This document shows positions 1-64,000 of a stretch of 64,000 nt of DNA, piece by piece (the stretch's first letter is position 1; each line of letters starts with the position of its first letter). The stretch spans positions 224,001 through 288,000 of the forward strand of contig OY761556.1 of NCBI GenBank assembly GCA_963664705.1, written 5' to 3'. This DNA comes from Acidobacteriota bacterium (GTDB lineage: Bacteria > Acidobacteriota > UBA6911). The notes beneath the pieces are model-generated. The model was not told the DNA's origin, searched no databases, and worked only from the letters and a program-made list of their open reading frames with translations. The translations under genes were made by a program, and so were the position numbers.

Positions 1-1166
1 TTGGTCACGGCCCGCGTCTTCTGAGCCGGAGTTGCCTCGGGATTGTCCTTTAAGGCCTGATAGGCATTCCCGGCTGCAATCATGCGCATTTTGGATTCCG
101 GGGTCCAGACAAGGCTGCTGTCCCCTGTGCCGCCGGCCGCAGTGCCATCGCCCGAGCCGCCCGGGTTGCTTTTGGAATTCCAGAAGCGGATGTCTTCATC
201 AGCCCGCCAACCGCTATAGGCAAAGGGTGTCATTCCGTTCCAGCCTGCCAGCGTAACCACGCCCCAATCCCGGTTCCTTACCCGTTCGGAATTTGGCAGA
301 TTCGAGTTGCTCTCCCGCCCTGCAAAATACTGGGTCTTGCTCAGATAGGCAAATGAGTTGTCTTGATCAAAGATGCCAATCTCCAGGCCGATCTGTGTGC
401 CATTCTTCAGTTCTCGGTTCCATGCATCGCCCCAACCCTCGATCTGCAGGGACACCTCATAGGTGTAATTGACGCTGCTCCCGGCTCTGTATCCCGAGGA
501 TTTGAAAGCCTTCAACCGCGTCGAGTAATCCTGATGGTTTGGATTGAAGAACGAGCCAAGGGAAGGAATGCCTCCATTACTGAAGGATGCAACGGAGGTG
601 AGGGCGGCGTTGGCACTCAAAAAAAAGATGCCCTGTGTATCGGTTTCTATCCCCCACCGGTCGTTGAAGACATCCATGGAGACGAAGAGTCCGTCGGTGT
701 TGGGGCTGAAGCTGCCGCTGCTCCAATTCGGCGTTTCGCTGTCGGATCTGGTGGAGTCGCCCGTTACTTCGACCAGGACATAGAGGACAGGCCCGTCCCA
801 GAGTAATCGCGTGGTTCCTTGAGCTGAGGCAGCAGGCGCATCCGCCGTCATGCTCGCATTGAATTTGTGAGCGATCGGGTAGGGAGTCGCGTCGTTCCAT
901 GCGGCTTCTTTGACGCCGTCGACCGCTATTGGCTTGTTCGTGAACGTGGCTTTGACCTGAGCCCTGGGGGCTTCGACTTTATAGCTTTGGTTGTTGTTGC
1001 CGGAGGGTGACCAGCGTTCAAGAACGCTGGTATTGCATACAAAGCTCCTGTCGCCAGGCCGGTCATAGAAATATCGGCTGATAAGGGCGCCAAGGCCTCC
1101 CGATGGGAGGATCCCGAACAGGATGGAAACTATCAGAATGGTACGAAGCTTGAACCGTAATTGCAT
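1..1166 (-). CDS. Secreted protein with CBM9-like (DOMON/sugar-binding) domain; runs off the left edge, 3' end not in window
   Basis: Not in the ORF track because no stop lies in the window. Hand translation from ATG 1166 is open to base 1: MQLRFKLRTILIVSILFGILPSGG (signal-like), then KPIAVDGVKEAAWNDATPYPI...TRLLWDGPVLYVLVEV...YTYEVSLQI...GTQIGLEIGIFD, the typical CBM9_1 pattern. Confidence 0.7.
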   Translation of the reverse strand, partial: MQLRFKLRTILIVSILFGILPSGGLGALISRYFYDRPGDRSFVCNTSVLERWSPSGNNNQSYKVEAPRAQVKATFTNKPIAVDGVKEAAWNDATPYPIAHKFNASMTADAPAASAQGTTRLLWDGPVLYVLVEVTGDSTRSDSETPNWSSGSFSPNTDGLFVSMDVFNDRWGIETDTQGIFFLSANAALTSVASFSNGGIPSLGSFFNPNHQDYSTRLKAFKSSGYRAGSSVNYTYEVSLQIEGWGDAWNRELKNGTQIGLEIGIFDQDNSFAYLSKTQYFAGRESNSNLPNSERVRNRDWGVVTLAGWNGMTPFAYSGWRADEDIRFWNSKSNPGGSGDGTAAGGTGDSSLVWTPESKMRMIAAGNAYQALKDNPEATPAQKTRAVT

Positions 1167-1535
1167 ATCATCCCACTTGAAGCAAATGTCATTGTTCGCT
1201 CGGCCCTATCTTACACTGAACGCGCTCTCATTCTGACAATGGTTGCGTTGACTGCGCTCGAACCTATGCTAAAGTACTCCGCGTGGTGCAAGCCACCGCA
1301 CATAAAACGCTTAGTGAATACATATTTTCCAATCAGAAACCCCTGGGGCCTGCTTCTAGACAGGGTTCCTCGTCCCGCCTGTCTGCAGTGCGGGGGCATG
1401 TTGCATTAAGAGTAAATGGCATTAGGCGTCTCGTGGGCAAGAGCGTGGCCGCTTCCACGATGCCGACGCCGCGGGGACAGCGGCGTACCCGGCAGGGCCA
1501 ATGTAGGATCGTTTGAGATCAAACAGGAGAATCGA

Positions 1536-2498
1536 ATGAAGCGAATCTGGTTGAGTCTGTTGCTCTTGGTGGCGGCTTCACACCATGTCCGTGCTGCCGA
1601 TCCCTGCGATCGCAAATGCCTGGAAGGCCATGTGGATAGTGTGGTGACAGCCATGATCGCGCACAGCCCAAACCGGCTGATGCTGTCCAAGACGGTTCGT
1701 TACACGGAAAACGGTGTTGAATTGCGAATCGGCGATGGACTGTGGCGAACCGCGAGCGCCCGGGGCAAATACAATCTTTATGTTTCCGATCCTGAAGCCG
1801 GCCAGGTCGGTTTTTACGGAACCCTGATCGAAAGCGGGGTTGTCCTGGACTACATTGCACTCCGACTGAAGGTGTTCGAATCACTGATCAGCGAAATTGA
1901 AGCAATAGTCGCCCGACCGGGAGGGGGACGCATAGGAGAACATGCAGGCGCATTGGTGGAAAAGCTTGGACCGCCTCGACCCCAATTTTTGCAAACCGTA
2001 CCTCCGGCGGAGAGGATGAGCCGCGATACATTGATCGAGACGGCGAATTCATATTTCTCCGGGGTGGTAAACCAGACGGGCAGGTTCACCGCCAGGTTTG
2101 CATCGACCTGCAATCGCATTGAAAATGGTCGTCAGACAACGAACGTTAAAGATTCAAAGCCAGGTGAGCGCACCGCTGGAATAGCGCTGCTTGCGCTTGG
2201 TTGCGAAGCTCAGCAAAAGACCGGCTGGTGGGCGCACATGACGGAAATCAGAAACCGTCGATTTCCTATTGTCGACAGGGAGCGTGGCCTGGTGATGACA
2301 TTTGCGTTTTTTGATCATGATGCCGCTGCCCGCACCTATTACCTTCCGGATGGAACAAAATTCACCAATCCTGCGGACTTCCCGAACACCATTGAGGTGT
2401 CCGAGCTCTTCCAGATCAGGGATGGCAAGATTGATCAAATCGAAGCGGTAATCAACAGCGTGCCGTACGGCATGAGATCGGACGTCTGGGATAGATGA
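1536..2498 (+). CDS. Secreted hypothetical protein, 'CDRxCL' family (paralog 1)
   Basis: AGGAG then ATG 1536; signal peptide MKRIWLSLLLLVAASHHVRA; CDRKCL, ENG...GDGLW, C-R-ENG and FQIRDGKIDQIEA motifs shared with 5697..6662. Confidence 0.75.
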   Translation: MKRIWLSLLLLVAASHHVRAADPCDRKCLEGHVDSVVTAMIAHSPNRLMLSKTVRYTENGVELRIGDGLWRTASARGKYNLYVSDPEAGQVGFYGTLIESGVVLDYIALRLKVFESLISEIEAIVARPGGGRIGEHAGALVEKLGPPRPQFLQTVPPAERMSRDTLIETANSYFSGVVNQTGRFTARFASTCNRIENGRQTTNVKDSKPGERTAGIALLALGCEAQQKTGWWAHMTEIRNRRFPIVDRERGLVMTFAFFDHDAAARTYYLPDGTKFTNPADFPNTIEVSELFQIRDGKIDQIEAVINSVPYGMRSDVWDR

Positions 2499-2510
2499 TT
2501 CAGTTGTCCG

Positions 2511-2939
2511 TCAGATATTGTAGGCTTCCTTGCCGAGGGTGTGCACCCAATTCGCGGTGAGCACTTTTTGCGCCTCTTCGGTCCTATCCACTCCCAGGAT
2601 GCAGATGGCCTGCCCGCCCATACGTCCAAGGTGGGGGTAGAGGTAGTGAACATTGATGCCCGCATCCTTCAGCGGCTTTAAAACCGCGTTCATGCCACCG
2701 GCATGATCGGGCGTTTCAACGGCCAGTACTTCGGTTTCCTTTGTCCGAAATCCGTGTGACTTGAGGATATTGAGGGCTTTTACCGGATCGTCAACCACAA
2801 ATCTTACCGTGGATACGTCCGAGGTGTCGGCCACGGAGATGGCGCGGATATTGACGCCTTCTCTGCCCAGTATCTCGCTGACATTCGAAAGAGCCCCCGG
2901 CATGTTATCGAGGATAACGGAGATTTGTGTGATGACCAT
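2511..2939 (-). CDS. Tandem ACT-domain protein
   Basis: QISVILDNMPGALSNV...GVNIRAISVADT; second repeat PDHAGGM...INVHYLY. Confidence 0.9.
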   Translation of the reverse strand: MVITQISVILDNMPGALSNVSEILGREGVNIRAISVADTSDVSTVRFVVDDPVKALNILKSHGFRTKETEVLAVETPDHAGGMNAVLKPLKDAGINVHYLYPHLGRMGGQAICILGVDRTEEAQKVLTANWVHTLGKEAYNI

Positions 2940-2944
2940 GTTTC

Positions 2945-3484
2945 TTACTCCTTAAGGTAACAGTAGCCTAATTCCAAAGCCTGCTGATTCAACTTGGTCA
3001 GCTTGGCTTTTCCCTCCCCGAGGATCGTGGGGAGATTGTTGATGAGCGCGTCGAAGGAGACCATGTTGCTCAGCTTTACGAGAACGCCTACCATGATCAT
3101 GTTGGCCACCTTGGTGTTGCCTACCTTTTCGACAAGCGGCATGACGGGGACCTGTACCACTTCGATATCACTCCGGGCGCCGTCGGTATTGACGATGGAT
3201 GAATTGACGCAGATGAGGCCGCCGGCCGGCAGAATACTCTGGAAACGAACAAAGGAAGGCTGGTTCATGGCGACGACGAAGTCCGGTTCGGAGGCCACCG
3301 GCGAAGCGATTTCCTCATCGCTTACCGCAACCGTACAATTGCAGGTGCCGCCCCGAACCTCAACACCGTAGGAGGGAAGGCAGGTGACATACTGTCCTTC
3401 AAGCATAGCTGCATTCGCGATGGTCATTCCCATGGAAATCACGCCCTGCCCGCCGAAGCCTGAAAAAATGGTCTTGATTAGCAT
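2945..3484 (-). CDS. 2-oxoacid:ferredoxin oxidoreductase gamma subunit
   Basis: FSGFGGQGVIS, PSYGVEVRGG, ANMIMVG motifs; start reassigned to ATG 3484, overlapping the beta-subunit stop. Confidence 0.92.
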   Translation of the reverse strand: MLIKTIFSGFGGQGVISMGMTIANAAMLEGQYVTCLPSYGVEVRGGTCNCTVAVSDEEIASPVASEPDFVVAMNQPSFVRFQSILPAGGLICVNSSIVNTDGARSDIEVVQVPVMPLVEKVGNTKVANMIMVGVLVKLSNMVSFDALINNLPTILGEGKAKLTKLNQQALELGYCYLKE

Positions 3485-4218
3485 GGGACCTCTTTGATCA
3501 AACCCAATGGAAAATGCTTGCACATCACGTCTTCGACCCACTTGCACGATTCGACCGTGCCCATGTGCCAGTTGGTGGGACATGGCGACAGGATCTCAAC
3601 CATGGAAAAGCCCGTTCCCTTGATCTGGTGTTCGAAAGCCTTTCGGATGGCTTTCTTGGCTTTGACAATGGCGGCCGGTTTGTGCACGGACACTCTTTCA
3701 AGATAGGAGACACCGGGAAGTACCGATAACACTTCGCACATCTTCACCGGGTGGCCTGCGATTGCGGGATCCCGGCCGGCGGGGGATGTGGTGGTAACCT
3801 GATCGATCAACGTCGTCGGCGCCATCTGTCCGCCCGTCATGCCGTAGACGCCGTTGTTGACGAAAATGACCGAAATGTGTTCCCCGCGGTTTGCCGCGTG
3901 GAAGCTTTCGGCCGTGCCGATTGCGGCCAGATCCCCGTCTCCCTGATACGAAAAGACGAGATTCTGGGGTCTTACTCTCTTGATGCCTGTGGCCACGGCA
4001 GCACCCCGGCCATGGGCTGATTCCAGGGCATCGAAGTCGAAGTAGTTATAGAGGAGCATGCCGCAGCCCGCCGGCGCGACGCAGATTACCTTCTCGCGCA
4101 CTCCCATTTCGTCGATGATCTCTGCGAGGAGACGGTTCACAATGCCATGACCACAGCCGGGACAGTAGTGGAAATGGTTCTCCTTGAGTGATTTGGGTCT
4201 GGAGTAAACTTTTTTCAC
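3478..4218 (-). CDS. 2-oxoacid:ferredoxin oxidoreductase beta (TPP-binding) subunit, Vor-like
   Basis: HYCPGCGHG, HGRG, YQGDGDLAAIG, NNGVYGMTGGQ, SPCPTNW. Confidence 0.93.
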   Translation of the reverse strand: MKKVYSRPKSLKENHFHYCPGCGHGIVNRLLAEIIDEMGVREKVICVAPAGCGMLLYNYFDFDALESAHGRGAAVATGIKRVRPQNLVFSYQGDGDLAAIGTAESFHAANRGEHISVIFVNNGVYGMTGGQMAPTTLIDQVTTTSPAGRDPAIAGHPVKMCEVLSVLPGVSYLERVSVHKPAAIVKAKKAIRKAFEHQIKGTGFSMVEILSPCPTNWHMGTVESCKWVEDVMCKHFPLGLIKEVPC

Positions 4219-5288
4219 TGCTTCTTGGTCCTCACTGACTGGTAGTAGTGTCGGGAGACTAAGCGGTAAAGCTCTATTGGCGTCGGAACTACCCCACCCG
4301 GTCGCCCATAGAAATGGACTCGCCCTCGGCCTTCCAGGGCCAGCTTGACGTCCTCGATCATCTGTCCGGAATTCATTTCGAAAACAAAAAAGTCTTTCAC
4401 CCGCTCGGCTGCATCTTTGATGTCTTTCTGGGGGAAGGGCCAGCAGGTGATGGGCCGGATCAAACCGACCTTGATGTTTTCGTTGCGGAGCCTTTTGATA
4501 GCGCCTTTGGCAATGCGGGCGGAGGTTCCATAGGCAATGATGATCATTTCCGCGTCATCGACCATGAAGGATTCGGAGCGCGTTTCGTTCTTTTCGATCT
4601 GCTGATATTTCCGGAAAAGCTTCCAGTTGTGATCCTCTTCATCTTTCACGTCGAAAAGGAGCGACTTGATGAAGCGGGCTGGCCGGCCTTCCGCGCCCGT
4701 GAGCAGATAGTCCTTGGGGTATTCCTTGGCCTTCGTTATGTGATCAAAGCTCACCGGTTCCAGCATCTGGCCAAGCACACCGTCACCGAGCACGATGAGG
4801 GGATTGCGGTACTTGTCGGCAAGCTCGAAAGCCAATGGCATGATGTCGGCAAGTTCCTGTACGGTTGAAGGAGCGAGGACGATGGTCCGGTAGTCGCCGT
4901 GGCCTCCTCCCCGTGTTGCCTGCAGATAGTCCGACTGCGCGGGAGAGATATTGCCCATCCCGGGGCCTCCCCGCGACATGTTTACGATGACGGCCGGGAG
5001 TTCGTCCGCTGCCAGGTAGGAAATGCCTTCCTGTTTAAGGCTTATCCCGGGGGAACTGGAGGACGTCATCACACGCGCGCCGGCAACGCTGGCACCAAGC
5101 ACCATGTTGATTGCCGCAATCTCGCTTTCGGACTGGAGGAACACTCCGCCGGGGACCATGGGCAAACGTTTTGCCATGTATTCGCCCAGCTCGTTCTGGG
5201 GGGTGATGGGATAGCCGAAATAGCACGTACACCCGGCCAGCACCGCAGCCTCGGCACAGGCGCTGTTTCCGTTCATCAGTTTCTTCAC
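4215..5288 (-). CDS. 2-oxoacid:ferredoxin oxidoreductase alpha subunit, VorB-like
   Basis: GNSACAEAA, FGYPITPQNE, QSESEIAA, TSSSSPG, RGGGHGDY, EMNSGQM; GTG start at 5288 overlaps the delta-subunit stop. Confidence 0.93.
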   Translation of the reverse strand: MKKLMNGNSACAEAAVLAGCTCYFGYPITPQNELGEYMAKRLPMVPGGVFLQSESEIAAINMVLGASVAGARVMTSSSSPGISLKQEGISYLAADELPAVIVNMSRGGPGMGNISPAQSDYLQATRGGGHGDYRTIVLAPSTVQELADIMPLAFELADKYRNPLIVLGDGVLGQMLEPVSFDHITKAKEYPKDYLLTGAEGRPARFIKSLLFDVKDEEDHNWKLFRKYQQIEKNETRSESFMVDDAEMIIIAYGTSARIAKGAIKRLRNENIKVGLIRPITCWPFPQKDIKDAAERVKDFFVFEMNSGQMIEDVKLALEGRGRVHFYGRPGGVVPTPIELYRLVSRHYYQSVRTKKQ

Positions 5289-5512
5289 GCCTTGTATACC
5301 TCGATAGCAGTCTCTGGACAGACAAGTGCGCAGGTCGCGCAACCGTTGCATCCGCCTTCACCCTCGAAAACCGCCACAAAGTAACCTTTCGAGTTGAGCT
5401 TGTCGGAAAGGCGGATGACCTTCTTGGGGCAATATTCAATGCAGAAGCAGCAGCCTTTGCAACGTTCCTGGCTGATTTCAATTGAGCCCATTGGTACCTT
5501 TATAGCTTTCAT
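5285..5512 (-). CDS. 2x[4Fe-4S] ferredoxin, oxidoreductase delta subunit
   Basis: CKGCCFCIEYCP and CNGCATCALVCP. Confidence 0.92.
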   Translation of the reverse strand: MKAIKVPMGSIEISQERCKGCCFCIEYCPKKVIRLSDKLNSKGYFVAVFEGEGGCNGCATCALVCPETAIEVYKA

Positions 5513-5696
5513 ATTTTATTTTTAGGGGCCTCAATGTACCCTATCCGTGTTTCCACTGTCAAAACGTTTTGCTAAAACTTGCCTATTGGCATGCAATTGC
5601 TTGTGGCCGCGAGGAGGATTTGCCGGTAGCAAACTGCCTCAAAAAAGCGGTAGCAGGCTACCGCACCGCAAATTGGATAGGTTAATGGAGAATACA

Positions 5697-6662
5697 ATGC
5701 GATTCATATATTCAGTACTGGGCAGTATCGCACTAGTGGTTTTCAGTATGGAAACAGCCTATGCGGCCGATTGTGACCGTGCCTGCCTGATGGCGCTGGC
5801 GGATAAATACATAGCAGCGCTGGTCGCACACAATCCCCAGAATGTGCCTTTGAGCAGCGATGTCAAAATAGTTGAAAATGCCAAGCGCATCCGGCTGGGA
5901 GAAGGTCTCTGGAAAACCGCATCGGCAGGCGCGACGGAATTCAGAATTGTGGTACCCGATCCTCTGTCACATCAAGTCGGCGGCATGGTCATCATGCAGT
6001 CCGAAGGGAAACCTGCTCAGGTTGGCTTTCGTCTGAAGTTGGCTGACGACGTGATCATCGAAGCCGAACACTTGATTGCAATACCTCGCAATGGTGAGCT
6101 TCCCGCTACACTGACCAAGGTTCGTCCTGCCATCCCGATGGAAATACCTTATGAATATGCCGATTCGCGCGGACGGATGATTCACATTGCCAAGTCTTAT
6201 TATGATGCCTTGGATCTGAACAACAGTTCGCTGGCGCCCTTTGCCGCTGATTGCGACCGTCTGGAAAATGGGATGCGCACCGCGCCGTCCGGAGGTCCTT
6301 TGAGAGGGCCCGATATTCCCGGTGCAGTCCCGCGGCCGATCGGGCTATTGGGGATGGTCGATTGCAAGAGCCAAATCGACATGCAAACGTTTGAATACAT
6401 CAGCGAGATTGTCGGTCGTCGGGTCGAGATTGCCGACGAAAAAACCGGTTTGGCGCTCGGCTTTTCCGATTTTCATCATGCGATGGAGAAAAAGCAATTC
6501 AGAATACTCAATGACCCGGGGCGCGAGACGGTCGATAGATCCTATTCTCCCTTTGATACGCTGGCGATGCATATTTTTAAGATATGGAGCGGCCAGATTC
6601 ATGAAATCGAAGCCATCGGCGTCGGTGCACCCTACAACTCGCCAAGCGGCTGGGAGAAATAA
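5697..6662 (+). CDS. Secreted hypothetical protein, 'CDRxCL' family (paralog 2)
   Basis: GGAG then ATG 5697; signal peptide ending AYA; DCDRACL, ENAK...GEGLW, CDRLENG, FKIWSGQIHEIEA...PY...SGW. Confidence 0.75.
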   Translation: MRFIYSVLGSIALVVFSMETAYAADCDRACLMALADKYIAALVAHNPQNVPLSSDVKIVENAKRIRLGEGLWKTASAGATEFRIVVPDPLSHQVGGMVIMQSEGKPAQVGFRLKLADDVIIEAEHLIAIPRNGELPATLTKVRPAIPMEIPYEYADSRGRMIHIAKSYYDALDLNNSSLAPFAADCDRLENGMRTAPSGGPLRGPDIPGAVPRPIGLLGMVDCKSQIDMQTFEYISEIVGRRVEIADEKTGLALGFSDFHHAMEKKQFRILNDPGRETVDRSYSPFDTLAMHIFKIWSGQIHEIEAIGVGAPYNSPSGWEK

Positions 6663-6668
6663 AAGAAA

Positions 6669-7130
6669 TTATTTGTAGGTCGCTTTCCCATCATATGTTG
6701 GGTTCATCACAACGGAGAAATGAAATATCGGCCGGTTGACCTCGAGTATGCGCATCGGATTGTGCGCAGCCCCGGCCGGCAGCCATATCATCGTGGAGCG
6801 GGTGAGTCTGTGGGCCTCACCGTTCACCGAGAACTCGATAACTCCGCCAAGGTCGTAGGGGTCGTCCGGGTTGCTCCCGTAGAAGCCGATAAGTTCGTCA
6901 TAATCGTGAACGTGCTCCGTGAAGATCGGATCTCTCGGGGCAGGGGCGAAATACCAGGCGGTATTCATCTGAAAAGCGCCTTCGCAGACGCTGCTGTCCA
7001 TCCATAGGATGCGCTTGGCGAACCGGGTGTACAGTTCCCGGAACTCCGGCGTGCCCAGGCTGGCGGGCTCTTTGAGTTCTTGTATGAAGTATTTCCCGTA
7101 TTGTCCGCCGCTGTTGTTGTCGTAGACCAT
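6669..7130 (-). CDS. Cupin-fold hypothetical protein
   Basis: HVHDYDE...FYGSNPDDPYDLGG...WLPAGAAHNP matches cupin metal motifs; start at ATG 7130 just after the upstream gene's stop. Confidence 0.7.
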   Translation of the reverse strand: MVYDNNSGGQYGKYFIQELKEPASLGTPEFRELYTRFAKRILWMDSSVCEGAFQMNTAWYFAPAPRDPIFTEHVHDYDELIGFYGSNPDDPYDLGGVIEFSVNGEAHRLTRSTMIWLPAGAAHNPMRILEVNRPIFHFSVVMNPTYDGKATYK

Positions 7131-7147
7131 TAACACGTCCCTTTCTT

Positions 7148-8098
7148 TTACTCTTTGGGCAGATCCCATTGAATGAATTGCCAATACGGTGCATTCACTC
7201 GCTTGCGGTAGGCGTCCATATTCACAGCGCGCCAATCGTAGAAGCCCACTCCGGTTTTTTCGCCGAGATCGCCTTTGGCTACCCTGTCGGTAATAGCCGG
7301 CGGGGCCTCGGTCATATTGCTGAGCGACGGGAACACACTGTTGCAGACACGCATGTTGAGCGTCAGATCACCGCTGTCGAAGTGCTCAAAAATGCCTATG
7401 GACGTATACCGCGGGCAGAAGCTGTAGTTCAGACAAGTATCGATGTCCCTGGGATCGGCAATACCGCTCTCAGCGAGATTGAGAGCCTCTCTCCATAGGG
7501 CGAACTGCAGGCGGTTGCCTATGAAGCCCGGGGCGGGCTTCTTGAGGATAACTGGCCTGCGATCGAGCGATTCGAGCAGCTCCTTGGCAAATTGCAGTGC
7601 GTCGCCATTCGTGGCCGCACCGCCGCAAAGCTCAAAAAATGGAACCATGTGAGCCGGATTGAACGGGTGCGTCACGATGATGCGGTCCCGATACTTGCGG
7701 GCCTTCTCGTTTAGGCGATCCGGCACGAGCGAGGAGCTTACTGAGCAGATCGCCTGGATATGCGGACATGTCTCTTCGATTCGGGCATAGATCTCATGCT
7801 TGAGATCGATGTCCTCGGGAACACATTCAAAGATGACGTCGCAGTCTGCCAGACTGCCGTAGTCGGTGGAGTATTCGAGGTACCTCTCGCAGATGGCCAA
7901 CTGCTCCTGGGGCATGAGTCCTTGACTGATCAGCTGGCGGAAGTAGTCGTCGTACGTCTTCTTGTATTCCGGGATCATCTCCGCGCGGCGTACAACGAGC
8001 TTGGTGCTGTAACCGTGGCCTGTTGTCAGCACGGCCAGGCTATCCCCAATCATGCCGGCCCCGATGATTCCGATCTGTTTCACGCTTTCGAGCTTCAT
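7148..8098 (-). CDS. 3-hydroxyacyl-CoA dehydrogenase family protein
   Basis: IGIIGAGMIG Rossmann motif, ECVPEDIDLK, HPFNPAH, PGFIGNRLQ, GDLGEKTGVGFYDW. Confidence 0.9.
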   Translation of the reverse strand: MKLESVKQIGIIGAGMIGDSLAVLTTGHGYSTKLVVRRAEMIPEYKKTYDDYFRQLISQGLMPQEQLAICERYLEYSTDYGSLADCDVIFECVPEDIDLKHEIYARIEETCPHIQAICSVSSSLVPDRLNEKARKYRDRIIVTHPFNPAHMVPFFELCGGAATNGDALQFAKELLESLDRRPVILKKPAPGFIGNRLQFALWREALNLAESGIADPRDIDTCLNYSFCPRYTSIGIFEHFDSGDLTLNMRVCNSVFPSLSNMTEAPPAITDRVAKGDLGEKTGVGFYDWRAVNMDAYRKRVNAPYWQFIQWDLPKE

Positions 8099-8487
8099 GC
8101 TAATCGTCCATTTCTCCGGTCCCCCTGGAGCTATAACTCAAGGACCTTATTGGGAAGAGAGCTTTAGAGATCTGATCTTCTCAGCCAGATTCACAGAATA
8201 ACCGCTTGCTAACTCGCAAGCTGATTTTTGTGTGAGATCCGGTTTAAGGGAATCGATTTCTGCTGGAAAAGAATAACTCTTGATGGCTACTTGTGGCCGA
8301 TCAAAATTCTCCGCGCGACAGAATAAAACAGTCCTTTCGTATGATCCAAGCCTATTCTCTTTTCACAGGCTGCCGTTCTTAGCTCTGTACGACTATGTGG
8401 CTGGCCAAAAGCAAGAGGAGATCAAAATTCGAGAGGTAGCGCCACGGGATATTACATCAAATCAAGTGAGCATGAAGAGAAAGAGAC

Positions 8488-8513
8488 TTGTATCAATCAG
8501 GCGAATCATACAA
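8488..8513. promoter_or_regulatory. Candidate autoregulatory operator/promoter of the TA operon
   Basis: Inverted repeat TTGTAT-N14-ATACAA about 30 nt upstream of the antitoxin start. Confidence 0.35.
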
Positions 8514-8539
8514 AATGTACGATATGTAAGGATGGAATT

Positions 8540-8788
8540 ATGACTAGACTCACCGCATCTCAACTTCGCGAAGATATGGCGACCGCAATAAATAAAGTAG
8601 CTTTTGGAGGAGAACGAATTGTCCTCCAGAGGAACAACAAAGATGTGGCTGCTCTCGTCCCGATGGAGGATTTGACCTTGCTCAAAGAATTAGAGGACAG
8701 GGTGGATTTGGAGGAGATAAAGAAAGCGCTCGCCGAACCAGGTTCGAATATCCCTTGGGAAGATATCAAGAAGGAATTGGGAATTTAG
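8540..8788 (+). CDS. Type II antitoxin, Phd/YefM family
   Basis: LTASQLRE...INKVAFGGERIVLQRNNKDVAALVP; acidic C-terminus IPWEDIKKELGI. Confidence 0.88.
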   Translation: MTRLTASQLREDMATAINKVAFGGERIVLQRNNKDVAALVPMEDLTLLKELEDRVDLEEIKKALAEPGSNIPWEDIKKELGI

Positions 8789-9052
8789 GTGACATACAGG
8801 ATCGAGTTTCGGCCTGCGGCCCTCCGCGATTTGAAAAGCCTGCCCAAAGATATACTGGATAGGGTCAGCAGAAGGATATCAGCCCTGGCAGAAGATCCAC
8901 GTCCATTGGGGGTGGAGAAGCTGTCAGGAAGCGAAGAGGACTTCTATCGAGTTCGAGTGGGTGATTACCGAATTCTTTATTCCATCCAAGACAAGATCTT
9001 ACTAGTCATCATTGTTAAGATGAGACACCGCCGGGAAGTGTATCGCGGATAA
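8789..9052 (+). CDS. Type II toxin, RelE/ParE family
   Basis: YRIEF...ALRDLKSL...PRPLGVEKL...YRVRVGDYRILY...HRREVYR; abuts the antitoxin. Confidence 0.92.
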   Translation: MTYRIEFRPAALRDLKSLPKDILDRVSRRISALAEDPRPLGVEKLSGSEEDFYRVRVGDYRILYSIQDKILLVIIVKMRHRREVYRG

Positions 9053-9160
9053 TTAACCCGCAAGCATGATGCTCGTTAAAGCCGATTCAACAGCTACAAT
9101 AACGTCTACATTGGACAGTTTGTGATAGGGCAGCGGCGGGCGTAAGTGCCTGGATTTAAG

Positions 9161-9237
9161 TGGTCGGGGCACGCAGATTTGAACTGCGGACCTCCTGCGC
9201 CCAAGGCAGGCGCGCTACCAGGCTGCGCTATGCCCCG
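9161..9237 (-). tRNA. tRNA-Pro(TGG)
   Basis: Reverse complement CGGGGCATAGCGCAGCCTGGTAGCGCGCCTGCCTTGGGCGCAGGAGGTCCGCAGTTCAAATCTGCGTGCCCCGACCA: cloverleaf, TGG anticodon, GTTCAAATC T-loop, encoded CCA. Confidence 0.97.
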
Positions 9238-9281
9238 ACTTAATAGGGTCGTCATTGTAACCTAATTCACAACGGGTGACA

Positions 9282-9312
9282 ATTGACGATTTACGATTTG
9301 CGATTGACGATT
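9282..9312. repeat. Heptamer tandem array overlapping the rdgB 3' end
   Basis: ATTGACG ATTTACG ATTTGCG ATTGACG ATT. Confidence 0.8.
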
Positions 9313-9884
9313 CTGCTGATAAAAGCCGCAACGGCACGGGCGCGATGGCTGTGCGCATTCTTTTCTACCTGTGATAATTCCGCGTAGGTTTTCCCGAGCT
9401 CCGGAAAGAAAAATACCGGATCATAGCCGAATCCATTATTGCCGCGCGGTTCCTTCGCTATGATCCCGCAGCATTCACCTTCTGCCTCCAGAACCAGCTG
9501 GCCTTCCTTTGCGCACGCAAGCGCACAGACGAACCTGGCATTCCGGAGTCCGCTCAGCTGCTCGAGTTCGTCCAGGAGCTTGCGGATTCGATCTGCATCG
9601 GATGCGCCCGTGCCCGCGTAGCGCGCCGAGTAGATGCCAGGCCTGCCCCCAAGCGCTTCCACTTCAAGACCGGAGTCATCCGCAAGAACCGGAAATGGAG
9701 TCAATTGGGAATAGGCCAGGGCTTTGATTCGGGCATTTTCAGCGAAGGTACTGCCTGTTTCCTCGCATTCCGCATCGATGGAGAGATCGGCCAGACTCAA
9801 TATACTGCAGGGCAGGGGAATCAGAAGCTCCCTGAATTCCCGCAATTTCCCCTTGTTTTTTGTAGCAATAACAAGCGTGTCCAT
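9291..9884 (-). CDS. rdgB: Non-canonical purine NTP pyrophosphatase
   Basis: ATKNKGKLRE, EETGSTFAENA, ADDSGL, GFGYDPVF, SHRARA. Confidence 0.95.
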   Translation of the reverse strand: MDTLVIATKNKGKLREFRELLIPLPCSILSLADLSIDAECEETGSTFAENARIKALAYSQLTPFPVLADDSGLEVEALGGRPGIYSARYAGTGASDADRIRKLLDELEQLSGLRNARFVCALACAKEGQLVLEAEGECCGIIAKEPRGNNGFGYDPVFFFPELGKTYAELSQVEKNAHSHRARAVAAFISRIVNRKS

Positions 9885-9958
9885 AATTCGCTCTACATCT
9901 TGGAGATTACTCGTAAAACACTGGGACTGCAGTGCTCCCGGCAGCGATCCCGGGAGTC

Positions 9959-10711
9959 TTACTTCAGCAAAGGGAAGAGGCGTTTGAGGTCCATCCGAGA
10001 CTCAAGCGCCGACCGCTGCAGTTGCACCAGTTGCTGGATTCCCTGAGCCCCCAGTTTCTGCAGTTCGATAAGCTGTTCGCCCGAGAATGGCGTTTTTTCG
10101 GCTGTGCCCTGGACTTCCACGTATCGTCCCTGTCCGGTCATTACCAGGTTCATATCTACTTCAGCTTTCGAGTCTTCCTTGTAGTCAAGATCCAGGCAGG
10201 CTGCGCCGTCAAAGATTCCAACAGAGATAGCGGCGACATAGTCCTGGAGAGGCGAAGCCGGAAGCATTTTTCTGTCCATCAGCCGGATGATGGCAGACGT
10301 CAGGGCCAGGAATCCGCCCGTGATGGAAGCGGTTCGCGTGCCGCCATCTGCCTGGATGACATCGCAATCAATTAGAAAAGTGCGGGTGCCGAGAAGCGAG
10401 GGATTGACAACCGAACGAAGCGACCGCCCAATGAGCCGCTGAATTTCCACGGTACGGCCGGTCTGTTTGCCGCGTGCCGCTTCCCTGGCCGTTCGAGTGT
10501 TCGTTGCGCCCGGCAGCATACCGTATTCGGCTGTGATCCATCCCTGGTTCATGTGATTGAGAAAGGGTGGAACTTTATCCTCGACCGTGCAGGTGCACAA
10601 AACTCGTGTGTCCCCGATGCTGATTTGAACGGATCCCTGGGGATGCCTGGTGTAGTCCATTTCGATGCGAGTTTCCCGCATCTGGTCGAAATTGCGCCCG
10701 CTTGGTCTCAT
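9959..10711 (-). CDS. rph: Ribonuclease PH
   Basis: MRPSGR..., [43 protein letters not shown]; start reassigned to ATG 10711. Confidence 0.96.
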
Positions 10712-10845
10712 AGAAATCTCCTTACCTCCGGCAAAAAAAAAGAACGCACATTCTATCAGTGGCGATAAGAGAAATGAAAGGATGTAAACCAGAAGAATGC
10801 AGGTCACAGGCATTGCTTTTGCAATCCGATTCTCCTAGCATACAA

Positions 10846-11571
10846 ATGATGAATACTTATTTTTTCGGCGGTCCGAGCACAAAGACTGTTAAGGCTCTAA
10901 TTATTGTAAATATTGGTGTTTTCGTTCTCCAGACGCTATTTCACCTTCTGGGGAGCAACGTCATTGATCTCTATTTCGGACTGGTTCCCATCCGCGTCAC
11001 CGAAGGGTACATGTTATGGCAATTGGTGACGTACATGTTCCTCCACGGCGGTGTCTTCCATATCTTCTTTAACATGTTGACCCTTTTCATGTTCGGGAAT
11101 GAGTTGGAACGATACTGGGGAACCTACCGATTCCTGAACTACTATTTTATTACCGGAATCGGTGCGGGAATCTGCTCCTGGGCTGTTGCCCCGCACAGTT
11201 TCGCCGTCGTGATCGGCGCTTCCGGTGCTATTTACGGACTTCTCCTTGCCTATGGCCTGACCTATCCTAATCGCATTGTCTATGTGAACTTCCTGCTTCC
11301 TCTGAAAGTCAAATGGCTGGTCATCATCATGGGCGCGATGGCCTTTTTCTCCTCGATTGGCGGGACGGAACCCGGCATCGCCAGTATTGCCCACCTCGGC
11401 GGCATGGTTGTGGGTTACCTCGTTCTGAAGGGAAAAGACTGGTATGACAAATACCGGTATTTCGATGAACAGAGGCACCGTGAGCAGCTCAAACGCCAGT
11501 TTGAGGTTTATTACGGCGACGTCCGACGCAAGGTCGAGGACGATAAGAAAAAAGGCCCAACAATCCATTAA
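10846..11571 (+). CDS. Rhomboid family intramembrane serine protease
   Basis: WQLVTYMFLHG, HIFFNM, GASG catalytic Ser, AHLGG catalytic His. Confidence 0.93.
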   Translation: MMNTYFFGGPSTKTVKALIIVNIGVFVLQTLFHLLGSNVIDLYFGLVPIRVTEGYMLWQLVTYMFLHGGVFHIFFNMLTLFMFGNELERYWGTYRFLNYYFITGIGAGICSWAVAPHSFAVVIGASGAIYGLLLAYGLTYPNRIVYVNFLLPLKVKWLVIIMGAMAFFSSIGGTEPGIASIAHLGGMVVGYLVLKGKDWYDKYRYFDEQRHREQLKRQFEVYYGDVRRKVEDDKKKGPTIH

Positions 11572-11610
11572 ATGACGAATTACGAATGACGAATGACGAA
11601 TTACGAATGC
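11571..11610 (+). repeat. Left heptamer array of the four-helix-bundle cassette
   Basis: AATGACG AATTACG AATGACG AATGACG AATTACG AATGC, starting in the rhomboid stop codon. Confidence 0.92.
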
Positions 11611-11698
11611 AAAGCACTGCTAATATTTTTGTCCTTCCCGCCTGAAAATTCCCATGAAAAAAAATGGCTCAAAAAGAGGCCATACCAATTAGATCAGC

Positions 11699-12052
11699 AT
11701 GGGAGCAGAACCGCTTAGGAAAAGGACGCAGGCATTCGCCTTTGCGATAATTCAGTTTGTTCAGACAATTCCGGACCGGGGCCCCGCACGTGTCATCGGC
11801 CAGCAACTTGTGCGTTGTGGTACATCGGTGGGTGCCAATTTCCGGGCGGCTTGTCGCGCGCGATCGCATCCTGATTTTATTGCCAAGCTTAAGATTGTTG
11901 AAGAGGAGTGTGATGAGTCCATCTATTGGCTGGAATTATTGGCAGACTTGAACCTGAGCAATGGAGGCATGCTTCAGAAGCTAACTTTGGAAGCCAACGA
12001 AATTTTGGCCATAATCGTAGCATCCATCAAGACCGCCCGCAAAAACTCCTGA
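11699..12052 (+). CDS. Four helix bundle protein (23S rRNA IVS protein / Avd-like fold)
   Basis: LRKRTQAFA...QLVRCGTSVGANFRAACRARS..DFIAKLKIVEEECDESIYWLELL...EANEILAI. Confidence 0.92.
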   Translation: MGAEPLRKRTQAFAFAIIQFVQTIPDRGPARVIGQQLVRCGTSVGANFRAACRARSHPDFIAKLKIVEEECDESIYWLELLADLNLSNGGMLQKLTLEANEILAIIVASIKTARKNS

Positions 12053-12104
12053 TTCGTCACTCTTCATTCCCAATTCCCAATTCGTAATTCGTAATTCGTA
12101 ATTC
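12052..12104 (-). repeat. Right heptamer array, inverted relative to 11571-11610
   Basis: ATTCGTC ACTCTTC ATTCCCA ATTCCCA ATTCGTA ATTCGTA ATTCGTA ATTC; ATTCGTA/ATTCGTC are reverse complements of the left units. Confidence 0.92.
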
Positions 12105-14280
12105 AGAACGATGGTCCGACGGAAATGTAGAAGCTGAAGCGTCCACCTTCGGCCCAGCCTCCGGTTGCCCGGACCGGGCCAAGAATCGTGTCCACGGCAA
12201 GCCCAAGTCCTGCGCCGCTTATATAACCGAAATTGTATGGATGCCGCGGTTCAATGCTGGAGTCCATTCCGTTATAGGTTCCGACAACATAGCCTCGGCG
12301 GACGAGGCTGAATGGCCTCGAAAAGATCAGCCTGCGGTAACTGGCGGATACGATAGCCATTTGCCGAACCGGGAACTCGTCCCGACGCAGCCCCAGGAAT
12401 GGAATCGATGCTGCTTGCGAAGCCGAAGATCCTCCTACGAAGAAAAGGTCGTAAAACGGGACTGTGCCGTGGGAATACCCCAGGTTGGCGTTGATCTGAA
12501 TTGTCGACTGAGGCGAAAAGGAAATGGAGCGCTGATAATCCATAGTCCACTTGGAATAGTCCAGGTCGCTGCCCAGCGATGGGCTCCGTTTATCAATTTG
12601 AAGACGCAGTGCCATGCCGCGGCGGGGGAAATCGCGGGAATCGAGTGTGTCGCGGTTCAACCTGAATGTAAGTCCTGCGAGCCTCTGCGAGCCGGCCAGC
12701 CGGTTCGGGTCCTGGCCCCCATCGATTCTCACGCGCTCATATCGGAATCCTCCGGCAATTTCCATCTGCTTGAAAAAGGATCCGCCGATCATCAGGCGTC
12801 CGGCTTCACGCTTTTCCGTGAATCGGTCGACGATCTGCCGATCGCGCATGTCCAGACGTTCAAGGCGAAGTACTTCGATTCTGGGTTCCAGAAACAGGAA
12901 AGGGGCTTTGGCGGGGATGAGTCGCAGGGAGGCTACGTGATTTTCCAGGCCGCCGAATTGAGTCGAGAGAGTTGCGGTGGAAGGGGAGTGGAATAATTGC
13001 CGGGCGGTGAATTCGGCAAGGGCTACGAAGGTATAGTCGTTGTCGTAGCGCAGGCCCGCGCCCAGCGCCTTCAAAGGCGTTTCCTTCACGACATAAATGA
13101 GTTCGTATCGATTGCCGGGCAGCGGTTCCAGCGAATAGGCAACACTCTCAAACAGCCGCGTGGCGTACAACCGCCCGACATCCTTGCCGATTGCAGCCGA
13201 ATCCACGGTATCCCCCGGGTGTACATGGATGCTTGGCATGAGTTGTGACGCCGGAATGTGTGCGAGTCCCCGGAAGGATACGGATGAGATAGCGGGCTGT
13301 ACTACCATTGGGGATGGTGGCGGAGAAGGCGGCGCCGCCACATTGGCAGTCAAGGCCCGGATTTCCTCCAAATGCTTTTTTACTTCTTCTTCGCCGCGTG
13401 AAATGATGGTCGAGATTTTGTCATAGTCCGCATAGGTCAGATTCTGAAGCTTCGGTTGCAGTACGATGGTTGCCAGTTTCCGGTTTTCGCGAACGTTCCT
13501 TTCCATCTGCAGACTGATCGATTGATCGACGACATCCAGAAAATTGCGAATCATGTCCTTCTGCTGCAACGGGGTCGTCGTATCGACGGCGATGATGATG
13601 TCAGCGCCAAGATCGCGCGCAATGTCGGTGGGAAGATTATCGACCAGTCCGCCATCCGCGAGGAGCATGTCATCCTTTTCAAGCGGCGTGAAAAGAAGTG
13701 GAATGGCCATGGAGGCTCGGAGTGCTTCCGTCAGTGATCCTTTTTGGAATACATAGGCATTTCCATTCACAAGGTTCGTGGCAACTGCGCGGAATTGGAT
13801 TGGAAGGCGGTCGAAGTCATAGCCGGCCCGGAGCATCCGGCTGTTGGTTAGGATATCCAATTCCTCCGTCAGCCGTTGACCTCCTCGAAATCCGGTAGGC
13901 AACTCAGGGTTCCAGCCTCGGAAATATACCTGGGCCTGGTAGCGGGAGTTCCTTCGTTCAAGAAGGGGGGTGAGCCGTCGCTCCGGGGCATCGCTGAAAA
14001 TGGTTGTCCAATCCTGACCGGACAATACACGTTCAATCTCATCGGTCGAATAGCCGATGGCATACAGACCGCCGGCCAGGGCGCCAAAGCTGGTGCCCGT
14101 GATGCAGTGGATGGGGATATGCTCCCGCTCCAATGCCCGCAGTACTCCAATATGCGCGGCGCCACGCGCACCTCCGCCGCTCAGGACCAGGGCAACTTTG
14201 TGTTTCTGTTGCGCGATTCCGGAAACGGGAGGGAAGAGGCTGATAACTGCAATAGAAAAAATAAGATAGAGGTGCTTCAT
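12103..14280 (-). CDS. Patatin-like phospholipase with POTRA and Omp85 barrel (PlpD / type Vd-like)
   Basis: Signal peptide; GGGARG, GTSFG nucleophile, DGGL; POTRA-like segment; barrel ending ...FYISVGPSF. Confidence 0.88.
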   Translation of the reverse strand: MKHLYLIFSIAVISLFPPVSGIAQQKHKVALVLSGGGARGAAHIGVLRALEREHIPIHCITGTSFGALAGGLYAIGYSTDEIERVLSGQDWTTIFSDAPERRLTPLLERRNSRYQAQVYFRGWNPELPTGFRGGQRLTEELDILTNSRMLRAGYDFDRLPIQFRAVATNLVNGNAYVFQKGSLTEALRASMAIPLLFTPLEKDDMLLADGGLVDNLPTDIARDLGADIIIAVDTTTPLQQKDMIRNFLDVVDQSISLQMERNVRENRKLATIVLQPKLQNLTYADYDKISTIISRGEEEVKKHLEEIRALTANVAAPPSPPPSPMVVQPAISSVSFRGLAHIPASQLMPSIHVHPGDTVDSAAIGKDVGRLYATRLFESVAYSLEPLPGNRYELIYVVKETPLKALGAGLRYDNDYTFVALAEFTARQLFHSPSTATLSTQFGGLENHVASLRLIPAKAPFLFLEPRIEVLRLERLDMRDRQIVDRFTEKREAGRLMIGGSFFKQMEIAGGFRYERVRIDGGQDPNRLAGSQRLAGLTFRLNRDTLDSRDFPRRGMALRLQIDKRSPSLGSDLDYSKWTMDYQRSISFSPQSTIQINANLGYSHGTVPFYDLFFVGGSSASQAASIPFLGLRRDEFPVRQMAIVSASYRRLIFSRPFSLVRRGYVVGTYNGMDSSIEPRHPYNFGYISGAGLGLAVDTILGPVRATGGWAEGGRFSFYISVGPSF

Positions 14281-14318
14281 TGCATGCTTCCTATTTATTT
14301 CAATACATTATCATGAAG

Positions 14319-14353
14319 ATTGGAAATTTGAGATTAGAGATTGCCAATTTAAC
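14319..14353. repeat. Degenerate one-sided heptamer array
   Basis: ATTGGAA ATTTGAG ATTAGAG ATTGCCA ATTTAAC. Confidence 0.5.
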
Positions 14354-14513
14354 GAGGGCCTAACAGTTTCAACGACGCTCTTTGTCTTATGCCGTTCCCA
14401 ATCAAATGGAGTAACATGATAGGGAGTTGGACGTAATACTACTCAAATGGAATAGTTGTCTTTAACAGGAGCACTGGAACAATAATCCTTGTCAAAGGAG
14501 GAAGGTTTATCCG

Positions 14514-14981
14514 ATGAAAAGCAAAATACTTTTGATTGGGGCAGTCGTATTGCTGGTAGTTGCAGCTGCTTATGCTGCCGATGTTACCGGCAAATGGGTG
14601 GCGGAAATGCAGGGGAGAAACGGCACGACCCAAACCACATTCGACCTTAAAGCGGATGGGGCAAAGCTGACTGGAACCATGCAGGGTGCCCAGGGAGATC
14701 CTGTGGCAATCCAGGATGGCAAAATTGATGGTGATAACATTTCGTTTGTTGCCGTACGCAAAATGGGCGAAATGGAAATGAAGACGACCTGGAAAGGAAA
14801 AGTTACCGGCGATCAAATCAGCTTCACGCGGGAATTCCAGATGCCGGCCGGCGGTATGGGTGGTCCTGGCGGCGGTCCCGGTGGCGGTGGTATGGGCGGC
14901 CCCGGCGGTGGTGGCATGGGCGGTCCCGGCGGTGGTATGGGCGGTCCTCCACCCGCAATCATTGCAAAAAGAGTGAAATAA
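14514..14981 (+). CDS. Secreted small beta-rich protein with Gly/Pro/Met repeat (GGMGGPGG)n
   Basis: AAGGAGG upstream; signal peptide ending AYA; ADVTGKW...LTG...GKIDGDNISF; low-complexity repeat at about 14850-14948. Confidence 0.8.
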   Translation: MKSKILLIGAVVLLVVAAAYAADVTGKWVAEMQGRNGTTQTTFDLKADGAKLTGTMQGAQGDPVAIQDGKIDGDNISFVAVRKMGEMEMKTTWKGKVTGDQISFTREFQMPAGGMGGPGGGPGGGGMGGPGGGGMGGPGGGMGGPPPAIIAKRVK

Positions 14982-15050
14982 CCCAAACGCAGGAATGGCA
15001 GGCGACCGGGTGGTTCTGCCACCCGGGCCGACCTGCAGCCGGGATTTATC

Positions 15051-15755
15051 ATGACAAAAATGGTATTGCTGGCGATGATCTCCCTGGGCCTTTTGGCGGG
15101 TTTTACAATGACCAATCCGGGGGATCAGCCTGCTGGCGATGCCGCCCTCTCCGATGCCCGCGTTCGCCGGGCTATTGATACGCACCGCCAATCCTGGGAA
15201 GGAATGAACGTCCCTGAAGCGGACGGGAAAGCCCTCTACGATATCATCATCCGGAACGGATATAAGAACGCGCTCGAAATCGGCACATCAAACGGCTATT
15301 CAGGTATGTGGATCAGCTGGGCCCTGTCCAAGACAGGAGGAAAGCTGATTACCATTGAGATCGATCGCGGTCGGCACGAAGAGGCGCTGGCAGGTTTTCG
15401 TGAGGCAGGCCTTTCCAAGTTTATTGATGCCAGGCTTGGAGATGCGCATGAGATTGTCCCTTCACTGGCAGGTTCTTTCGATTTCGTATTCTGCGACGCC
15501 GATAAAGAATGGTACGAAAACTATCTGAAAGCCGTCCTGCCGAAACTGGCCGTCGGTGGTTGTTTTGCCGCCCACAATGTCTATGATTATTCTTCGGCTG
15601 GAGGGGGACGGAGCAGGGGTGGTTTTCGTCGGGGGTATGGCGGTATGACCGGGGGATATCTTGACTTTGCCAAAAGTCTCCCGAATCTCGACACCGGCGT
15701 ATTAGATATTCCGGGCTCTGGCGGGCTGGCGGTCAGCTACAAGAAATCAAAGTAG
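15051..15755 (+). CDS. SAM-dependent O-methyltransferase (COMT/CCoAOMT-like)
   Basis: LEIGTSNGYSG, TIEID, GDA, FDFVFCDADK, GG..AAHN. Confidence 0.88.
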   Translation: MTKMVLLAMISLGLLAGFTMTNPGDQPAGDAALSDARVRRAIDTHRQSWEGMNVPEADGKALYDIIIRNGYKNALEIGTSNGYSGMWISWALSKTGGKLITIEIDRGRHEEALAGFREAGLSKFIDARLGDAHEIVPSLAGSFDFVFCDADKEWYENYLKAVLPKLAVGGCFAAHNVYDYSSAGGGRSRGGFRRGYGGMTGGYLDFAKSLPNLDTGVLDIPGSGGLAVSYKKSK

Positions 15756-15818
15756 GACTCGAAGCCGGCAGCGGCAGTCGTTGTACAAGCCGACTGCACA
15801 CTGCCGAATGCTGGAGGG

Positions 15819-16958
15819 TTACTCGGCGCGACGACGTTTGAATGCGGGTTCGTCCAGATTCTCTTTTAGCTGAAAATCAATCCCTTTGGATTCATTTGGA
15901 GTCAGCGGAATGACATTGTTTCCGCGGGTGTGTTCGCTGGCGCCCTTTGCCCTCTCGTTCGTATTTTGATTGAATCCGGTTGCAATGACCGTGATTTTGA
16001 TGCGATCGCCCATTCTCTCATCGTAGACGGCTCCAAAGATCGTGTCTTCAGCGCCGGCGATTTCCTCGATGATCTTGGCTGCCGCATCCACTTCGTGCAA
16101 CCGAAGGCTTTCACGGGTGGCCGTGATGTTGATCAGGACCCCGCGTGCTCCGCGGATTGAAGTTTCTTCGAGCAGCGGGCTGGAGATCGCTCTTTGGGCG
16201 GCTTCGATCGCGCGGTTTTGTCCTTCAGCCATCCCGGTGCCCATGAGCGCCATTCCTTTGCCGGCCATGGTAGTGCGCACGTCTGCGAAGTCGACATTGA
16301 CGATGCCGGGCAGCGTGATGATGTCCGAGATCCCCTGGACGGCCTGGCACAGCACATCATCTGCATAACGAAAGGAATCTTCCAGTAGCGCTTCCGGTCC
16401 CATGGCTGCGAGGAGTCTTTCGTTCGGAATTGTGATGAGGGTGTCCACCACTTCCTTGAGTTCATGAATCCCCTCGTCGGCGTGCAATCCCCTCTTCTTG
16501 CCTTCGAAGCTGAATGGTTTTGTTACCACTCCGACGGTCAGCGCTCCCAGTTCGGTGGCGAGGCTGGCAATAATGGGTGCTGCGCCGGTTCCGGTTCCGC
16601 CGCCCATGCCGGCGGTCACAAACACCATATCCGCCCCGTCCAGCAATTCGATGATGCGTTCCGTATCTTCAAGCGCCGCCTGTCTTCCTCTTTCGGGAAT
16701 TGCGCCGCAACCAAGTCCGTTTGTAAGCTTGGATCCGATCTGCAGCTTGATGGGTGCAATGGAATTCCGGAGTGCCTGGATGTCGGTGTTGGCCGCGATA
16801 AATTCAACGCCTCCGATTTTCGCCTGAATCATGCGGTTTACGGCATTTCCGCCGGCACCGCCGATTCCGATTACTTTGATTTTTGCAGGAGGCTGTCGAT
16901 CTTCCTCGAATCTGAACTCCACCGCTTCCTCTTCGAACCGCAGTTTCTCCGTTTGCAT
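15819..16958 (-). CDS. ftsZ: Cell division GTPase FtsZ
   Basis: [24 protein letters not shown] tubulin signature, NVDFADV, C-terminal LDEPAFKRR. Confidence 0.98.
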
Positions 16959-17022
16959 CACTTCCTCCTCTTTGCTGCCCTTTGTATTCAAGTTAATTGC
17001 GGGATGTATCCTTCATCCTGCG

Positions 17023-18249
17023 TTAATTTCCTGCCCACTGCAAAATGCGTGAAAAAAATACCGGTGTATTGCTTGTTTTTCCGGTGGTCTTCTTCCGATA
17101 CCCGGCCTCTTCCGCACCGCAGAGGATGAGGCCGATCGCCGTTGCGTATACCGGATGTGAGAGTTCGTCTGAAAGCCCTCGGATTCCCAACGGCAAGCCT
17201 TGCCGGACAGGCATTCCCAGCGTTTCTTCAGCCAGTTCCAGCATGCCGTCCAGCATGCTCCCTCCGCCGGTAAGCACCGCACCGGCAATCAGGCGCTCAT
17301 TGCCGACTGCCTGGGATATCTGATCTCTTACCAGTTCCAGCAGTTCCACCGCCCTGTCTCTCAGAATTTCGCAGACGTATTTGCGAGATACCGATCTGTA
17401 TGGCCGCGTCCCGATGCCTGGGACGTCCACCGTTTCTCCCTCCTGAACTCTTTCGGTTAATACGGTGCCGCTATCTTTCTTAATGCGGTCGGCCTCCTCG
17501 AGCGGCGTATGCAGCCCAATGGCAAGGTCTCGGCTGAAATGTGTGCCTCCCACCGGCAACACCCGCGTGAACTGGACAGCGTTTCGCATGAAAACGGCAA
17601 TGTCCGTTGTCCCGCCGCCGATATCAATGACGACGGTGCCAAGCTCTCGCTCATCCTTTGTGAGGACTGCCTCAGCGCTGGCCAATTGCTGGAGGATTAC
17701 CTTCTTGACTCGCATTTGAGCCCGATTCACTGCGTTGATCAGATTCTGGTTCAGTGCGCTATGGCACGTCACAACGTGAATATTCACATCCAGGCGGGAA
17801 CCGTAAAGTCCTACCGGATTTTGTATGCCGCCCTGATCGTCGAGGAAGTACTCCTGCGGCAGGATGTGAATTATCTCGCGGTCGGGCGGAATCGGCACCG
17901 ATTGAGCGGCGCGGATAACCTGGTCCATAGCCTCCGAGGTGACTTCCTGGTGGTTCCCTTCAATTGTGATGGCACCATGGGAATTAAAGCTCTGGAAATG
18001 ATCGCCGGAAGCGCCCACGATAACCCAATCGACGGACACACTGGATTTGAGCTCTGCCTCATCCCGGGCTTTTCGTATGGAAGCCGCCGCCTCTTCCAGG
18101 TCCACTACCACTCCCTTTTTCAGGCCGCTCGAGTTGGCATAGCCCGTGCTCAACACTTCGAGGCTTCCATCTTTCTGAGCCCGTGCAATCATCATGCAGA
18201 TCTTTGTCGTTCCGACATCAAGACCACATATAATCCGATCTTTTTTCAC
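17023..18249 (-). CDS. ftsA: Cell division protein FtsA
   Basis: GLDVGTTKI, GLKKGVVVD, IDIGGGTTDIA, LTGGGS; GTG start at 18249. Confidence 0.97.
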   Translation of the reverse strand: MKKDRIICGLDVGTTKICMMIARAQKDGSLEVLSTGYANSSGLKKGVVVDLEEAAASIRKARDEAELKSSVSVDWVIVGASGDHFQSFNSHGAITIEGNHQEVTSEAMDQVIRAAQSVPIPPDREIIHILPQEYFLDDQGGIQNPVGLYGSRLDVNIHVVTCHSALNQNLINAVNRAQMRVKKVILQQLASAEAVLTKDERELGTVVIDIGGGTTDIAVFMRNAVQFTRVLPVGGTHFSRDLAIGLHTPLEEADRIKKDSGTVLTERVQEGETVDVPGIGTRPYRSVSRKYVCEILRDRAVELLELVRDQISQAVGNERLIAGAVLTGGGSMLDGMLELAEETLGMPVRQGLPLGIRGLSDELSHPVYATAIGLILCGAEEAGYRKKTTGKTSNTPVFFSRILQWAGN

Positions 18250-18259
18250 CTGTTCGCCT

Positions 18260-19180
18260 TTACGTCTTTGTTTTGTTTCCCGTGCCCGCGCGCCTCGGAC
18301 GATAAATAATGTTGCCCTCAACTCGCAGATCTATCGATTCTATTTCGGAGTATTGATTCTTCAATTCCTGGTATTGCTGCATGTTTGTCATCAGTGTGCT
18401 GAAGCGCTTCTGGTAGTCTTTCTCGCCCAGGAAAACCTCGGCCGTATCGTCTACCAGCAGAATCTTCAGGTTGTCCGGATCGGAAATATCCACTTCAGAA
18501 ATCTTCTTTGCTTCAGCCGGCGATCCGGCCTCGATTTCGGAGAGCATTTGAAGCCCTCTCCGGATGCGTGTTGAGTTTTCCGCCTGGTACAGCAGGTAGT
18601 CTTCTGCATCCTTTCCCATCACACCCTTGAATACGGGTACGTCCAGCTTCCCGTATTTGGGATCGTACCGATCGAGCATGATCCCATCCTGATCCGCAAT
18701 CATCAGTTCGCCATGAAACTCAATGATGGCAGACGGCGTACGTTCCTGCACGTAAATGATGAGATCCGAGGGTAGAATGCGGCGGATTTCCACTCGTTTT
18801 ACCCACGGTTCTTTTTCAAGACGTGCTCTCAGTCGATAGAGGTCAATGCGTAGAACATTGACGGGGAAGTTTTTCCGGACAACCGATTCCAGCGCCGTTG
18901 GATTGGATGCCTTGCAGCCGTGGAACGTGACCTTGCGAAGATCGAACTTGTCGGATGTATAGGCATACACAAACACCGAGAGCAGGCAGAATACAAGCAG
19001 CATGAAGGCGCCAAGTTTGCCGATGGTTTTGAGCGCGGTGACAAGGCGGCGTCCTGCGATGTGTCCTTTTCCCAGCTTGTTCGTCGCCTTCTTGTGTGCA
19101 TGCCGGGACGAATCCGGCGGGACAATTCTGGCGCTCGTAGCTTCACGCGGTTTGCTGGTCGTCTTGATTTCCATTTGCAA
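18260..19180 (-). CDS. ftsQ: Cell division protein FtsQ/DivIB
   Basis: Single TM segment, POTRA (PWVKRVEIRRILPSDLIIYVQERTP), IDLR near the C-terminus; position in the dcw cluster. Confidence 0.9.
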   Translation of the reverse strand: MQMEIKTTSKPREATSARIVPPDSSRHAHKKATNKLGKGHIAGRRLVTALKTIGKLGAFMLLVFCLLSVFVYAYTSDKFDLRKVTFHGCKASNPTALESVVRKNFPVNVLRIDLYRLRARLEKEPWVKRVEIRRILPSDLIIYVQERTPSAIIEFHGELMIADQDGIMLDRYDPKYGKLDVPVFKGVMGKDAEDYLLYQAENSTRIRRGLQMLSEIEAGSPAEAKKISEVDISDPDNLKILLVDDTAEVFLGEKDYQKRFSTLMTNMQQYQELKNQYSEIESIDLRVEGNIIYRPRRAGTGNKTKT

Positions 19181-19218
19181 TCACTTCTCCGGGTGCGCCG
19201 CGCAGGGCGGGTCCGGGT

Positions 19219-20580
19219 TTATTCCTTGAGAAACTCTTCGCCAATCTTCCACACATCTCCGGCCCCAAGAGTCAAAAGCAGATCGCCTTCGCGGAGCCTT
19301 TCTGTCAACAACCTTTGAACACTGCCGGGATCCGGTGCAAACATTACGTCTCTGTGTCCGAATTTCTTGATCTGCTCAACGAGCCGTTCCGCCGTGACGC
19401 CTGGAATCGGTTCTTCGCTTGCGGCGTATATCGGGAGAACCAGAAGAACATCCGCATGGTGAAACGCTCGCGCAAAATCCTCTTCCAGGGCCTGGGTGCG
19501 CGTATAGCGGTGCGGCTGGAAAACCGTGACGATCCGTCGATCGCACGCATGCCGGGCCGCGCTGAGCGTGGCAATGATCTCCGTAGGATGGTGACCGTAA
19601 TCATCCACGACAAGAACGCCGGTCTTTTGTCCCTTGACCTGAAACCTGCGATCGGCGTTTTGAAACGACGCCAGGGCTTCGGCTATCTTGTCAAACGGGA
19701 TTTCCAACTCCAGTCCCGTTGCCAGGGCTGCCAGCGAATTGAGGATTCCGTGTCTTCCCGGGATTCGCAGCTGGAGCGTACCCAGCGCATTGCCCCGATA
19801 GTGCACCTGGCAGGAAGTGCCGAAGTCGTGAAATTCGATGCGGGACGCGACGAGATCCGCCTGCTTGCTGGTCCCATAGGTTACGATGCGCCGCTCCACG
19901 CGCGGGAGAATGGCCTGGACATTGGGATCGTCGAGGCACAGAACGGCAGCTCCATAGAATGGCACCTTGTTGACAAACGAAACAAAGGCAGCCTGGATTT
20001 CATCTAGATTCGCGTAATGATCCAGATGCTCCCGATCGATATTGGTGACAATGGCGATTGTGGGGCTGAGCTTCAGGAATGAGCCGTCGCTCTCATCCGC
20101 CTCCGCCACAATAAAATCGCCTTTGCCGAGTTTTGCATTGCTTCCAAAGGCGTTCAGCCGGCCGCCAATCACGGCCGTTGGATCAAAGCCGCCATTTACC
20201 AGCACCGTGGCGACCATTGAGGTCGTGGTCGTCTTTCCATGAGAGCCCGCAACTGCAACTCCGTATTTTAGCCGCATCAGTTCGGCAAGCATCTCCGCCC
20301 TGGGGATGACCGGGATCTGCAGCCGCTTGGCTTCAACCACTTCCACATTATCCGGACGGACGGCGGAGGAGATGACGACCACGTTGGTGCCTTCGACATT
20401 CGCCGCACGGTGGCCGTAAAAAATCTTCCCTCCCAGGGATGTCAGCCGGTCGGTAACCGGACTTGGCTTCAGATCGGAGCCGGAAACCTCATAGCCGAGG
20501 TTCAGCAGGAGTTCGGCTATGCCGCTCATCCCAATGCCCCCGATTCCGACAAAATGCAGTTTCTGAATTTTCCTGAACAT
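19219..20580 (-). CDS. murC: UDP-N-acetylmuramate--L-alanine ligase
   Basis: [46 protein letters not shown]. Confidence 0.97.
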
Positions 20581-20595
20581 ATCTATCCTGTCCGC

Positions 20596-21678
20596 CTAAT
20601 CCGCCGCTTCGGATAACCTGTTATGGTTCGAGAGATTCAAGAGCACGCCGGTTGCAATCAGATTCAGCAGGATGGAACTGCCCCCCTGGCTCATGAAAGG
20701 CAACGCAATGCCCTTTGTGGGCATCATGGACAACACCATGGACATGTTAATGAACCCCTGCAGCGCTACCATCAGTGTAATGGCCAATCCGAGGTAAAAT
20801 CCGAAACGGTCCGGTGTCCGCAGGACAATCCGAATTCCGCGATAAAAAAAGATCAAAAATGCCAGCGCAACGATACAAGTGCCAATCAACCCGAGTTCTT
20901 CGCCGATCACAGCGAAAATAAAGTCGCTTGGAGCTTCAGGCAAAAAGGCAAGCTTCTGTTTACTCGCGCCGAATCCGAGGCCGGAGAAACCACCCGTGCC
21001 GATTGCCGTCAGAGACTGGCTGATTTGCCACCCATAGCCAAGCCGGTCATGCAGCGGATCTATGAATACCTTCATCCGTTCCCAACGGAATGGATACTGC
21101 TTGATGAAGAAGATGAGGGCGGGAACCGCCATCGCTGCAGCCGAGATAATATATTTCCATGACAGGCCCGCAACCACCAGAAGAATTCCCATAATCATGC
21201 AGATAGTCAAAGCCTGTCCGAAATCCGGTTCGACTGCAATCAGTCCTGCAATACAAAGTACAACCGCTCCAAGGGGCAGCAAACGGCGGAGAGGCTGGTT
21301 GATCTCCTTTTCATGCTTATGCAGGTATGATGCGATAAACACCAGAACAATCAGCTTTGCGATTTCCGAAGGCTGGAATGATACCAGCCCATAGCGAATC
21401 CAGCGATGAGCTCCGTTTACCTTTGCCTGTGTCATGACGAAAAGCAAAGCCACCGCGGATACGGCCAGCAGCGTATAGAGAACTTTGGGTTTCTGCCAGA
21501 AGTGATAGTCAACGTTCATCACAAAAAGCAGCATGACGAAGCCGATTCCCGCGTGAAGCAGCTGCTTGAGAAAGGCGTACGAAGACATGGATGCGCTATA
21601 AACCATCACCAGCCCGAATATCGTGAGAAACCCGGCGGTAAAGAACAGCACTTTGTCACTGGCTGGTTTATATGCCAT
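20596..21678 (-). CDS. ftsW: SEDS peptidoglycan polymerase FtsW
   Basis: GLVMVYSAS, GAHRWI, FQPSEIAK, EPDFG, DFIFAVIGEELG, LPFMSQGGSS. Confidence 0.95.
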   Translation of the reverse strand: MAYKPASDKVLFFTAGFLTIFGLVMVYSASMSSYAFLKQLLHAGIGFVMLLFVMNVDYHFWQKPKVLYTLLAVSAVALLFVMTQAKVNGAHRWIRYGLVSFQPSEIAKLIVLVFIASYLHKHEKEINQPLRRLLPLGAVVLCIAGLIAVEPDFGQALTICMIMGILLVVAGLSWKYIISAAAMAVPALIFFIKQYPFRWERMKVFIDPLHDRLGYGWQISQSLTAIGTGGFSGLGFGASKQKLAFLPEAPSDFIFAVIGEELGLIGTCIVALAFLIFFYRGIRIVLRTPDRFGFYLGLAITLMVALQGFINMSMVLSMMPTKGIALPFMSQGGSSILLNLIATGVLLNLSNHNRLSEAAD

Positions 21679-21683
21679 AAGCT

Positions 21684-23060
21684 TTAGATGCCCTTCTTCA
21701 GGCTGCGCACCGCATCCTTGAAGACGCGGCCGCGGTGTTCGTAATCCTGAAACATATCAAAACTTGCGCATGCAGGCGCCAGAAGCACCACGTCGCCTGC
21801 TTTTGCGATCCGATGGCATGCGGAGACTGCCTCCTGCATGGAGCCGGTTTGACTTATCTCCGTCGTGCCGGATAGCGCTTCACGGATCTTGCCCGCCGCC
21901 TGTCCGATCAAAACCAGATGTTTGACCCGTTCTCTTACGAGGGTTTGCAGGACCGTAAAGTCACCGGCTTTATCCTTGCCCCCCGCAATCAGGACAATGC
22001 CGCCCGGAAATGCTTCGAGAGATTTGATTGTGGCGTCGACGTTGGTTGCCTTCGAATCGTTGAAATACTGGACTCCGTCAATCTCGCACACAAATTCAAT
22101 CCGGTGTTCCACTCCCTTGAATTTCCGAACACTTGCTTCGAGGCTGTCCGGGGCAGCGCCGGCCAGTATGGCCATGGCGCAGGCGGCCAGAACATTCTCC
22201 TGGTTGTGGGCTCCTTTGAGCGCTATGGCATCGGCGGTAAACAGCTTCCGTTCGCCGGATTCGTCGCAATAAAAGAGCACCCCGTCCCTCATGTATGCAC
22301 CGCGCGCCTGAGCTTTCTTCCGGCTGAACAGAACCGGCGTGGATGCCACCTGCGCCGCGATGTTTGCCGTTTTGGGATCGTCGTCGTTCAGGACTGCAAA
22401 TTCCGTCTTTTGCTGGTTCAAAAAGATTCGCTGTTTCGCCGCGACGTAATCTTCGAAGCCGGCGTATCGATCCATGTGATCCGGCGTCAGGTTCAGGATC
22501 GATCCAATTGCCGGTCGAAATGTATCGATGCCTTCCAGTTGAAAGCTGGAAAGCTCAACGGCATAAATATCCTCCGTCGACGATTCGCCGACGAAGTCGA
22601 TCAGGGGCGTTCCGATATTGCCGGCGGAATGCCCTTTGAGTCCTGCGCCGACCAGAAGCTCGGATACCAGGCTGGTCGTGGTTGTTTTTCCATTGGATCC
22701 CGTAATGCCGATGATTTTTCCCTTCAGATGACGGGCTGCAAGTTCGATTTCCGCAATGATCGGAATTGCTGCTTTCCTGCTTAGATCGAAATAGGGGAGT
22801 GCAAGGGGCACTCCAGGACTTACAACCACAAAATCGCAGTTGCGGAAACTTTCATCGTTATGTCCTCCCAGTTCCAATATGAGTTCGCCTGGATAATCCC
22901 GGGCATTGAGCAATGGAGAAATGCGAGGCAGATTCTCCAGTGTTTGTGAGTCGGTGAGAGTTACTCTCGCACCGGCCGCCAACAGAAAGCGGGCGGAAGA
23001 AATCCCGCTTTTGGCGGCACCCACGATCAGAACTGATTTCCCTCGATAGCTGATATCCAT
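21684..23060 (-). CDS. murD: UDP-MurNAc-L-Ala--D-glutamate ligase
   Basis: VSPGVP, ITGSNGKTTTT, ELSSFQL, NDSKATN, PACASFDMF. Confidence 0.97.
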   Translation of the reverse strand: MDISYRGKSVLIVGAAKSGISSARFLLAAGARVTLTDSQTLENLPRISPLLNARDYPGELILELGGHNDESFRNCDFVVVSPGVPLALPYFDLSRKAAIPIIAEIELAARHLKGKIIGITGSNGKTTTTSLVSELLVGAGLKGHSAGNIGTPLIDFVGESSTEDIYAVELSSFQLEGIDTFRPAIGSILNLTPDHMDRYAGFEDYVAAKQRIFLNQQKTEFAVLNDDDPKTANIAAQVASTPVLFSRKKAQARGAYMRDGVLFYCDESGERKLFTADAIALKGAHNQENVLAACAMAILAGAAPDSLEASVRKFKGVEHRIEFVCEIDGVQYFNDSKATNVDATIKSLEAFPGGIVLIAGGKDKAGDFTVLQTLVRERVKHLVLIGQAAGKIREALSGTTEISQTGSMQEAVSACHRIAKAGDVVLLAPACASFDMFQDYEHRGRVFKDAVRSLKKGI

Positions 23061-23107
23061 AAAATGACTTTACAAATTTCCCGGAAGCGACGGTGCTTCC
23101 GGACTTC

Positions 23108-24517
23108 CTAATTGCCAGGCGCCTCGAACTCCGCGCGCAGCCGCTGAATAATTTTTTCCAGGTGTACTCCGCGCGAACCCTTTACGAGCACCAGATCTCC
23201 GGCCTGCAATTCCTTTGCAAGAGCTTCCGCTACCGCATCCGCATCCGGATAAAAACGCGATTGAGACGAAGGCAAGCCCGCGGCCGTTGCGCCTCGAACA
23301 ATCTCCTCTGCCGCTCCTCGGACTCCAATCACAATGTCGATGCCATGCCCGGCGGCGAACCTGCCGCAATCGGCATGCAGGGCATTCGATCCGCTTCCCA
23401 GTTCCAGCATTTCTCCTGCGACCAGGATTCGCCGGGAAAATGACGGCATGTCCGCAAGGACCTCGATCATCTTCATGAGCGCCCTGGGATTCGAATTGTA
23501 TGAATCGTCGATGACCGTGAACCCCGGTTTGAAACTCAGGATCTGGCCCCGCATGGACGCTTGCTGAAGACTCCGGAAGGTTTCCGTCATCCGGTCCAGG
23601 GGGATATTGAGCCGACTGCCAAGGGCTATGGCCGGCAGGAGATTCATGACATAGTGGGTCCCGGCCACGGGTATCGTGCCTTCCCACATGTTTTTTCCGC
23701 AGGAGAGCCTGAAGCCGGTCTCCGTCAGCCCTTTGATGGCTATCCGGTCTGCTCGAACTTCGGCTCCTTCAGAGAAGCCAAAGGAAATTTTTGTGCCCGT
23801 AAAACGCTCCGCGATGGACCGGACCAGTGGATCATCGATGTTGTAGATCAATGCGCCATCCGCAGGCAGAGCTTCGGCGAGTTCTCCCTTGGCCCTGGCA
23901 ATGTCTTCGACCGACTTGAAAAACTCGAGATGTACCGGAGCAACGTTTGTGATGATTCCGATCCCGGGGGAAGCGATGCGGCACATTTCGGCAATCTCGC
24001 CCGGCGCGCTCATCCCCATTTCAAATATTCCGACATTGCATTCGGAAGCCAGACCGAACAGCGCAAGGGGAAGCCCGAAGAGATTGTTGTAATTGCCCGG
24101 AGTCCGGTAAACCCCGAATGTGTTTTGCAATACGTGGGCTGCAAATTCCTTTGTCGTGGTTTTGCCCATGCTTCCCGTGATGGCCACCAGAATTCCATTC
24201 CATCGCTGCCGGAACCAGATTGCGAGATCTTTCAGCGCTTCATGGGTCTGTTTGACACGGATGAGCACGCGGTCATCGGGAAAGCTTCCCGGGAACCGGT
24301 AATCGTGTTCCACCACAGCGCCCAGGGCGCCTTTGGACAGGGCATCAGGGACATAGCGATGTCCATCCTGATTAGGGCCGCGGATCGCAAAAAAGATATC
24401 GCCGCCTTTGAGATGGCGTGTGTCGATCGACACAGTAGAGAAGACGGTATCCTTCGAACCATAGGCCAGGTTTCCGGAGGTTCCGTATTCAATCTCTGCT
24501 GCTGTTAAAATCGACAT
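23108..24517 (-). CDS. murF: UDP-MurNAc-tripeptide--D-Ala-D-Ala ligase
   Basis: ITGSMGKTTTKE, EMGMS, DDSYNSNP, GEMLELG, LVKGSRG. Confidence 0.96.
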   Translation of the reverse strand: MSILTAAEIEYGTSGNLAYGSKDTVFSTVSIDTRHLKGGDIFFAIRGPNQDGHRYVPDALSKGALGAVVEHDYRFPGSFPDDRVLIRVKQTHEALKDLAIWFRQRWNGILVAITGSMGKTTTKEFAAHVLQNTFGVYRTPGNYNNLFGLPLALFGLASECNVGIFEMGMSAPGEIAEMCRIASPGIGIITNVAPVHLEFFKSVEDIARAKGELAEALPADGALIYNIDDPLVRSIAERFTGTKISFGFSEGAEVRADRIAIKGLTETGFRLSCGKNMWEGTIPVAGTHYVMNLLPAIALGSRLNIPLDRMTETFRSLQQASMRGQILSFKPGFTVIDDSYNSNPRALMKMIEVLADMPSFSRRILVAGEMLELGSGSNALHADCGRFAAGHGIDIVIGVRGAAEEIVRGATAAGLPSSQSRFYPDADAVAEALAKELQAGDLVLVKGSRGVHLEKIIQRLRAEFEAPGN

Positions 24518-24552
24518 GACAAGCCATTCGTTGCCGGAGTGCCGGCATTCAA

Positions 24553-26022
24553 TCAGTGGTTCAAACGTTCTCGAATCAGTTCGCGGGCAATTTCACGGTC
24601 GTCGAAATGGATGGTCTGGGTGCCGAGTATCTGATAATCCTCGTGCCCTTTCCCCGCAATTACGACAACATCGCCCTTATTTGCAATCGATACCGCCGCT
24701 TCAATCGCTTTGCGCCGGTCCGGTTGAACAACATAGGGTGCCGGTCCTCCGCGCATTCCGTTTTCAATTTCTTTCAGGATTTGAAGCGGATCTTCCGATC
24801 TCGGGTTGTCCGAGGTCGCAAATACGAAGTCGCTCATTTTGGCCGCAATCTCACCCATAATCGGCCGCTTGGTCTTGTCTCGGTCGCCGCCGCAGCCGAA
24901 GACGGTGATCAGCTTTCCGTGCGGGAGTTGGGCAACCGTGTTCAGAAGGTTCTCTAGGGCATCCGGAGAGTGTGCGTAGTCAACGATGACAGCAAAATCC
25001 TGACCAGCATCCACTCTTTCCACTCGGCCAGGGACTCCCGTTAGCGCTTCTATCCCTTTTTGAATCTGGTCCAGCGGAATTCCGAGGGAGAGAGCGGCCC
25101 CTGTGGCTGCCATGACATTATAGATATTGGGCCGGCCGATCAGCTTCAGCTGATACCGGATTTCGCCTGCGGGCGTGTGAAGCGTTAAATCGGTTCCATC
25201 GACGCGGCTGTGGAAATCCACAACATGAATGGATGCCTCTTTATTGAATCCGAAACTGACCAGGTTGCATCCAACGTTTGCGGCCAGCCTTTTCCCATAA
25301 GGATCGTCGATATTGATGACGGCCGATTCCACACGATTTCCGTTCTCTGCAGAGAAGAGAATTTGTTTTGCCCGGAAATACGACTCCATGTCTTTGTGGA
25401 AATCGAGATGATCGCGCGTCAGATTCATAAAAACGCCGACCCTGAACCGCATTCCATAAACTCTTTTAAGAGAGAGGGAATGCGAGGATACCTCCAGAAC
25501 ACCAACCGTACAGCCCTCGTCAGCCGCCTGGGCAAAGAATCCCGTCAGGTCAGACGACTCAGGCGTTGTATGCTCGCTGTGGAAACTCTGGGATCCGATC
25601 TTCATCCCGATCGTTCCCACCAGGCACGCGCGCATTTCCGAACCGCCGTAAATGGATTCCATAAGATAGGAGGTCGTGGTCTTGCCGTTCGTGCCGGTAA
25701 TCGCCACAAGTTTCAGACGCTCCGAGGGATTTCCAAAAAAGGCCTTCGATATCTCTGCCAGGAATCTTCTATCATCGCCAACACGGATACAGGCTGTCCC
25801 TGGTGCCGGCTCCATCGGCGCTTCGGATGCAACGGCAACCGCGCCTTTTTCGATTGCCTGCGGGACGAAACGAGTGCCATCGCTCTTCTCGCCTTTGATG
25901 GCGACAAACAGATCGCCTTTTTTCACCGAGCGGGAATCATAGGCAATGCCGCGGATATCGACATCGAGGCTGCCTTGCGTCTGAATCCCTGGAATCTGTG
26001 CGACCACTTCGTGTAGGTACAT
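24553..26022 (-). CDS. murE: UDP-MurNAc-dipeptide--meso-DAP ligase
   Basis: TGTNGKTTT, EVSSH, VDYAHSPD, GCGGDRD, DNPR (DAP-specific motif), AGKGHE. Confidence 0.97.
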   Translation of the reverse strand: MYLHEVVAQIPGIQTQGSLDVDIRGIAYDSRSVKKGDLFVAIKGEKSDGTRFVPQAIEKGAVAVASEAPMEPAPGTACIRVGDDRRFLAEISKAFFGNPSERLKLVAITGTNGKTTTSYLMESIYGGSEMRACLVGTIGMKIGSQSFHSEHTTPESSDLTGFFAQAADEGCTVGVLEVSSHSLSLKRVYGMRFRVGVFMNLTRDHLDFHKDMESYFRAKQILFSAENGNRVESAVINIDDPYGKRLAANVGCNLVSFGFNKEASIHVVDFHSRVDGTDLTLHTPAGEIRYQLKLIGRPNIYNVMAATGAALSLGIPLDQIQKGIEALTGVPGRVERVDAGQDFAVIVDYAHSPDALENLLNTVAQLPHGKLITVFGCGGDRDKTKRPIMGEIAAKMSDFVFATSDNPRSEDPLQILKEIENGMRGGPAPYVVQPDRRKAIEAAVSIANKGDVVVIAGKGHEDYQILGTQTIHFDDREIARELIRERLNH

Positions 26023-26029
26023 AATCCTT

Positions 26030-28123
26030 CTATCTCATGGCCGGGATGGCAGCCGGCTGACTGGTTGCGTGCTCCGCCGCATACCGGGCTTCGGCTGCAG
26101 CCAATTGCTCTTTCAGGTTTCCCTTCGAGAAGATAACATCGCACGCGGTCCCCGCGGATACTTTAGTTCCTGGCGAAGGTGACTGGAAGACCGCAAGGCC
26201 TGCGCCTTTGGCCTGTAGTCGAATACCGAGTTCCATGCAGCGTGCCAGTACGGTTCTTTTGCCCAATCCTCTGAAATTTGGAATGATGATATCGGGTCCG
26301 CTCTTGACCTGTACGGTAATCGATTCCTGCGCTTCTTCCTTGAGCCCATTCTTTGGCGATTGCAAAGGCTGCACCGCATCGGGGATGTAATCCTCGGAGC
26401 CGACATCGGCAATGAGAGGCTTGAATTGTGGTAGAGGAATTGCCGGGTCCGGCTGTACGTGAAGCTGCAGCAATGTTTCCTGGGCGATCTTCTGAAAGAA
26501 CGGTGCACTCACGTCGCCGCCGTAATGCGCTCCCTTCGGTTCATCAATCTGCACAAGAATGGTGATGCGAGGGTGGGGAAGAGGTGCAAACCCGATGAAA
26601 GAAGAAACGTATTTGTTGGGTGAATATCGTCCATCGACGATTTTTTGCGCTGTCCCGGTTTTGCCGGCTGCGCGGTATCCTTCGAGAGCTGCGCGTTTTC
26701 CGGTGCCGCGGAGGACCACTCCCTCAAAAGCATCGGAAACCGCTTTTGCCGTCTCCGGGCTCATTAGCCGCACGCGCTCCGGAGTCGTTACTTTAGCCAG
26801 ATCCCCATTTGCATCGATAATCCGGTCTACAAGTGTGGGTCGGACCCTATATCCACCGTTGGCGATCGAGTTGATCGCCGTCAGTATCTGCATGGATGTG
26901 ACGCCCACTTCCTGACCGAATGAAATAGCACCGATCGAAAGACCGGACCACTCATGCCAATCGCGTACCAGTCCCACAATTTCGCCCGGTAGATCGATCC
27001 CGGTTCGTGAGCCAAATCCGAAATTTCTCAACGATTCATACAGGCGCTGTTCGCCCAGGCGCAAGCCGAGTTTAGCCGCGCCCACATTGGATGAATACTC
27101 GAGGATTTGGCCGAAGCTGAGCAAGCCATAGCCTTTGTGGTCATGGAAGACATGTTTGCTGATCGTGATGGTTCCCATCTGGCAATCGATCATCTCAGTC
27201 GGTCGGGTCAACCCGGCTTCCAGAGCGGAGGCCGCTACCACAACCTTAAAGGTAGATCCCGGTTCAAAGGCATCGGAGATAGCGCGATTACGCCAGACAT
27301 CGGACTGATATTTGTTGTAGGCGGTACAGTTGAATTGAGGGTAATTAGACAATGCGAGTATTCTGCCCGTGTCGGATTCCATGACAATTGCAGTACCCGC
27401 TTTTGCCTGAGCCTTTTCCACGGCGGCCGTAATCTCTCGGTCCGTGATGTACTGGATGGACTTGTCGATGCTCAACACCAGGGAATGGCCCTGCACCGGC
27501 GCTACCTCAACGTTGGCTTTGTAGGAGCGCCTCAGAGCATCCACATCCAGGGAGAACAAACCTTCCTTTCCCTTCAGCTCCTTGTCGTACTGCTGTTCAA
27601 GCCCGTAGGTTCCATCTTCGTTCATGTTTACGAATCCCAAAGCATGGCATGCCAATTCGCGATTGGGGTACACGCGCATGCTTTCCTCGACGAAATAGAC
27701 CCCCTCGATTCCGAGCGCCGCAATTTGCTTTTCCGCATTGGGATCAATTTTGCGCTGGAGGATGACATCTTTGCGCTTCGGGTCCGTCAATTTGTTGAGG
27801 ACTTCCTGTGGATTCATTTTAAGAATCTCCGCGAGTTTCCTGGCTGTCGCGGGGATGTTTTTTATGTTCTTGGGTTCGGCATGCGCCGTGCTGACGGGTA
27901 CACTTGTAGCCAGTTCCTCCATATGGCTGTCGTAGATAATTCCGCGGGGAGGCAGAATGGAACGCGTTACCTGCTGGTTTTCTGAGGCGATTTCAACGAA
28001 GGTCTGGTGCTCGAATACCTGTAATTGAACCAGGCGAACGAGTATCAGGAAGCTCCAGAGCGTGATTCCCAGGATTACAATGGCGATGCGTGTGGTTTTG
28101 AAGCCCTTTCCACCGTCGGACAT
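26030..28123 (-). CDS. ftsI: Division transpeptidase PBP3/FtsI with PASTA-like C-terminus
   Basis: RGIIYD, EPGSTFK (SxxK), SSN, GKTGT; start at ATG 28123 because the upstream extension is repeat-derived. Confidence 0.93.
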   Translation of the reverse strand: MSDGGKGFKTTRIAIVILGITLWSFLILVRLVQLQVFEHQTFVEIASENQQVTRSILPPRGIIYDSHMEELATSVPVSTAHAEPKNIKNIPATARKLAEILKMNPQEVLNKLTDPKRKDVILQRKIDPNAEKQIAALGIEGVYFVEESMRVYPNRELACHALGFVNMNEDGTYGLEQQYDKELKGKEGLFSLDVDALRRSYKANVEVAPVQGHSLVLSIDKSIQYITDREITAAVEKAQAKAGTAIVMESDTGRILALSNYPQFNCTAYNKYQSDVWRNRAISDAFEPGSTFKVVVAASALEAGLTRPTEMIDCQMGTITISKHVFHDHKGYGLLSFGQILEYSSNVGAAKLGLRLGEQRLYESLRNFGFGSRTGIDLPGEIVGLVRDWHEWSGLSIGAISFGQEVGVTSMQILTAINSIANGGYRVRPTLVDRIIDANGDLAKVTTPERVRLMSPETAKAVSDAFEGVVLRGTGKRAALEGYRAAGKTGTAQKIVDGRYSPNKYVSSFIGFAPLPHPRITILVQIDEPKGAHYGGDVSAPFFQKIAQETLLQLHVQPDPAIPLPQFKPLIADVGSEDYIPDAVQPLQSPKNGLKEEAQESITVQVKSGPDIIIPNFRGLGKRTVLARCMELGIRLQAKGAGLAVFQSPSPGTKVSAGTACDVIFSKGNLKEQLAAAEARYAAEHATSQPAAIPAMR

Positions 28124-28126
28124 ATA

Positions 28127-28193
28127 ATTGACGATTGACGATTTACGATTGACGAGTTCTTGGGGCGTCAACCGTCAATCGTGAATCGTCAAT
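28127..28193. repeat. Inverted heptamer hairpin (4+4 units) between ftsL and ftsI
   Basis: ATTGACG ATTGACG ATTTACG ATTGACG - 11 nt loop - CGTCAAC CGTCAAT CGTGAAT CGTCAAT. Confidence 0.92.
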
Positions 28194-28215
28194 TTATTCT
28201 CCTATTCCTGAGATG

Positions 28216-28656
28216 TTAATTTGCCGGGATGAATTTCGAAGCTCTGGCCTCTGATATTTTCAAGAGAGGCGCTTCGGAATCAGCCATGGCCATTGCATTC
28301 GACAATCCACTCTCCACATCCTGCGTCTGCGGCCGGATGAATTGATTTGGACGGAGCAGCGTCATTCCCAACTCATTGCGGGCTCTGTCCTCGATATTCC
28401 TCGGATTCTTCAAACAGTCTGCCTCAAGGCCGAGTTGCTTCTGATTACGCAGCAGGTTCTGCTCTGCTTTATACAGATTCTGGCTTTCATATCCTGTGCT
28501 TACAATCTGGCTTCGAACCCAGGCATAGAACATGAAAGCCGCTGCGATCATTGCCAGCGGAATGATATTCCGCAGGAGTTCCGAAAGCATGCTGGCATCG
28601 ATCTCGCTTTTGATGCCGTAGTTGCGTGTTTCGATTCCATCCGCCCAATCTGTCAT
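28216..28656 (-). CDS. ftsL: Cell division protein FtsL-like
   Basis: TM segment, coiled coil, LKNPRNIEDRARNELGM; lies between rsmH and ftsI. Confidence 0.82.
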   Translation of the reverse strand: MTDWADGIETRNYGIKSEIDASMLSELLRNIIPLAMIAAAFMFYAWVRSQIVSTGYESQNLYKAEQNLLRNQKQLGLEADCLKNPRNIEDRARNELGMTLLRPNQFIRPQTQDVESGLSNAMAMADSEAPLLKISEARASKFIPAN

Positions 28657-28712
28657 CTCTGTCTCCAGTTTCTTGCTTCGGGCAAAGCATCCAAGGAGCC
28701 GCCGCCAAAGTT

Positions 28713-29690
28713 CTACAAGCGTTCCAATGATCTCAAACGAGCACTCCGGGCTCGCGGATTGGCAGCCAACTCCTCGGGACCCGGTACCATTGGCCGGGGG
28801 GTAAGGAGGTTAGCCAATTGTTGTCTAGGACACGTGCAAAGCTCCGGAGGCGCTTCACACACACACTGTCCGGCAAGCTTGCGAAAAGCTCTTTTGACAA
28901 TTCGGTCCTCCAGCGAATGAAAAGCGATGACAACCATTCTTCCGCCGGGCTTCAGGAATCCGAATGCTTCACCAAGGAACTCTTCAAGACCTTCCAGCTC
29001 TTCATTGACTGCAATGCGCAATGCCTGGAAGGTACGGGTCGCGGGGTGGATAGGCTGGTGGCCACGAACCCTCAAAACACGGCTGATGATTTCCGCTAAT
29101 TGCGAGCAGCGCGTTATCGGCGTCTTCCGGCGCTCCTGAACGATGGCTGCTGCTATGCGGCGCGAGAGCCGTTCCTCGCCATAGCGATAGATAATGTCCG
29201 CCAGTTCTGTTTCTGACAGTTTGTTGACCAAATCCGCCGCGGTCCATTGCTGGGTGCGGTCCATGCGCATGTCCAGCATGACGTCTGACTGGAAACTAAA
29301 ACCGCGTTCCGGCGTAAGGAGTTGATAGGAGGACACTCCTAAATCGATCAGAATTCCATCCACGGCCGGTCCCGCAAGGTTGTTCAAAATCAATGGCAGG
29401 TTTTTGTAGTTGTCGTGCAGCAGCCGGAGACTTTGTGCGTAATGCTTTAGCCGCACTTGAACCTTTTCCAGAGATTCCTTGTCGCGGTCGATGCCGATCA
29501 ACTGGCCGCCCGGCTGGATTTTCTCCAGAATCATTTCCGTATGCCCGCCCAACCCGACCGTGGCATCCACGTACGTACCACCCGGCTTGCAGCGCAGGAG
29601 GTCCAATGCCTCCTTCGGCATAACCGGAATGTGCTCGGGATCACGTGCTTCCAAGTGGTCTGTCATGTTCTTCCGGGCCGTTGCTCGCAC
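28713..29690 (-). CDS. rsmH: 16S rRNA m4C1402 methyltransferase
   Basis: HIPVM, DATVGLGGH, DLGVSSYQL, LDMRMD, HPATRTFQALRIAVN, NPRARSARLR; exact start uncertain. Confidence 0.97.
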   Translation of the reverse strand: MRATARKNMTDHLEARDPEHIPVMPKEALDLLRCKPGGTYVDATVGLGGHTEMILEKIQPGGQLIGIDRDKESLEKVQVRLKHYAQSLRLLHDNYKNLPLILNNLAGPAVDGILIDLGVSSYQLLTPERGFSFQSDVMLDMRMDRTQQWTAADLVNKLSETELADIIYRYGEERLSRRIAAAIVQERRKTPITRCSQLAEIISRVLRVRGHQPIHPATRTFQALRIAVNEELEGLEEFLGEAFGFLKPGGRMVVIAFHSLEDRIVKRAFRKLAGQCVCEAPPELCTCPRQQLANLLTPRPMVPGPEELAANPRARSARLRSLERL

Positions 29691-29700
29691 TCTTCACCGC

Positions 29701-29800
29701 CAGAATTCAAAAAACACAGTTCAAAGAATTGGTGATTCCTTTTTGGATCGGGACAAGATTGCTGCTCATTCTGAATTCCGGCTTCTGAGTTCCGAATTTT
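29701..29800. repeat. Degenerate inverted heptamer arrays between mraZ and rsmH
   Basis: Minus strand after the mraZ stop: AATTCGG AACTCAG AAGCCGG AATTCAG AATG, with a degenerate partner ending TTGAATTCTG. Confidence 0.6.
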
Positions 29801-30241
29801 CTAAAATCCCTGATTTGCCAATCGCTCACGCTCTTCAGCTGTGAGCGGATCATCGATCAAGTTCTTTCGGAATACCTCATCATTCCAAACTTCGAGGTGG
29901 TCGGTTTTTCCAATGACTACAACATCTCCTGAAATCCTGGCTGCCTCCCGGAGCAGTTGCGGTATCAAAATCCGGCCTTGGGGATCCATTTGCGTGACCA
30001 GTCCGTAGTAGCTTGTAATTCGCTGCAGCTTCTGCTTGGCCGGATCCATTCGCGGCGGTTCCTGGAGTTTCTGAGCCATCCGTTCCCAAACGGATATGGG
30101 GTAGATTTGAGCGCAGTGCCCGTCGTCGCTGGTCACATAATAGTTGTTGTCGTCTGTTTCGGGCAGATCTCGACGGAATTTCGCCGGCAATCTCAACCGG
30201 GATTTTTCGTCGATCTTAGCTAAATAACTGCCCAACAGCAT
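29801..30241 (-). CDS. mraZ: Division/cell wall cluster regulator MraZ
   Basis: IDEKSRLRLPAKFR and MDPQGRILIP repeats; HLEVWN. Confidence 0.95.
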   Translation of the reverse strand: MLLGSYLAKIDEKSRLRLPAKFRRDLPETDDNNYYVTSDDGHCAQIYPISVWERMAQKLQEPPRMDPAKQKLQRITSYYGLVTQMDPQGRILIPQLLREAARISGDVVVIGKTDHLEVWNDEVFRKNLIDDPLTAEERERLANQGF

Positions 30242-30310
30242 ATCAGACTCGCAACATGTCAGATGCCAATATTGTGAAATAGCTTTTCAGGGGAATGCGC
30301 TTCAAAGTGA

Positions 30311-30378
30311 TCCTCTGTCATCCACCTTGGACCACCTTTGACCACAAGACAATAAACCTATCGACAATTTGGTGTCAA
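30311..30378 (-). promoter_or_regulatory. dcw promoter with MraZ-binding direct repeats
   Basis: Minus strand TTGACA (30378-30373)-N18-TATTGT, followed by GTGGT/GTGGT/GTGGA/GAGGA at exact 10-bp spacing. Confidence 0.75.
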
Positions 30379-30680
30379 GTGAATAGTAATAATAATTGCT
30401 CAGTAAATGATAGAAATTCAGGGCTTTGGCGCCTTAGATCCAAATTTTTCGTGACGAGGAAGGCTGGTCGAACCTTCGCGGCTTGAGCCCCAATGATTGG
30501 AGGCTGCTCCAAAATTCTGCATTTTCCTCGATTTTTGGTGGTCGAAAGTGGTTGGAAATGCAAAAAACGTCCCAGATAGCGGGGATTGACCTTGCAAGGC
30601 CTTATGGGTAACCGGAAACGCGAAACGGGAACCTTCTTGTGGTAACATGTCACCCTTTAATAATAATAAGGATATACCTC

Positions 30681-31790
30681 ATGAAAGTCGGGATAGTCGG
30701 ATTGCCGCAGGTCGGAAAGACAACAATATTCAAGCTTCTTACCCAGGGACGCGTGGATACTTCGTCCTGGGGAAGCAGCCGGGAAGCTCATATTGGGATT
30801 GCACATGTGCCCGATGCTCGCGTGGATAAGCTGGCGGAGATCGTGAAACCGAAGAAGACAACCTATGCCACGGTCGAGTATGTCGATCTCCCTGGCCTGG
30901 CACGTGGTGAAGGCAAGGCGGCTTTGCAGGGGCAGGCGAAGGAGATGTCGACTTATCTGAATAGTCTGAAAAATATCGATACCCTTCTGCATGTAGTCCG
31001 AGCCTTTGACGATCCCAACCTGCCGCATGTCGAAGGATCGGTGGATCCGCTGAGAGACATCGGCGTATTTGAGCTCGAGATGATCTTCTCGGACCTGGCA
31101 ATTGTGGAAAAGAGACTGGAGCGTCTCGTCAAGGATTTGAAAAAAACCAAATCGACGGAACTGGAACTGGAGAATGAGGTACTGCTTCGCTTCAAGGCTG
31201 CATTGGAAAGTGAACAGCCGCTTCGCGAACTGGAATTGTCTCCGGAAGAGGAAAAGCGTGTTCGAGGGTTTACGTTTCTATCGGCCAAGCCGATTCTCCT
31301 GGTCCTTAACGTCGGGGAGCAGGATGCCTCCAAGCTCTCTAAGGTCGTAGAGGAATTCGGGCTTCAGCAGCAGGCATCAAGACGCAATGTGGCGATTACT
31401 TCCGTCAGCGGTAAAATCGAATCGGAAATTGCCACGTTGCCCGCTGAGGATGCGCGGATGTTTATGGATGACCTGGGAATTTCCGGCAGCGCCCTGGATC
31501 GAATCATCCAGAATTCCTATGATCTCTTGGGTGTGTTTTCCTTTTACACTGCCGGCGAGCCGGAGGTGAGAGCCTGGACCATTCCGCGCAATACGGCCGC
31601 TTCTCAGGCTGCAGGCGTCATCCACACCGACATTGAAAAGGGATTCATCAAAGCCGAGGTGGTGTCTTTCGAAGACATGATTGAACTGGGAACATTCCAG
31701 GCTGCAAAGAGCAAAGGTGTTCTGCGCCTGGAAGGCCGGGACTACAAGGTGCAGGAAGGGGATGTCATCCTCTTCCGCTTCAATTTGTAA
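30681..31790 (+). CDS. ychF: Redox-regulated ATPase YchF
   Basis: GIVGLPQVGKTT, VPDARVD, DLPGL, AAGVIHTD, EGRDYKVQEGDVILFRFN. Confidence 0.95.
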   Translation: MKVGIVGLPQVGKTTIFKLLTQGRVDTSSWGSSREAHIGIAHVPDARVDKLAEIVKPKKTTYATVEYVDLPGLARGEGKAALQGQAKEMSTYLNSLKNIDTLLHVVRAFDDPNLPHVEGSVDPLRDIGVFELEMIFSDLAIVEKRLERLVKDLKKTKSTELELENEVLLRFKAALESEQPLRELELSPEEEKRVRGFTFLSAKPILLVLNVGEQDASKLSKVVEEFGLQQQASRRNVAITSVSGKIESEIATLPAEDARMFMDDLGISGSALDRIIQNSYDLLGVFSFYTAGEPEVRAWTIPRNTAASQAAGVIHTDIEKGFIKAEVVSFEDMIELGTFQAAKSKGVLRLEGRDYKVQEGDVILFRFNL

Positions 31791-31838
31791 TAAAGGGGCG
31801 GTCGCAACTACTCCGAGTGCCTCGATCGGCTCGCGTAT

Positions 31839-34670
31839 ATGGATGGTGGTGACAGCCCTGTATCGCATATGGGAATCCCCTCAAGGCCGAGTTGTCGCAG
31901 ATTTTCATTGCAGTCCGGGTGCCGATGGATCCGGCATGTATTGCCGCTGGCTGCCTTGATTCTGCTGGGCATGACCACGGCGTTGTGCGCTCAGGCTCCG
32001 GATCCCTTGGAACCGGATTCTGCGTTGTTTGGGCGTGTCATTCGCAATCTCGACATTTCCTCGGATCTGCCGTTGGACCGTTCCCACTATGACCCTTACC
32101 TTGGGATCAAGCCTGGGGACATATTGACACGCACGGGCGTGAAGAAAGCCATTCAATCCCTGTATGAGTCCGGACGTTTTTCCCGCATCAGCGCGGATGC
32201 CTTCCCTGCCGGCGCTTCCGTCGATCTCTGTTTCAGAGTCCACCACAACTATTATTTCAACCGATTTCTTCTCGAGGGAGATTTTGATCTGAAGGACCGC
32301 TCGTTATGGGAACTCGTGTCCCTTCCAATCGGGCAGCGTTTTTCCAGGGAAACGCTGGAGGCTTCACGGCAGGAGGTTTTGAAGCTCCTGAAGGACAGGG
32401 GTTTTTATGGAGCCAGGGTTGGAACCAGGATCATTCCAGACGATCAGTCTCGGCAGGTGGATACCGTTTTTGAGTTGCATTCCGGTACTTTGGCGGTTAT
32501 CCGATCCATTCAATTCAAGGGAGTCACGGCAGGAGGATCCAGCGCATTGCAAAAGCAGCTCGGATTTCAGCCCGGCCGGATATTCGATCGAAGCCGCCTG
32601 GGAGCCCGGATGGAAGGCTTGCGTAGATATTTCATCCAGGAAGGATATCTCGCCGCCACGGCGCGGTTGGTGGAATCCTATGAGCCTCAGAAAAACACTG
32701 TTGATCTCATGCTGGAGGTGGCCGACTTTGGGAAAATGAAGGTCGCGGTAGAGGGATTTAAAATCGAGAAAGATCAATTGCGGCGGCTTCTCCCCGTTCT
32801 ATCGGGAGAGGGAATCAACCCGGATCTCCTGGATGAAGGGTTGAATAACCTGAAGGAGTATCTGGAAAGCAAAGGATATGCCGAAGCAGATGTTCGCATG
32901 ACTGAAACGGTGGACGAATCCGGAGTTCGTGTATTCCGTTATTCCATCTTTCCCAGTCGAAAATTTACGGTGGCCTATATTCATTTCCGTGGGAACAAAG
33001 TGTTTGGCGACCGGGAGTTGCTGGAGGCGCTTGAAATACAAACGGCATCTCCCTATAGCGTCAGCCGTCTGGATGCAGACGTTGATGTTTTGCAGAACCT
33101 GTATCGGGCTCGCGGGTATCTGGATGCCAGCGTTGTTCCATTGGTTGAGCAGGGGAAGGATGCAAAGGAGATCGGGATCGTCTATCTTTGCGAAGAGGGT
33201 TCAGAAGCTCACCTGCTGTCTCTGGATATCAAAGGAAACGAGGCTCTTTCCACTCCCAAACTGTTGTCTCGGATCAGCCTGTCGCCCGGGAGTCCCTATT
33301 CGCCGTCCATGGTTGAGCAGGATCGGCAGACAATTCTGGCCGCCTATAATGATCTGGGCTATCTTCAGGCACAGGTGGTTGTGCATGTCGGGCAGCCGGA
33401 GAATCATAATTCCTATCCCATATCTATAGAGATCAGCGAGGGCAGGCAGTCTCTCGTGGACCGCGTCTTTGTTTTCGGCAACGATAAGACCAAAGCTTCT
33501 CTCATCTCCAGACAGATCAAACTAAAGGAAGAGGATCCGCTGAGCCTTGGGAAACTGCTGCAGACGCAGCAATCTCTTTACGGGATCGGCGTTTTTGATC
33601 AGGTTCGCGTGACTGCCCAGAATGCCGATAGCCCTGCTCCCTACAAGGATGTCGTCATCAGACTCCAGGAATCAAAGCGCTTCACGATCCGGTATGGTCT
33701 GGGCTACCAGGAAAGGGAAAAGCTGCGCGGAACACTTGAGTTCTCAGACCTGAACATTTTCGGTTTTGGGCGGCGCGCCGACATCCGACTTCGAGGAAGC
33801 AGTATTGAGCAGCAGGCTCTGTTCACTCTGCGCAAGCCGCAATTTCACGCCATCCCGGTGGACTCCAATTTTACCTTCTCGGTGCTTCGGAAAAAGGAGG
33901 TCAGCTTTGATACGCGCAAAATAAACCTGGCCTATCAATTCAGCCACCCGTTCGGGACACACAGCTGGGGAATGCTTCGTTACAATTTCAAATATGTGAA
34001 GGTTTCCTCGACATCGCTTTCTCTCTCCGAACTGGGTCGAGAAGATCAGCCTGTGAATCTGTCGACTTTCTCCGCCGCCTTTATTAATGATACGAGGGAT
34101 GATTACCTGGATCCGACAAAGGGATTTTTCTCTTCAACCGATTTCGGTTTTACCCCCGAACTGTGGGGCAGCAACAAATACATATCTTTCTTTACGCAAA
34201 ACAGCTATTACCGCAAGCTGCCGCTGTCGCTCCAGTTTGCCTCTTCGCTGCGTTTTGGCGCAGCGCACCCTTTGAGCGGCTACCCGGATCTTCCAATCAG
34301 CGAAAGATTTTTTGCCGGTGGATCCTCCAGCTTACGAGGGTTCGAAACTGATTATGCCGGTCCTTTGGATGCCGTTTCCAATAAACCGGTCGGAGGGAAT
34401 GGCCTGGTTGTAGGATCCGTGGAATTAAGGGTTCCTGTCTTTCGATTCATACATTTCGCAGGATTCTATGATACGGGCAATGTATTTCGCACGGTGAGCG
34501 ATATCAGTCTGTCGGGGTTCAGTCATACGCTTGGCGGCGGATTAAGGATCAAAACTCCTTTCGGGCCGCTGCGAGCGGATTATGGCTACAACGTGGATCT
34601 GTCGCCGGACCTTCGGCATCGTGGACTGACTCCCGGCCATTTTTTCATTACAATCGGGCCTCCGTTCTAG
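31839..34670 (+). CDS. Omp85 (BamA/TamA-like) protein with multiple POTRA domains
   Basis: Repeated POTRA units, ERFFAGGSSSLRGF, TPFGPLRADYG, terminal F; start uncertain. Confidence 0.88.
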   Translation: MDGGDSPVSHMGIPSRPSCRRFSLQSGCRWIRHVLPLAALILLGMTTALCAQAPDPLEPDSALFGRVIRNLDISSDLPLDRSHYDPYLGIKPGDILTRTGVKKAIQSLYESGRFSRISADAFPAGASVDLCFRVHHNYYFNRFLLEGDFDLKDRSLWELVSLPIGQRFSRETLEASRQEVLKLLKDRGFYGARVGTRIIPDDQSRQVDTVFELHSGTLAVIRSIQFKGVTAGGSSALQKQLGFQPGRIFDRSRLGARMEGLRRYFIQEGYLAATARLVESYEPQKNTVDLMLEVADFGKMKVAVEGFKIEKDQLRRLLPVLSGEGINPDLLDEGLNNLKEYLESKGYAEADVRMTETVDESGVRVFRYSIFPSRKFTVAYIHFRGNKVFGDRELLEALEIQTASPYSVSRLDADVDVLQNLYRARGYLDASVVPLVEQGKDAKEIGIVYLCEEGSEAHLLSLDIKGNEALSTPKLLSRISLSPGSPYSPSMVEQDRQTILAAYNDLGYLQAQVVVHVGQPENHNSYPISIEISEGRQSLVDRVFVFGNDKTKASLISRQIKLKEEDPLSLGKLLQTQQSLYGIGVFDQVRVTAQNADSPAPYKDVVIRLQESKRFTIRYGLGYQEREKLRGTLEFSDLNIFGFGRRADIRLRGSSIEQQALFTLRKPQFHAIPVDSNFTFSVLRKKEVSFDTRKINLAYQFSHPFGTHSWGMLRYNFKYVKVSSTSLSLSELGREDQPVNLSTFSAAFINDTRDDYLDPTKGFFSSTDFGFTPELWGSNKYISFFTQNSYYRKLPLSLQFASSLRFGAAHPLSGYPDLPISERFFAGGSSSLRGFETDYAGPLDAVSNKPVGGNGLVVGSVELRVPVFRFIHFAGFYDTGNVFRTVSDISLSGFSHTLGGGLRIKTPFGPLRADYGYNVDLSPDLRHRGLTPGHFFITIGPPF

Positions 34671-34672
34671 CT

Positions 34673-35383
34673 ATGAACAGAAACGCTTTCAAACGAATTC
34701 GAGTCTGTTGGAATTGCAGGGCCCGCCGCCTGACGATTCCGATATTGTTCTCCCTCCTGGCGCTGAATTCCATTTTTGCCTCTTTGGCACGAGCCGGCGA
34801 AGTGGATCGTTTGATTGCGGCTGTAAATGGGAATGTGATCACCGAAGGAGATTTGAATCTTTCGCGCGGCGTGAACACTATTATCATATCCGACAAAGCG
34901 GTCGCCCCGAAATCGCGGGCAGAGGAAATAGAACGCCTGGTCGACCTCGAATTGATGCGGCAGGAACTGCAAAATTTCTCAATGACGCAGGAGGATGAAA
35001 GCAGGGTTCAGGCGCGCCTGCAATCGCTGCGCAATACCTATGCGGAAAAGGGGGGACTCCCGTTGCTCCTGAAACAGTTGGGGCTCCAGGAATCGGAGTT
35101 GGTGACCTACTTGCGACTCGAGTCTTCCATTATGCGTTTTGTGGATTTCAGATTCCGTCCGTTTGCCGGCGTGTCGGAAACTGAAATTAAGAACTATTAC
35201 GACTCGAGGCTGACTCCTCAGCTGCAAAAGGCAAAACTGGCTCTGCCACCGCTTCCGCAGGTCTCCGTTCGAATCGAGGAGATACTTCGCGAAGAGAAGA
35301 TCAATGCGGTGCTGGATCAATGGATTAAGGAAATACGCCGCGTCTCTCGAATTGAATATTTTGTCGGCGACCCTGATTTATAG
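34673..35383 (+). CDS. SurA N-terminal-domain-like periplasmic chaperone
   Basis: VDRLIAAVNGNVITEGDL...WIKEIRRVSRIE; no PPIase domain evident. Confidence 0.7.
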   Translation: MNRNAFKRIRVCWNCRARRLTIPILFSLLALNSIFASLARAGEVDRLIAAVNGNVITEGDLNLSRGVNTIIISDKAVAPKSRAEEIERLVDLELMRQELQNFSMTQEDESRVQARLQSLRNTYAEKGGLPLLLKQLGLQESELVTYLRLESSIMRFVDFRFRPFAGVSETEIKNYYDSRLTPQLQKAKLALPPLPQVSVRIEEILREEKINAVLDQWIKEIRRVSRIEYFVGDPDL

Positions 35384-35487
35384 GTTGCAGTCGTGTTTGT
35401 GCGAGGGACGAAAGCGGAATTGTAAATCAGCGAAAATAGAGGCACAGGAATGGGGCTGCGGCATTAATGCCGCGCTGCAGGAAGATA

Positions 35488-38400
35488 ATGAAAATTGTCC
35501 GGAAATCCCTAATTATTGCGATACCGCTGCTGTCGATGATCGCCGGTGCGATTTTGGGCGCGCGGTACCTGCAATCGGACCGGTTTCAGGAATATGTCCG
35601 GTCCACGCTGATTTCCAAGCTCGAAAACGCCACGGGCCTGGACTGTAAAATCAACAGTCTTCAGGTCGATGTCCTTCGCGGCAAGTTCGTGATGCGTGGA
35701 ATAGAATTATCGCAGCGGAAGGCGGCAACCGGGCTTGTGCACATGACCGTTCCTCAGATCAGCGCATCGCTCAGTATTTCCTCCGTCTGGCATCTTCGGG
35801 TTCGACTGCATGAATTGCGCATTGTCCGGCCGCGCTTGGAACTCGTTTCAGGAAATGGTGAATCTTCCTGGAGCCCTGAGGAAATTCTGCAGGATCTGAA
35901 GATCTCCTTGCGCCTGGAAGCGGCCAAAGTGAGTGTTGAGGATGGCTGGATCAGGCTCAATAGGAATACCGCTCCATTCAACGTGTCGATCGATGACTTT
36001 GACCTGGGTGTAAGTTATGAGAAAAAACTTCCCAGCTATCGCGTTCGACTTGTGTATGCGCGCAGCAGGCTTTTCTGGGAGAACCGTGACATCGTTCATG
36101 GGCTGGAACTGAATGCGCATGTTTCACTGGATGGGATCACGATTGAGTCGCTTCGGTTTCGGCGATCGGGAGTGGGGATGAACACGATCCTATCCGGATC
36201 CGGTTCGTTCATGAACTGGAAATCTCCTGCATTCCGTCTGCATCTCACCGGCACCCTGGATGCCAGAGATCTGGCTCTTACCACGCCGACGTTGTATGAG
36301 GGCAAGGGGAATATTGAAGTCATTGCGGATCTGCAAAGCGACCGGAATGGCATTTTTTCGAAGGGTAAATTCTCCGCCAAAGCCGGATCCTATCGCAAAA
36401 TGGGTTTCAGGAATCTTGCCGGGATATTCGAGATTCAAAACGATGTGCTTCACTTGCGCAATTCCACCGCAAGAATTGGGGATGGAACGGTTCTGGCAAA
36501 CGCGGAGATTCAACTGGTCGGTTCAAGCAAAGAGCCGAATCGCGTAACCATCTCGGCCAGGAATGTGCCCGTTGTCGAAGTCGGGCGGTTACTGAATTTG
36601 CCATTGCTGACTTTTGAGAACGGTGCCGATTCCAGCACGCTTCTCACCTGGCATAGCCAGGGAGAATTGCGCGCGGATTGCGACGTGACGCTCCATCGCG
36701 CCGCAAGGCAGAACTGGACCTCGACACAAAGCACACCCCTGGATGGCAACGTCCGGTTTACCTATTTCGAATCTGGCACATTGATCCTGCAGTCCGCAAA
36801 CCTCTCTTCTCCATCCACCTCTTTTCAGGCTTCCGTGGGACAGGGCCCGCAGTTTCATGTACAACTGTCGACGACACGCATCGCGGAGCCGTTCGACCTG
36901 ATCGCAAATTTTTCTGAGGCCGTTGTGGCTTTCATTAAGCGGATACCGGATGTCCGGGAGATGGAAGGCAGTTTTGCCTTTAACGGGGATGTCCGGATCC
37001 AGTCGTCTTCCGATGTTGAATATAAAGGGAGCGCCACTGCCAGGAATGGCAAGTGGAGGTCGTACCGCGTCGAAACTCTCACCATGGAAGCACTGTTTCG
37101 TCCGCCATTGCTGGAATTGCGTCCGATTTCCCTGCACAGCGGATCGCAGTTGGTTGATGGTGCGCTGGATCTGGATCTGGGCGATGGTGAACGGATCTCC
37201 AGTTTCGGGTTCAAAGGGAACATTCATCAGCTGGGGATTGCGTCTCTCAAGGATTTCGGCGTGGATGTTTCCCATTTGTCCGGGCTGTTGAGCGGCAGCG
37301 GTTCCATTCGGTTTGCGCACGATGCCTGGCAGGGTGACGGGCAGTTTTTCATCGAAAAGGGGAGCTATCAGAGTGAGCCCTTCGATAGGGTACGCATGCA
37401 TTTGTCCCTTGATAACCAAAGGCTGCGCATCCTGAATTCCGAAGTGCTGCGGGATGGCGCACGATTGAGCGCCGAGGGCCAGTTGGATCTGGCGTCCAGA
37501 AAAATCGATGGATCTGCGCAGCTTCAGGGATTGTCGCTCGAGGAAATTCCGGCCGTTAAAAAGCGCGGGGGGACGGTTCGCGGTCGGATTGGGGGGGGCG
37601 GCACCATTGGCGGAACGATGGACAGTCCCGCATTTTCAGGGGATTTCGAACTGGCGTCGCTCCGGTACGGAACATTGAATATCGGGAACGGAAAAGGCCA
37701 CGTCGATTTCAAAGATGGCTCCGTCCGTGCGAATGCCCGAATCAAGTCCGAACTTGGGAACCTTGGCTTTCAGACTGAAATAGCGGTCCGGTCGGGATAT
37801 CCGGGTAAAACGGCTATGGAATTTGAGCATCTCGATATCCAGAAGATTATCTCGGAGAAGCCGCCGGCATATCTTCAGGACATTAGCACCGCACTGGAGG
37901 GAAAGCTGGAGGCCGAGGGTAATTTTGAGGATCTTGCTTCGCTCCGAATTCGTGGTGAAGTGGATGGTGCCCATTTCAAGATCCACGATCACGAGGTGCA
38001 CAACGACGGTCGCATGCGATTCACCATCGTCAATCAGGACCTTCGGATTGAAAGCGTACGATTTGTCGGAGAAGGGTCCAATATCTCATTGAGCGGAACT
38101 ATCCCGTTGAATGATGGCCCATCCTTGGATCTCAATTTTAATGGGAATCTCAACCTGGAACTGTTGGAAGGATTCGAAAAGAAACTTCGTTCGGAGGGGA
38201 GTGCGACGCTCAGCATTCGCGCCAGCGGCAGAAAAAGCGAGCCCCAGATCATTGGGCAGGCATCGTTCCGTGATGCAAAGATCGATCATGAGGCGCTCCC
38301 CTTCCGGCTTTCTTCCATGCAGGGAGATATCGTTTTTTCCCGCAATCTTATCCGTTTCGAAAATGTGCGTGGCAGCGCCGCATCCGGTTCAATTCAGATC

Positions 38401-39426
38401 TCCGGCACGATCGAGCATCGGAATGCTGTCTTGCGATCGATCAATCTGGCGATTGCCATGCGAAATGCCCGCCTGCCCTATCCGAAGGATTTCAGATCCG
38501 TCGGGAATGCCGATTTAGTCTTGAGCGGCACTGCGGACTCTCAGATGCTTTCGGGAGAGATTGACTTGACCCGTATCGAGTATGTGCGGAGCTTCAACCT
38601 TTTGGAACAGCTTGCCAGCCGCAGCCCCGTTCAAACCGGCCCGCTCACCACAGAACCCTATTTGCTGGGGTTGCGTTTGAATATCGAAATCCGCTCAAAC
38701 AACGGGCTTTCCATCGACAATGAGCTTACCCGGCTGCGCGGGAGCATGCGGCTGATGCTCAGAGGCACGCCCGCATATCCTTCGCTTACCGGGCATGTGG
38801 AAGCCGGGGAGGGAATGATTTTCTTCCGGGGCAGCCGTTTTGAGATTTCCCATGCCGCCGCCGATTTTGTCGATCGAAACCGTATCAACCCGGTGCTGGA
38901 GATTCGGGCCGAAGCGGATGTAAAAACCTATCGCCTGATTCTCGACGCGGTTGGGGATTTGGAACACCTGAATCTGAATATTAGTTCTGATCCGCCAATG
39001 TCAACCGTCGATATTCTATCGCTGCTGACAACGGGCAAAACCGAGACCGCGGGAACCACGTCAACGGGGACCGGGACTGTGACGTCGCAGCGCGAATCTC
39101 AGATGGCCGGGATGAGTGCGGCAAGCGTGCTTTCGGAGAACCTCACCGGCGTGCTAGGCAAGCGAGTCCAGCGCATATTTGGTCTCGAAAGTTTCCGGGT
39201 TGATCCCTTCCTTGCGGGGGCCGAGAACGATCCGACCGCTCGCATTACAATCAGCGAACGCCTTTCCAAAGACCTGGTTGTTACTTTTTCGAGAAATCTG
39301 ACCACAAACCAGGAACAGATCGTGGTCATCGAGTATGACGTCGGGAAGAATGTATCCGTCGTGGCTACTCGGGATGAGGATGGGAAATTTGGATTGGATT
39401 TCCGCTTTCGCAAACGGCTCCGGTGA
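35488..39426 (+). CDS. Translocation/assembly module TamB (AsmA-like) protein
   Basis: N-terminal anchor, long beta-taco repeats, C-terminal RGTPAYPSLTG...SSDPPMS...FGLDFRFRKR. Confidence 0.88.
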   Translation: MKIVRKSLIIAIPLLSMIAGAILGARYLQSDRFQEYVRSTLISKLENATGLDCKINSLQVDVLRGKFVMRGIELSQRKAATGLVHMTVPQISASLSISSVWHLRVRLHELRIVRPRLELVSGNGESSWSPEEILQDLKISLRLEAAKVSVEDGWIRLNRNTAPFNVSIDDFDLGVSYEKKLPSYRVRLVYARSRLFWENRDIVHGLELNAHVSLDGITIESLRFRRSGVGMNTILSGSGSFMNWKSPAFRLHLTGTLDARDLALTTPTLYEGKGNIEVIADLQSDRNGIFSKGKFSAKAGSYRKMGFRNLAGIFEIQNDVLHLRNSTARIGDGTVLANAEIQLVGSSKEPNRVTISARNVPVVEVGRLLNLPLLTFENGADSSTLLTWHSQGELRADCDVTLHRAARQNWTSTQSTPLDGNVRFTYFESGTLILQSANLSSPSTSFQASVGQGPQFHVQLSTTRIAEPFDLIANFSEAVVAFIKRIPDVREMEGSFAFNGDVRIQSSSDVEYKGSATARNGKWRSYRVETLTMEALFRPPLLELRPISLHSGSQLVDGALDLDLGDGERISSFGFKGNIHQLGIASLKDFGVDVSHLSGLLSGSGSIRFAHDAWQGDGQFFIEKGSYQSEPFDRVRMHLSLDNQRLRILNSEVLRDGARLSAEGQLDLASRKIDGSAQLQGLSLEEIPAVKKRGGTVRGRIGGGGTIGGTMDSPAFSGDFELASLRYGTLNIGNGKGHVDFKDGSVRANARIKSELGNLGFQTEIAVRSGYPGKTAMEFEHLDIQKIISEKPPAYLQDISTALEGKLEAEGNFEDLASLRIRGEVDGAHFKIHDHEVHNDGRMRFTIVNQDLRIESVRFVGEGSNISLSGTIPLNDGPSLDLNFNGNLNLELLEGFEKKLRSEGSATLSIRASGRKSEPQIIGQASFRDAKIDHEALPFRLSSMQGDIVFSRNLIRFENVRGSAASGSIQISGTIEHRNAVLRSINLAIAMRNARLPYPKDFRSVGNADLVLSGTADSQMLSGEIDLTRIEYVRSFNLLEQLASRSPVQTGPLTTEPYLLGLRLNIEIRSNNGLSIDNELTRLRGSMRLMLRGTPAYPSLTGHVEAGEGMIFFRGSRFEISHAAADFVDRNRINPVLEIRAEADVKTYRLILDAVGDLEHLNLNISSDPPMSTVDILSLLTTGKTETAGTTSTGTGTVTSQRESQMAGMSAASVLSENLTGVLGKRVQRIFGLESFRVDPFLAGAENDPTARITISERLSKDLVVTFSRNLTTNQEQIVVIEYDVGKNVSVVATRDEDGKFGLDFRFRKRLR

Positions 39427-39545
39427 AAAGAAATGGGCTTGCCTGCTGGTTCGCTGCGATGAAGGAGTTCTCAAAAACTTTAAATATCAACAATTGAAGC
39501 CATTTTGGTCTATAATCCTTAAAAGCAGGTAATGGAGGGTATCGA

Positions 39546-40220
39546 ATGAATATTCTCGTCATCGAAGATGAAGCCAAAGTGGCTAGCTTTATCAAAAAGG
39601 GATTGATGCAGTCGGGATATGAAATTGATGTGGCCGTCGATGGCGAGGAAGGCTACGAAAAAATTCAAACCAACAACTATGATGTCGTTTTGTTGGATCT
39701 GATGCTTCCGAAGATCCAGGGTTTGGACCTTATTCCCAAGATACGCGAATGTAAACCCGGCGTTCCCATCATTGCCGTGACCGCAAAGGGCTCGGTAGAG
39801 GACCGTGTGCAGGGATTGAATCTTGGATGTGATGATTATTTGACCAAGCCATTTTCCTTTGCAGAGCTTTTGGCCCGGATTCAGGTACAGATGCGCCGTG
39901 GAGATCCATCTGCCTCGTTGGAGCTGCGCGCGGCTGATCTGGTGCTCAGCCCTTTGAAGCGTAAGGTTACGAGGGGTGGTAAGGCGATCGAATTATCCAA
40001 TAAGGAATTTGCTCTACTTGAATACCTGCTTAGAAACAAAGATCAGATTGTGACGCGGAATATGATCGTCGAGCATGTATGGGATGCGAGTTTCGACAAT
40101 TTTACCAATGTGGTAGATGTGTACATCAATTACTTGCGGAACAAGATCGATCGTGACTTTGAACCTCGCTTAATCCAGACTGTCCGGGGTGTCGGCTATT
40201 CACTTCGCGAAAAACAGTGA
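39546..40220 (+). CDS. OmpR-family response regulator (CusR/CzcR-like)
   Basis: ILVIEDE, LLDLMLP, GCDDYLTKPF, NVVDVYINYLRNKID, TVRGVGY. Confidence 0.95.
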   Translation: MNILVIEDEAKVASFIKKGLMQSGYEIDVAVDGEEGYEKIQTNNYDVVLLDLMLPKIQGLDLIPKIRECKPGVPIIAVTAKGSVEDRVQGLNLGCDDYLTKPFSFAELLARIQVQMRRGDPSASLELRAADLVLSPLKRKVTRGGKAIELSNKEFALLEYLLRNKDQIVTRNMIVEHVWDASFDNFTNVVDVYINYLRNKIDRDFEPRLIQTVRGVGYSLREKQ

Positions 40221-41638
40221 ATCTCAACAGTCTCCGTTTTCGACTCATCTGGTTTCACTCCGTAGTTATTGCTGTTTTTGTCATTTGCATCGGACTGGTC
40301 CGATATCAGTTGGCCAGCTATCGTTCCCAGCATCGGTTCGACGATGCTTTGGCCAGCGATGCGCAGTTCTTTGTCTCGCGCTTCAAGTTTAGCGGAACCG
40401 GGTTCAGCCTTTCCACAACAGGTCTGAACACGGGGAATGCCCTGGCGATCCAGGAACTCGAGCATTACTTTGTCCTCACGGATCCCGACGGGCGGGTCCT
40501 ATACGAAGAACTCCACAACCGGTTTATTCGGATCATGCTGTCCCAGGGAAAACTGGCGCTTATCCTTCGTCAAAAAGCGGGATTCGGGCAAATCATGGCG
40601 GAGGACGGATCGGTCTATCGTTTTATCAGCCTTCCGCTCCCCGCAGGGATTCTTCAGCGTCCCGCCATCATCCATATAGGCCGAACCATGGAATTGCAGC
40701 GTGGGGTGATGCAGGAGTACCTCCTTTTTTATATTTACTCGGTTCCCCTGATACTGATCATCCTTGTCGCACTGGGCTGGTACTTTGCGGTTCGAGCTTT
40801 GAGGCCTTTTGAGGAAATAGCGCGGACGGCGGAAAAGATAAGCTATGAGAATCTGAATACGCAGATTGTCAGTACCCATAAAGAGCATGAGGTGCAGAGG
40901 CTGGTTCAGTCTTTCAATGCGATGGTTTCGCGCCTGAACCAGTCCTTCACTCAAATGCGCAAATTCAATGCAGATGTAGCCCATGAGTTGCGCACACCGC
41001 TGGCCATTCTCCAGGGAGAAACGGAGATAGCCCTTCGATCTCCCAGTCTTTCGGAAGATATACGTTCCGTTCTGATCAGCAATCTGGAGGAACTGGATCG
41101 GTTGACACGGATTGTAAACGATCTGTTGACGCTTTCCGAGGCTGAGGCGGGAAGACAGGTGCTTGTAAAGGAACCGGTCAATATCGGGGACCTTCTGGAA
41201 GACCTCGTGGACCAGATGAAGTTGTTGGCCTCGGACCGCAATCTGGAAATGGATGTTCACTGTGCTCCGGGTCTTTGGGTTGATGCGGATAAGCTTTGGA
41301 TAAGGCGGGCTATTCTCAATCTTCTGGATAATGCCATCAAGTATTCCAAAGAGGGCGGGCGCATAGCGGTTACGGCGGCAAAGGAAGGATCCTCCGTACT
41401 GATTGGAGTGAAGGACAGCGGTATCGGGATCCATGCGGAAGATCTTCCGTATATTTTTGACCGTCTTTACCGGGCAGACCCGGCGCGAAGCCGTGAGAGC
41501 GGAGGTGTGGGACTGGGATTGGCTCTTGTGAAGTGGATCATCGAAACCCATCACGGTATTGTCCGGGTGCAAAGCCGCCCCGATAACGGATCCCTGTTTG
41601 AAGTGATTCTCCCGTTGACCCATCGACCTTCCAGTTAG
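40217..41638 (+). CDS. HAMP sensor histidine kinase
   Basis: Two TM segments, HAMP, AHELRTPL, NLLDNAIKY, DSGIGI, GVGLGL. Confidence 0.95.
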   Translation: MNLNSLRFRLIWFHSVVIAVFVICIGLVRYQLASYRSQHRFDDALASDAQFFVSRFKFSGTGFSLSTTGLNTGNALAIQELEHYFVLTDPDGRVLYEELHNRFIRIMLSQGKLALILRQKAGFGQIMAEDGSVYRFISLPLPAGILQRPAIIHIGRTMELQRGVMQEYLLFYIYSVPLILIILVALGWYFAVRALRPFEEIARTAEKISYENLNTQIVSTHKEHEVQRLVQSFNAMVSRLNQSFTQMRKFNADVAHELRTPLAILQGETEIALRSPSLSEDIRSVLISNLEELDRLTRIVNDLLTLSEAEAGRQVLVKEPVNIGDLLEDLVDQMKLLASDRNLEMDVHCAPGLWVDADKLWIRRAILNLLDNAIKYSKEGGRIAVTAAKEGSSVLIGVKDSGIGIHAEDLPYIFDRLYRADPARSRESGGVGLGLALVKWIIETHHGIVRVQSRPDNGSLFEVILPLTHRPSS

Positions 41639-41819
41639 CCTGATTGGCGCGTTTTGCTGCTCCCGGGAATCGGTTGCCCCGGGGAATGCGCCCTTACCGC
41701 GGGCATGGATGGTTTTTTTTCGCGTTTTCGGTCTTTTTTCCGCGTTTCCAGTGTTTTGTTGTTGCCTTTTTAGCCGCTTCTTGGTTAAATCTCCTATTTC
41801 GCCCAAGGGAGGTGAGACC

Positions 41820-42137
41820 GTGTATGCAGTGATAATGAGCGGCGGAAAGCAATACTGTGTCGCCGAAGGAGAACTCGTTCGCATAGAAAAGCTTGCGATC
41901 GATCCAGGAGCCCCGGTCGAATTCAACGAGGTACTCCTGGTAAAGACTGATGCGAAGACCTACATTGGCCAGCCATTGGTGCAAGGCGCCTCGGTATCGG
42001 GCAAGTTGGAATCCCAGGATAAGGATGATACGGTTCTTGTCTTTAAGTATAAGGCAAAGAAGCAGTATCGCCGCACGCGCGGACATCGTCAGCAGCATTC
42101 GGAAGTTCGCATCGAAAAAATCAATGTAGCAGGCTAA
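41820..42137 (+). CDS. rplU: 50S ribosomal protein L21
   Basis: GGAGG then GTG; YAVIMSGGKQY...GHRQQHS. Confidence 0.96.
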   Translation: MYAVIMSGGKQYCVAEGELVRIEKLAIDPGAPVEFNEVLLVKTDAKTYIGQPLVQGASVSGKLESQDKDDTVLVFKYKAKKQYRRTRGHRQQHSEVRIEKINVAG

Positions 42138-42146
42138 GAGGTTGGT

Positions 42147-42407
42147 ATGGCACACAAAAAAGGAGTCGGGAGCTCCCGTAACGGAAGAGATAGCCAGTCC
42201 AAGCGGCTGGGCGTCAAGCGCTTCGCCGGCCAGTTGGTAAACGGCGGAACAATCATCGTTCGGCAGCGGGGCACCAAGTTCAAACCCGGCTTGAATGTGG
42301 GAATCGGCAAGGATGATACGCTCTTTGCCAAGATCACGGGCACCGTGCAGTTTCAGGATAGAGGTCGCCTGGGCAAATTCGTGCATATTCAGGCGGAAGC
42401 TTCATAG
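42147..42407 (+). CDS. rpmA: 50S ribosomal protein L27
   Basis: [16 protein letters not shown]. Confidence 0.98.
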
Positions 42408-42432
42408 CCGGTCGTCAGACCTGATGTTCTTG

Positions 42433-42459
42433 GGACCCCGACCGGGGTCCTTTTTTTTT
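42433..42459 (+). terminator. Rho-independent terminator after rpmA
   Basis: GGACCCC-gacc-GGGGTCC followed by T9. Confidence 0.85.
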
Positions 42460-42506
42460 GGTACGATCAATCCCGTAGATTCAATATAGCGCGGGGAGTT
42501 TTATCT

Positions 42507-43496
42507 TTGTTTATCGATAGGGCGAAAATACAGGTCATTGCCGGTGATGGTGGGAATGGGTGTCTTGCCTTCAGACGGGAGAAGTTTGTCCCCAGGGGTG
42601 GACCCAGCGGTGGTGATGGGGGCAAGGGCGGAGATGTTTTTATCGAGTGCTCCGACCGGGTGAACACGCTTCTCCATTTTCAATATAAGCGTATTTTTAA
42701 AGGTCAACGGGGACGGCACGGAGAAGGCGACAAGCGCCACGGCAAAGATGGGATCGATGTTACCATTCTGGTTCCCCCGGGGACTCAGGTGTTCAGTGAG
42801 CCGGATCATGAATTGATTCACGATTTTGCAGTATTGGGCGAACGTTTGCGCATTGCCGCCGGCGGGCGCGGAGGGAGAGGAAACGCCCGGTTTGCGACCT
42901 CGACAAATCAGGCTCCGCGCCACACGGAACCCGGGTATCCGGGAGAGCAGTTTGAACTCTCGCTTAGTTTAAAGCTGATCGCAGATGTGGGGTTGGTCGG
43001 CTTCCCGAATGTGGGAAAATCAACCCTGATTTCGAGGATAAGCTCCGCAAAGCCCAAGATTGCGGATTACCCTTTTACAACCCTGGTTCCCCACCTTGGT
43101 GTCGTGCAGTTGGATGATTTCCGCACGTTTGTAGTTGCGGATATCCCGGGGCTCATTGAGGGGGCGCATGAAGGGCATGGACTGGGCGATCAGTTCCTGA
43201 AGCATGTGGAAAGGACAAAGGTCCTTGTCCATTTGATCGATGTCTCAAATGATACGCGGGATCCGGTTGCCGACTTTAAGGCGATTGTTCGTGAGTTGAC
43301 TCTGTTCAACAAGGACCTGCTCGATAGACGGCAACTGGTTGTAGCTTCAAAGGTGGATGTTTTATCGGAACCGCGGAAGCTGTCCAAGCTGAAGGGGATG
43401 TGTACGCGCCGCAAATTGCCTTTCATTGGTATTTCCGCCGTGACCGGACAGGGAATCAAGGAATTGATCGGGATGTTGGATACGATGCTCCGCTAG
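42507..43496 (+). CDS. obgE: GTPase ObgE/CgtA
   Basis: [50 protein letters not shown]; TTG start. Confidence 0.97.
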
Positions 43497-43507
43497 GACT
43501 TTTGTGT

Positions 43508-44197
43508 ATGAGCAATCTGGCTAATCGAATCGGTATTCTTGGCGGATCCTTTAACCCGATACACATGGGGCATTTGCATATTGCGGCTGCTGTTCAAAAA
43601 CTGTTTTGCCTGTCGCAGGTGCATTTTGTTGTCGCTACCGAACCTCCCCATAAGGCGCCCGGGGATTTGATTCAATTTCCGCACCGGTATGCCATGGTGA
43701 GCCTGGCAACAGCCGGGATGAATAGGTTCAAACCGTCTCTGGCCGAACTGGAACCGGTGGCAAGTCCATATTCGGTGGACACGATGGAAAAGATGTCGCG
43801 CTATGCCCGCCGGGAAAAAGGAACGCTTTATTTTATTGCAGGCGGGGATTCGCTGGCGGAGGTCAGGACGTGGAAGGAAAGCGAGAAACTGCTGAGCTCT
43901 TATAACTTTGTTTTTGCACTGCGGCCGGGAACGGATGCATCCGATCCTGCTGATTTGTTGCCGAAGAAGACGTTAAACCGTGTCCTGGATCTCAGGAATG
44001 TGGGGAGGACAAAGGCTCGCCGCATCATTGATGAGCAGGAGCGTTCGGCAAGGATCTTTATTGTGGATGTGCAGGCTCCAGACATATCGGCAACACAGAT
44101 ACGCCGGCTTGCATCCTCCGGGAAATCTGTGCGGCATCTGGTTCCCGCCCCGGTGAGTGACTATATTCGCAAACTTCGTCTATATGGTGGAAGATGA
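43508..44197 (+). CDS. nadD: Nicotinate-nucleotide adenylyltransferase
   Basis: GILGGSFNPIHMGH, PPHK, ISATQIR. Confidence 0.94.
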   Translation: MSNLANRIGILGGSFNPIHMGHLHIAAAVQKLFCLSQVHFVVATEPPHKAPGDLIQFPHRYAMVSLATAGMNRFKPSLAELEPVASPYSVDTMEKMSRYARREKGTLYFIAGGDSLAEVRTWKESEKLLSSYNFVFALRPGTDASDPADLLPKKTLNRVLDLRNVGRTKARRIIDEQERSARIFIVDVQAPDISATQIRRLASSGKSVRHLVPAPVSDYIRKLRLYGGR

Positions 44198-44586
44198 CTG
44201 ACGCGTTGAAAATTGCCGTCTCTGCGGCGGATGACAAAAAAGCACATGATATCGTGGCTTTGGATATCTCGGAAATCGCTTCATTTGCCAGCTATTTCCT
44301 GTTATGCACCGGGGACTCCTCGAGGCAAATGCAGGCGATTGCGGATGAGGTGGAAAAACGCCTGAAGGCCATAGGGATCCGGCCGGCTCACATCGAAGGA
44401 TATCAGAATTCCGAATGGATACTGCTGGATTACCTTGATATGGTCATCCATATCTTTTCAAAAACCGCTCGTGTTTATTACGATCTTGAGAGATTGTGGC
44501 GAGATGGGAAAAAGATCGATATCAGCAAACTGATTGAGCCCCCCGAACCCAGGCCGGTAACCAGAAGGGCAAAAAAAATTCTGTAA
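44194..44586 (+). CDS. rsfS: Ribosome silencing factor
   Basis: DKKAHDIVALD, WILLDYLDMVIHIF, YYDLERLW. Confidence 0.95.
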   Translation: MTDALKIAVSAADDKKAHDIVALDISEIASFASYFLLCTGDSSRQMQAIADEVEKRLKAIGIRPAHIEGYQNSEWILLDYLDMVIHIFSKTARVYYDLERLWRDGKKIDISKLIEPPEPRPVTRRAKKIL

Positions 44587-44763
44587 TGAAAAGCCGGCAC
44601 TAACCCGATCGAAACTGGAAGAATAGAAGCCCCGGACTGTGCGGGCTGTGTTGAATTGGCGGAGTCTTTTCTGTAATATTACCGCCTTGATTTTGGGTGC
44701 TTGAGCAAGCCAGGCGAATAAGAGCACGGGTGCAAGACAGGAAGTGCGGCCCGGATCCCGGAT

Positions 44764-45243
44764 ATGCAAATCAAATTTCTCTGGGTCGGGAAGACTAAAA
44801 ATCCTTCGATGAAATCCCTGGTTGCGGATTACAGCGGGCGGATACGGCACCTTGCTCCTTGCGAGATACTCGAGACCCGCGATCTTGCAAAAAGGCGTTC
44901 ATTGAGCACTGCGGAACTTATCGCAGAGGAGGGAAACGAACTCGCGCGCTTTGTTCCCGATTCCGGGCGTTTGGTAGCGCTGGACGAAGCGGGTCGTCAG
45001 TTTACCTCCGAGGGATTTGCTCAGTGGTTTGAGTCTGAACAGAACTCCGGACACCGCGTCCTGACATTTGTGATAGGCGGTCCGGAGGGTTTGAGCCCAG
45101 TGATTTCGCGTCGAGCCCATCTTATATTGTCGTTGGGCAAAATGACCTGGACTCACGAGATGTGTCGTGTGCTTTTACTCGAGCAGGTGTATCGAGCGTT
45201 GTGCATTATGCGCAACATTCCCTATCACAGGGGCAGCAATTAG
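44764..45243 (+). CDS. rlmH: 23S rRNA m3Psi1915 methyltransferase
   Basis: VGK, LDEAG, FVIGGPEG, LSLGKMTWTH...LLEQVYRA...PYH. Confidence 0.95.
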   Translation: MQIKFLWVGKTKNPSMKSLVADYSGRIRHLAPCEILETRDLAKRRSLSTAELIAEEGNELARFVPDSGRLVALDEAGRQFTSEGFAQWFESEQNSGHRVLTFVIGGPEGLSPVISRRAHLILSLGKMTWTHEMCRVLLLEQVYRALCIMRNIPYHRGSN

Positions 45244-45282
45244 AAAGTCGATTGCGCCGTTTTAATGGAGTGCGAAGAACCG

Positions 45283-45639
45283 ATGGATGGAAAAAAGCTG
45301 GACTACTACAAAGAGAAGCTGCTTCAAAAACAGCTTTCTTTGGTGCAAATGGTTCAGAGAACCGAAGGCTATAGCCGCGAAAAAGATCAGGATACCCAGG
45401 ATGTCGCGGATATGGCTGTCGAGTCATATACCAAAGAGTTTAATTTTGGCAAGAGTTCAGGAGACAGATTCATCCTTCAGCTCATTCGCGAAGCGCTCGA
45501 CCGCATTGATGATAAATCTTACGGTACTTGTGTAAACTGCGAAAATGTCATTGGCCCCAAGCGATTGGAAGCCGTGCCGTGGACCAGACTCTGCATTGAA
45601 TGCCAGGGACTCCTGGAAAAGGGTTTGTTGGAGGATTAA
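45283..45639 (+). CDS. DksA/TraR family C4 zinc-finger protein
   Basis: DVADMA coiled-coil tip; YGTCVNC...RLEAVPWTRLCIECQ. Confidence 0.9.
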   Translation: MDGKKLDYYKEKLLQKQLSLVQMVQRTEGYSREKDQDTQDVADMAVESYTKEFNFGKSSGDRFILQLIREALDRIDDKSYGTCVNCENVIGPKRLEAVPWTRLCIECQGLLEKGLLED

Positions 45640-45752
45640 GCCCGGGAGCGTCAGCGCCCGCGAGGACGGATCTTACCCAAAGCCTCCTGGTCGACTTTTG
45701 AGGAAGTTTGTGGCATCTTATTTTGGCTGTCCGATATCGGCCGCTGCCTCCA

Positions 45753-46529
45753 ATGACGACCAAGCCCTTTTTTCCCACTAGCCGGGATTTGCCGACCTCT
45801 CAGGTCCAAACATTGCTCGATGGAATCCTGAATCTTGTATATCCGGAGCGATGCCTTGTCTGTTCCGTGCCCATCGCGCGACGTCAGGATTGTGGCCTGT
45901 GTGACGAGTGCTGGAACAAGGCGGTCGCCCTAAAGATCCATCCACCGCGCTGTTCCTCCTGCGGGATACCCTTTCACAGCTTTCAGGACGATTCCGAACA
46001 CCTTTGCGGCGATTGCATCCTTCAGCCTCCTCCCTATTCCGGCGCCCGATCCTTTGGCTATTACTCGGGCGAACTCAGCGCGCTCATTCATGGTCTCAAG
46101 TTTCATGGCAGAAGGAATCTTGTCGAATTGCTGGCACCGCTTTTGGCAGAGATCTTTTCTGAGAACTGGACACGTGGAGACTTCAATGTCGTGGTGCCGG
46201 TGCCGCTTCACGCCAGACGTCAGCGTGAGAGAGGCTACAACCAGTCACGGTTGCTAGCCCAGGCTCTTTCGCTCCGCATTGCCATCCCATGTTCCGATCG
46301 GCTCCGCCGCATCCGGCATACAGTCCCGCAAGTTGGGTTGACGGACATTCAGCGCAGGGAGAATGTGCGGAAAGCTTTCGAATGCAAGGACTCGGGTGAA
46401 AATCCGGGTGCACGTGTTCTGCTTGTGGATGATGTCATGACAACAGGGGCCACCGTTGCCAGTGCGGCGCAGGCGCTTCTTGACGCCGGCGCTCTCCGCG
46501 TATCCGTGCTTACCCTTGCTCGCGCCTAA
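45753..46529 (+). CDS. ComF family phosphoribosyltransferase with zinc ribbon
   Basis: CxxC repeats, VPVPLH..R.RERGYNQS, LLVDDVMTTGAT. Confidence 0.92.
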   Translation: MTTKPFFPTSRDLPTSQVQTLLDGILNLVYPERCLVCSVPIARRQDCGLCDECWNKAVALKIHPPRCSSCGIPFHSFQDDSEHLCGDCILQPPPYSGARSFGYYSGELSALIHGLKFHGRRNLVELLAPLLAEIFSENWTRGDFNVVVPVPLHARRQRERGYNQSRLLAQALSLRIAIPCSDRLRRIRHTVPQVGLTDIQRRENVRKAFECKDSGENPGARVLLVDDVMTTGATVASAAQALLDAGALRVSVLTLARA

Positions 46530-46620
46530 TCGATGATTGCATGAAATCGAATTAGGCTGTCGTGAGGGTTGGCATCAACTTTTTTCAGAAATGCCTCGAA
46601 TATTACTTTTTGGTCCCTGA

Positions 46621-46874
46621 CCTGACCGAATTGGTAACGCCATTAACCGCGAAGACCGCGAAGGAAAATATTTTTGCAGGTTTTGCGGTTATCGTTCTCG
46701 CCATATCATACGCAGGATTCAATCTTTCATAATTAGGCACCGCTGAATCGACAATATTATGCGCAACTTCCTTCCTACTCATCACACTATCTCATTGCCC
46801 AGCAGCAAAATGAGCCAAAGATCTTTGCGGCCTTTGAGGTCTTCGCGGTTAATGGGGCTACTAATTCGGCCAAG
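46621..46874. mobile_element. 254-bp MITE-like element with 44-bp terminal inverted repeats
   Basis: 46621-46664 matches the reverse complement of 46831-46874 at 37/44 by manual alignment; arms contain nonamer repeats (ACCGCGAAG)2; no clear target duplication. Confidence 0.6.
46689..46785 (-). pseudogene. Possible internally deleted GxxExxY-family gene remnant
   Basis: MSRKEVAHNIVDSA resembles the GxxExxY N-terminus; in the next frame LIMKD*ILRMI resembles its KDGIxR C-terminus. Resemblance judged by eye only. Confidence 0.4.
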
Positions 46875-46921
46875 TGAGGCTGTAAGTGATTTATTTGATA
46901 GAAGTTAAGCTGGCCCGACCT

Positions 46922-47341
46922 CTATTTGGGGCGGCGGGCAGGAGGGTTGGCGGCAACCTTTTTCAGGAATGCTTCGAATTTTACTTTTTGGTCCGGCCGC
47001 AGAATCTGCTTAATCTGTTCGTTGGTTTCGTTGCGAATCGATTCCCATTGGGGCGTATATTGTTCGTTCAGGACACGATACTGAGGCTTGTATTGTTCGT
47101 TTAGAGCCTGATATTTTTGACGGCTACTCGCAAAAATGGCTTTAAGAGATTCTTTTTGTTGAGCATCGAGCTGAAGCTTATTGGCCATCCGGTCAAGGAT
47201 ATCTCCCGACTTTGGCGGTGTTGCTTGAAAAACCGCCGGTTTTACCTGTCTTGCATAAAGGTAAAGCCCAATCCCGCCGGAGACTGCTCCCAGCAGGAAT
47301 ACCAGAATCCATGACAGTGCCATGCCCAGCTTGGATTTCAT
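46922..47341 (-). CDS. Membrane-anchored Spy/CpxP-like periplasmic protein
   Basis: TM VFLLGAVSGG; LQLDAQQ and ILRPDQK are LTxxQ-like motifs; follows the anti-sigma gene. Confidence 0.65.
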   Translation of the reverse strand: MKSKLGMALSWILVFLLGAVSGGIGLYLYARQVKPAVFQATPPKSGDILDRMANKLQLDAQQKESLKAIFASSRQKYQALNEQYKPQYRVLNEQYTPQWESIRNETNEQIKQILRPDQKVKFEAFLKKVAANPPARRPK

Positions 47342-47376
47342 TGCTCCAGCGTCTCACTTTCAACAGCAGTTACTGA

Positions 47377-47868
47377 TTACTTCCGGTCAAGACTGCGATG
47401 GTGACTCGTATCCTGCTCCGCGATCGCGTTCAACACGCTTTCGTCCGTGATATCCCCTCCGGACAGCATCTGATGTGGCTGTTCTTCCGTAATAAAGATC
47501 CTGTCATACGCCTTATATAAATCAGGTTCACTTCCGGTGAACTGTATATAGGCGAAAACAGTGAGGAGCGCGAGTGTAACGCCGGCCAATGCCGGAATTA
47601 CCTGGCGGGCCAGATGCGTAAAAATATTCCAGCCTGCCACCGTCTGGGCTTCTCCCTCGATATTGCTTCTAAGTCTTTGATAGAAGAATGGCGAGGGTTC
47701 AACAGGCGGCAATGTCTGCGCGATTCGCTTCGGCAGGCTTAGTATCCCGTATTCCCGGTTGCAGGACGCACATGAGTCCAGATGCGCATTCAATTCCGCG
47801 CTATCGATTTCGGAGAGTTCCCTGTCGATCTGGCGGAACAGCAATTCCTTTACCGTAGTGCATTTCAT
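47377..47868 (-). CDS. zf-HC2 transmembrane anti-sigma factor
   Basis: MKC...HLDSCASC (HxxxCxxC), followed by one TM helix. Confidence 0.88.
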   Translation of the reverse strand: MKCTTVKELLFRQIDRELSEIDSAELNAHLDSCASCNREYGILSLPKRIAQTLPPVEPSPFFYQRLRSNIEGEAQTVAGWNIFTHLARQVIPALAGVTLALLTVFAYIQFTGSEPDLYKAYDRIFITEEQPHQMLSGGDITDESVLNAIAEQDTSHHRSLDRK

Positions 47869-47899
47869 TTCTACACCCTCACTTCCAGCTACAAATAAC

Positions 47900-47925
47900 T
47901 ACGTCAGGGGTACGGGGATATTTCG
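47900..47925 (-). promoter_or_regulatory. Candidate ECF-sigma promoter
   Basis: Minus strand CGAAAT-N16-CGTA about 30 nt upstream of the anti-sigma start; resembles SigW-type TGAAAC-N16-CGTA. Confidence 0.5.
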
Positions 47926-48090
47926 CATGTCGTTTAGAACAGATTAAGATTACGAAGACTGGTTTAACACAAGCCCGCCCTGTCGATCAATAGGAACTTG
48001 GCGTCTGCAATCATTTGGCGGACCTTAGTTTAGATGTCTCCGTCCCGCGTTCGACCTGAGCCTGTACCGGCGATATCAAAGAACTCATCG

Positions 48091-49128
48091 TCACAAAATA
48101 AGCATACAATCACCGTAACTGTAAAAACGGTAATCGTTCGCGATAGCTTCCCGGTAACAGTCCAGCAGCAGTTCCCGCCCGGCAAAGGCGGAGCCAAGCA
48201 TGAACAGGGTAGAACGGGGCAGATGAAAATTCGTTAGCAGGCCGTCCAGCATTTGAAATCGGAACCCCGGATAAATGAACAGGTTGCAAAAACCGGAGGA
48301 GGCATGTCCGAGGGCGTCTTCTTCATTGGCCAGGTGTTCAAGGCAGCGGGTTGCGGTGGTTCCAACCGCAACCAGTCGGCGGCCTTCCGCTTTGTAGGTC
48401 CGAATCTGTTTGGCCGTTTCCGCATCTATTTCGAAGTATTCCGATTCCATGGAATGGTCGAGGATATTCTCGCATCTGACCGGCTTGAATGTGCCGTAAC
48501 CGACGTGAAGCAGCACCTGGCATAAGGGAATTCCCCGATCCTGCAGTCGTTGAAAAACCTCAGCAGTGAAGTGGAGGCCTGCGGTTGGCGCTGCGACGGA
48601 ACCGCTATGTCGGGCATATACGGTTTGGTATCGGAGCTTGTCCTGAGAGAGATCCTGCCCTTTGTCCCGGCGGATATAAGGAGGAATCGGCGGTTCTCCC
48701 GTCTGCTCGAATAATTGATGGAGATCCCCCTCATATCCGAACCGCAGCTTCCGGCTTCCAGATTCGGTTGCCTCGATGACTGTAGCCGGGCATCCGCCAA
48801 TCACAAGGCTTCCTCCCACCGGGGCTTTTCTGGCGGGCTTTACCAGGGCCAGCCATTCCTGAGGTCCGGTTTCATGCAGGAGCAGGATCTCGATTTCTTC
48901 CTTTTTTCCCGGTCGGCTTGCTCGCAAGCGGGCAGGGAATACTTTGGTGTTGTTGAGGACCAGGAAGTGTTCGGGACTGAGAAGCTCCGGCAAATCCCGA
49001 AAGACATGATGTTCTCTTCGGCCCGTTTCCCGCCAGACAACCATCATTTTTGATCCATCGCGCTCCGGCGCCGGTGCCTGGGCAATCAGGCGTTCAGGAA
49101 GGTCGAAATCAAAGTCACTAAGATTCAT
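48091..49128 (-). CDS. queA: SAM:tRNA ribosyltransferase-isomerase
   Basis: LSDFDFDLPERLIAQ, PPYIRR, SVAAPTAGLHF, LHVGYGTF, TNFHLPRSTL, YRFYSYGD. Confidence 0.97.
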   Translation of the reverse strand: MNLSDFDFDLPERLIAQAPAPERDGSKMMVVWRETGRREHHVFRDLPELLSPEHFLVLNNTKVFPARLRASRPGKKEEIEILLLHETGPQEWLALVKPARKAPVGGSLVIGGCPATVIEATESGSRKLRFGYEGDLHQLFEQTGEPPIPPYIRRDKGQDLSQDKLRYQTVYARHSGSVAAPTAGLHFTAEVFQRLQDRGIPLCQVLLHVGYGTFKPVRCENILDHSMESEYFEIDAETAKQIRTYKAEGRRLVAVGTTATRCLEHLANEEDALGHASSGFCNLFIYPGFRFQMLDGLLTNFHLPRSTLFMLGSAFAGRELLLDCYREAIANDYRFYSYGDCMLIL

Positions 49129-49212
49129 AGCACCATCGCACAAAAGAAAGAGCCGCACCGCCGGCGGCTCCTCGAGGTCGTTATTTGCCGGGAAACGAAA
49201 GATCCGGATTTC

Positions 49213-50124
49213 CTATCTTCCCGAAGGGAATCTGCGCAGCTTCTCTCCAATGTACATTCCGGAACTCGGCATGGTCTGTTCCCACATCAGGCCATGCAAC
49301 TGGGCCGAAAAATTTGCCCCAAACAAAAGAATCGTGTTAGAGGTGTACACCCATGCCAGCAAGGCGATCACCGCACCCATTTTTCCGTAAATCCGCTGGT
49401 AGTTGAAAAATGGGACCAGTTTTCCAAAGATATAGCTGCCAATTTCCCAGATCAGAGTCGTGACCAGTCCTCCCGCGAGGGCTTCGGTCCAGTAAACCTT
49501 TCTGTGTGGCATCCATTTGAAAACCAAAGTAAAGACGAGGATGGCGATCAGCAACCCTGCCCCGAGCAGGACAAAATACCAGAACCACCCGATGAAATAG
49601 TTGGTGCGGGCGGATGCCGTCATCGCGGCCGCTCGTGCCCGGACTGCACTGAGAAAGGTCGTTGTTGCCGCGGAACTGAGCAAGCTAAGGCCCACCAGCA
49701 CCATGAACCCGATGCTGCGCAGCCTGCTTTCCCAAAATGTCTTCTGGCTGGAGACGCCCCACGCGCGATTGATGGAGTTTTCAAGGAATGTGAATATCCA
49801 GGATGACGACCAGAGAACGACGATCACGCAGGAGAGAACGACGGTTGTAGATGGAGTGGTAATTTCGCTCAAATTGGATCGAAGGAATTGCCGCGATCCG
49901 GGGAAGAGGGCGATTACGCGCTGAACCACCGTTCCATGCAGGTTCATTCTGCCGAGAAATGCGTCCGCCAGGGCGATCAGGACCAGAATCGTCGGGACAA
50001 GCGCGATCAGGCTGAAATAGGAAATTCCGGCGGCATCCCGCGGTATTTCATGTTTCAGCATAAGCTGTCCTGCAGCTTTCAACGCGCGGCCCACCATATG
50101 CATGAATGACCTCTTCTTCGCCAT
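49213..50124 (-). CDS. YihY/BrkB family membrane protein
   Basis: AAGISYFSLIALVP, INRAWG, IYG.MGAVIALLAWVY...LFGA. Confidence 0.9.
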   Translation of the reverse strand: MAKKRSFMHMVGRALKAAGQLMLKHEIPRDAAGISYFSLIALVPTILVLIALADAFLGRMNLHGTVVQRVIALFPGSRQFLRSNLSEITTPSTTVVLSCVIVVLWSSSWIFTFLENSINRAWGVSSQKTFWESRLRSIGFMVLVGLSLLSSAATTTFLSAVRARAAAMTASARTNYFIGWFWYFVLLGAGLLIAILVFTLVFKWMPHRKVYWTEALAGGLVTTLIWEIGSYIFGKLVPFFNYQRIYGKMGAVIALLAWVYTSNTILLFGANFSAQLHGLMWEQTMPSSGMYIGEKLRRFPSGR

Positions 50125-50264
50125 GGATTGAGTTTATAGCATTCCATCGGGCCTCTGAAGCTGCTTTTTGTGAGGGTGCGGGCAATTTCCGTTCAGGACA
50201 GTAGAGTTGCAGGCCACTTCAATTGCGGGGGGATATGGTAGAATAATGCCTTTTAGCAGAAGGT

Positions 50265-50990
50265 ATGATGACCAAAGACGGATCTGCGCCCTGGATAGGA
50301 ATGCCGGTTCAGATGGATCCCGGCAGCGAAAAGCAGTATTTGAGTCGGAACTATGCGGACGCCATTTCCGCAGCCGGGGGGGTGCCTATCCTGGTTCCCC
50401 TCCTCTCGGAGCCTGGTGTCCTGAGGCCGCTGGTGGAGCGGTTGGATGGTGTTCTGCTGACCGGCAATGATAGTGATCTGGAACCTTCCATGTATGGATC
50501 CTCCAGACTCGAAGCCTGCGGTCCCAGCCAGCCCCTGCGAGACAAAACCGATTTTTACCTGATGGAGCTGGTCCGGGCACGACGTATTCCACTTTTGGCC
50601 ATCTGCTTTGGCATTCAGTCGCTGAACGCATTTGGGGGCGGGACCCTGGTGCAGGATATTCCGAGCGTCGTCGGGGACTCCATCTGCCATTCCATGCGCG
50701 GAGAAGTCCCGAGTCATCCGATCCGGATCTCTCCCGGGTCGGTTCTGGAACCGCTTGCCGGCGGGTTGGAGGCAACGGTGAACAGCACGCATCACCAGGC
50801 CATCGACAAATTGGCCCCGGGATTAAATGTAATTGCCCGGGCTCCGGATGGTGTGGTTGAATCGGTCTGTGGCACTGATCCGCATCAATGGGTGTTGGGT
50901 GTTCAGTGGCATCCTGAGAAGAGTTTTGGATGGGACGCTTTTTCGCGAAAGTTGTTTGAAATATTCCTGGCCCGTTGCCGGGCAGTGTGA
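50265..50990 (+). CDS. Peptidase C26 / gamma-glutamyl-GABA hydrolase-like glutamine amidotransferase
   Basis: [30 protein letters not shown]. Confidence 0.92.
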
Positions 50991-50997
50991 GGGATTG

Positions 50998-51549
50998 ATG
51001 AAGGAACTCATTCGTAAATTGCTGTTGGATCTCGGCGAAGATCCGGATCGGCAGGGATTGAAGGGCACACCTCGCCGCGTCGAACAGGCGCTGCGGTTCT
51101 TAACGAGCGGCTATACGCAGGATCCTGATGAACTGCTGAATAATGCCTTGTTCGATGTGCAATATGACGAAATGGTTATTGTTTCGAACATCGATTTTTT
51201 CAGCATGTGCGAGCATCACATGCTGCCGTTTTTCGGGAAGTGCCATGTCGGATACCTGCCGGACAGAAAGGTAATCGGTATCAGCAAGATTGCGCGCCTG
51301 GTCGAAATGTACAGCCGACGCCTGCAGGTTCAGGAACGGCTTACTACCCAAATCGCGAAGACCATCGAGGAAAAAATCAAACCGCTGGGTGTCGGCGTGG
51401 TTATCGAAGCGCAGCACATGTGCATGCAGATGCGCGGGGTTGAGAAGCAGAATTCGAAGGCCATTACGAGTTCAATGCTTGGAAATTTCCGCCGGTCCGC
51501 TGAAACCCGGTCCGAGTTCCTTAATCTGATTTTCAAACAGCGCCAGTGA
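50998..51549 (+). CDS. folE: GTP cyclohydrolase I
   Basis: [43 protein letters not shown]. Confidence 0.97.
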
Positions 51550-51557
51550 TGACTTCA

Positions 51558-51597
51558 GATTGCGGACTGCAGATTTGGAAATCTGGAATCCGCAATC
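51558..51597. repeat. Inverted heptamer hairpin between convergent folE and sppA
   Basis: GATTGCGGACTGCAGATTT / AAATCTGGAATCCGCAATC, 17 of 19 positions complementary. Confidence 0.75.
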
Positions 51598-53218
51598 ATC
51601 GAATATCAATGCGAAAGGGCATCAAAAGCAAAATTCCCTGCCTGCCGATCTGTTCCAGAGCGTCAATATATCCCAACGCCGACTGAGCGATCGTGTTCGA
51701 CATCAGCGGCGAGCGCAGGTCCGGCATCAACCTTTCCCAGAATCTTCTGTGACGATAGTAGTGGATGATGCGCGTTCTCTGCGTTTCACGGAGGCCGGCG
51801 AGTCTGCGCGCGCTTTGAATGGCTTCGTGCAGACCGCCGACTTCATCCGCCAGGTTTTGCTCTTTTGCGCGCCTGCCGCTCCAGACGCGGCCCCGCCCTG
51901 CCTTGTCCACCGCGTCTTCGCTCATCTTCCGGCCTTCCGCCACCTTCCTGACGAACTCGTTTTGATAAAAATCGCTGATTTGAGCGTGCAGCCGACGGGC
52001 TTCCTCCTCACTGAGTTCAGAGAACAGGGATTCATAGCCGGCATGGGCTCCGCGCTGAACCGCATCTCTATGGATTGACAGTCGGTTGAGAAGTTCCCGT
52101 GCCGCGATTTTGCCGGCCAGGACTCCGATGGAGCCTGTGATTGAATTCGGTTCGGTAAGGATGTGGGAAGCCGCAGCCGCAATGTAGTATCCGCCTGACG
52201 CCGCGACATTTCCGAAACTGGCGATAATGGGTTTGTTTTTGCTCACCAGCCGCATCTTCCTCCAGATCAGATCGGAGGCAATCCCGGAACCGCCCGGCGA
52301 GTCAATTCGCAGGATGACGGCGCAGACTCTGCGAGCTTTGTCGGCATAGTCCAGAAGAGACTGAATGGTTTCCGATCCCGCCACTTCGCGTCCCGCCTGA
52401 TTCCGATGGCTTTCTCCCGTATCGATCTGTCCCGCTATGTTGATGATGGCGATACGTGGGCGTCTGAAGGTGAATAGTCTTTTGAAAAAGCCATCCTCCT
52501 TGAAATATTTGTCCGCAGCGATGGGAAGCAGCCCCTTGCCCAGTTCAGATTTGATTTTGTCCTGTATCTCATCCTGATAACAGACGCCATCCAGCAGCTT
52601 CTGCCCAAGGGCTTCCCTCGAAGTGAAGGGTCCTCCATCGATGCAGGCTTCAACTTCCTTGCGAGTGAAACCTCTATCCTGAATAGCGCGGCACAGCTCT
52701 TCAAAACTATCGTCCAGCAGAACCTCAAGTTGCTCGCGCGCCGGTGTGGACATGCCGGTTCTGGTAAACATTTCGGCCGCTGATTTGTATTCGCCGATCG
52801 ACTGAATTTCCGCCTTGATACCGAACCTGTCGAGAATATCTTTGAGGTAGAATGCCTCCGCCGAGAGTCCCACCAGTCCCAGGCTTGCGGCCGGTGGCAT
52901 GAAAATGAAATTGCAGGCGCTGGCCAGGTAATATTCCGCATTCCCGCCTTCCTGGAGATGGCAATAGATCGGTTTGCCGCTTTGTCGAAAATGGACGAGG
53001 GCGCGGCGGATATCGCTCAGCCGTGCCCATCCGCAATCCAAGCCTTCCAGGGTAAGAAAGAGTGCCGCAATTTTCCGGTCGGCCGCCGCCTGACGCAACA
53101 GGTTCAGGATATCCAGGAGTGACGTCCTTGCCTTTCGCGAGAAAAAGGAAGACTCCGGGTGTCCCTCGACAATTTCATCCTTGAGCAGCAGTTCCAGGAA
53201 CAGCTTTTTCTTCGCCAT
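51596..53218 (-). CDS. sppA: Signal peptide peptidase SppA (long form, S49)
   Basis: YYLASAC, GEYKSAAE, LRIDSPGGS, AASGGYY, ITGSIGV, GRVWSG. Confidence 0.92.
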   Translation of the reverse strand: MAKKKLFLELLLKDEIVEGHPESSFFSRKARTSLLDILNLLRQAAADRKIAALFLTLEGLDCGWARLSDIRRALVHFRQSGKPIYCHLQEGGNAEYYLASACNFIFMPPAASLGLVGLSAEAFYLKDILDRFGIKAEIQSIGEYKSAAEMFTRTGMSTPAREQLEVLLDDSFEELCRAIQDRGFTRKEVEACIDGGPFTSREALGQKLLDGVCYQDEIQDKIKSELGKGLLPIAADKYFKEDGFFKRLFTFRRPRIAIINIAGQIDTGESHRNQAGREVAGSETIQSLLDYADKARRVCAVILRIDSPGGSGIASDLIWRKMRLVSKNKPIIASFGNVAASGGYYIAAAASHILTEPNSITGSIGVLAGKIAARELLNRLSIHRDAVQRGAHAGYESLFSELSEEEARRLHAQISDFYQNEFVRKVAEGRKMSEDAVDKAGRGRVWSGRRAKEQNLADEVGGLHEAIQSARRLAGLRETQRTRIIHYYRHRRFWERLMPDLRSPLMSNTIAQSALGYIDALEQIGRQGILLLMPFRIDIR

Positions 53219-54536
53219 GGAATCCTCTTCGTTCAAACCAAACCATCATCAATGGGCCGCCACGGCGAATTTCATATGCCATGAGCGCGTACATCGGAAT
53301 GTATTCCAGCATCAATACCCACGCCGGTTCGTAAACCGGGTGAAAGGCATACGCGAGATAGGACAGGAAACAGGCTCCGGTCCAATAGGTCATGAACGCG
53401 TAAGGGAATAGCGGAAGGGCAAATGCAGCCCAGCAGATATACCAGGGGTGAGCTGTTGTGGCCAGGCACAGATCTGCCGTCATCAGCCAAAAACCGGCAT
53501 GCAGCAGCTGGCGGACGTCCCGCAAAGGGAATTTCCATGCTATGGCAATCGTGATGGCCACCAGGATGGCCGCCAGGTAAGGGCCTATCTCTTTGTCCCA
53601 CGCTGCATTGAACGCTATGCGTCCGATAAACCGTATGAAGTAATGGATGCTCGCATTGAACTCAAATAGCCGGAAATACAGTTTCAGAGAATTCAGATAG
53701 TGAAGCCATGCCCCGATATCCCGGAAATACAGCAAAACCAGGCCCAGCCCTGTGAGCAGGGAGGGCATGGCCGGTTTCCATCCCCACCGCCGCACATAGA
53801 GAGGAAACCAGAGTGCGGGGTGCAGCTTTCCCATCACCGCACCGGCATAGCTGACCAGTCCCCAGAGAGGTTTTTGCCTGGACAACAGATAGAAGGAAAG
53901 AAGGGCGAAAAACATCATGACGCTGTCCGAGTGCCCCGAGGCGGAGAATTCAAAGACAAAAAAGGGATGCCACGCCATCAGGAGAAGAGGCTGCAGACTT
54001 TGCTTCCACAGAACCAGGAGTCTCCATGCCAGTAACAGTGTTAAGAACTCGAGCAGGCTGAATACTGCCTTCATGGCTGTTACATTCGCACCGAACAGGG
54101 TATAGCTAAATCGAAACAGGATCTGGGATAAAGGCGGGTAAGCCGTGATGTAGGGCTTGGAATTGATCATTGGATAGATCTGACTATCCCGCAATTGCTC
54201 GAGTTCGGGAGCCTGCGGCGCGTAGGCATAAGGGCTTATGCCCATGGCAGCCGTTTTCGCATCCCAGAGGTACCTGTAGACATCCTCGCTCTGATGGGGC
54301 GGTGCCAGCAGAAGAGTGAAGCGAAACAGGAAGGCAAACAGGAGAACAATCCCGATCTCCGCCCCGCTCTTTATGGGCAGGCGGAAGAAGGCCCCGATAC
54401 ATAACAGAAACGCAAGGATTACGAGAGCCAGGAAAGGGCCACTGTTCTGCCGCAGCGGTCCGAGGGAGCATACCCCAATCCAGAGGCCCTCAAGTACGAG
54501 CCCCACCAAACTAAGCCATACCAACCGTTTGATCAT
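53175..54536 (-). CDS. GT-C fold polytopic membrane glycosyltransferase (GT87/DUF2029-like)
   Basis: SEDVYRYLWD, PY.YAP, YPPLSQ, WHP...E....GHSD, HPWY. Confidence 0.75.
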   Translation of the reverse strand: MIKRLVWLSLVGLVLEGLWIGVCSLGPLRQNSGPFLALVILAFLLCIGAFFRLPIKSGAEIGIVLLFAFLFRFTLLLAPPHQSEDVYRYLWDAKTAAMGISPYAYAPQAPELEQLRDSQIYPMINSKPYITAYPPLSQILFRFSYTLFGANVTAMKAVFSLLEFLTLLLAWRLLVLWKQSLQPLLLMAWHPFFVFEFSASGHSDSVMMFFALLSFYLLSRQKPLWGLVSYAGAVMGKLHPALWFPLYVRRWGWKPAMPSLLTGLGLVLLYFRDIGAWLHYLNSLKLYFRLFEFNASIHYFIRFIGRIAFNAAWDKEIGPYLAAILVAITIAIAWKFPLRDVRQLLHAGFWLMTADLCLATTAHPWYICWAAFALPLFPYAFMTYWTGACFLSYLAYAFHPVYEPAWVLMLEYIPMYALMAYEIRRGGPLMMVWFERRGFHGEEKAVPGTAAQG

Positions 54537-54582
54537 TAGGACACTATATCAGGAGTTGCGGGATGCCGGTTATAAGTTCGCG

Positions 54583-54617
54583 AATCCGGAATCCTAAATC
54601 AGAAATCTGAAATCACG
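54583..54617. repeat. One-sided heptamer array upstream of the atp promoter
   Basis: AATCCGG AATCCTA AATCAGA AATCTGA AATCACG. Confidence 0.7.
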
Positions 54618-54672
54618 CGATCTGGCAACGTCTCTTAATCCTTTGATAATTTTGGGTATACGGCCTTTAGCC

Positions 54673-54701
54673 TTGACGGGAATCCGGCCCTGTGATAGTT
54701 T
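54673..54701 (+). promoter_or_regulatory. Candidate sigma70 promoter of the atp operon
   Basis: TTGACG-N17-TAGTTT with an extended -10 TG. Confidence 0.55.
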
Positions 54702-54761
54702 GACCCCTCTTGGGGGAGGCTTGTCTGCACTACCCCTTTATCAAATGGACTAGGATGACAG

Positions 54762-55205
54762 ATGGTTAGTTTGGATGGGTCGATAGTTCCGGCGATAATT
54801 ATTTTCCTGCTGCTGATTGTTGCTCTCAATCAGCTTCTGTTCAAGCCTCTCCAGAAGATACAGGCGGAGCGAGAGAGTCGTACTTCGGGGCTCATGAGCG
54901 AAGCTCAGGCCCGGATGGGCCATCAGCTGGACCTGATGAATGAATACCAGGCGACCTTGAAGACTGCCCGAATGGAAGCCTACCGTCAGCAGGATCAGCT
55001 GCGGAATGAAGCGATGAAGAAGCGCGCCGAGGTGCTCGCGAAAGCAAGAACCGCAGGAGAGCAGATGATTCAGGATTCCCGTGTCTCCATTCTCACCGAG
55101 GTGGAAGCTGCGAAGCGGCAATTGAATCAGGAAGCGCAGGAATTGGCACGAGGGATTACTTCGGCGATTCTTGGAAGGTCCGCACTGGATGCAGACTTCA
55201 CTTAG
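54762..55205 (+). CDS. ATP synthase F0 subunit b'
   Basis: N-terminal TM, LNQLLFKPL...ERE, long helix. Confidence 0.88.
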   Translation: MVSLDGSIVPAIIIFLLLIVALNQLLFKPLQKIQAERESRTSGLMSEAQARMGHQLDLMNEYQATLKTARMEAYRQQDQLRNEAMKKRAEVLAKARTAGEQMIQDSRVSILTEVEAAKRQLNQEAQELARGITSAILGRSALDADFT

Positions 55206-55268
55206 ACTCGAGTGGTTTTCTTTTCAATCTAGTTATTTTGATTTACCGTTTTTCCAGGTGAGCGTTAC

Positions 55269-55850
55269 ATGAACACTCTAAGAGCCCGGATTTTCTTTCC
55301 TGTCCTGTCGCTGGTTGCGGGGATCGTCGTTCTATCGGACGTTGCCTTTGCCGCAGAAGAAGGGGGAAAGTGGGGAGTCTGGCTTGAAGTAGGCAAGGTT
55401 TTCAACCTCCTCCTGGTTGTTGCGGTGCTTGTGTGGGCCGCGCGCAAGCCGCTGTCGAATTTTTTTGCAAGCAGAAGCCAGGCTATACGGGACCAGCTTG
55501 CGGAAGCTCAGCGTGCGCATATTGAAGCCGAGACAAAACTGACGGAAATGGAATCGCGCATGAGCCGCCTGGACGATGAAATCCGGGAAATCAAGGCTGC
55601 CGCCGAAAAGGAATCGAAGGAAGAGTACGAGCGATTGCTGGCTGCCGCCGAGCAGGACGCCGAAAAGATTGTGGAGCGTTCCCGTCAGGAGATTGAAGGG
55701 CTTACGCGCTCTGCCCAGAAGGAGCTCAAGCTCCATGTTGCGGAGCTTTCGGTGCGAATGGCGGAGGAAAAAATTCGCGGTGAAATAACCGATGCGGACC
55801 GCGGGCGGATTTTTTCCCAGTTCGTGACGAAGTTGGGAGGTAACGAGTGA
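55269..55850 (+). CDS. atpF: ATP synthase F0 subunit b
   Basis: KVFNLLLV...RKPLSNFFASRSQAIR, coiled coil. Confidence 0.9.
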   Translation: MNTLRARIFFPVLSLVAGIVVLSDVAFAAEEGGKWGVWLEVGKVFNLLLVVAVLVWAARKPLSNFFASRSQAIRDQLAEAQRAHIEAETKLTEMESRMSRLDDEIREIKAAAEKESKEEYERLLAAAEQDAEKIVERSRQEIEGLTRSAQKELKLHVAELSVRMAEEKIRGEITDADRGRIFSQFVTKLGGNE

Positions 55851-56389
55851 TATCCTCTGCAGTTCTCGGGCGCTATGCCAGGTCATTGGCGGAAGTAGTA
55901 TTCGAGGAAAATATCGAGCCGAAGGTGACCGAGGATCTTGTGACCTATAGCGAGATCTTCCGTGCGGTTCCGGATCTTCTGGATGTTTTTCACAGCCCGG
56001 CTGTGCCGCGCGAATCCAAGGAGAAGATCCTGGGTGCGCTTATCGCGCGCTATCCGGTATCTCAGGTTACGGCCAATTTTCTGCGAATTCTTCTTCAGCA
56101 CAATCGCATCCGCTTCTTTGAGCAGATCCGGAACCACTATTTGAAATCCGTCAACGAGAACAAGGGGATCGTTGCCGCACAGGTAACGGCCGCCGCGCCT
56201 CTTTCAGAAAATGCTGTCAAGAGCCTGGAGGCGCAGTTGGGGAAGATAACCGGAAAACGCGTCAACGTGGAGCTGAAGACGGACGATGCTCTCCTGGGCG
56301 GAATTGTTGTTCAGCTGGGCAGCACGATATTTGATGGATCCATTCGAACGCAACTGGCGGAAATGAAGCGGCGTCTTGCAGAGGCGTAG
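55847..56389 (+). CDS. atpH: ATP synthase F1 delta
   Basis: RYARSL...LLGGIVVQLGSTIFDGSIRTQL. Confidence 0.95.
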   Translation: MISSAVLGRYARSLAEVVFEENIEPKVTEDLVTYSEIFRAVPDLLDVFHSPAVPRESKEKILGALIARYPVSQVTANFLRILLQHNRIRFFEQIRNHYLKSVNENKGIVAAQVTAAAPLSENAVKSLEAQLGKITGKRVNVELKTDDALLGGIVVQLGSTIFDGSIRTQLAEMKRRLAEA

Positions 56390-58000
<1,611 letters not shown>

Positions 58001-58021
58001 GGATCTGTCGACGGGTAAATT

Positions 58022-58873
58022 ATGCCGAATGTACGCGACATCAGGCGGCGCATCCGCAGCGCCAAGAATATCCAGCAGATAACGCGAGCGATGAAGTTCG
58101 TCTCGGCAGCCCGGTTACGCCGGGCGCAGGACCGCGTCATTGCGGCGCGTCCCTATGCCCGACAGATGGTGGCGGTCCTCAACAGTCTCGCGACCCGCGT
58201 TCCCGAAAGCGCGCATCCGCTATTGGCGAGACGCGGAGACGAAAAGATTGAGCTGGTGGTTATTACGGCGGACCGCGGATTGTGCGCCGCATACAATACC
58301 AATATCATCAGAAAGACGCTTGAATTTCTGAACGAGCATTCCGACCGGAAGGTGGAACTGAACATACTGGGCAAGCGCGCCAGGGATTTTTTCCGACGGC
58401 GGCCCTATCCGGTTCGGCATGAAGCCATCAATGTTCTGCAGAAGCCGACCTTTGCGGATGCAGCCGCAATTGCAAAGGATCTTATTGAGGAGTTTTCCTC
58501 CGGCGAGAAGGATCAGGTCTGGATCATTTACAACGAATTCAAATCGGTTGTCCAACAGCGCGTGGTGGTTGAGCCTCTGCTGCCGATCTCGAGACTTGAA
58601 CATGTCGATGATGCCGGCAAGCTGGACTACCTCTACGATGAGCCGCCTGAAAAGATACTTTCGAACCTGCTTCCGCGGCATGTGGAAGCGCAGATATTCC
58701 GGGCGTTGCTCGAAGCCTCCGCTTCCGAGCACGGGGCCCGCATGTCTGCTATGGAAGCGGCAACCAATAACGCGGCGGAAATGATAGACGGACTCACCCT
58801 GTACGCGAACAAGGTGCGCCAGGCTGGTATTACTAAGGAATTGATTGAAGTCGTCAGCGGAGCCATCTCTACC

Positions 58874-58879
<6 letters not shown>
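58022..58879 (+). CDS. atpG: ATP synthase F1 gamma
   Basis: IRRRIRSAKNIQQITRAMK, DRGLC, RQAGITKELIEVVSGA. Confidence 0.97.
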
Positions 58880-60387
<1,508 letters not shown>

Positions 60388-60392
60388 CGGAT

Positions 60393-60471
60393 AGAATCCC
60401 GGATTTCAGATTTTGAGCTATTTTGAGTCAGTCCTCTGAAATCCGGAATCTTTAATCTGGAATCTGGAATC
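60393..60471. repeat. Inverted heptamer hairpin between atpD and atpC
   Basis: Perfect 12-bp stem CCGGATTTCAGA (60399-60410) / TCTGAAATCCGG (60435-60446), then AATC units every 7 nt up to 5 nt before the atpC ATG. Confidence 0.75.
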
Positions 60472-60476
60472 TTCCT

Positions 60477-60899
60477 ATGGCACTACCGGAAAAGATCCAT
60501 CTCGAAGTTGTCACGCCCGAAAAGCAGCTTTTCAGCGGAGCGGTTGATTCGGTCACTGTTCCATCCACGCAAGGATACCTTGGAATCCTTCCGGGCCATG
60601 CTCCCCTGCTGGCGGAATTGGGAATCGGCGAGATCAGTTATAAGATTGGTGATCGAACCGAGTATCTTTTCTCCTCCTGGGGGTTCGTTGAAGTGCTTCC
60701 GGACCGCGTAGTGCTTCTTGCCCAGACGGCGGAAGCCGCATCGGATATCGATATCAAACGCGCGGAAGAGGCGAAGATGCGGGCAGAGAAATATCTGGCC
60801 TCCAAGGATCCCGGCATTGATTTTCAGCGTGCCGAGATGGCAATGCTGCGCGCCATATCCCGCCTGAACGCGGTCAAACACCGCGCAGCAAAACACTAG
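60477..60899 (+). CDS. atpC: ATP synthase F1 epsilon
   Basis: LEVVTPE, GYLGILPGHAPL, GFVEV, DIDIKRAEEA. Confidence 0.96.
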   Translation: MALPEKIHLEVVTPEKQLFSGAVDSVTVPSTQGYLGILPGHAPLLAELGIGEISYKIGDRTEYLFSSWGFVEVLPDRVVLLAQTAEAASDIDIKRAEEAKMRAEKYLASKDPGIDFQRAEMAMLRAISRLNAVKHRAAKH

Positions 60900-60920
60900 G
60901 CATCCATTATTTTCGGCAAT

Positions 60921-60960
60921 AAAAAAGGCCCTTGATGCTTTCAGCGTCAAGGGCCTTTTG
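60921..60960. terminator. Bidirectional Rho-independent terminator
   Basis: AAAAAAGGCCCTTGATGCT-tt-c-AGCGTCAAGGGCCTTTT between convergent atpC and the TPR gene. Confidence 0.85.
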
Positions 60961-60984
60961 AATTCAGGACTGAAGACTGTCAGC

Positions 60985-62034
60985 CTATTTTTCGAGCTGC
61001 AGCTCTTCCTTTGCCTTGTTGTACTTCTTTTCTATACCGATGGTTGTGTTATTGTGCAGCGCTTTGTACAGCTGCTCGGCTCTTGCTTTTGCCTTTGCCG
61101 CGATATCTCCGCCCTGCAGTTCAGCTTTGATGTAGGAGATGATCGCATCTTCTACTTTGTCCTGACCCAATCTTTCCTGGCACTGGCCGATGTAATAATA
61201 GCCTTCGCCGTATTTCTCCGCCTTCAGAGCTTTTTTGAAGGACTCGATTGCATCCAGGAACTTGTCCTTTTCCATCTGGTCCATTGCAATGATGTGATGG
61301 CAGGCACGGCGAGTCTTCCTCAACTGTTCCTGCGTGTCCGCATCCGGGTTCTTTACCAGATCCGTAGATTTCAGCGTGAGCTGTGCAAATTCGGCGGCTT
61401 TGGGCAGGTTGTTGGCTTCCGAGTATTTCTTCACGAAATAGCTGCGCGTCGTAAAATCGGCATCGAATTCGGGCAATTTGGCCAGCTTGTCGAACCACTC
61501 CAGCTGCTTGGCCAGGTTGTTTATCTTCTGATAGCTGGTGAATATTTCCTTTGCCAGAGTCGGGGAAGGCTGCATCTTGTAGATTTCTTCCATGCATTCG
61601 GCGCAACGTTCGTACTTCTGCAGATTGTTGGCGGCTTCGGCAACAAAGGCCAGGGTGCGTACATCGTTCGGGTGGATTTTGAGCCATTTTTCGGAAAGGA
61701 TTTCGAGTATTTCGTATTTCTTTCCCTGAGAGCACTCCCGCAAAAGGCCATCATAGGCAGAATTGATGTGCGGCATTAGAGCGGACTTCGGATATTTCTG
61801 AATGAACTCAAGCAGCATGGTTCCGCGCTTTGCCAGATCCGGTTCTTTGGCGGCCGCCTCATAGGCGCCGTATTCAACATCGTCGTAAGGTGTTTCTTCG
61901 TCCTGCGATTGTGCGGTAGTGGCCGCCTTTGCCTGTTGTTCATCCGCAAATGCCCGGCTGGTTGCCGCACCGGCGAAAAGAAATACAGCCGATCCCAGCA
62001 TTGCCGCAAGGAACCATTTAGAATAGCCTTTCAT
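60985..62034 (-). CDS. Secreted TPR-repeat protein
   Basis: Signal peptide; FIQKYPKS; helical repeats such as AIESFKKALK...YYYIGQC. Confidence 0.75.
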   Translation of the reverse strand: MKGYSKWFLAAMLGSAVFLFAGAATSRAFADEQQAKAATTAQSQDEETPYDDVEYGAYEAAAKEPDLAKRGTMLLEFIQKYPKSALMPHINSAYDGLLRECSQGKKYEILEILSEKWLKIHPNDVRTLAFVAEAANNLQKYERCAECMEEIYKMQPSPTLAKEIFTSYQKINNLAKQLEWFDKLAKLPEFDADFTTRSYFVKKYSEANNLPKAAEFAQLTLKSTDLVKNPDADTQEQLRKTRRACHHIIAMDQMEKDKFLDAIESFKKALKAEKYGEGYYYIGQCQERLGQDKVEDAIISYIKAELQGGDIAAKAKARAEQLYKALHNNTTIGIEKKYNKAKEELQLEK

Positions 62035-62491
62035 GGATAATCGATCCCCTTTCCTGATTCGCTAGTTTAGCGAATTTTAAGGATTGCCCTAACGTAAATC
62101 AATTACAATAGTAAAGCACGAGACCTGACTGCTGCTTATCCGTTTACCTATCCGCTTTCACCCTGATTGATGAGCCTGAATACCAATAGTTGCGATTTTT
62201 TTGAGCTCGGTTCGCAGATTGCCTCTTCGTGGCACCTGTTGAAAATAAGCAACTTTCAGGGAGCGGTGCTATTTAACCATACACCGCATTAAAGGTCGAC
62301 ATAAATTCTCGGACGCGCTTCCGGCTTGTCAACGCGGGGTTTAGGGGGCCATGCTGCCCTGAAAACCGTCCTTCTTATTGGATGCCTTTCCGTTCTTTTT
62401 GTTCCCATGATGTCCGGCATCAGGGGGTTTCGCCCGGGAATGTGCTAAAATAGAAACTTTTATTGGAAGATACACACGGTTAGGAAGATTT

Positions 62492-64000
62492 ATGGAAAGC
62501 CCTGATAAGAATAGCTGCAACAACGCCCTGCCTGACAAAGAGGATACCGGGCTCAGCACTCCGCTGGATTTTGTGCGCACCATCGTGACTGAGGACTTGA
62601 AAGCCAATAAGAATGAGGGGCGTGTGGCTACGCGATTCCCTCCCGAGCCGAATGGTTATCTGCATATTGGTCATGCAAAAGCGATCTGCCTGGATTTTGG
62701 CATCGCCTCCGAATTTGGAGGGACCTGCAACCTGCGTTTCGATGATACGAATCCCACAAAAGAAGACGTGGAGTACGTGGATGCCATTCAGGAGGATGTG
62801 CGCTGGCTGGGCTTCAGTTGGGAAAACCGCTGCTACTACGCCTCGGATTATTTTGAAAAACTATATGCCGATGCAGTCCAGCTGATTGAGGCGGGAAAGG
62901 CTTATGTTGATGAGTTGAGCGCGGATGAAATCAGGGCATACCGTGGGACTCTGACGGAGCCGGGTAAAGAATCGCCCTATCGGAATCGGCCGATACCGGA
63001 AAACCTCGATCTCTTCCGCCGGATGCGGGCGGGGGAGTTTGAAGACGGGAAACTGGTGTTGCGCGCCAGGATTGATATGACTTCACCCAATCTGAATATG
63101 CGGGATCCGACCCTCTATCGTATCCGTCGAGCGACCCACCACAGGACGGGCGATCAATGGTGCATTTACCCGATGTATGATTTTGCGCATTCACTTTCAG
63201 ACGCCTTGGAAGGGATTACGCATTCCTTCTGTACACTGGAATTTGAAGATCATCGGCCTTTGTATGACTGGTTTCAGGAAGCGCTGCAGCTTCCATTCCG
63301 ATCCCGGCAGATCGAATTTGCCCGCCTCAATATCAATTACACGGTTATGAGCAAGCGGAAGCTGCTCCAATTGGTCCAGGAAGGGCTGGTAAAGGGTTGG
63401 GATGATCCGCGGATGCCTACGATCTGCGGATTGCGCCGTCGCGGGTACACTCCGGAGTCTATCCGCGGCTTCTGCGAGCGTGTGGGCGTCGCCAAACGAG
63501 ACAACGTGGTGGACGCAGCGCTGCTAGAACATTCTTTGAGGGAAGATCTCAACACAAAAGCGCTCCGAACCATGGCAGTGCTGAATCCTTTGCGCCTGGT
63601 AATCGACAATTATCCGGCCGACCGTGTGGAGGAACTCGACGCGGTGAACAATCCGGAGGATCCATCCGCCGGGACTCGAAAAGTGCCGTTTTCGCGTGAA
63701 CTCTATATCGAGCGGGAGGATTTCATGGAGGATCCTCCGAAAAAGTTTTTCCGGATGGCACCGGGTCGAACAGTGCGGTTGAGGTATGGGTATTTGGTTA
63801 CCTGTGTCGATGTCGTGAAAAATGACAAAGGGGACGTTGTCGAGGTTCATTGTACCTACGACCCGGACTCGCTGACGGGTAATCCCGAAAATGCGCCAAA
63901 AGTGAAAGCTACAATTCACTGGGTCTCGGCTCCGCATTCTCATTCGGCGGAAGTCCGGCTCTATGACCGGCTGTTTTCGGTCGAAAATCCGAGCGATGAA
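62492..64000 (+). CDS. glnS: Glutamine--tRNA ligase (3' end outside window)
   Basis: Not in the ORF track. From ATG 62492: ...[23 protein letters not shown]...NLRFDDTNP...YPMYDFAH...[17 protein letters not shown]...VMSKRKL...GWDDPRMPT. Confidence 0.96.

What the first reader, a model, noticed from the sequence alone, without database searches (positions are those of the whole stretch)
11571..12104. Four-helix-bundle (IVS protein-like) gene enclosed by complementary heptamer arrays: candidate mini mobile cassette or mRNA intervening sequence
Seen: five (T/G)ACGAAT-type units start at the rhomboid stop, and seven in-phase units including ATTCGTC and three ATTCGTA run from the four-helix gene's stop to the convergent patatin stop. 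The ~530-nt unit therefore fills the whole gap and can fold into a long stem with the ORF in the loop. Established: this protein family occurs within 23S rRNA intervening sequences, which are bounded by an RNase III-cleaved stem, and shares a fold with the DGR accessory protein Avd. Inference: the same stem-enclosed architecture in an mRNA context, with no transposase or integrase, suggests a poorly described element that spreads or is excised via its repeat arms. I cannot confirm from here that it is unreported.
Basis: partly seen in the sequence, partly recalled or inferred. Interest (0 to 1): 0.78.

Follow-up and report, generated by a model that had tools for sequence, protein, structure and literature searches.

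The report
Swappable gene tied to heptamer repeats
A small gene of unknown function sits between mirror-image runs of a 7-base repeat, is swapped or flipped at this same spot in related bacteria, and its version matches the 7-base repeat that predominates across each genome, so its protein likely recognises and maintains these long-unexplained repeats.

Summary
A 117-aa TIGR02436/PF05635 gene (11699-12052) fills the rhomboid-patatin gap between complementary period-7 arrays.

It is not a lone hopping element. All 5 family genes in this genome have such arms, each with its own heptamer, and the genome holds 267 period-7 arrays, enriched just behind stop codons.

At this junction relatives carry two old alleles, one with GAAT(G/T)AC arms and one with GATT(G/T)AC arms, each in both orientations. 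Two contigs with 99% identical flanks differ in the gene and both arms. All 9 genomes with the cassette have 47-254 repeat matches; the 8 with the junction but no gene have 0-13. The commoner repeat type follows the resident allele.

Best reading: a resident gene for an Avd-like pentamer that likely binds and maintains its own repeat family, organised like RAYT/REPIN but without a transposase, and exchanged or inverted by host recombination. Binding, excision and expression are untested, and a residue-level code could not be shown.

This scan has seen the architecture many times on other DNA (883 notes). I found no paper linking these genes to heptamer repeats.

The parts
10846..11571 (+). Rhomboid protease gene (left neighbour); the left arm begins at its stop codon
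   Evidence: PF01694; ATG at 10846 chosen, the ORF list starts it at 10759
11574..11608 (+). Left arm: five (G/T)ACGAAT units, GAAT(G/T)AC class
11609..11655 (.). About 45-nt spacer; no second match in this genome, and longer than the arm-to-leader gap in the other genus junction alleles
11656..11698 (+). Promoter-like leader that travels with the gene: A-tract 11657-11664, -35-like ATGGCT 11664-11669, -10-like AATTAG 11687-11692, 6 nt to the ATG, no evident Shine-Dalgarno site (leaderless transcript inferred)
   Evidence: 18 alleles, fixed spacing; not picked up by the sigma-70 consensus scan
11699..12052 (+). Four-helix-bundle gene, 117 aa, TIGR02436/PF05635, 'F-type' allele (Phe48)
12052..12102 (-). 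Right arm: seven in-phase units complementary to the left arm; on the minus strand it begins at the patatin stop
12103..14280 (-). Patatin-POTRA-Omp85 gene (right neighbour, convergent)
9276..9313 (.). Gene-less GATT(G/T)AC array elsewhere in the window; an array at the orthologous site in G014
28123..28194 (.). Gene-less GATT(G/T)AC hairpin (array, short loop, complementary array); a hairpin at the orthologous site in G014
60445..60474 (.). Gene-less GATT(C/T)CA array, the class found around another paralog; G014 has a different heptamer at this site

Best explanation
This is a single-copy resident gene whose Avd-like, predicted five-subunit protein likely binds runs of its own 7-base repeat and so likely seeds or maintains that repeat family across the genome, while the gene and its two repeat arms are swapped and flipped at this one site, likely by ordinary host recombination.

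Shown: the arms; the fold; one heptamer class per paralog; site residence; two alleles in two orientations; exchange of gene plus both arms; genome-wide repeat content tracking the presence and allele of the gene; arrays placed behind stop codons; purifying selection.

Inferred: a ring of five; binding of roughly one heptamer per subunit on the single strand that follows a stop codon (RNA, or unpaired DNA); the gene's own promoter making it indifferent to orientation; inversion by recombination between the arms; new arrays arising with host enzymes, since the protein has no known catalytic site.
For: 1. All 5 TIGR02436 genes in G000 have complementary arms, each a different heptamer. These match five of the ~7 array classes among 267 period-7 arrays; other periods give 1-47.
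2. Across 130 distinct family loci, 66 pass a strict inverted-heptamer score, against 8 in direct orientation, 4.7% of mismatched pairs, and 9 of 771 similar-sized G000 ORFs (3 of those 9 are family genes).
3. Presence tracks the gene. All 9 genus genomes with the junction cassette (intact or relic) have 47-254 GAAT+GATT pattern matches; the 8 with the junction but no gene have 0-13.
4. Type tracks the allele. The GAAT share is 0.68-0.90 in 4 F-resident genomes and 0.29-0.55 in 5 Y-resident genomes. It goes the same way in the related host pairs G000/G014, G017/G005 and G043/G006.
5. A second paralog repeats this. The four genomes rich in GATT(C/T)CA (60-167 matches) carry the matching gene with those arms; G024's orthologue has GATTCGA arms and 0 matches.
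6. L211 and L216 have 99% identical flanks but differ in gene and both arms, starting at the rhomboid stop. The host tree needs at least 7 allele and 4 orientation changes. The window's closest host, L221 (100/99), has the other allele in the other orientation. L272 and L277 cross over inside the gene.
7. 56 of 257 arrays start within -14..+10 nt of a same-strand stop, against 7 in the opposite orientation and 2.1% expected.
8. Array length peaks at 4(-5) whole units in 4 of 5 classes.
9. The fold matches 2RLD and 2GSC (five chains each) and Avd, TM 0.76. All five Avd protomers contact one RNA stem-loop (10.1101/2023.10.23.563531, passages).
10. pN/pS is about 0.1-0.35 in 9 pairs.
11. Outside support: the supplement of PMC4692102 lists a GGGAATC array directly before XCC0516, the 2GSC protein.
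Against: No binding was measured, and gene-arm matching also follows from co-inheritance.

The residue-to-base test fails for lack of power. Phe48 goes with GAAT in 9 of 9 loci, but these are about 2 origins. Independent pairs number 1-3 in the tests whose output I saw, and several GAAT loci have Tyr48.

Every cassette-bearing genome holds both repeat types, and three Y-resident genomes still have slightly more GAAT than GATT.

G002, G007 and G018 have 102-241 matches but no gene of this clade was found. Their junction is unassembled or at a contig end, so they are undecided. G014 has GATTCGA arrays with no matching gene found.

About half of family loci fail the strict score, and some show no arrays at all, for example L177, L183, L185, L190. 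The supplement lists no inverted partner for the XCC0516 array.

The GGACGTT class shows no length peak. Kin are not independent, so the p-values overstate. The gene-versus-host conflict among genomes alone is modest: AU p = 0.04 and 0.07 on the gene tree.
Confidence: 0.55

Rival explanations
1. The arrays are independent hairpin or 3'-end elements that spread by slippage and gene conversion. The gene is a passenger that is merely inherited together with whichever arrays surround it.
For: Arrays also enclose or flank unrelated genes such as FHA, ORF6N and adenylate-kinase-like ORFs. Gene-less heptamer arrays near stop codons are published without any protein partner (PMC4692102, passages). No residue code survived correction for kinship.
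Against: Arrays of this class are nearly absent (0-13 matches) from all 8 genomes whose junction lacks the gene, and the majority type follows the allele at one single-copy locus. A second paralog shows the same pattern. Protein clades keep related heptamers across phyla.
Confidence: 0.18
2. It is an autonomous mini mobile element: the protein recognises the arms and moves gene plus arms to new sites, with gene-less hairpins as non-autonomous copies.
For: Empty and filled junctions both exist. The left border sits at the stop codon in L211/L216. A related clade has second copies at other sites in G017, G042 and G005. The family is spread patchily across phyla.
Against: Junction genes form one clade (99/92), and within each allele they roughly follow the host tree. 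There is one copy per clade in G000. Synonymous sites are near saturation between genomes. A crossover lies inside the gene, and the right border of the L211/L216 exchange runs beyond the arm. No target duplication is visible in the junction sequences, and the protein has no known catalytic motif.
Confidence: 0.13
3. It is an mRNA intervening sequence: read-through transcripts fold the arms into a stem that RNase III cuts, releasing the gene as in 23S rRNA and trimming the neighbours' 3' ends.
For: The arms pair (duplex -32.2 kcal/mol). The same protein family sits in RNase III-excised rRNA IVSs (PMC4990558, abstract and Introduction). Neighbouring opposite arrays are ordered to allow a stem in 26 of 30 cases.
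Against: The site lies between two convergent stop codons, so nothing needs rejoining. The inferred own promoter would start the gene's transcript downstream of the left arm. Many arrays have no complementary partner nearby. This reading does not explain why genome-wide repeat content follows the gene. It could still be a side effect.
Confidence: 0.1

Closest known systems
ORF-bearing intervening sequences of 23S rRNA (S23p; Coxiella, Leptospira; PMC4990558)
   Same: Same protein family (PF05635). The ORF is enclosed by complementary ends, with a poor or absent Shine-Dalgarno site.
   Different: Not in an rRNA gene. The ends are tandem heptamer arrays shared with many gene-less sites. The gene flips and swaps, and is under purifying selection. 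Excision is not shown.
REPIN-RAYT systems (PMC3337134; 10.1101/2021.07.10.451892)
   Same: A short, single-copy, site-resident gene flanked by its own inverted repeats. One repeat group per paralog. Many dispersed extragenic singlets and hairpin doublets with fast turnover (23 of 36 sites not shared).
   Different: The protein is a four-helix bundle, not an HUH tyrosine transposase. The repeats are tandem non-palindromic heptamers. Alleles are exchanged between lineages at the locus.
Heptamer tandem repeats of Xanthomonas and Nostoc (PMC4692102); cyanobacterial STRR (name recalled)
   Same: Period 7, about 4 units, strand-biased position just behind stop codons, frequent inverted pairs.
   Different: No protein partner was proposed in the passages I saw (G-quadruplex formation was), and the repeats here are not G-quadruplex type. 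The paper's own supplement places one array at XCC0516.
Avd, accessory protein of diversity-generating retroelements
   Same: Same fold (TM 0.76). A pentameric barrel that binds RNA with all five protomers.
   Different: No reverse transcriptase gene among the neighbours in the region listed; the genome's only RVT_1 hit is over 1 Mb away in either direction. Only 15-17% sequence identity.
TRAP and Hfq rings that read tandem RNA repeats (recalled, no call)
   Same: Proposed logic of one repeat unit per subunit.
   Different: Different folds. Here each paralog would have its own repeat, and the repeats turn over like mobile DNA.

Membership tests
TIGR02436 / PF05635 four-helix-bundle protein family | Score above the curated cut-off | tested here: met
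   85.2 bits against 24; 59.5 against 33.8
TIGR02436 / PF05635 four-helix-bundle protein family | Four-helix fold like 2RLD and 2GSC | tested here: met
   pLDDT 94, four helices; TM 0.80-0.85
TIGR02436 / PF05635 four-helix-bundle protein family | Homopentamer | not tested
23S rRNA intervening sequence | Located inside a 16S or 23S rRNA gene | tested here: not met
   Only a tRNA in the window; neighbours are protein genes
23S rRNA intervening sequence | Bounded by complementary ends forming a stem | tested here: met
23S rRNA intervening sequence | Excised from the RNA by RNase III | not testable with these tools
   Needs RNA end mapping or an in vitro assay
REPIN-RAYT | HUH/Y1 transposase encoded between the repeats | tested here: not met
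   Gene is PF05635 only; the one Y1_Tnp gene in G000 is 1.2 Mb away with its own palindromes
REPIN-RAYT | Single-copy, site-resident gene with its own repeat group per paralog | tested here: met
REPIN-RAYT | Dispersed extragenic singlets and inverted doublets whose presence depends on the gene | tested here: met
   (correlation only; three genomes undecided)
REPIN-RAYT | Repeat unit is a short palindrome | tested here: not met
   Tandem heptamers
Insertion sequence / MITE | Transposase, or multiple near-identical copies with fixed termini and target duplication | tested here: not met
   One copy per clade; arm length varies and no duplication is visible; crossover inside the gene
Diversity-generating retroelement | Adjacent reverse transcriptase with template and variable repeats | tested here: not met
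   Only RVT_1 hit in G000 is at 5.76 Mb; template/variable repeats were not searched for separately

The most novel reading that the evidence does not exclude
Four-helix-bundle proteins are sequence-specific writers or keepers of bacterial heptamer repeats. Each paralog or allele is a pentameric ring that recognises its own 7-mer and drives new arrays to appear at stop codons using host enzymes. This would be a transposase-free counterpart of RAYT/REPIN, in which competing specificity alleles replace one another at a fixed locus and leave a layered record in the genome. A parallel system may pair PD-(D/E)XK (PF13366) genes with 9-mer arrays.
Probability: 0.35. Interest if true: 0.9.

Novelty: new variant of a known kind. 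Interest (0 to 1): 0.72.

Why it matters
Heptamer repeats are known to be over-represented in many bacterial genomes without an explanation (stated in PMC4692102). This large protein family has solved structures but no function (PMC4990558). This locus ties the two together with a natural experiment: two alleles of one 117-aa protein, about 60-65% identical, at one site, each matched to a heptamer that differs by one base. A four-way binding test (two proteins by two repeats) can decide the question directly. If true, it gives a family of small ring proteins with natural, switchable nucleic-acid specificity and a route to repeat spread without a transposase.

Tried and rejected
Excision or circle evidence from sequencing runs. 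The two 'skip' joints carry a 15-nt linker that maps to another hairpin of this genome at 4,373,757, so they are cross-mapping. The 'goes back 533' joint is at about genome depth and probably comes from another locus, but I did not trace it. No inversion joint was listed; the near-full holders (X1-X4) are one sample, possibly the source, and contigs drop rare variants. The raw-read run laid only 3 reads. No RNA holder listed.

Residue-to-base code. Raw associations are strong (positions 48, 62, 65, 71, 113), but the independent-pair tests I could see had 1-3 pairs. Not claimed.

Sigma-70 and terminator scan: at chance level. A sigma-54 reading of the leader was dropped by eye, because the -12 GC (consensus recalled) is not conserved.

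Partner enzymes: neither the RT nor the Y1 transposase is linked, and G010 has 167 GATT(C/T)CA matches with no Y1_Tnp hit.

A motif scan for RT missed the RT found, so it was discarded. The G012 rhomboid identities are misaligned and were not used. No complex prediction was run.

Literature searches found no paper linking these genes to heptamer arrays. PMC8700078 and PMC5524665 (passages) only list the gene. The library lacks most subscription journals, and bioRxiv supplements were not consulted.

Full report
OBSERVATION. The described features are all present. Five heptamer units at 11574-11608 follow the rhomboid stop. Seven in-phase complementary units, three of them degenerate, run from the gene's stop to the patatin stop. 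The stop-to-stop spacer is 531 nt. Periodicity far exceeds shuffles, and the arms pair in the predicted fold. The ORF is TIGR02436/PF05635. Its model (pLDDT 94) matches 2RLD, 2GSC and Avd. No rRNA lies in the window. The named records that hold this junction are mostly titled Acidobacteriota.

THE GENOME. G000 has five family genes. All five sit between complementary arrays, each of a different heptamer: GAAT(G/T)AC here, then GTAG(T/C)CA, GGAG(T/A/G)CA, GGACGTT and GATT(C/T)CA. The genome holds 267 period-7 arrays, against 1-47 for periods 5, 6 and 8-11, and 259 fall into seven classes. With crude ORF calls, 56 of 257 arrays of three or more units start within -14..+10 nt of a same-strand stop codon; 7 do so in the opposite orientation, and 2.1% is expected. 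Neighbouring opposite arrays are ordered to form a stem in 26 of 30 cases. Array length peaks at four (to five) whole units in four of five classes. Some unrelated genes are also enclosed by arrays.

THE FAMILY. Of 133 loci with full flanks, from genus and class relatives and from many phyla, 85 had arrays on both sides and 69 had complementary ones. A stricter score passed 66 of 130 distinct loci, against 8 in direct orientation, 4.7% of mismatched pairs and 9 of 771 control ORFs. Some loci have no arrays. On a tree of the 57 of 142 loci with clean arms, protein clades keep related heptamers. In 99 of 153 distinct close relatives with scorable arms, the two arms vary together (rho 0.76 and 0.63).

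THIS JUNCTION IN RELATIVES. Of 30 genus genomes, 25 gave the rhomboid gene. Nine have the cassette. It is sense in G000 and G014 and antisense in G024, G017 and G005. It is antisense and damaged in G012 (internal stop), G043 (frameshifts), G006 (split by ~7 kb) and G042 (remnant). Eight have the junction without the gene: seven spacers of 12-66 nt and one unrelated 312-nt insert. Seven have other neighbours, and one contig ends there. Metagenome contigs added 17 junction loci; 14 went into the host tree, and two duplicates and one with almost no rhomboid sequence were dropped.

TWO ALLELES. The F-type has Phe48 and GAAT arms (one damaged copy has mixed arms); the Y-type has Tyr48 and GATT arms. 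Each occurs in both orientations. The 22 junction genes form one clade (99/92), the F-type a subclade (97/93), and within each allele the tree roughly follows the hosts. On the host tree at least 7 allele changes and 4 orientation changes are needed, and the window's closest host, L221, has the other allele the other way round. L211 and L216 are 99.1% identical over 1383 nt downstream and differ once in about 130 nt upstream. Yet they differ in gene, leader and both arms from the rhomboid stop onward, with the right border some tens of bases past the arm. L272 and L277 are nearly identical to about codon 78 and divergent afterwards. These are metagenome assemblies, but genome pairs show the same swap: the host tree rejects G000+G017 (AU p = 7e-5), while the gene tree groups them with G043 and rejects G017+G005 at p = 0.04; G000+G014 is not rejected (p = 0.07). 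Three other paralogs also sit at shared sites in the genus, although a few second copies occur elsewhere. I infer a resident gene exchanged by homologous recombination and inverted between its arms. A leader with promoter geometry and no evident Shine-Dalgarno site travels with the gene in 18 alleles, which would make orientation harmless. pN/pS of about 0.1-0.35 indicates a working protein.

GENE AND GENOME-WIDE REPEATS. Counting overlapping pattern matches, the nine cassette genomes have 47-254 and the eight gene-less junction genomes 0-13. Ten other genus genomes have 0-2. Three (G002, G007, G018) have 102-241 with no gene found, but their junction is missing or at a contig end. The GAAT share is 0.78, 0.82, 0.90 and 0.68 with an F allele, and 0.32, 0.29, 0.55, 0.54 and 0.55 with a Y allele (kin are not independent). 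In G000 exact GAAT runs reach eight units and GATT runs only three, as expected if the latter are relics. The GATT(C/T)CA paralog behaves alike, with G024 as a control. In 800 kb of G014, 36 of 59 array sites had a syntenic interval in G000: 10 held the same class, 3 another class and 23 none. Arrays therefore come and go much faster than the gene.

MECHANISM. The simplest account is that each protein recognises its heptamer and that arrays are born or kept only while it is present. The strand bias at stop codons, the 4-5-unit length and Avd's use of all five protomers on one RNA element (10.1101/2023.10.23.563531, passages) point to a ring binding the single strand. That step is inference. 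A residue-level code could not be separated from kinship, no partner enzyme is linked, and sequencing data gave no excision product. I put this reading at 0.55, passenger gene at 0.18, autonomous element at 0.13 and mRNA intervening sequence at 0.10.

KNOWN SYSTEMS. The protein is a member of the IVS-protein family. The element fails IVS membership (not in rRNA), RAYT membership (no HUH transposase), and IS/MITE and DGR membership. It is organised like REPIN-RAYT (PMC3337134 and 10.1101/2021.07.10.451892, passages) and built like an ORF-bearing IVS (PMC4990558, abstract and Introduction). Gene-less heptamer arrays with the same positional habits are published (PMC4692102, passages). That paper's supplement lists one directly before XCC0516, with no inverted partner given, and its main text does not mention the gene. 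Searches found no paper making the link; subscription journals are largely outside the library. TRAP, Hfq and the STRR name are recalled. Earlier notes of this scan report the same architecture on other DNA, some with swaps, flips, a promoter or self-recognition. My counts here were made independently.

VERDICT. Real, widespread and, as far as I could search, undescribed outside rRNA. A new variant of a known kind, interest 0.72. This locus adds a ready two-allele test of whether these proteins read heptamer repeats.

Noticed in passing
G000:C1:2163559-2164024, 4472297-4472660, 6229795-6230400 and tandem relics at 1489240-1489760 and 5193547-5195100 (L343, L345): PD-(D/E)XK genes (PF13366; GxxExxY name recalled) sit beside or between period-9 arrays of two types. 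One has a leader much like the four-helix-bundle leader. This may be a parallel gene-plus-repeat system with a nuclease fold.
   Followed up: partly
G000:C1:1313000-1480000: 32 of the 38 GGACGTT-class arrays fall in the 250-kb bin that holds their matching gene (1375899), with mixed 7- and 8-nt units. This suggests local spread or arrival as a block.
   Followed up: partly
window 9276-9313: The ORF at 9291-9884 (minus strand; looks like RdgB/HAM1, label recalled) ends inside a heptamer array, which encodes its last residues.
   Followed up: no
L011 (G017), L071 (G042), L212, L213, L219, L223: In one host clade a second, gene-less hairpin with a related ~100-nt loop is nested between the rhomboid stop and the inverted gene.
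   Followed up: partly
L018 (G003) junction: The 66-nt gene-less spacer is a hairpin with heptamer-like ends, and this genome keeps 13 GATT matches. It is probably a relic after gene loss.
   Followed up: partly
G000:C1:3262340-3263230: Four tandem ~260-nt units, each containing a GAAT hairpin.
   Followed up: no
L065 (G006:C35:19600-27400): A ~7-kb block of several ORFs is inserted in the middle of the four-helix-bundle gene.
   Followed up: no
window 8540-9052: A small gene pair resembling a Phd/YefM antitoxin and a RelE toxin lies just before the tRNA at 9164-9237 (labels recalled, not scanned).
   Followed up: no
L045, L051, L091, L115-L117: Some family branches have arms with period 8-9 or 6, or less regular units, rather than 7.
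   Followed up: no
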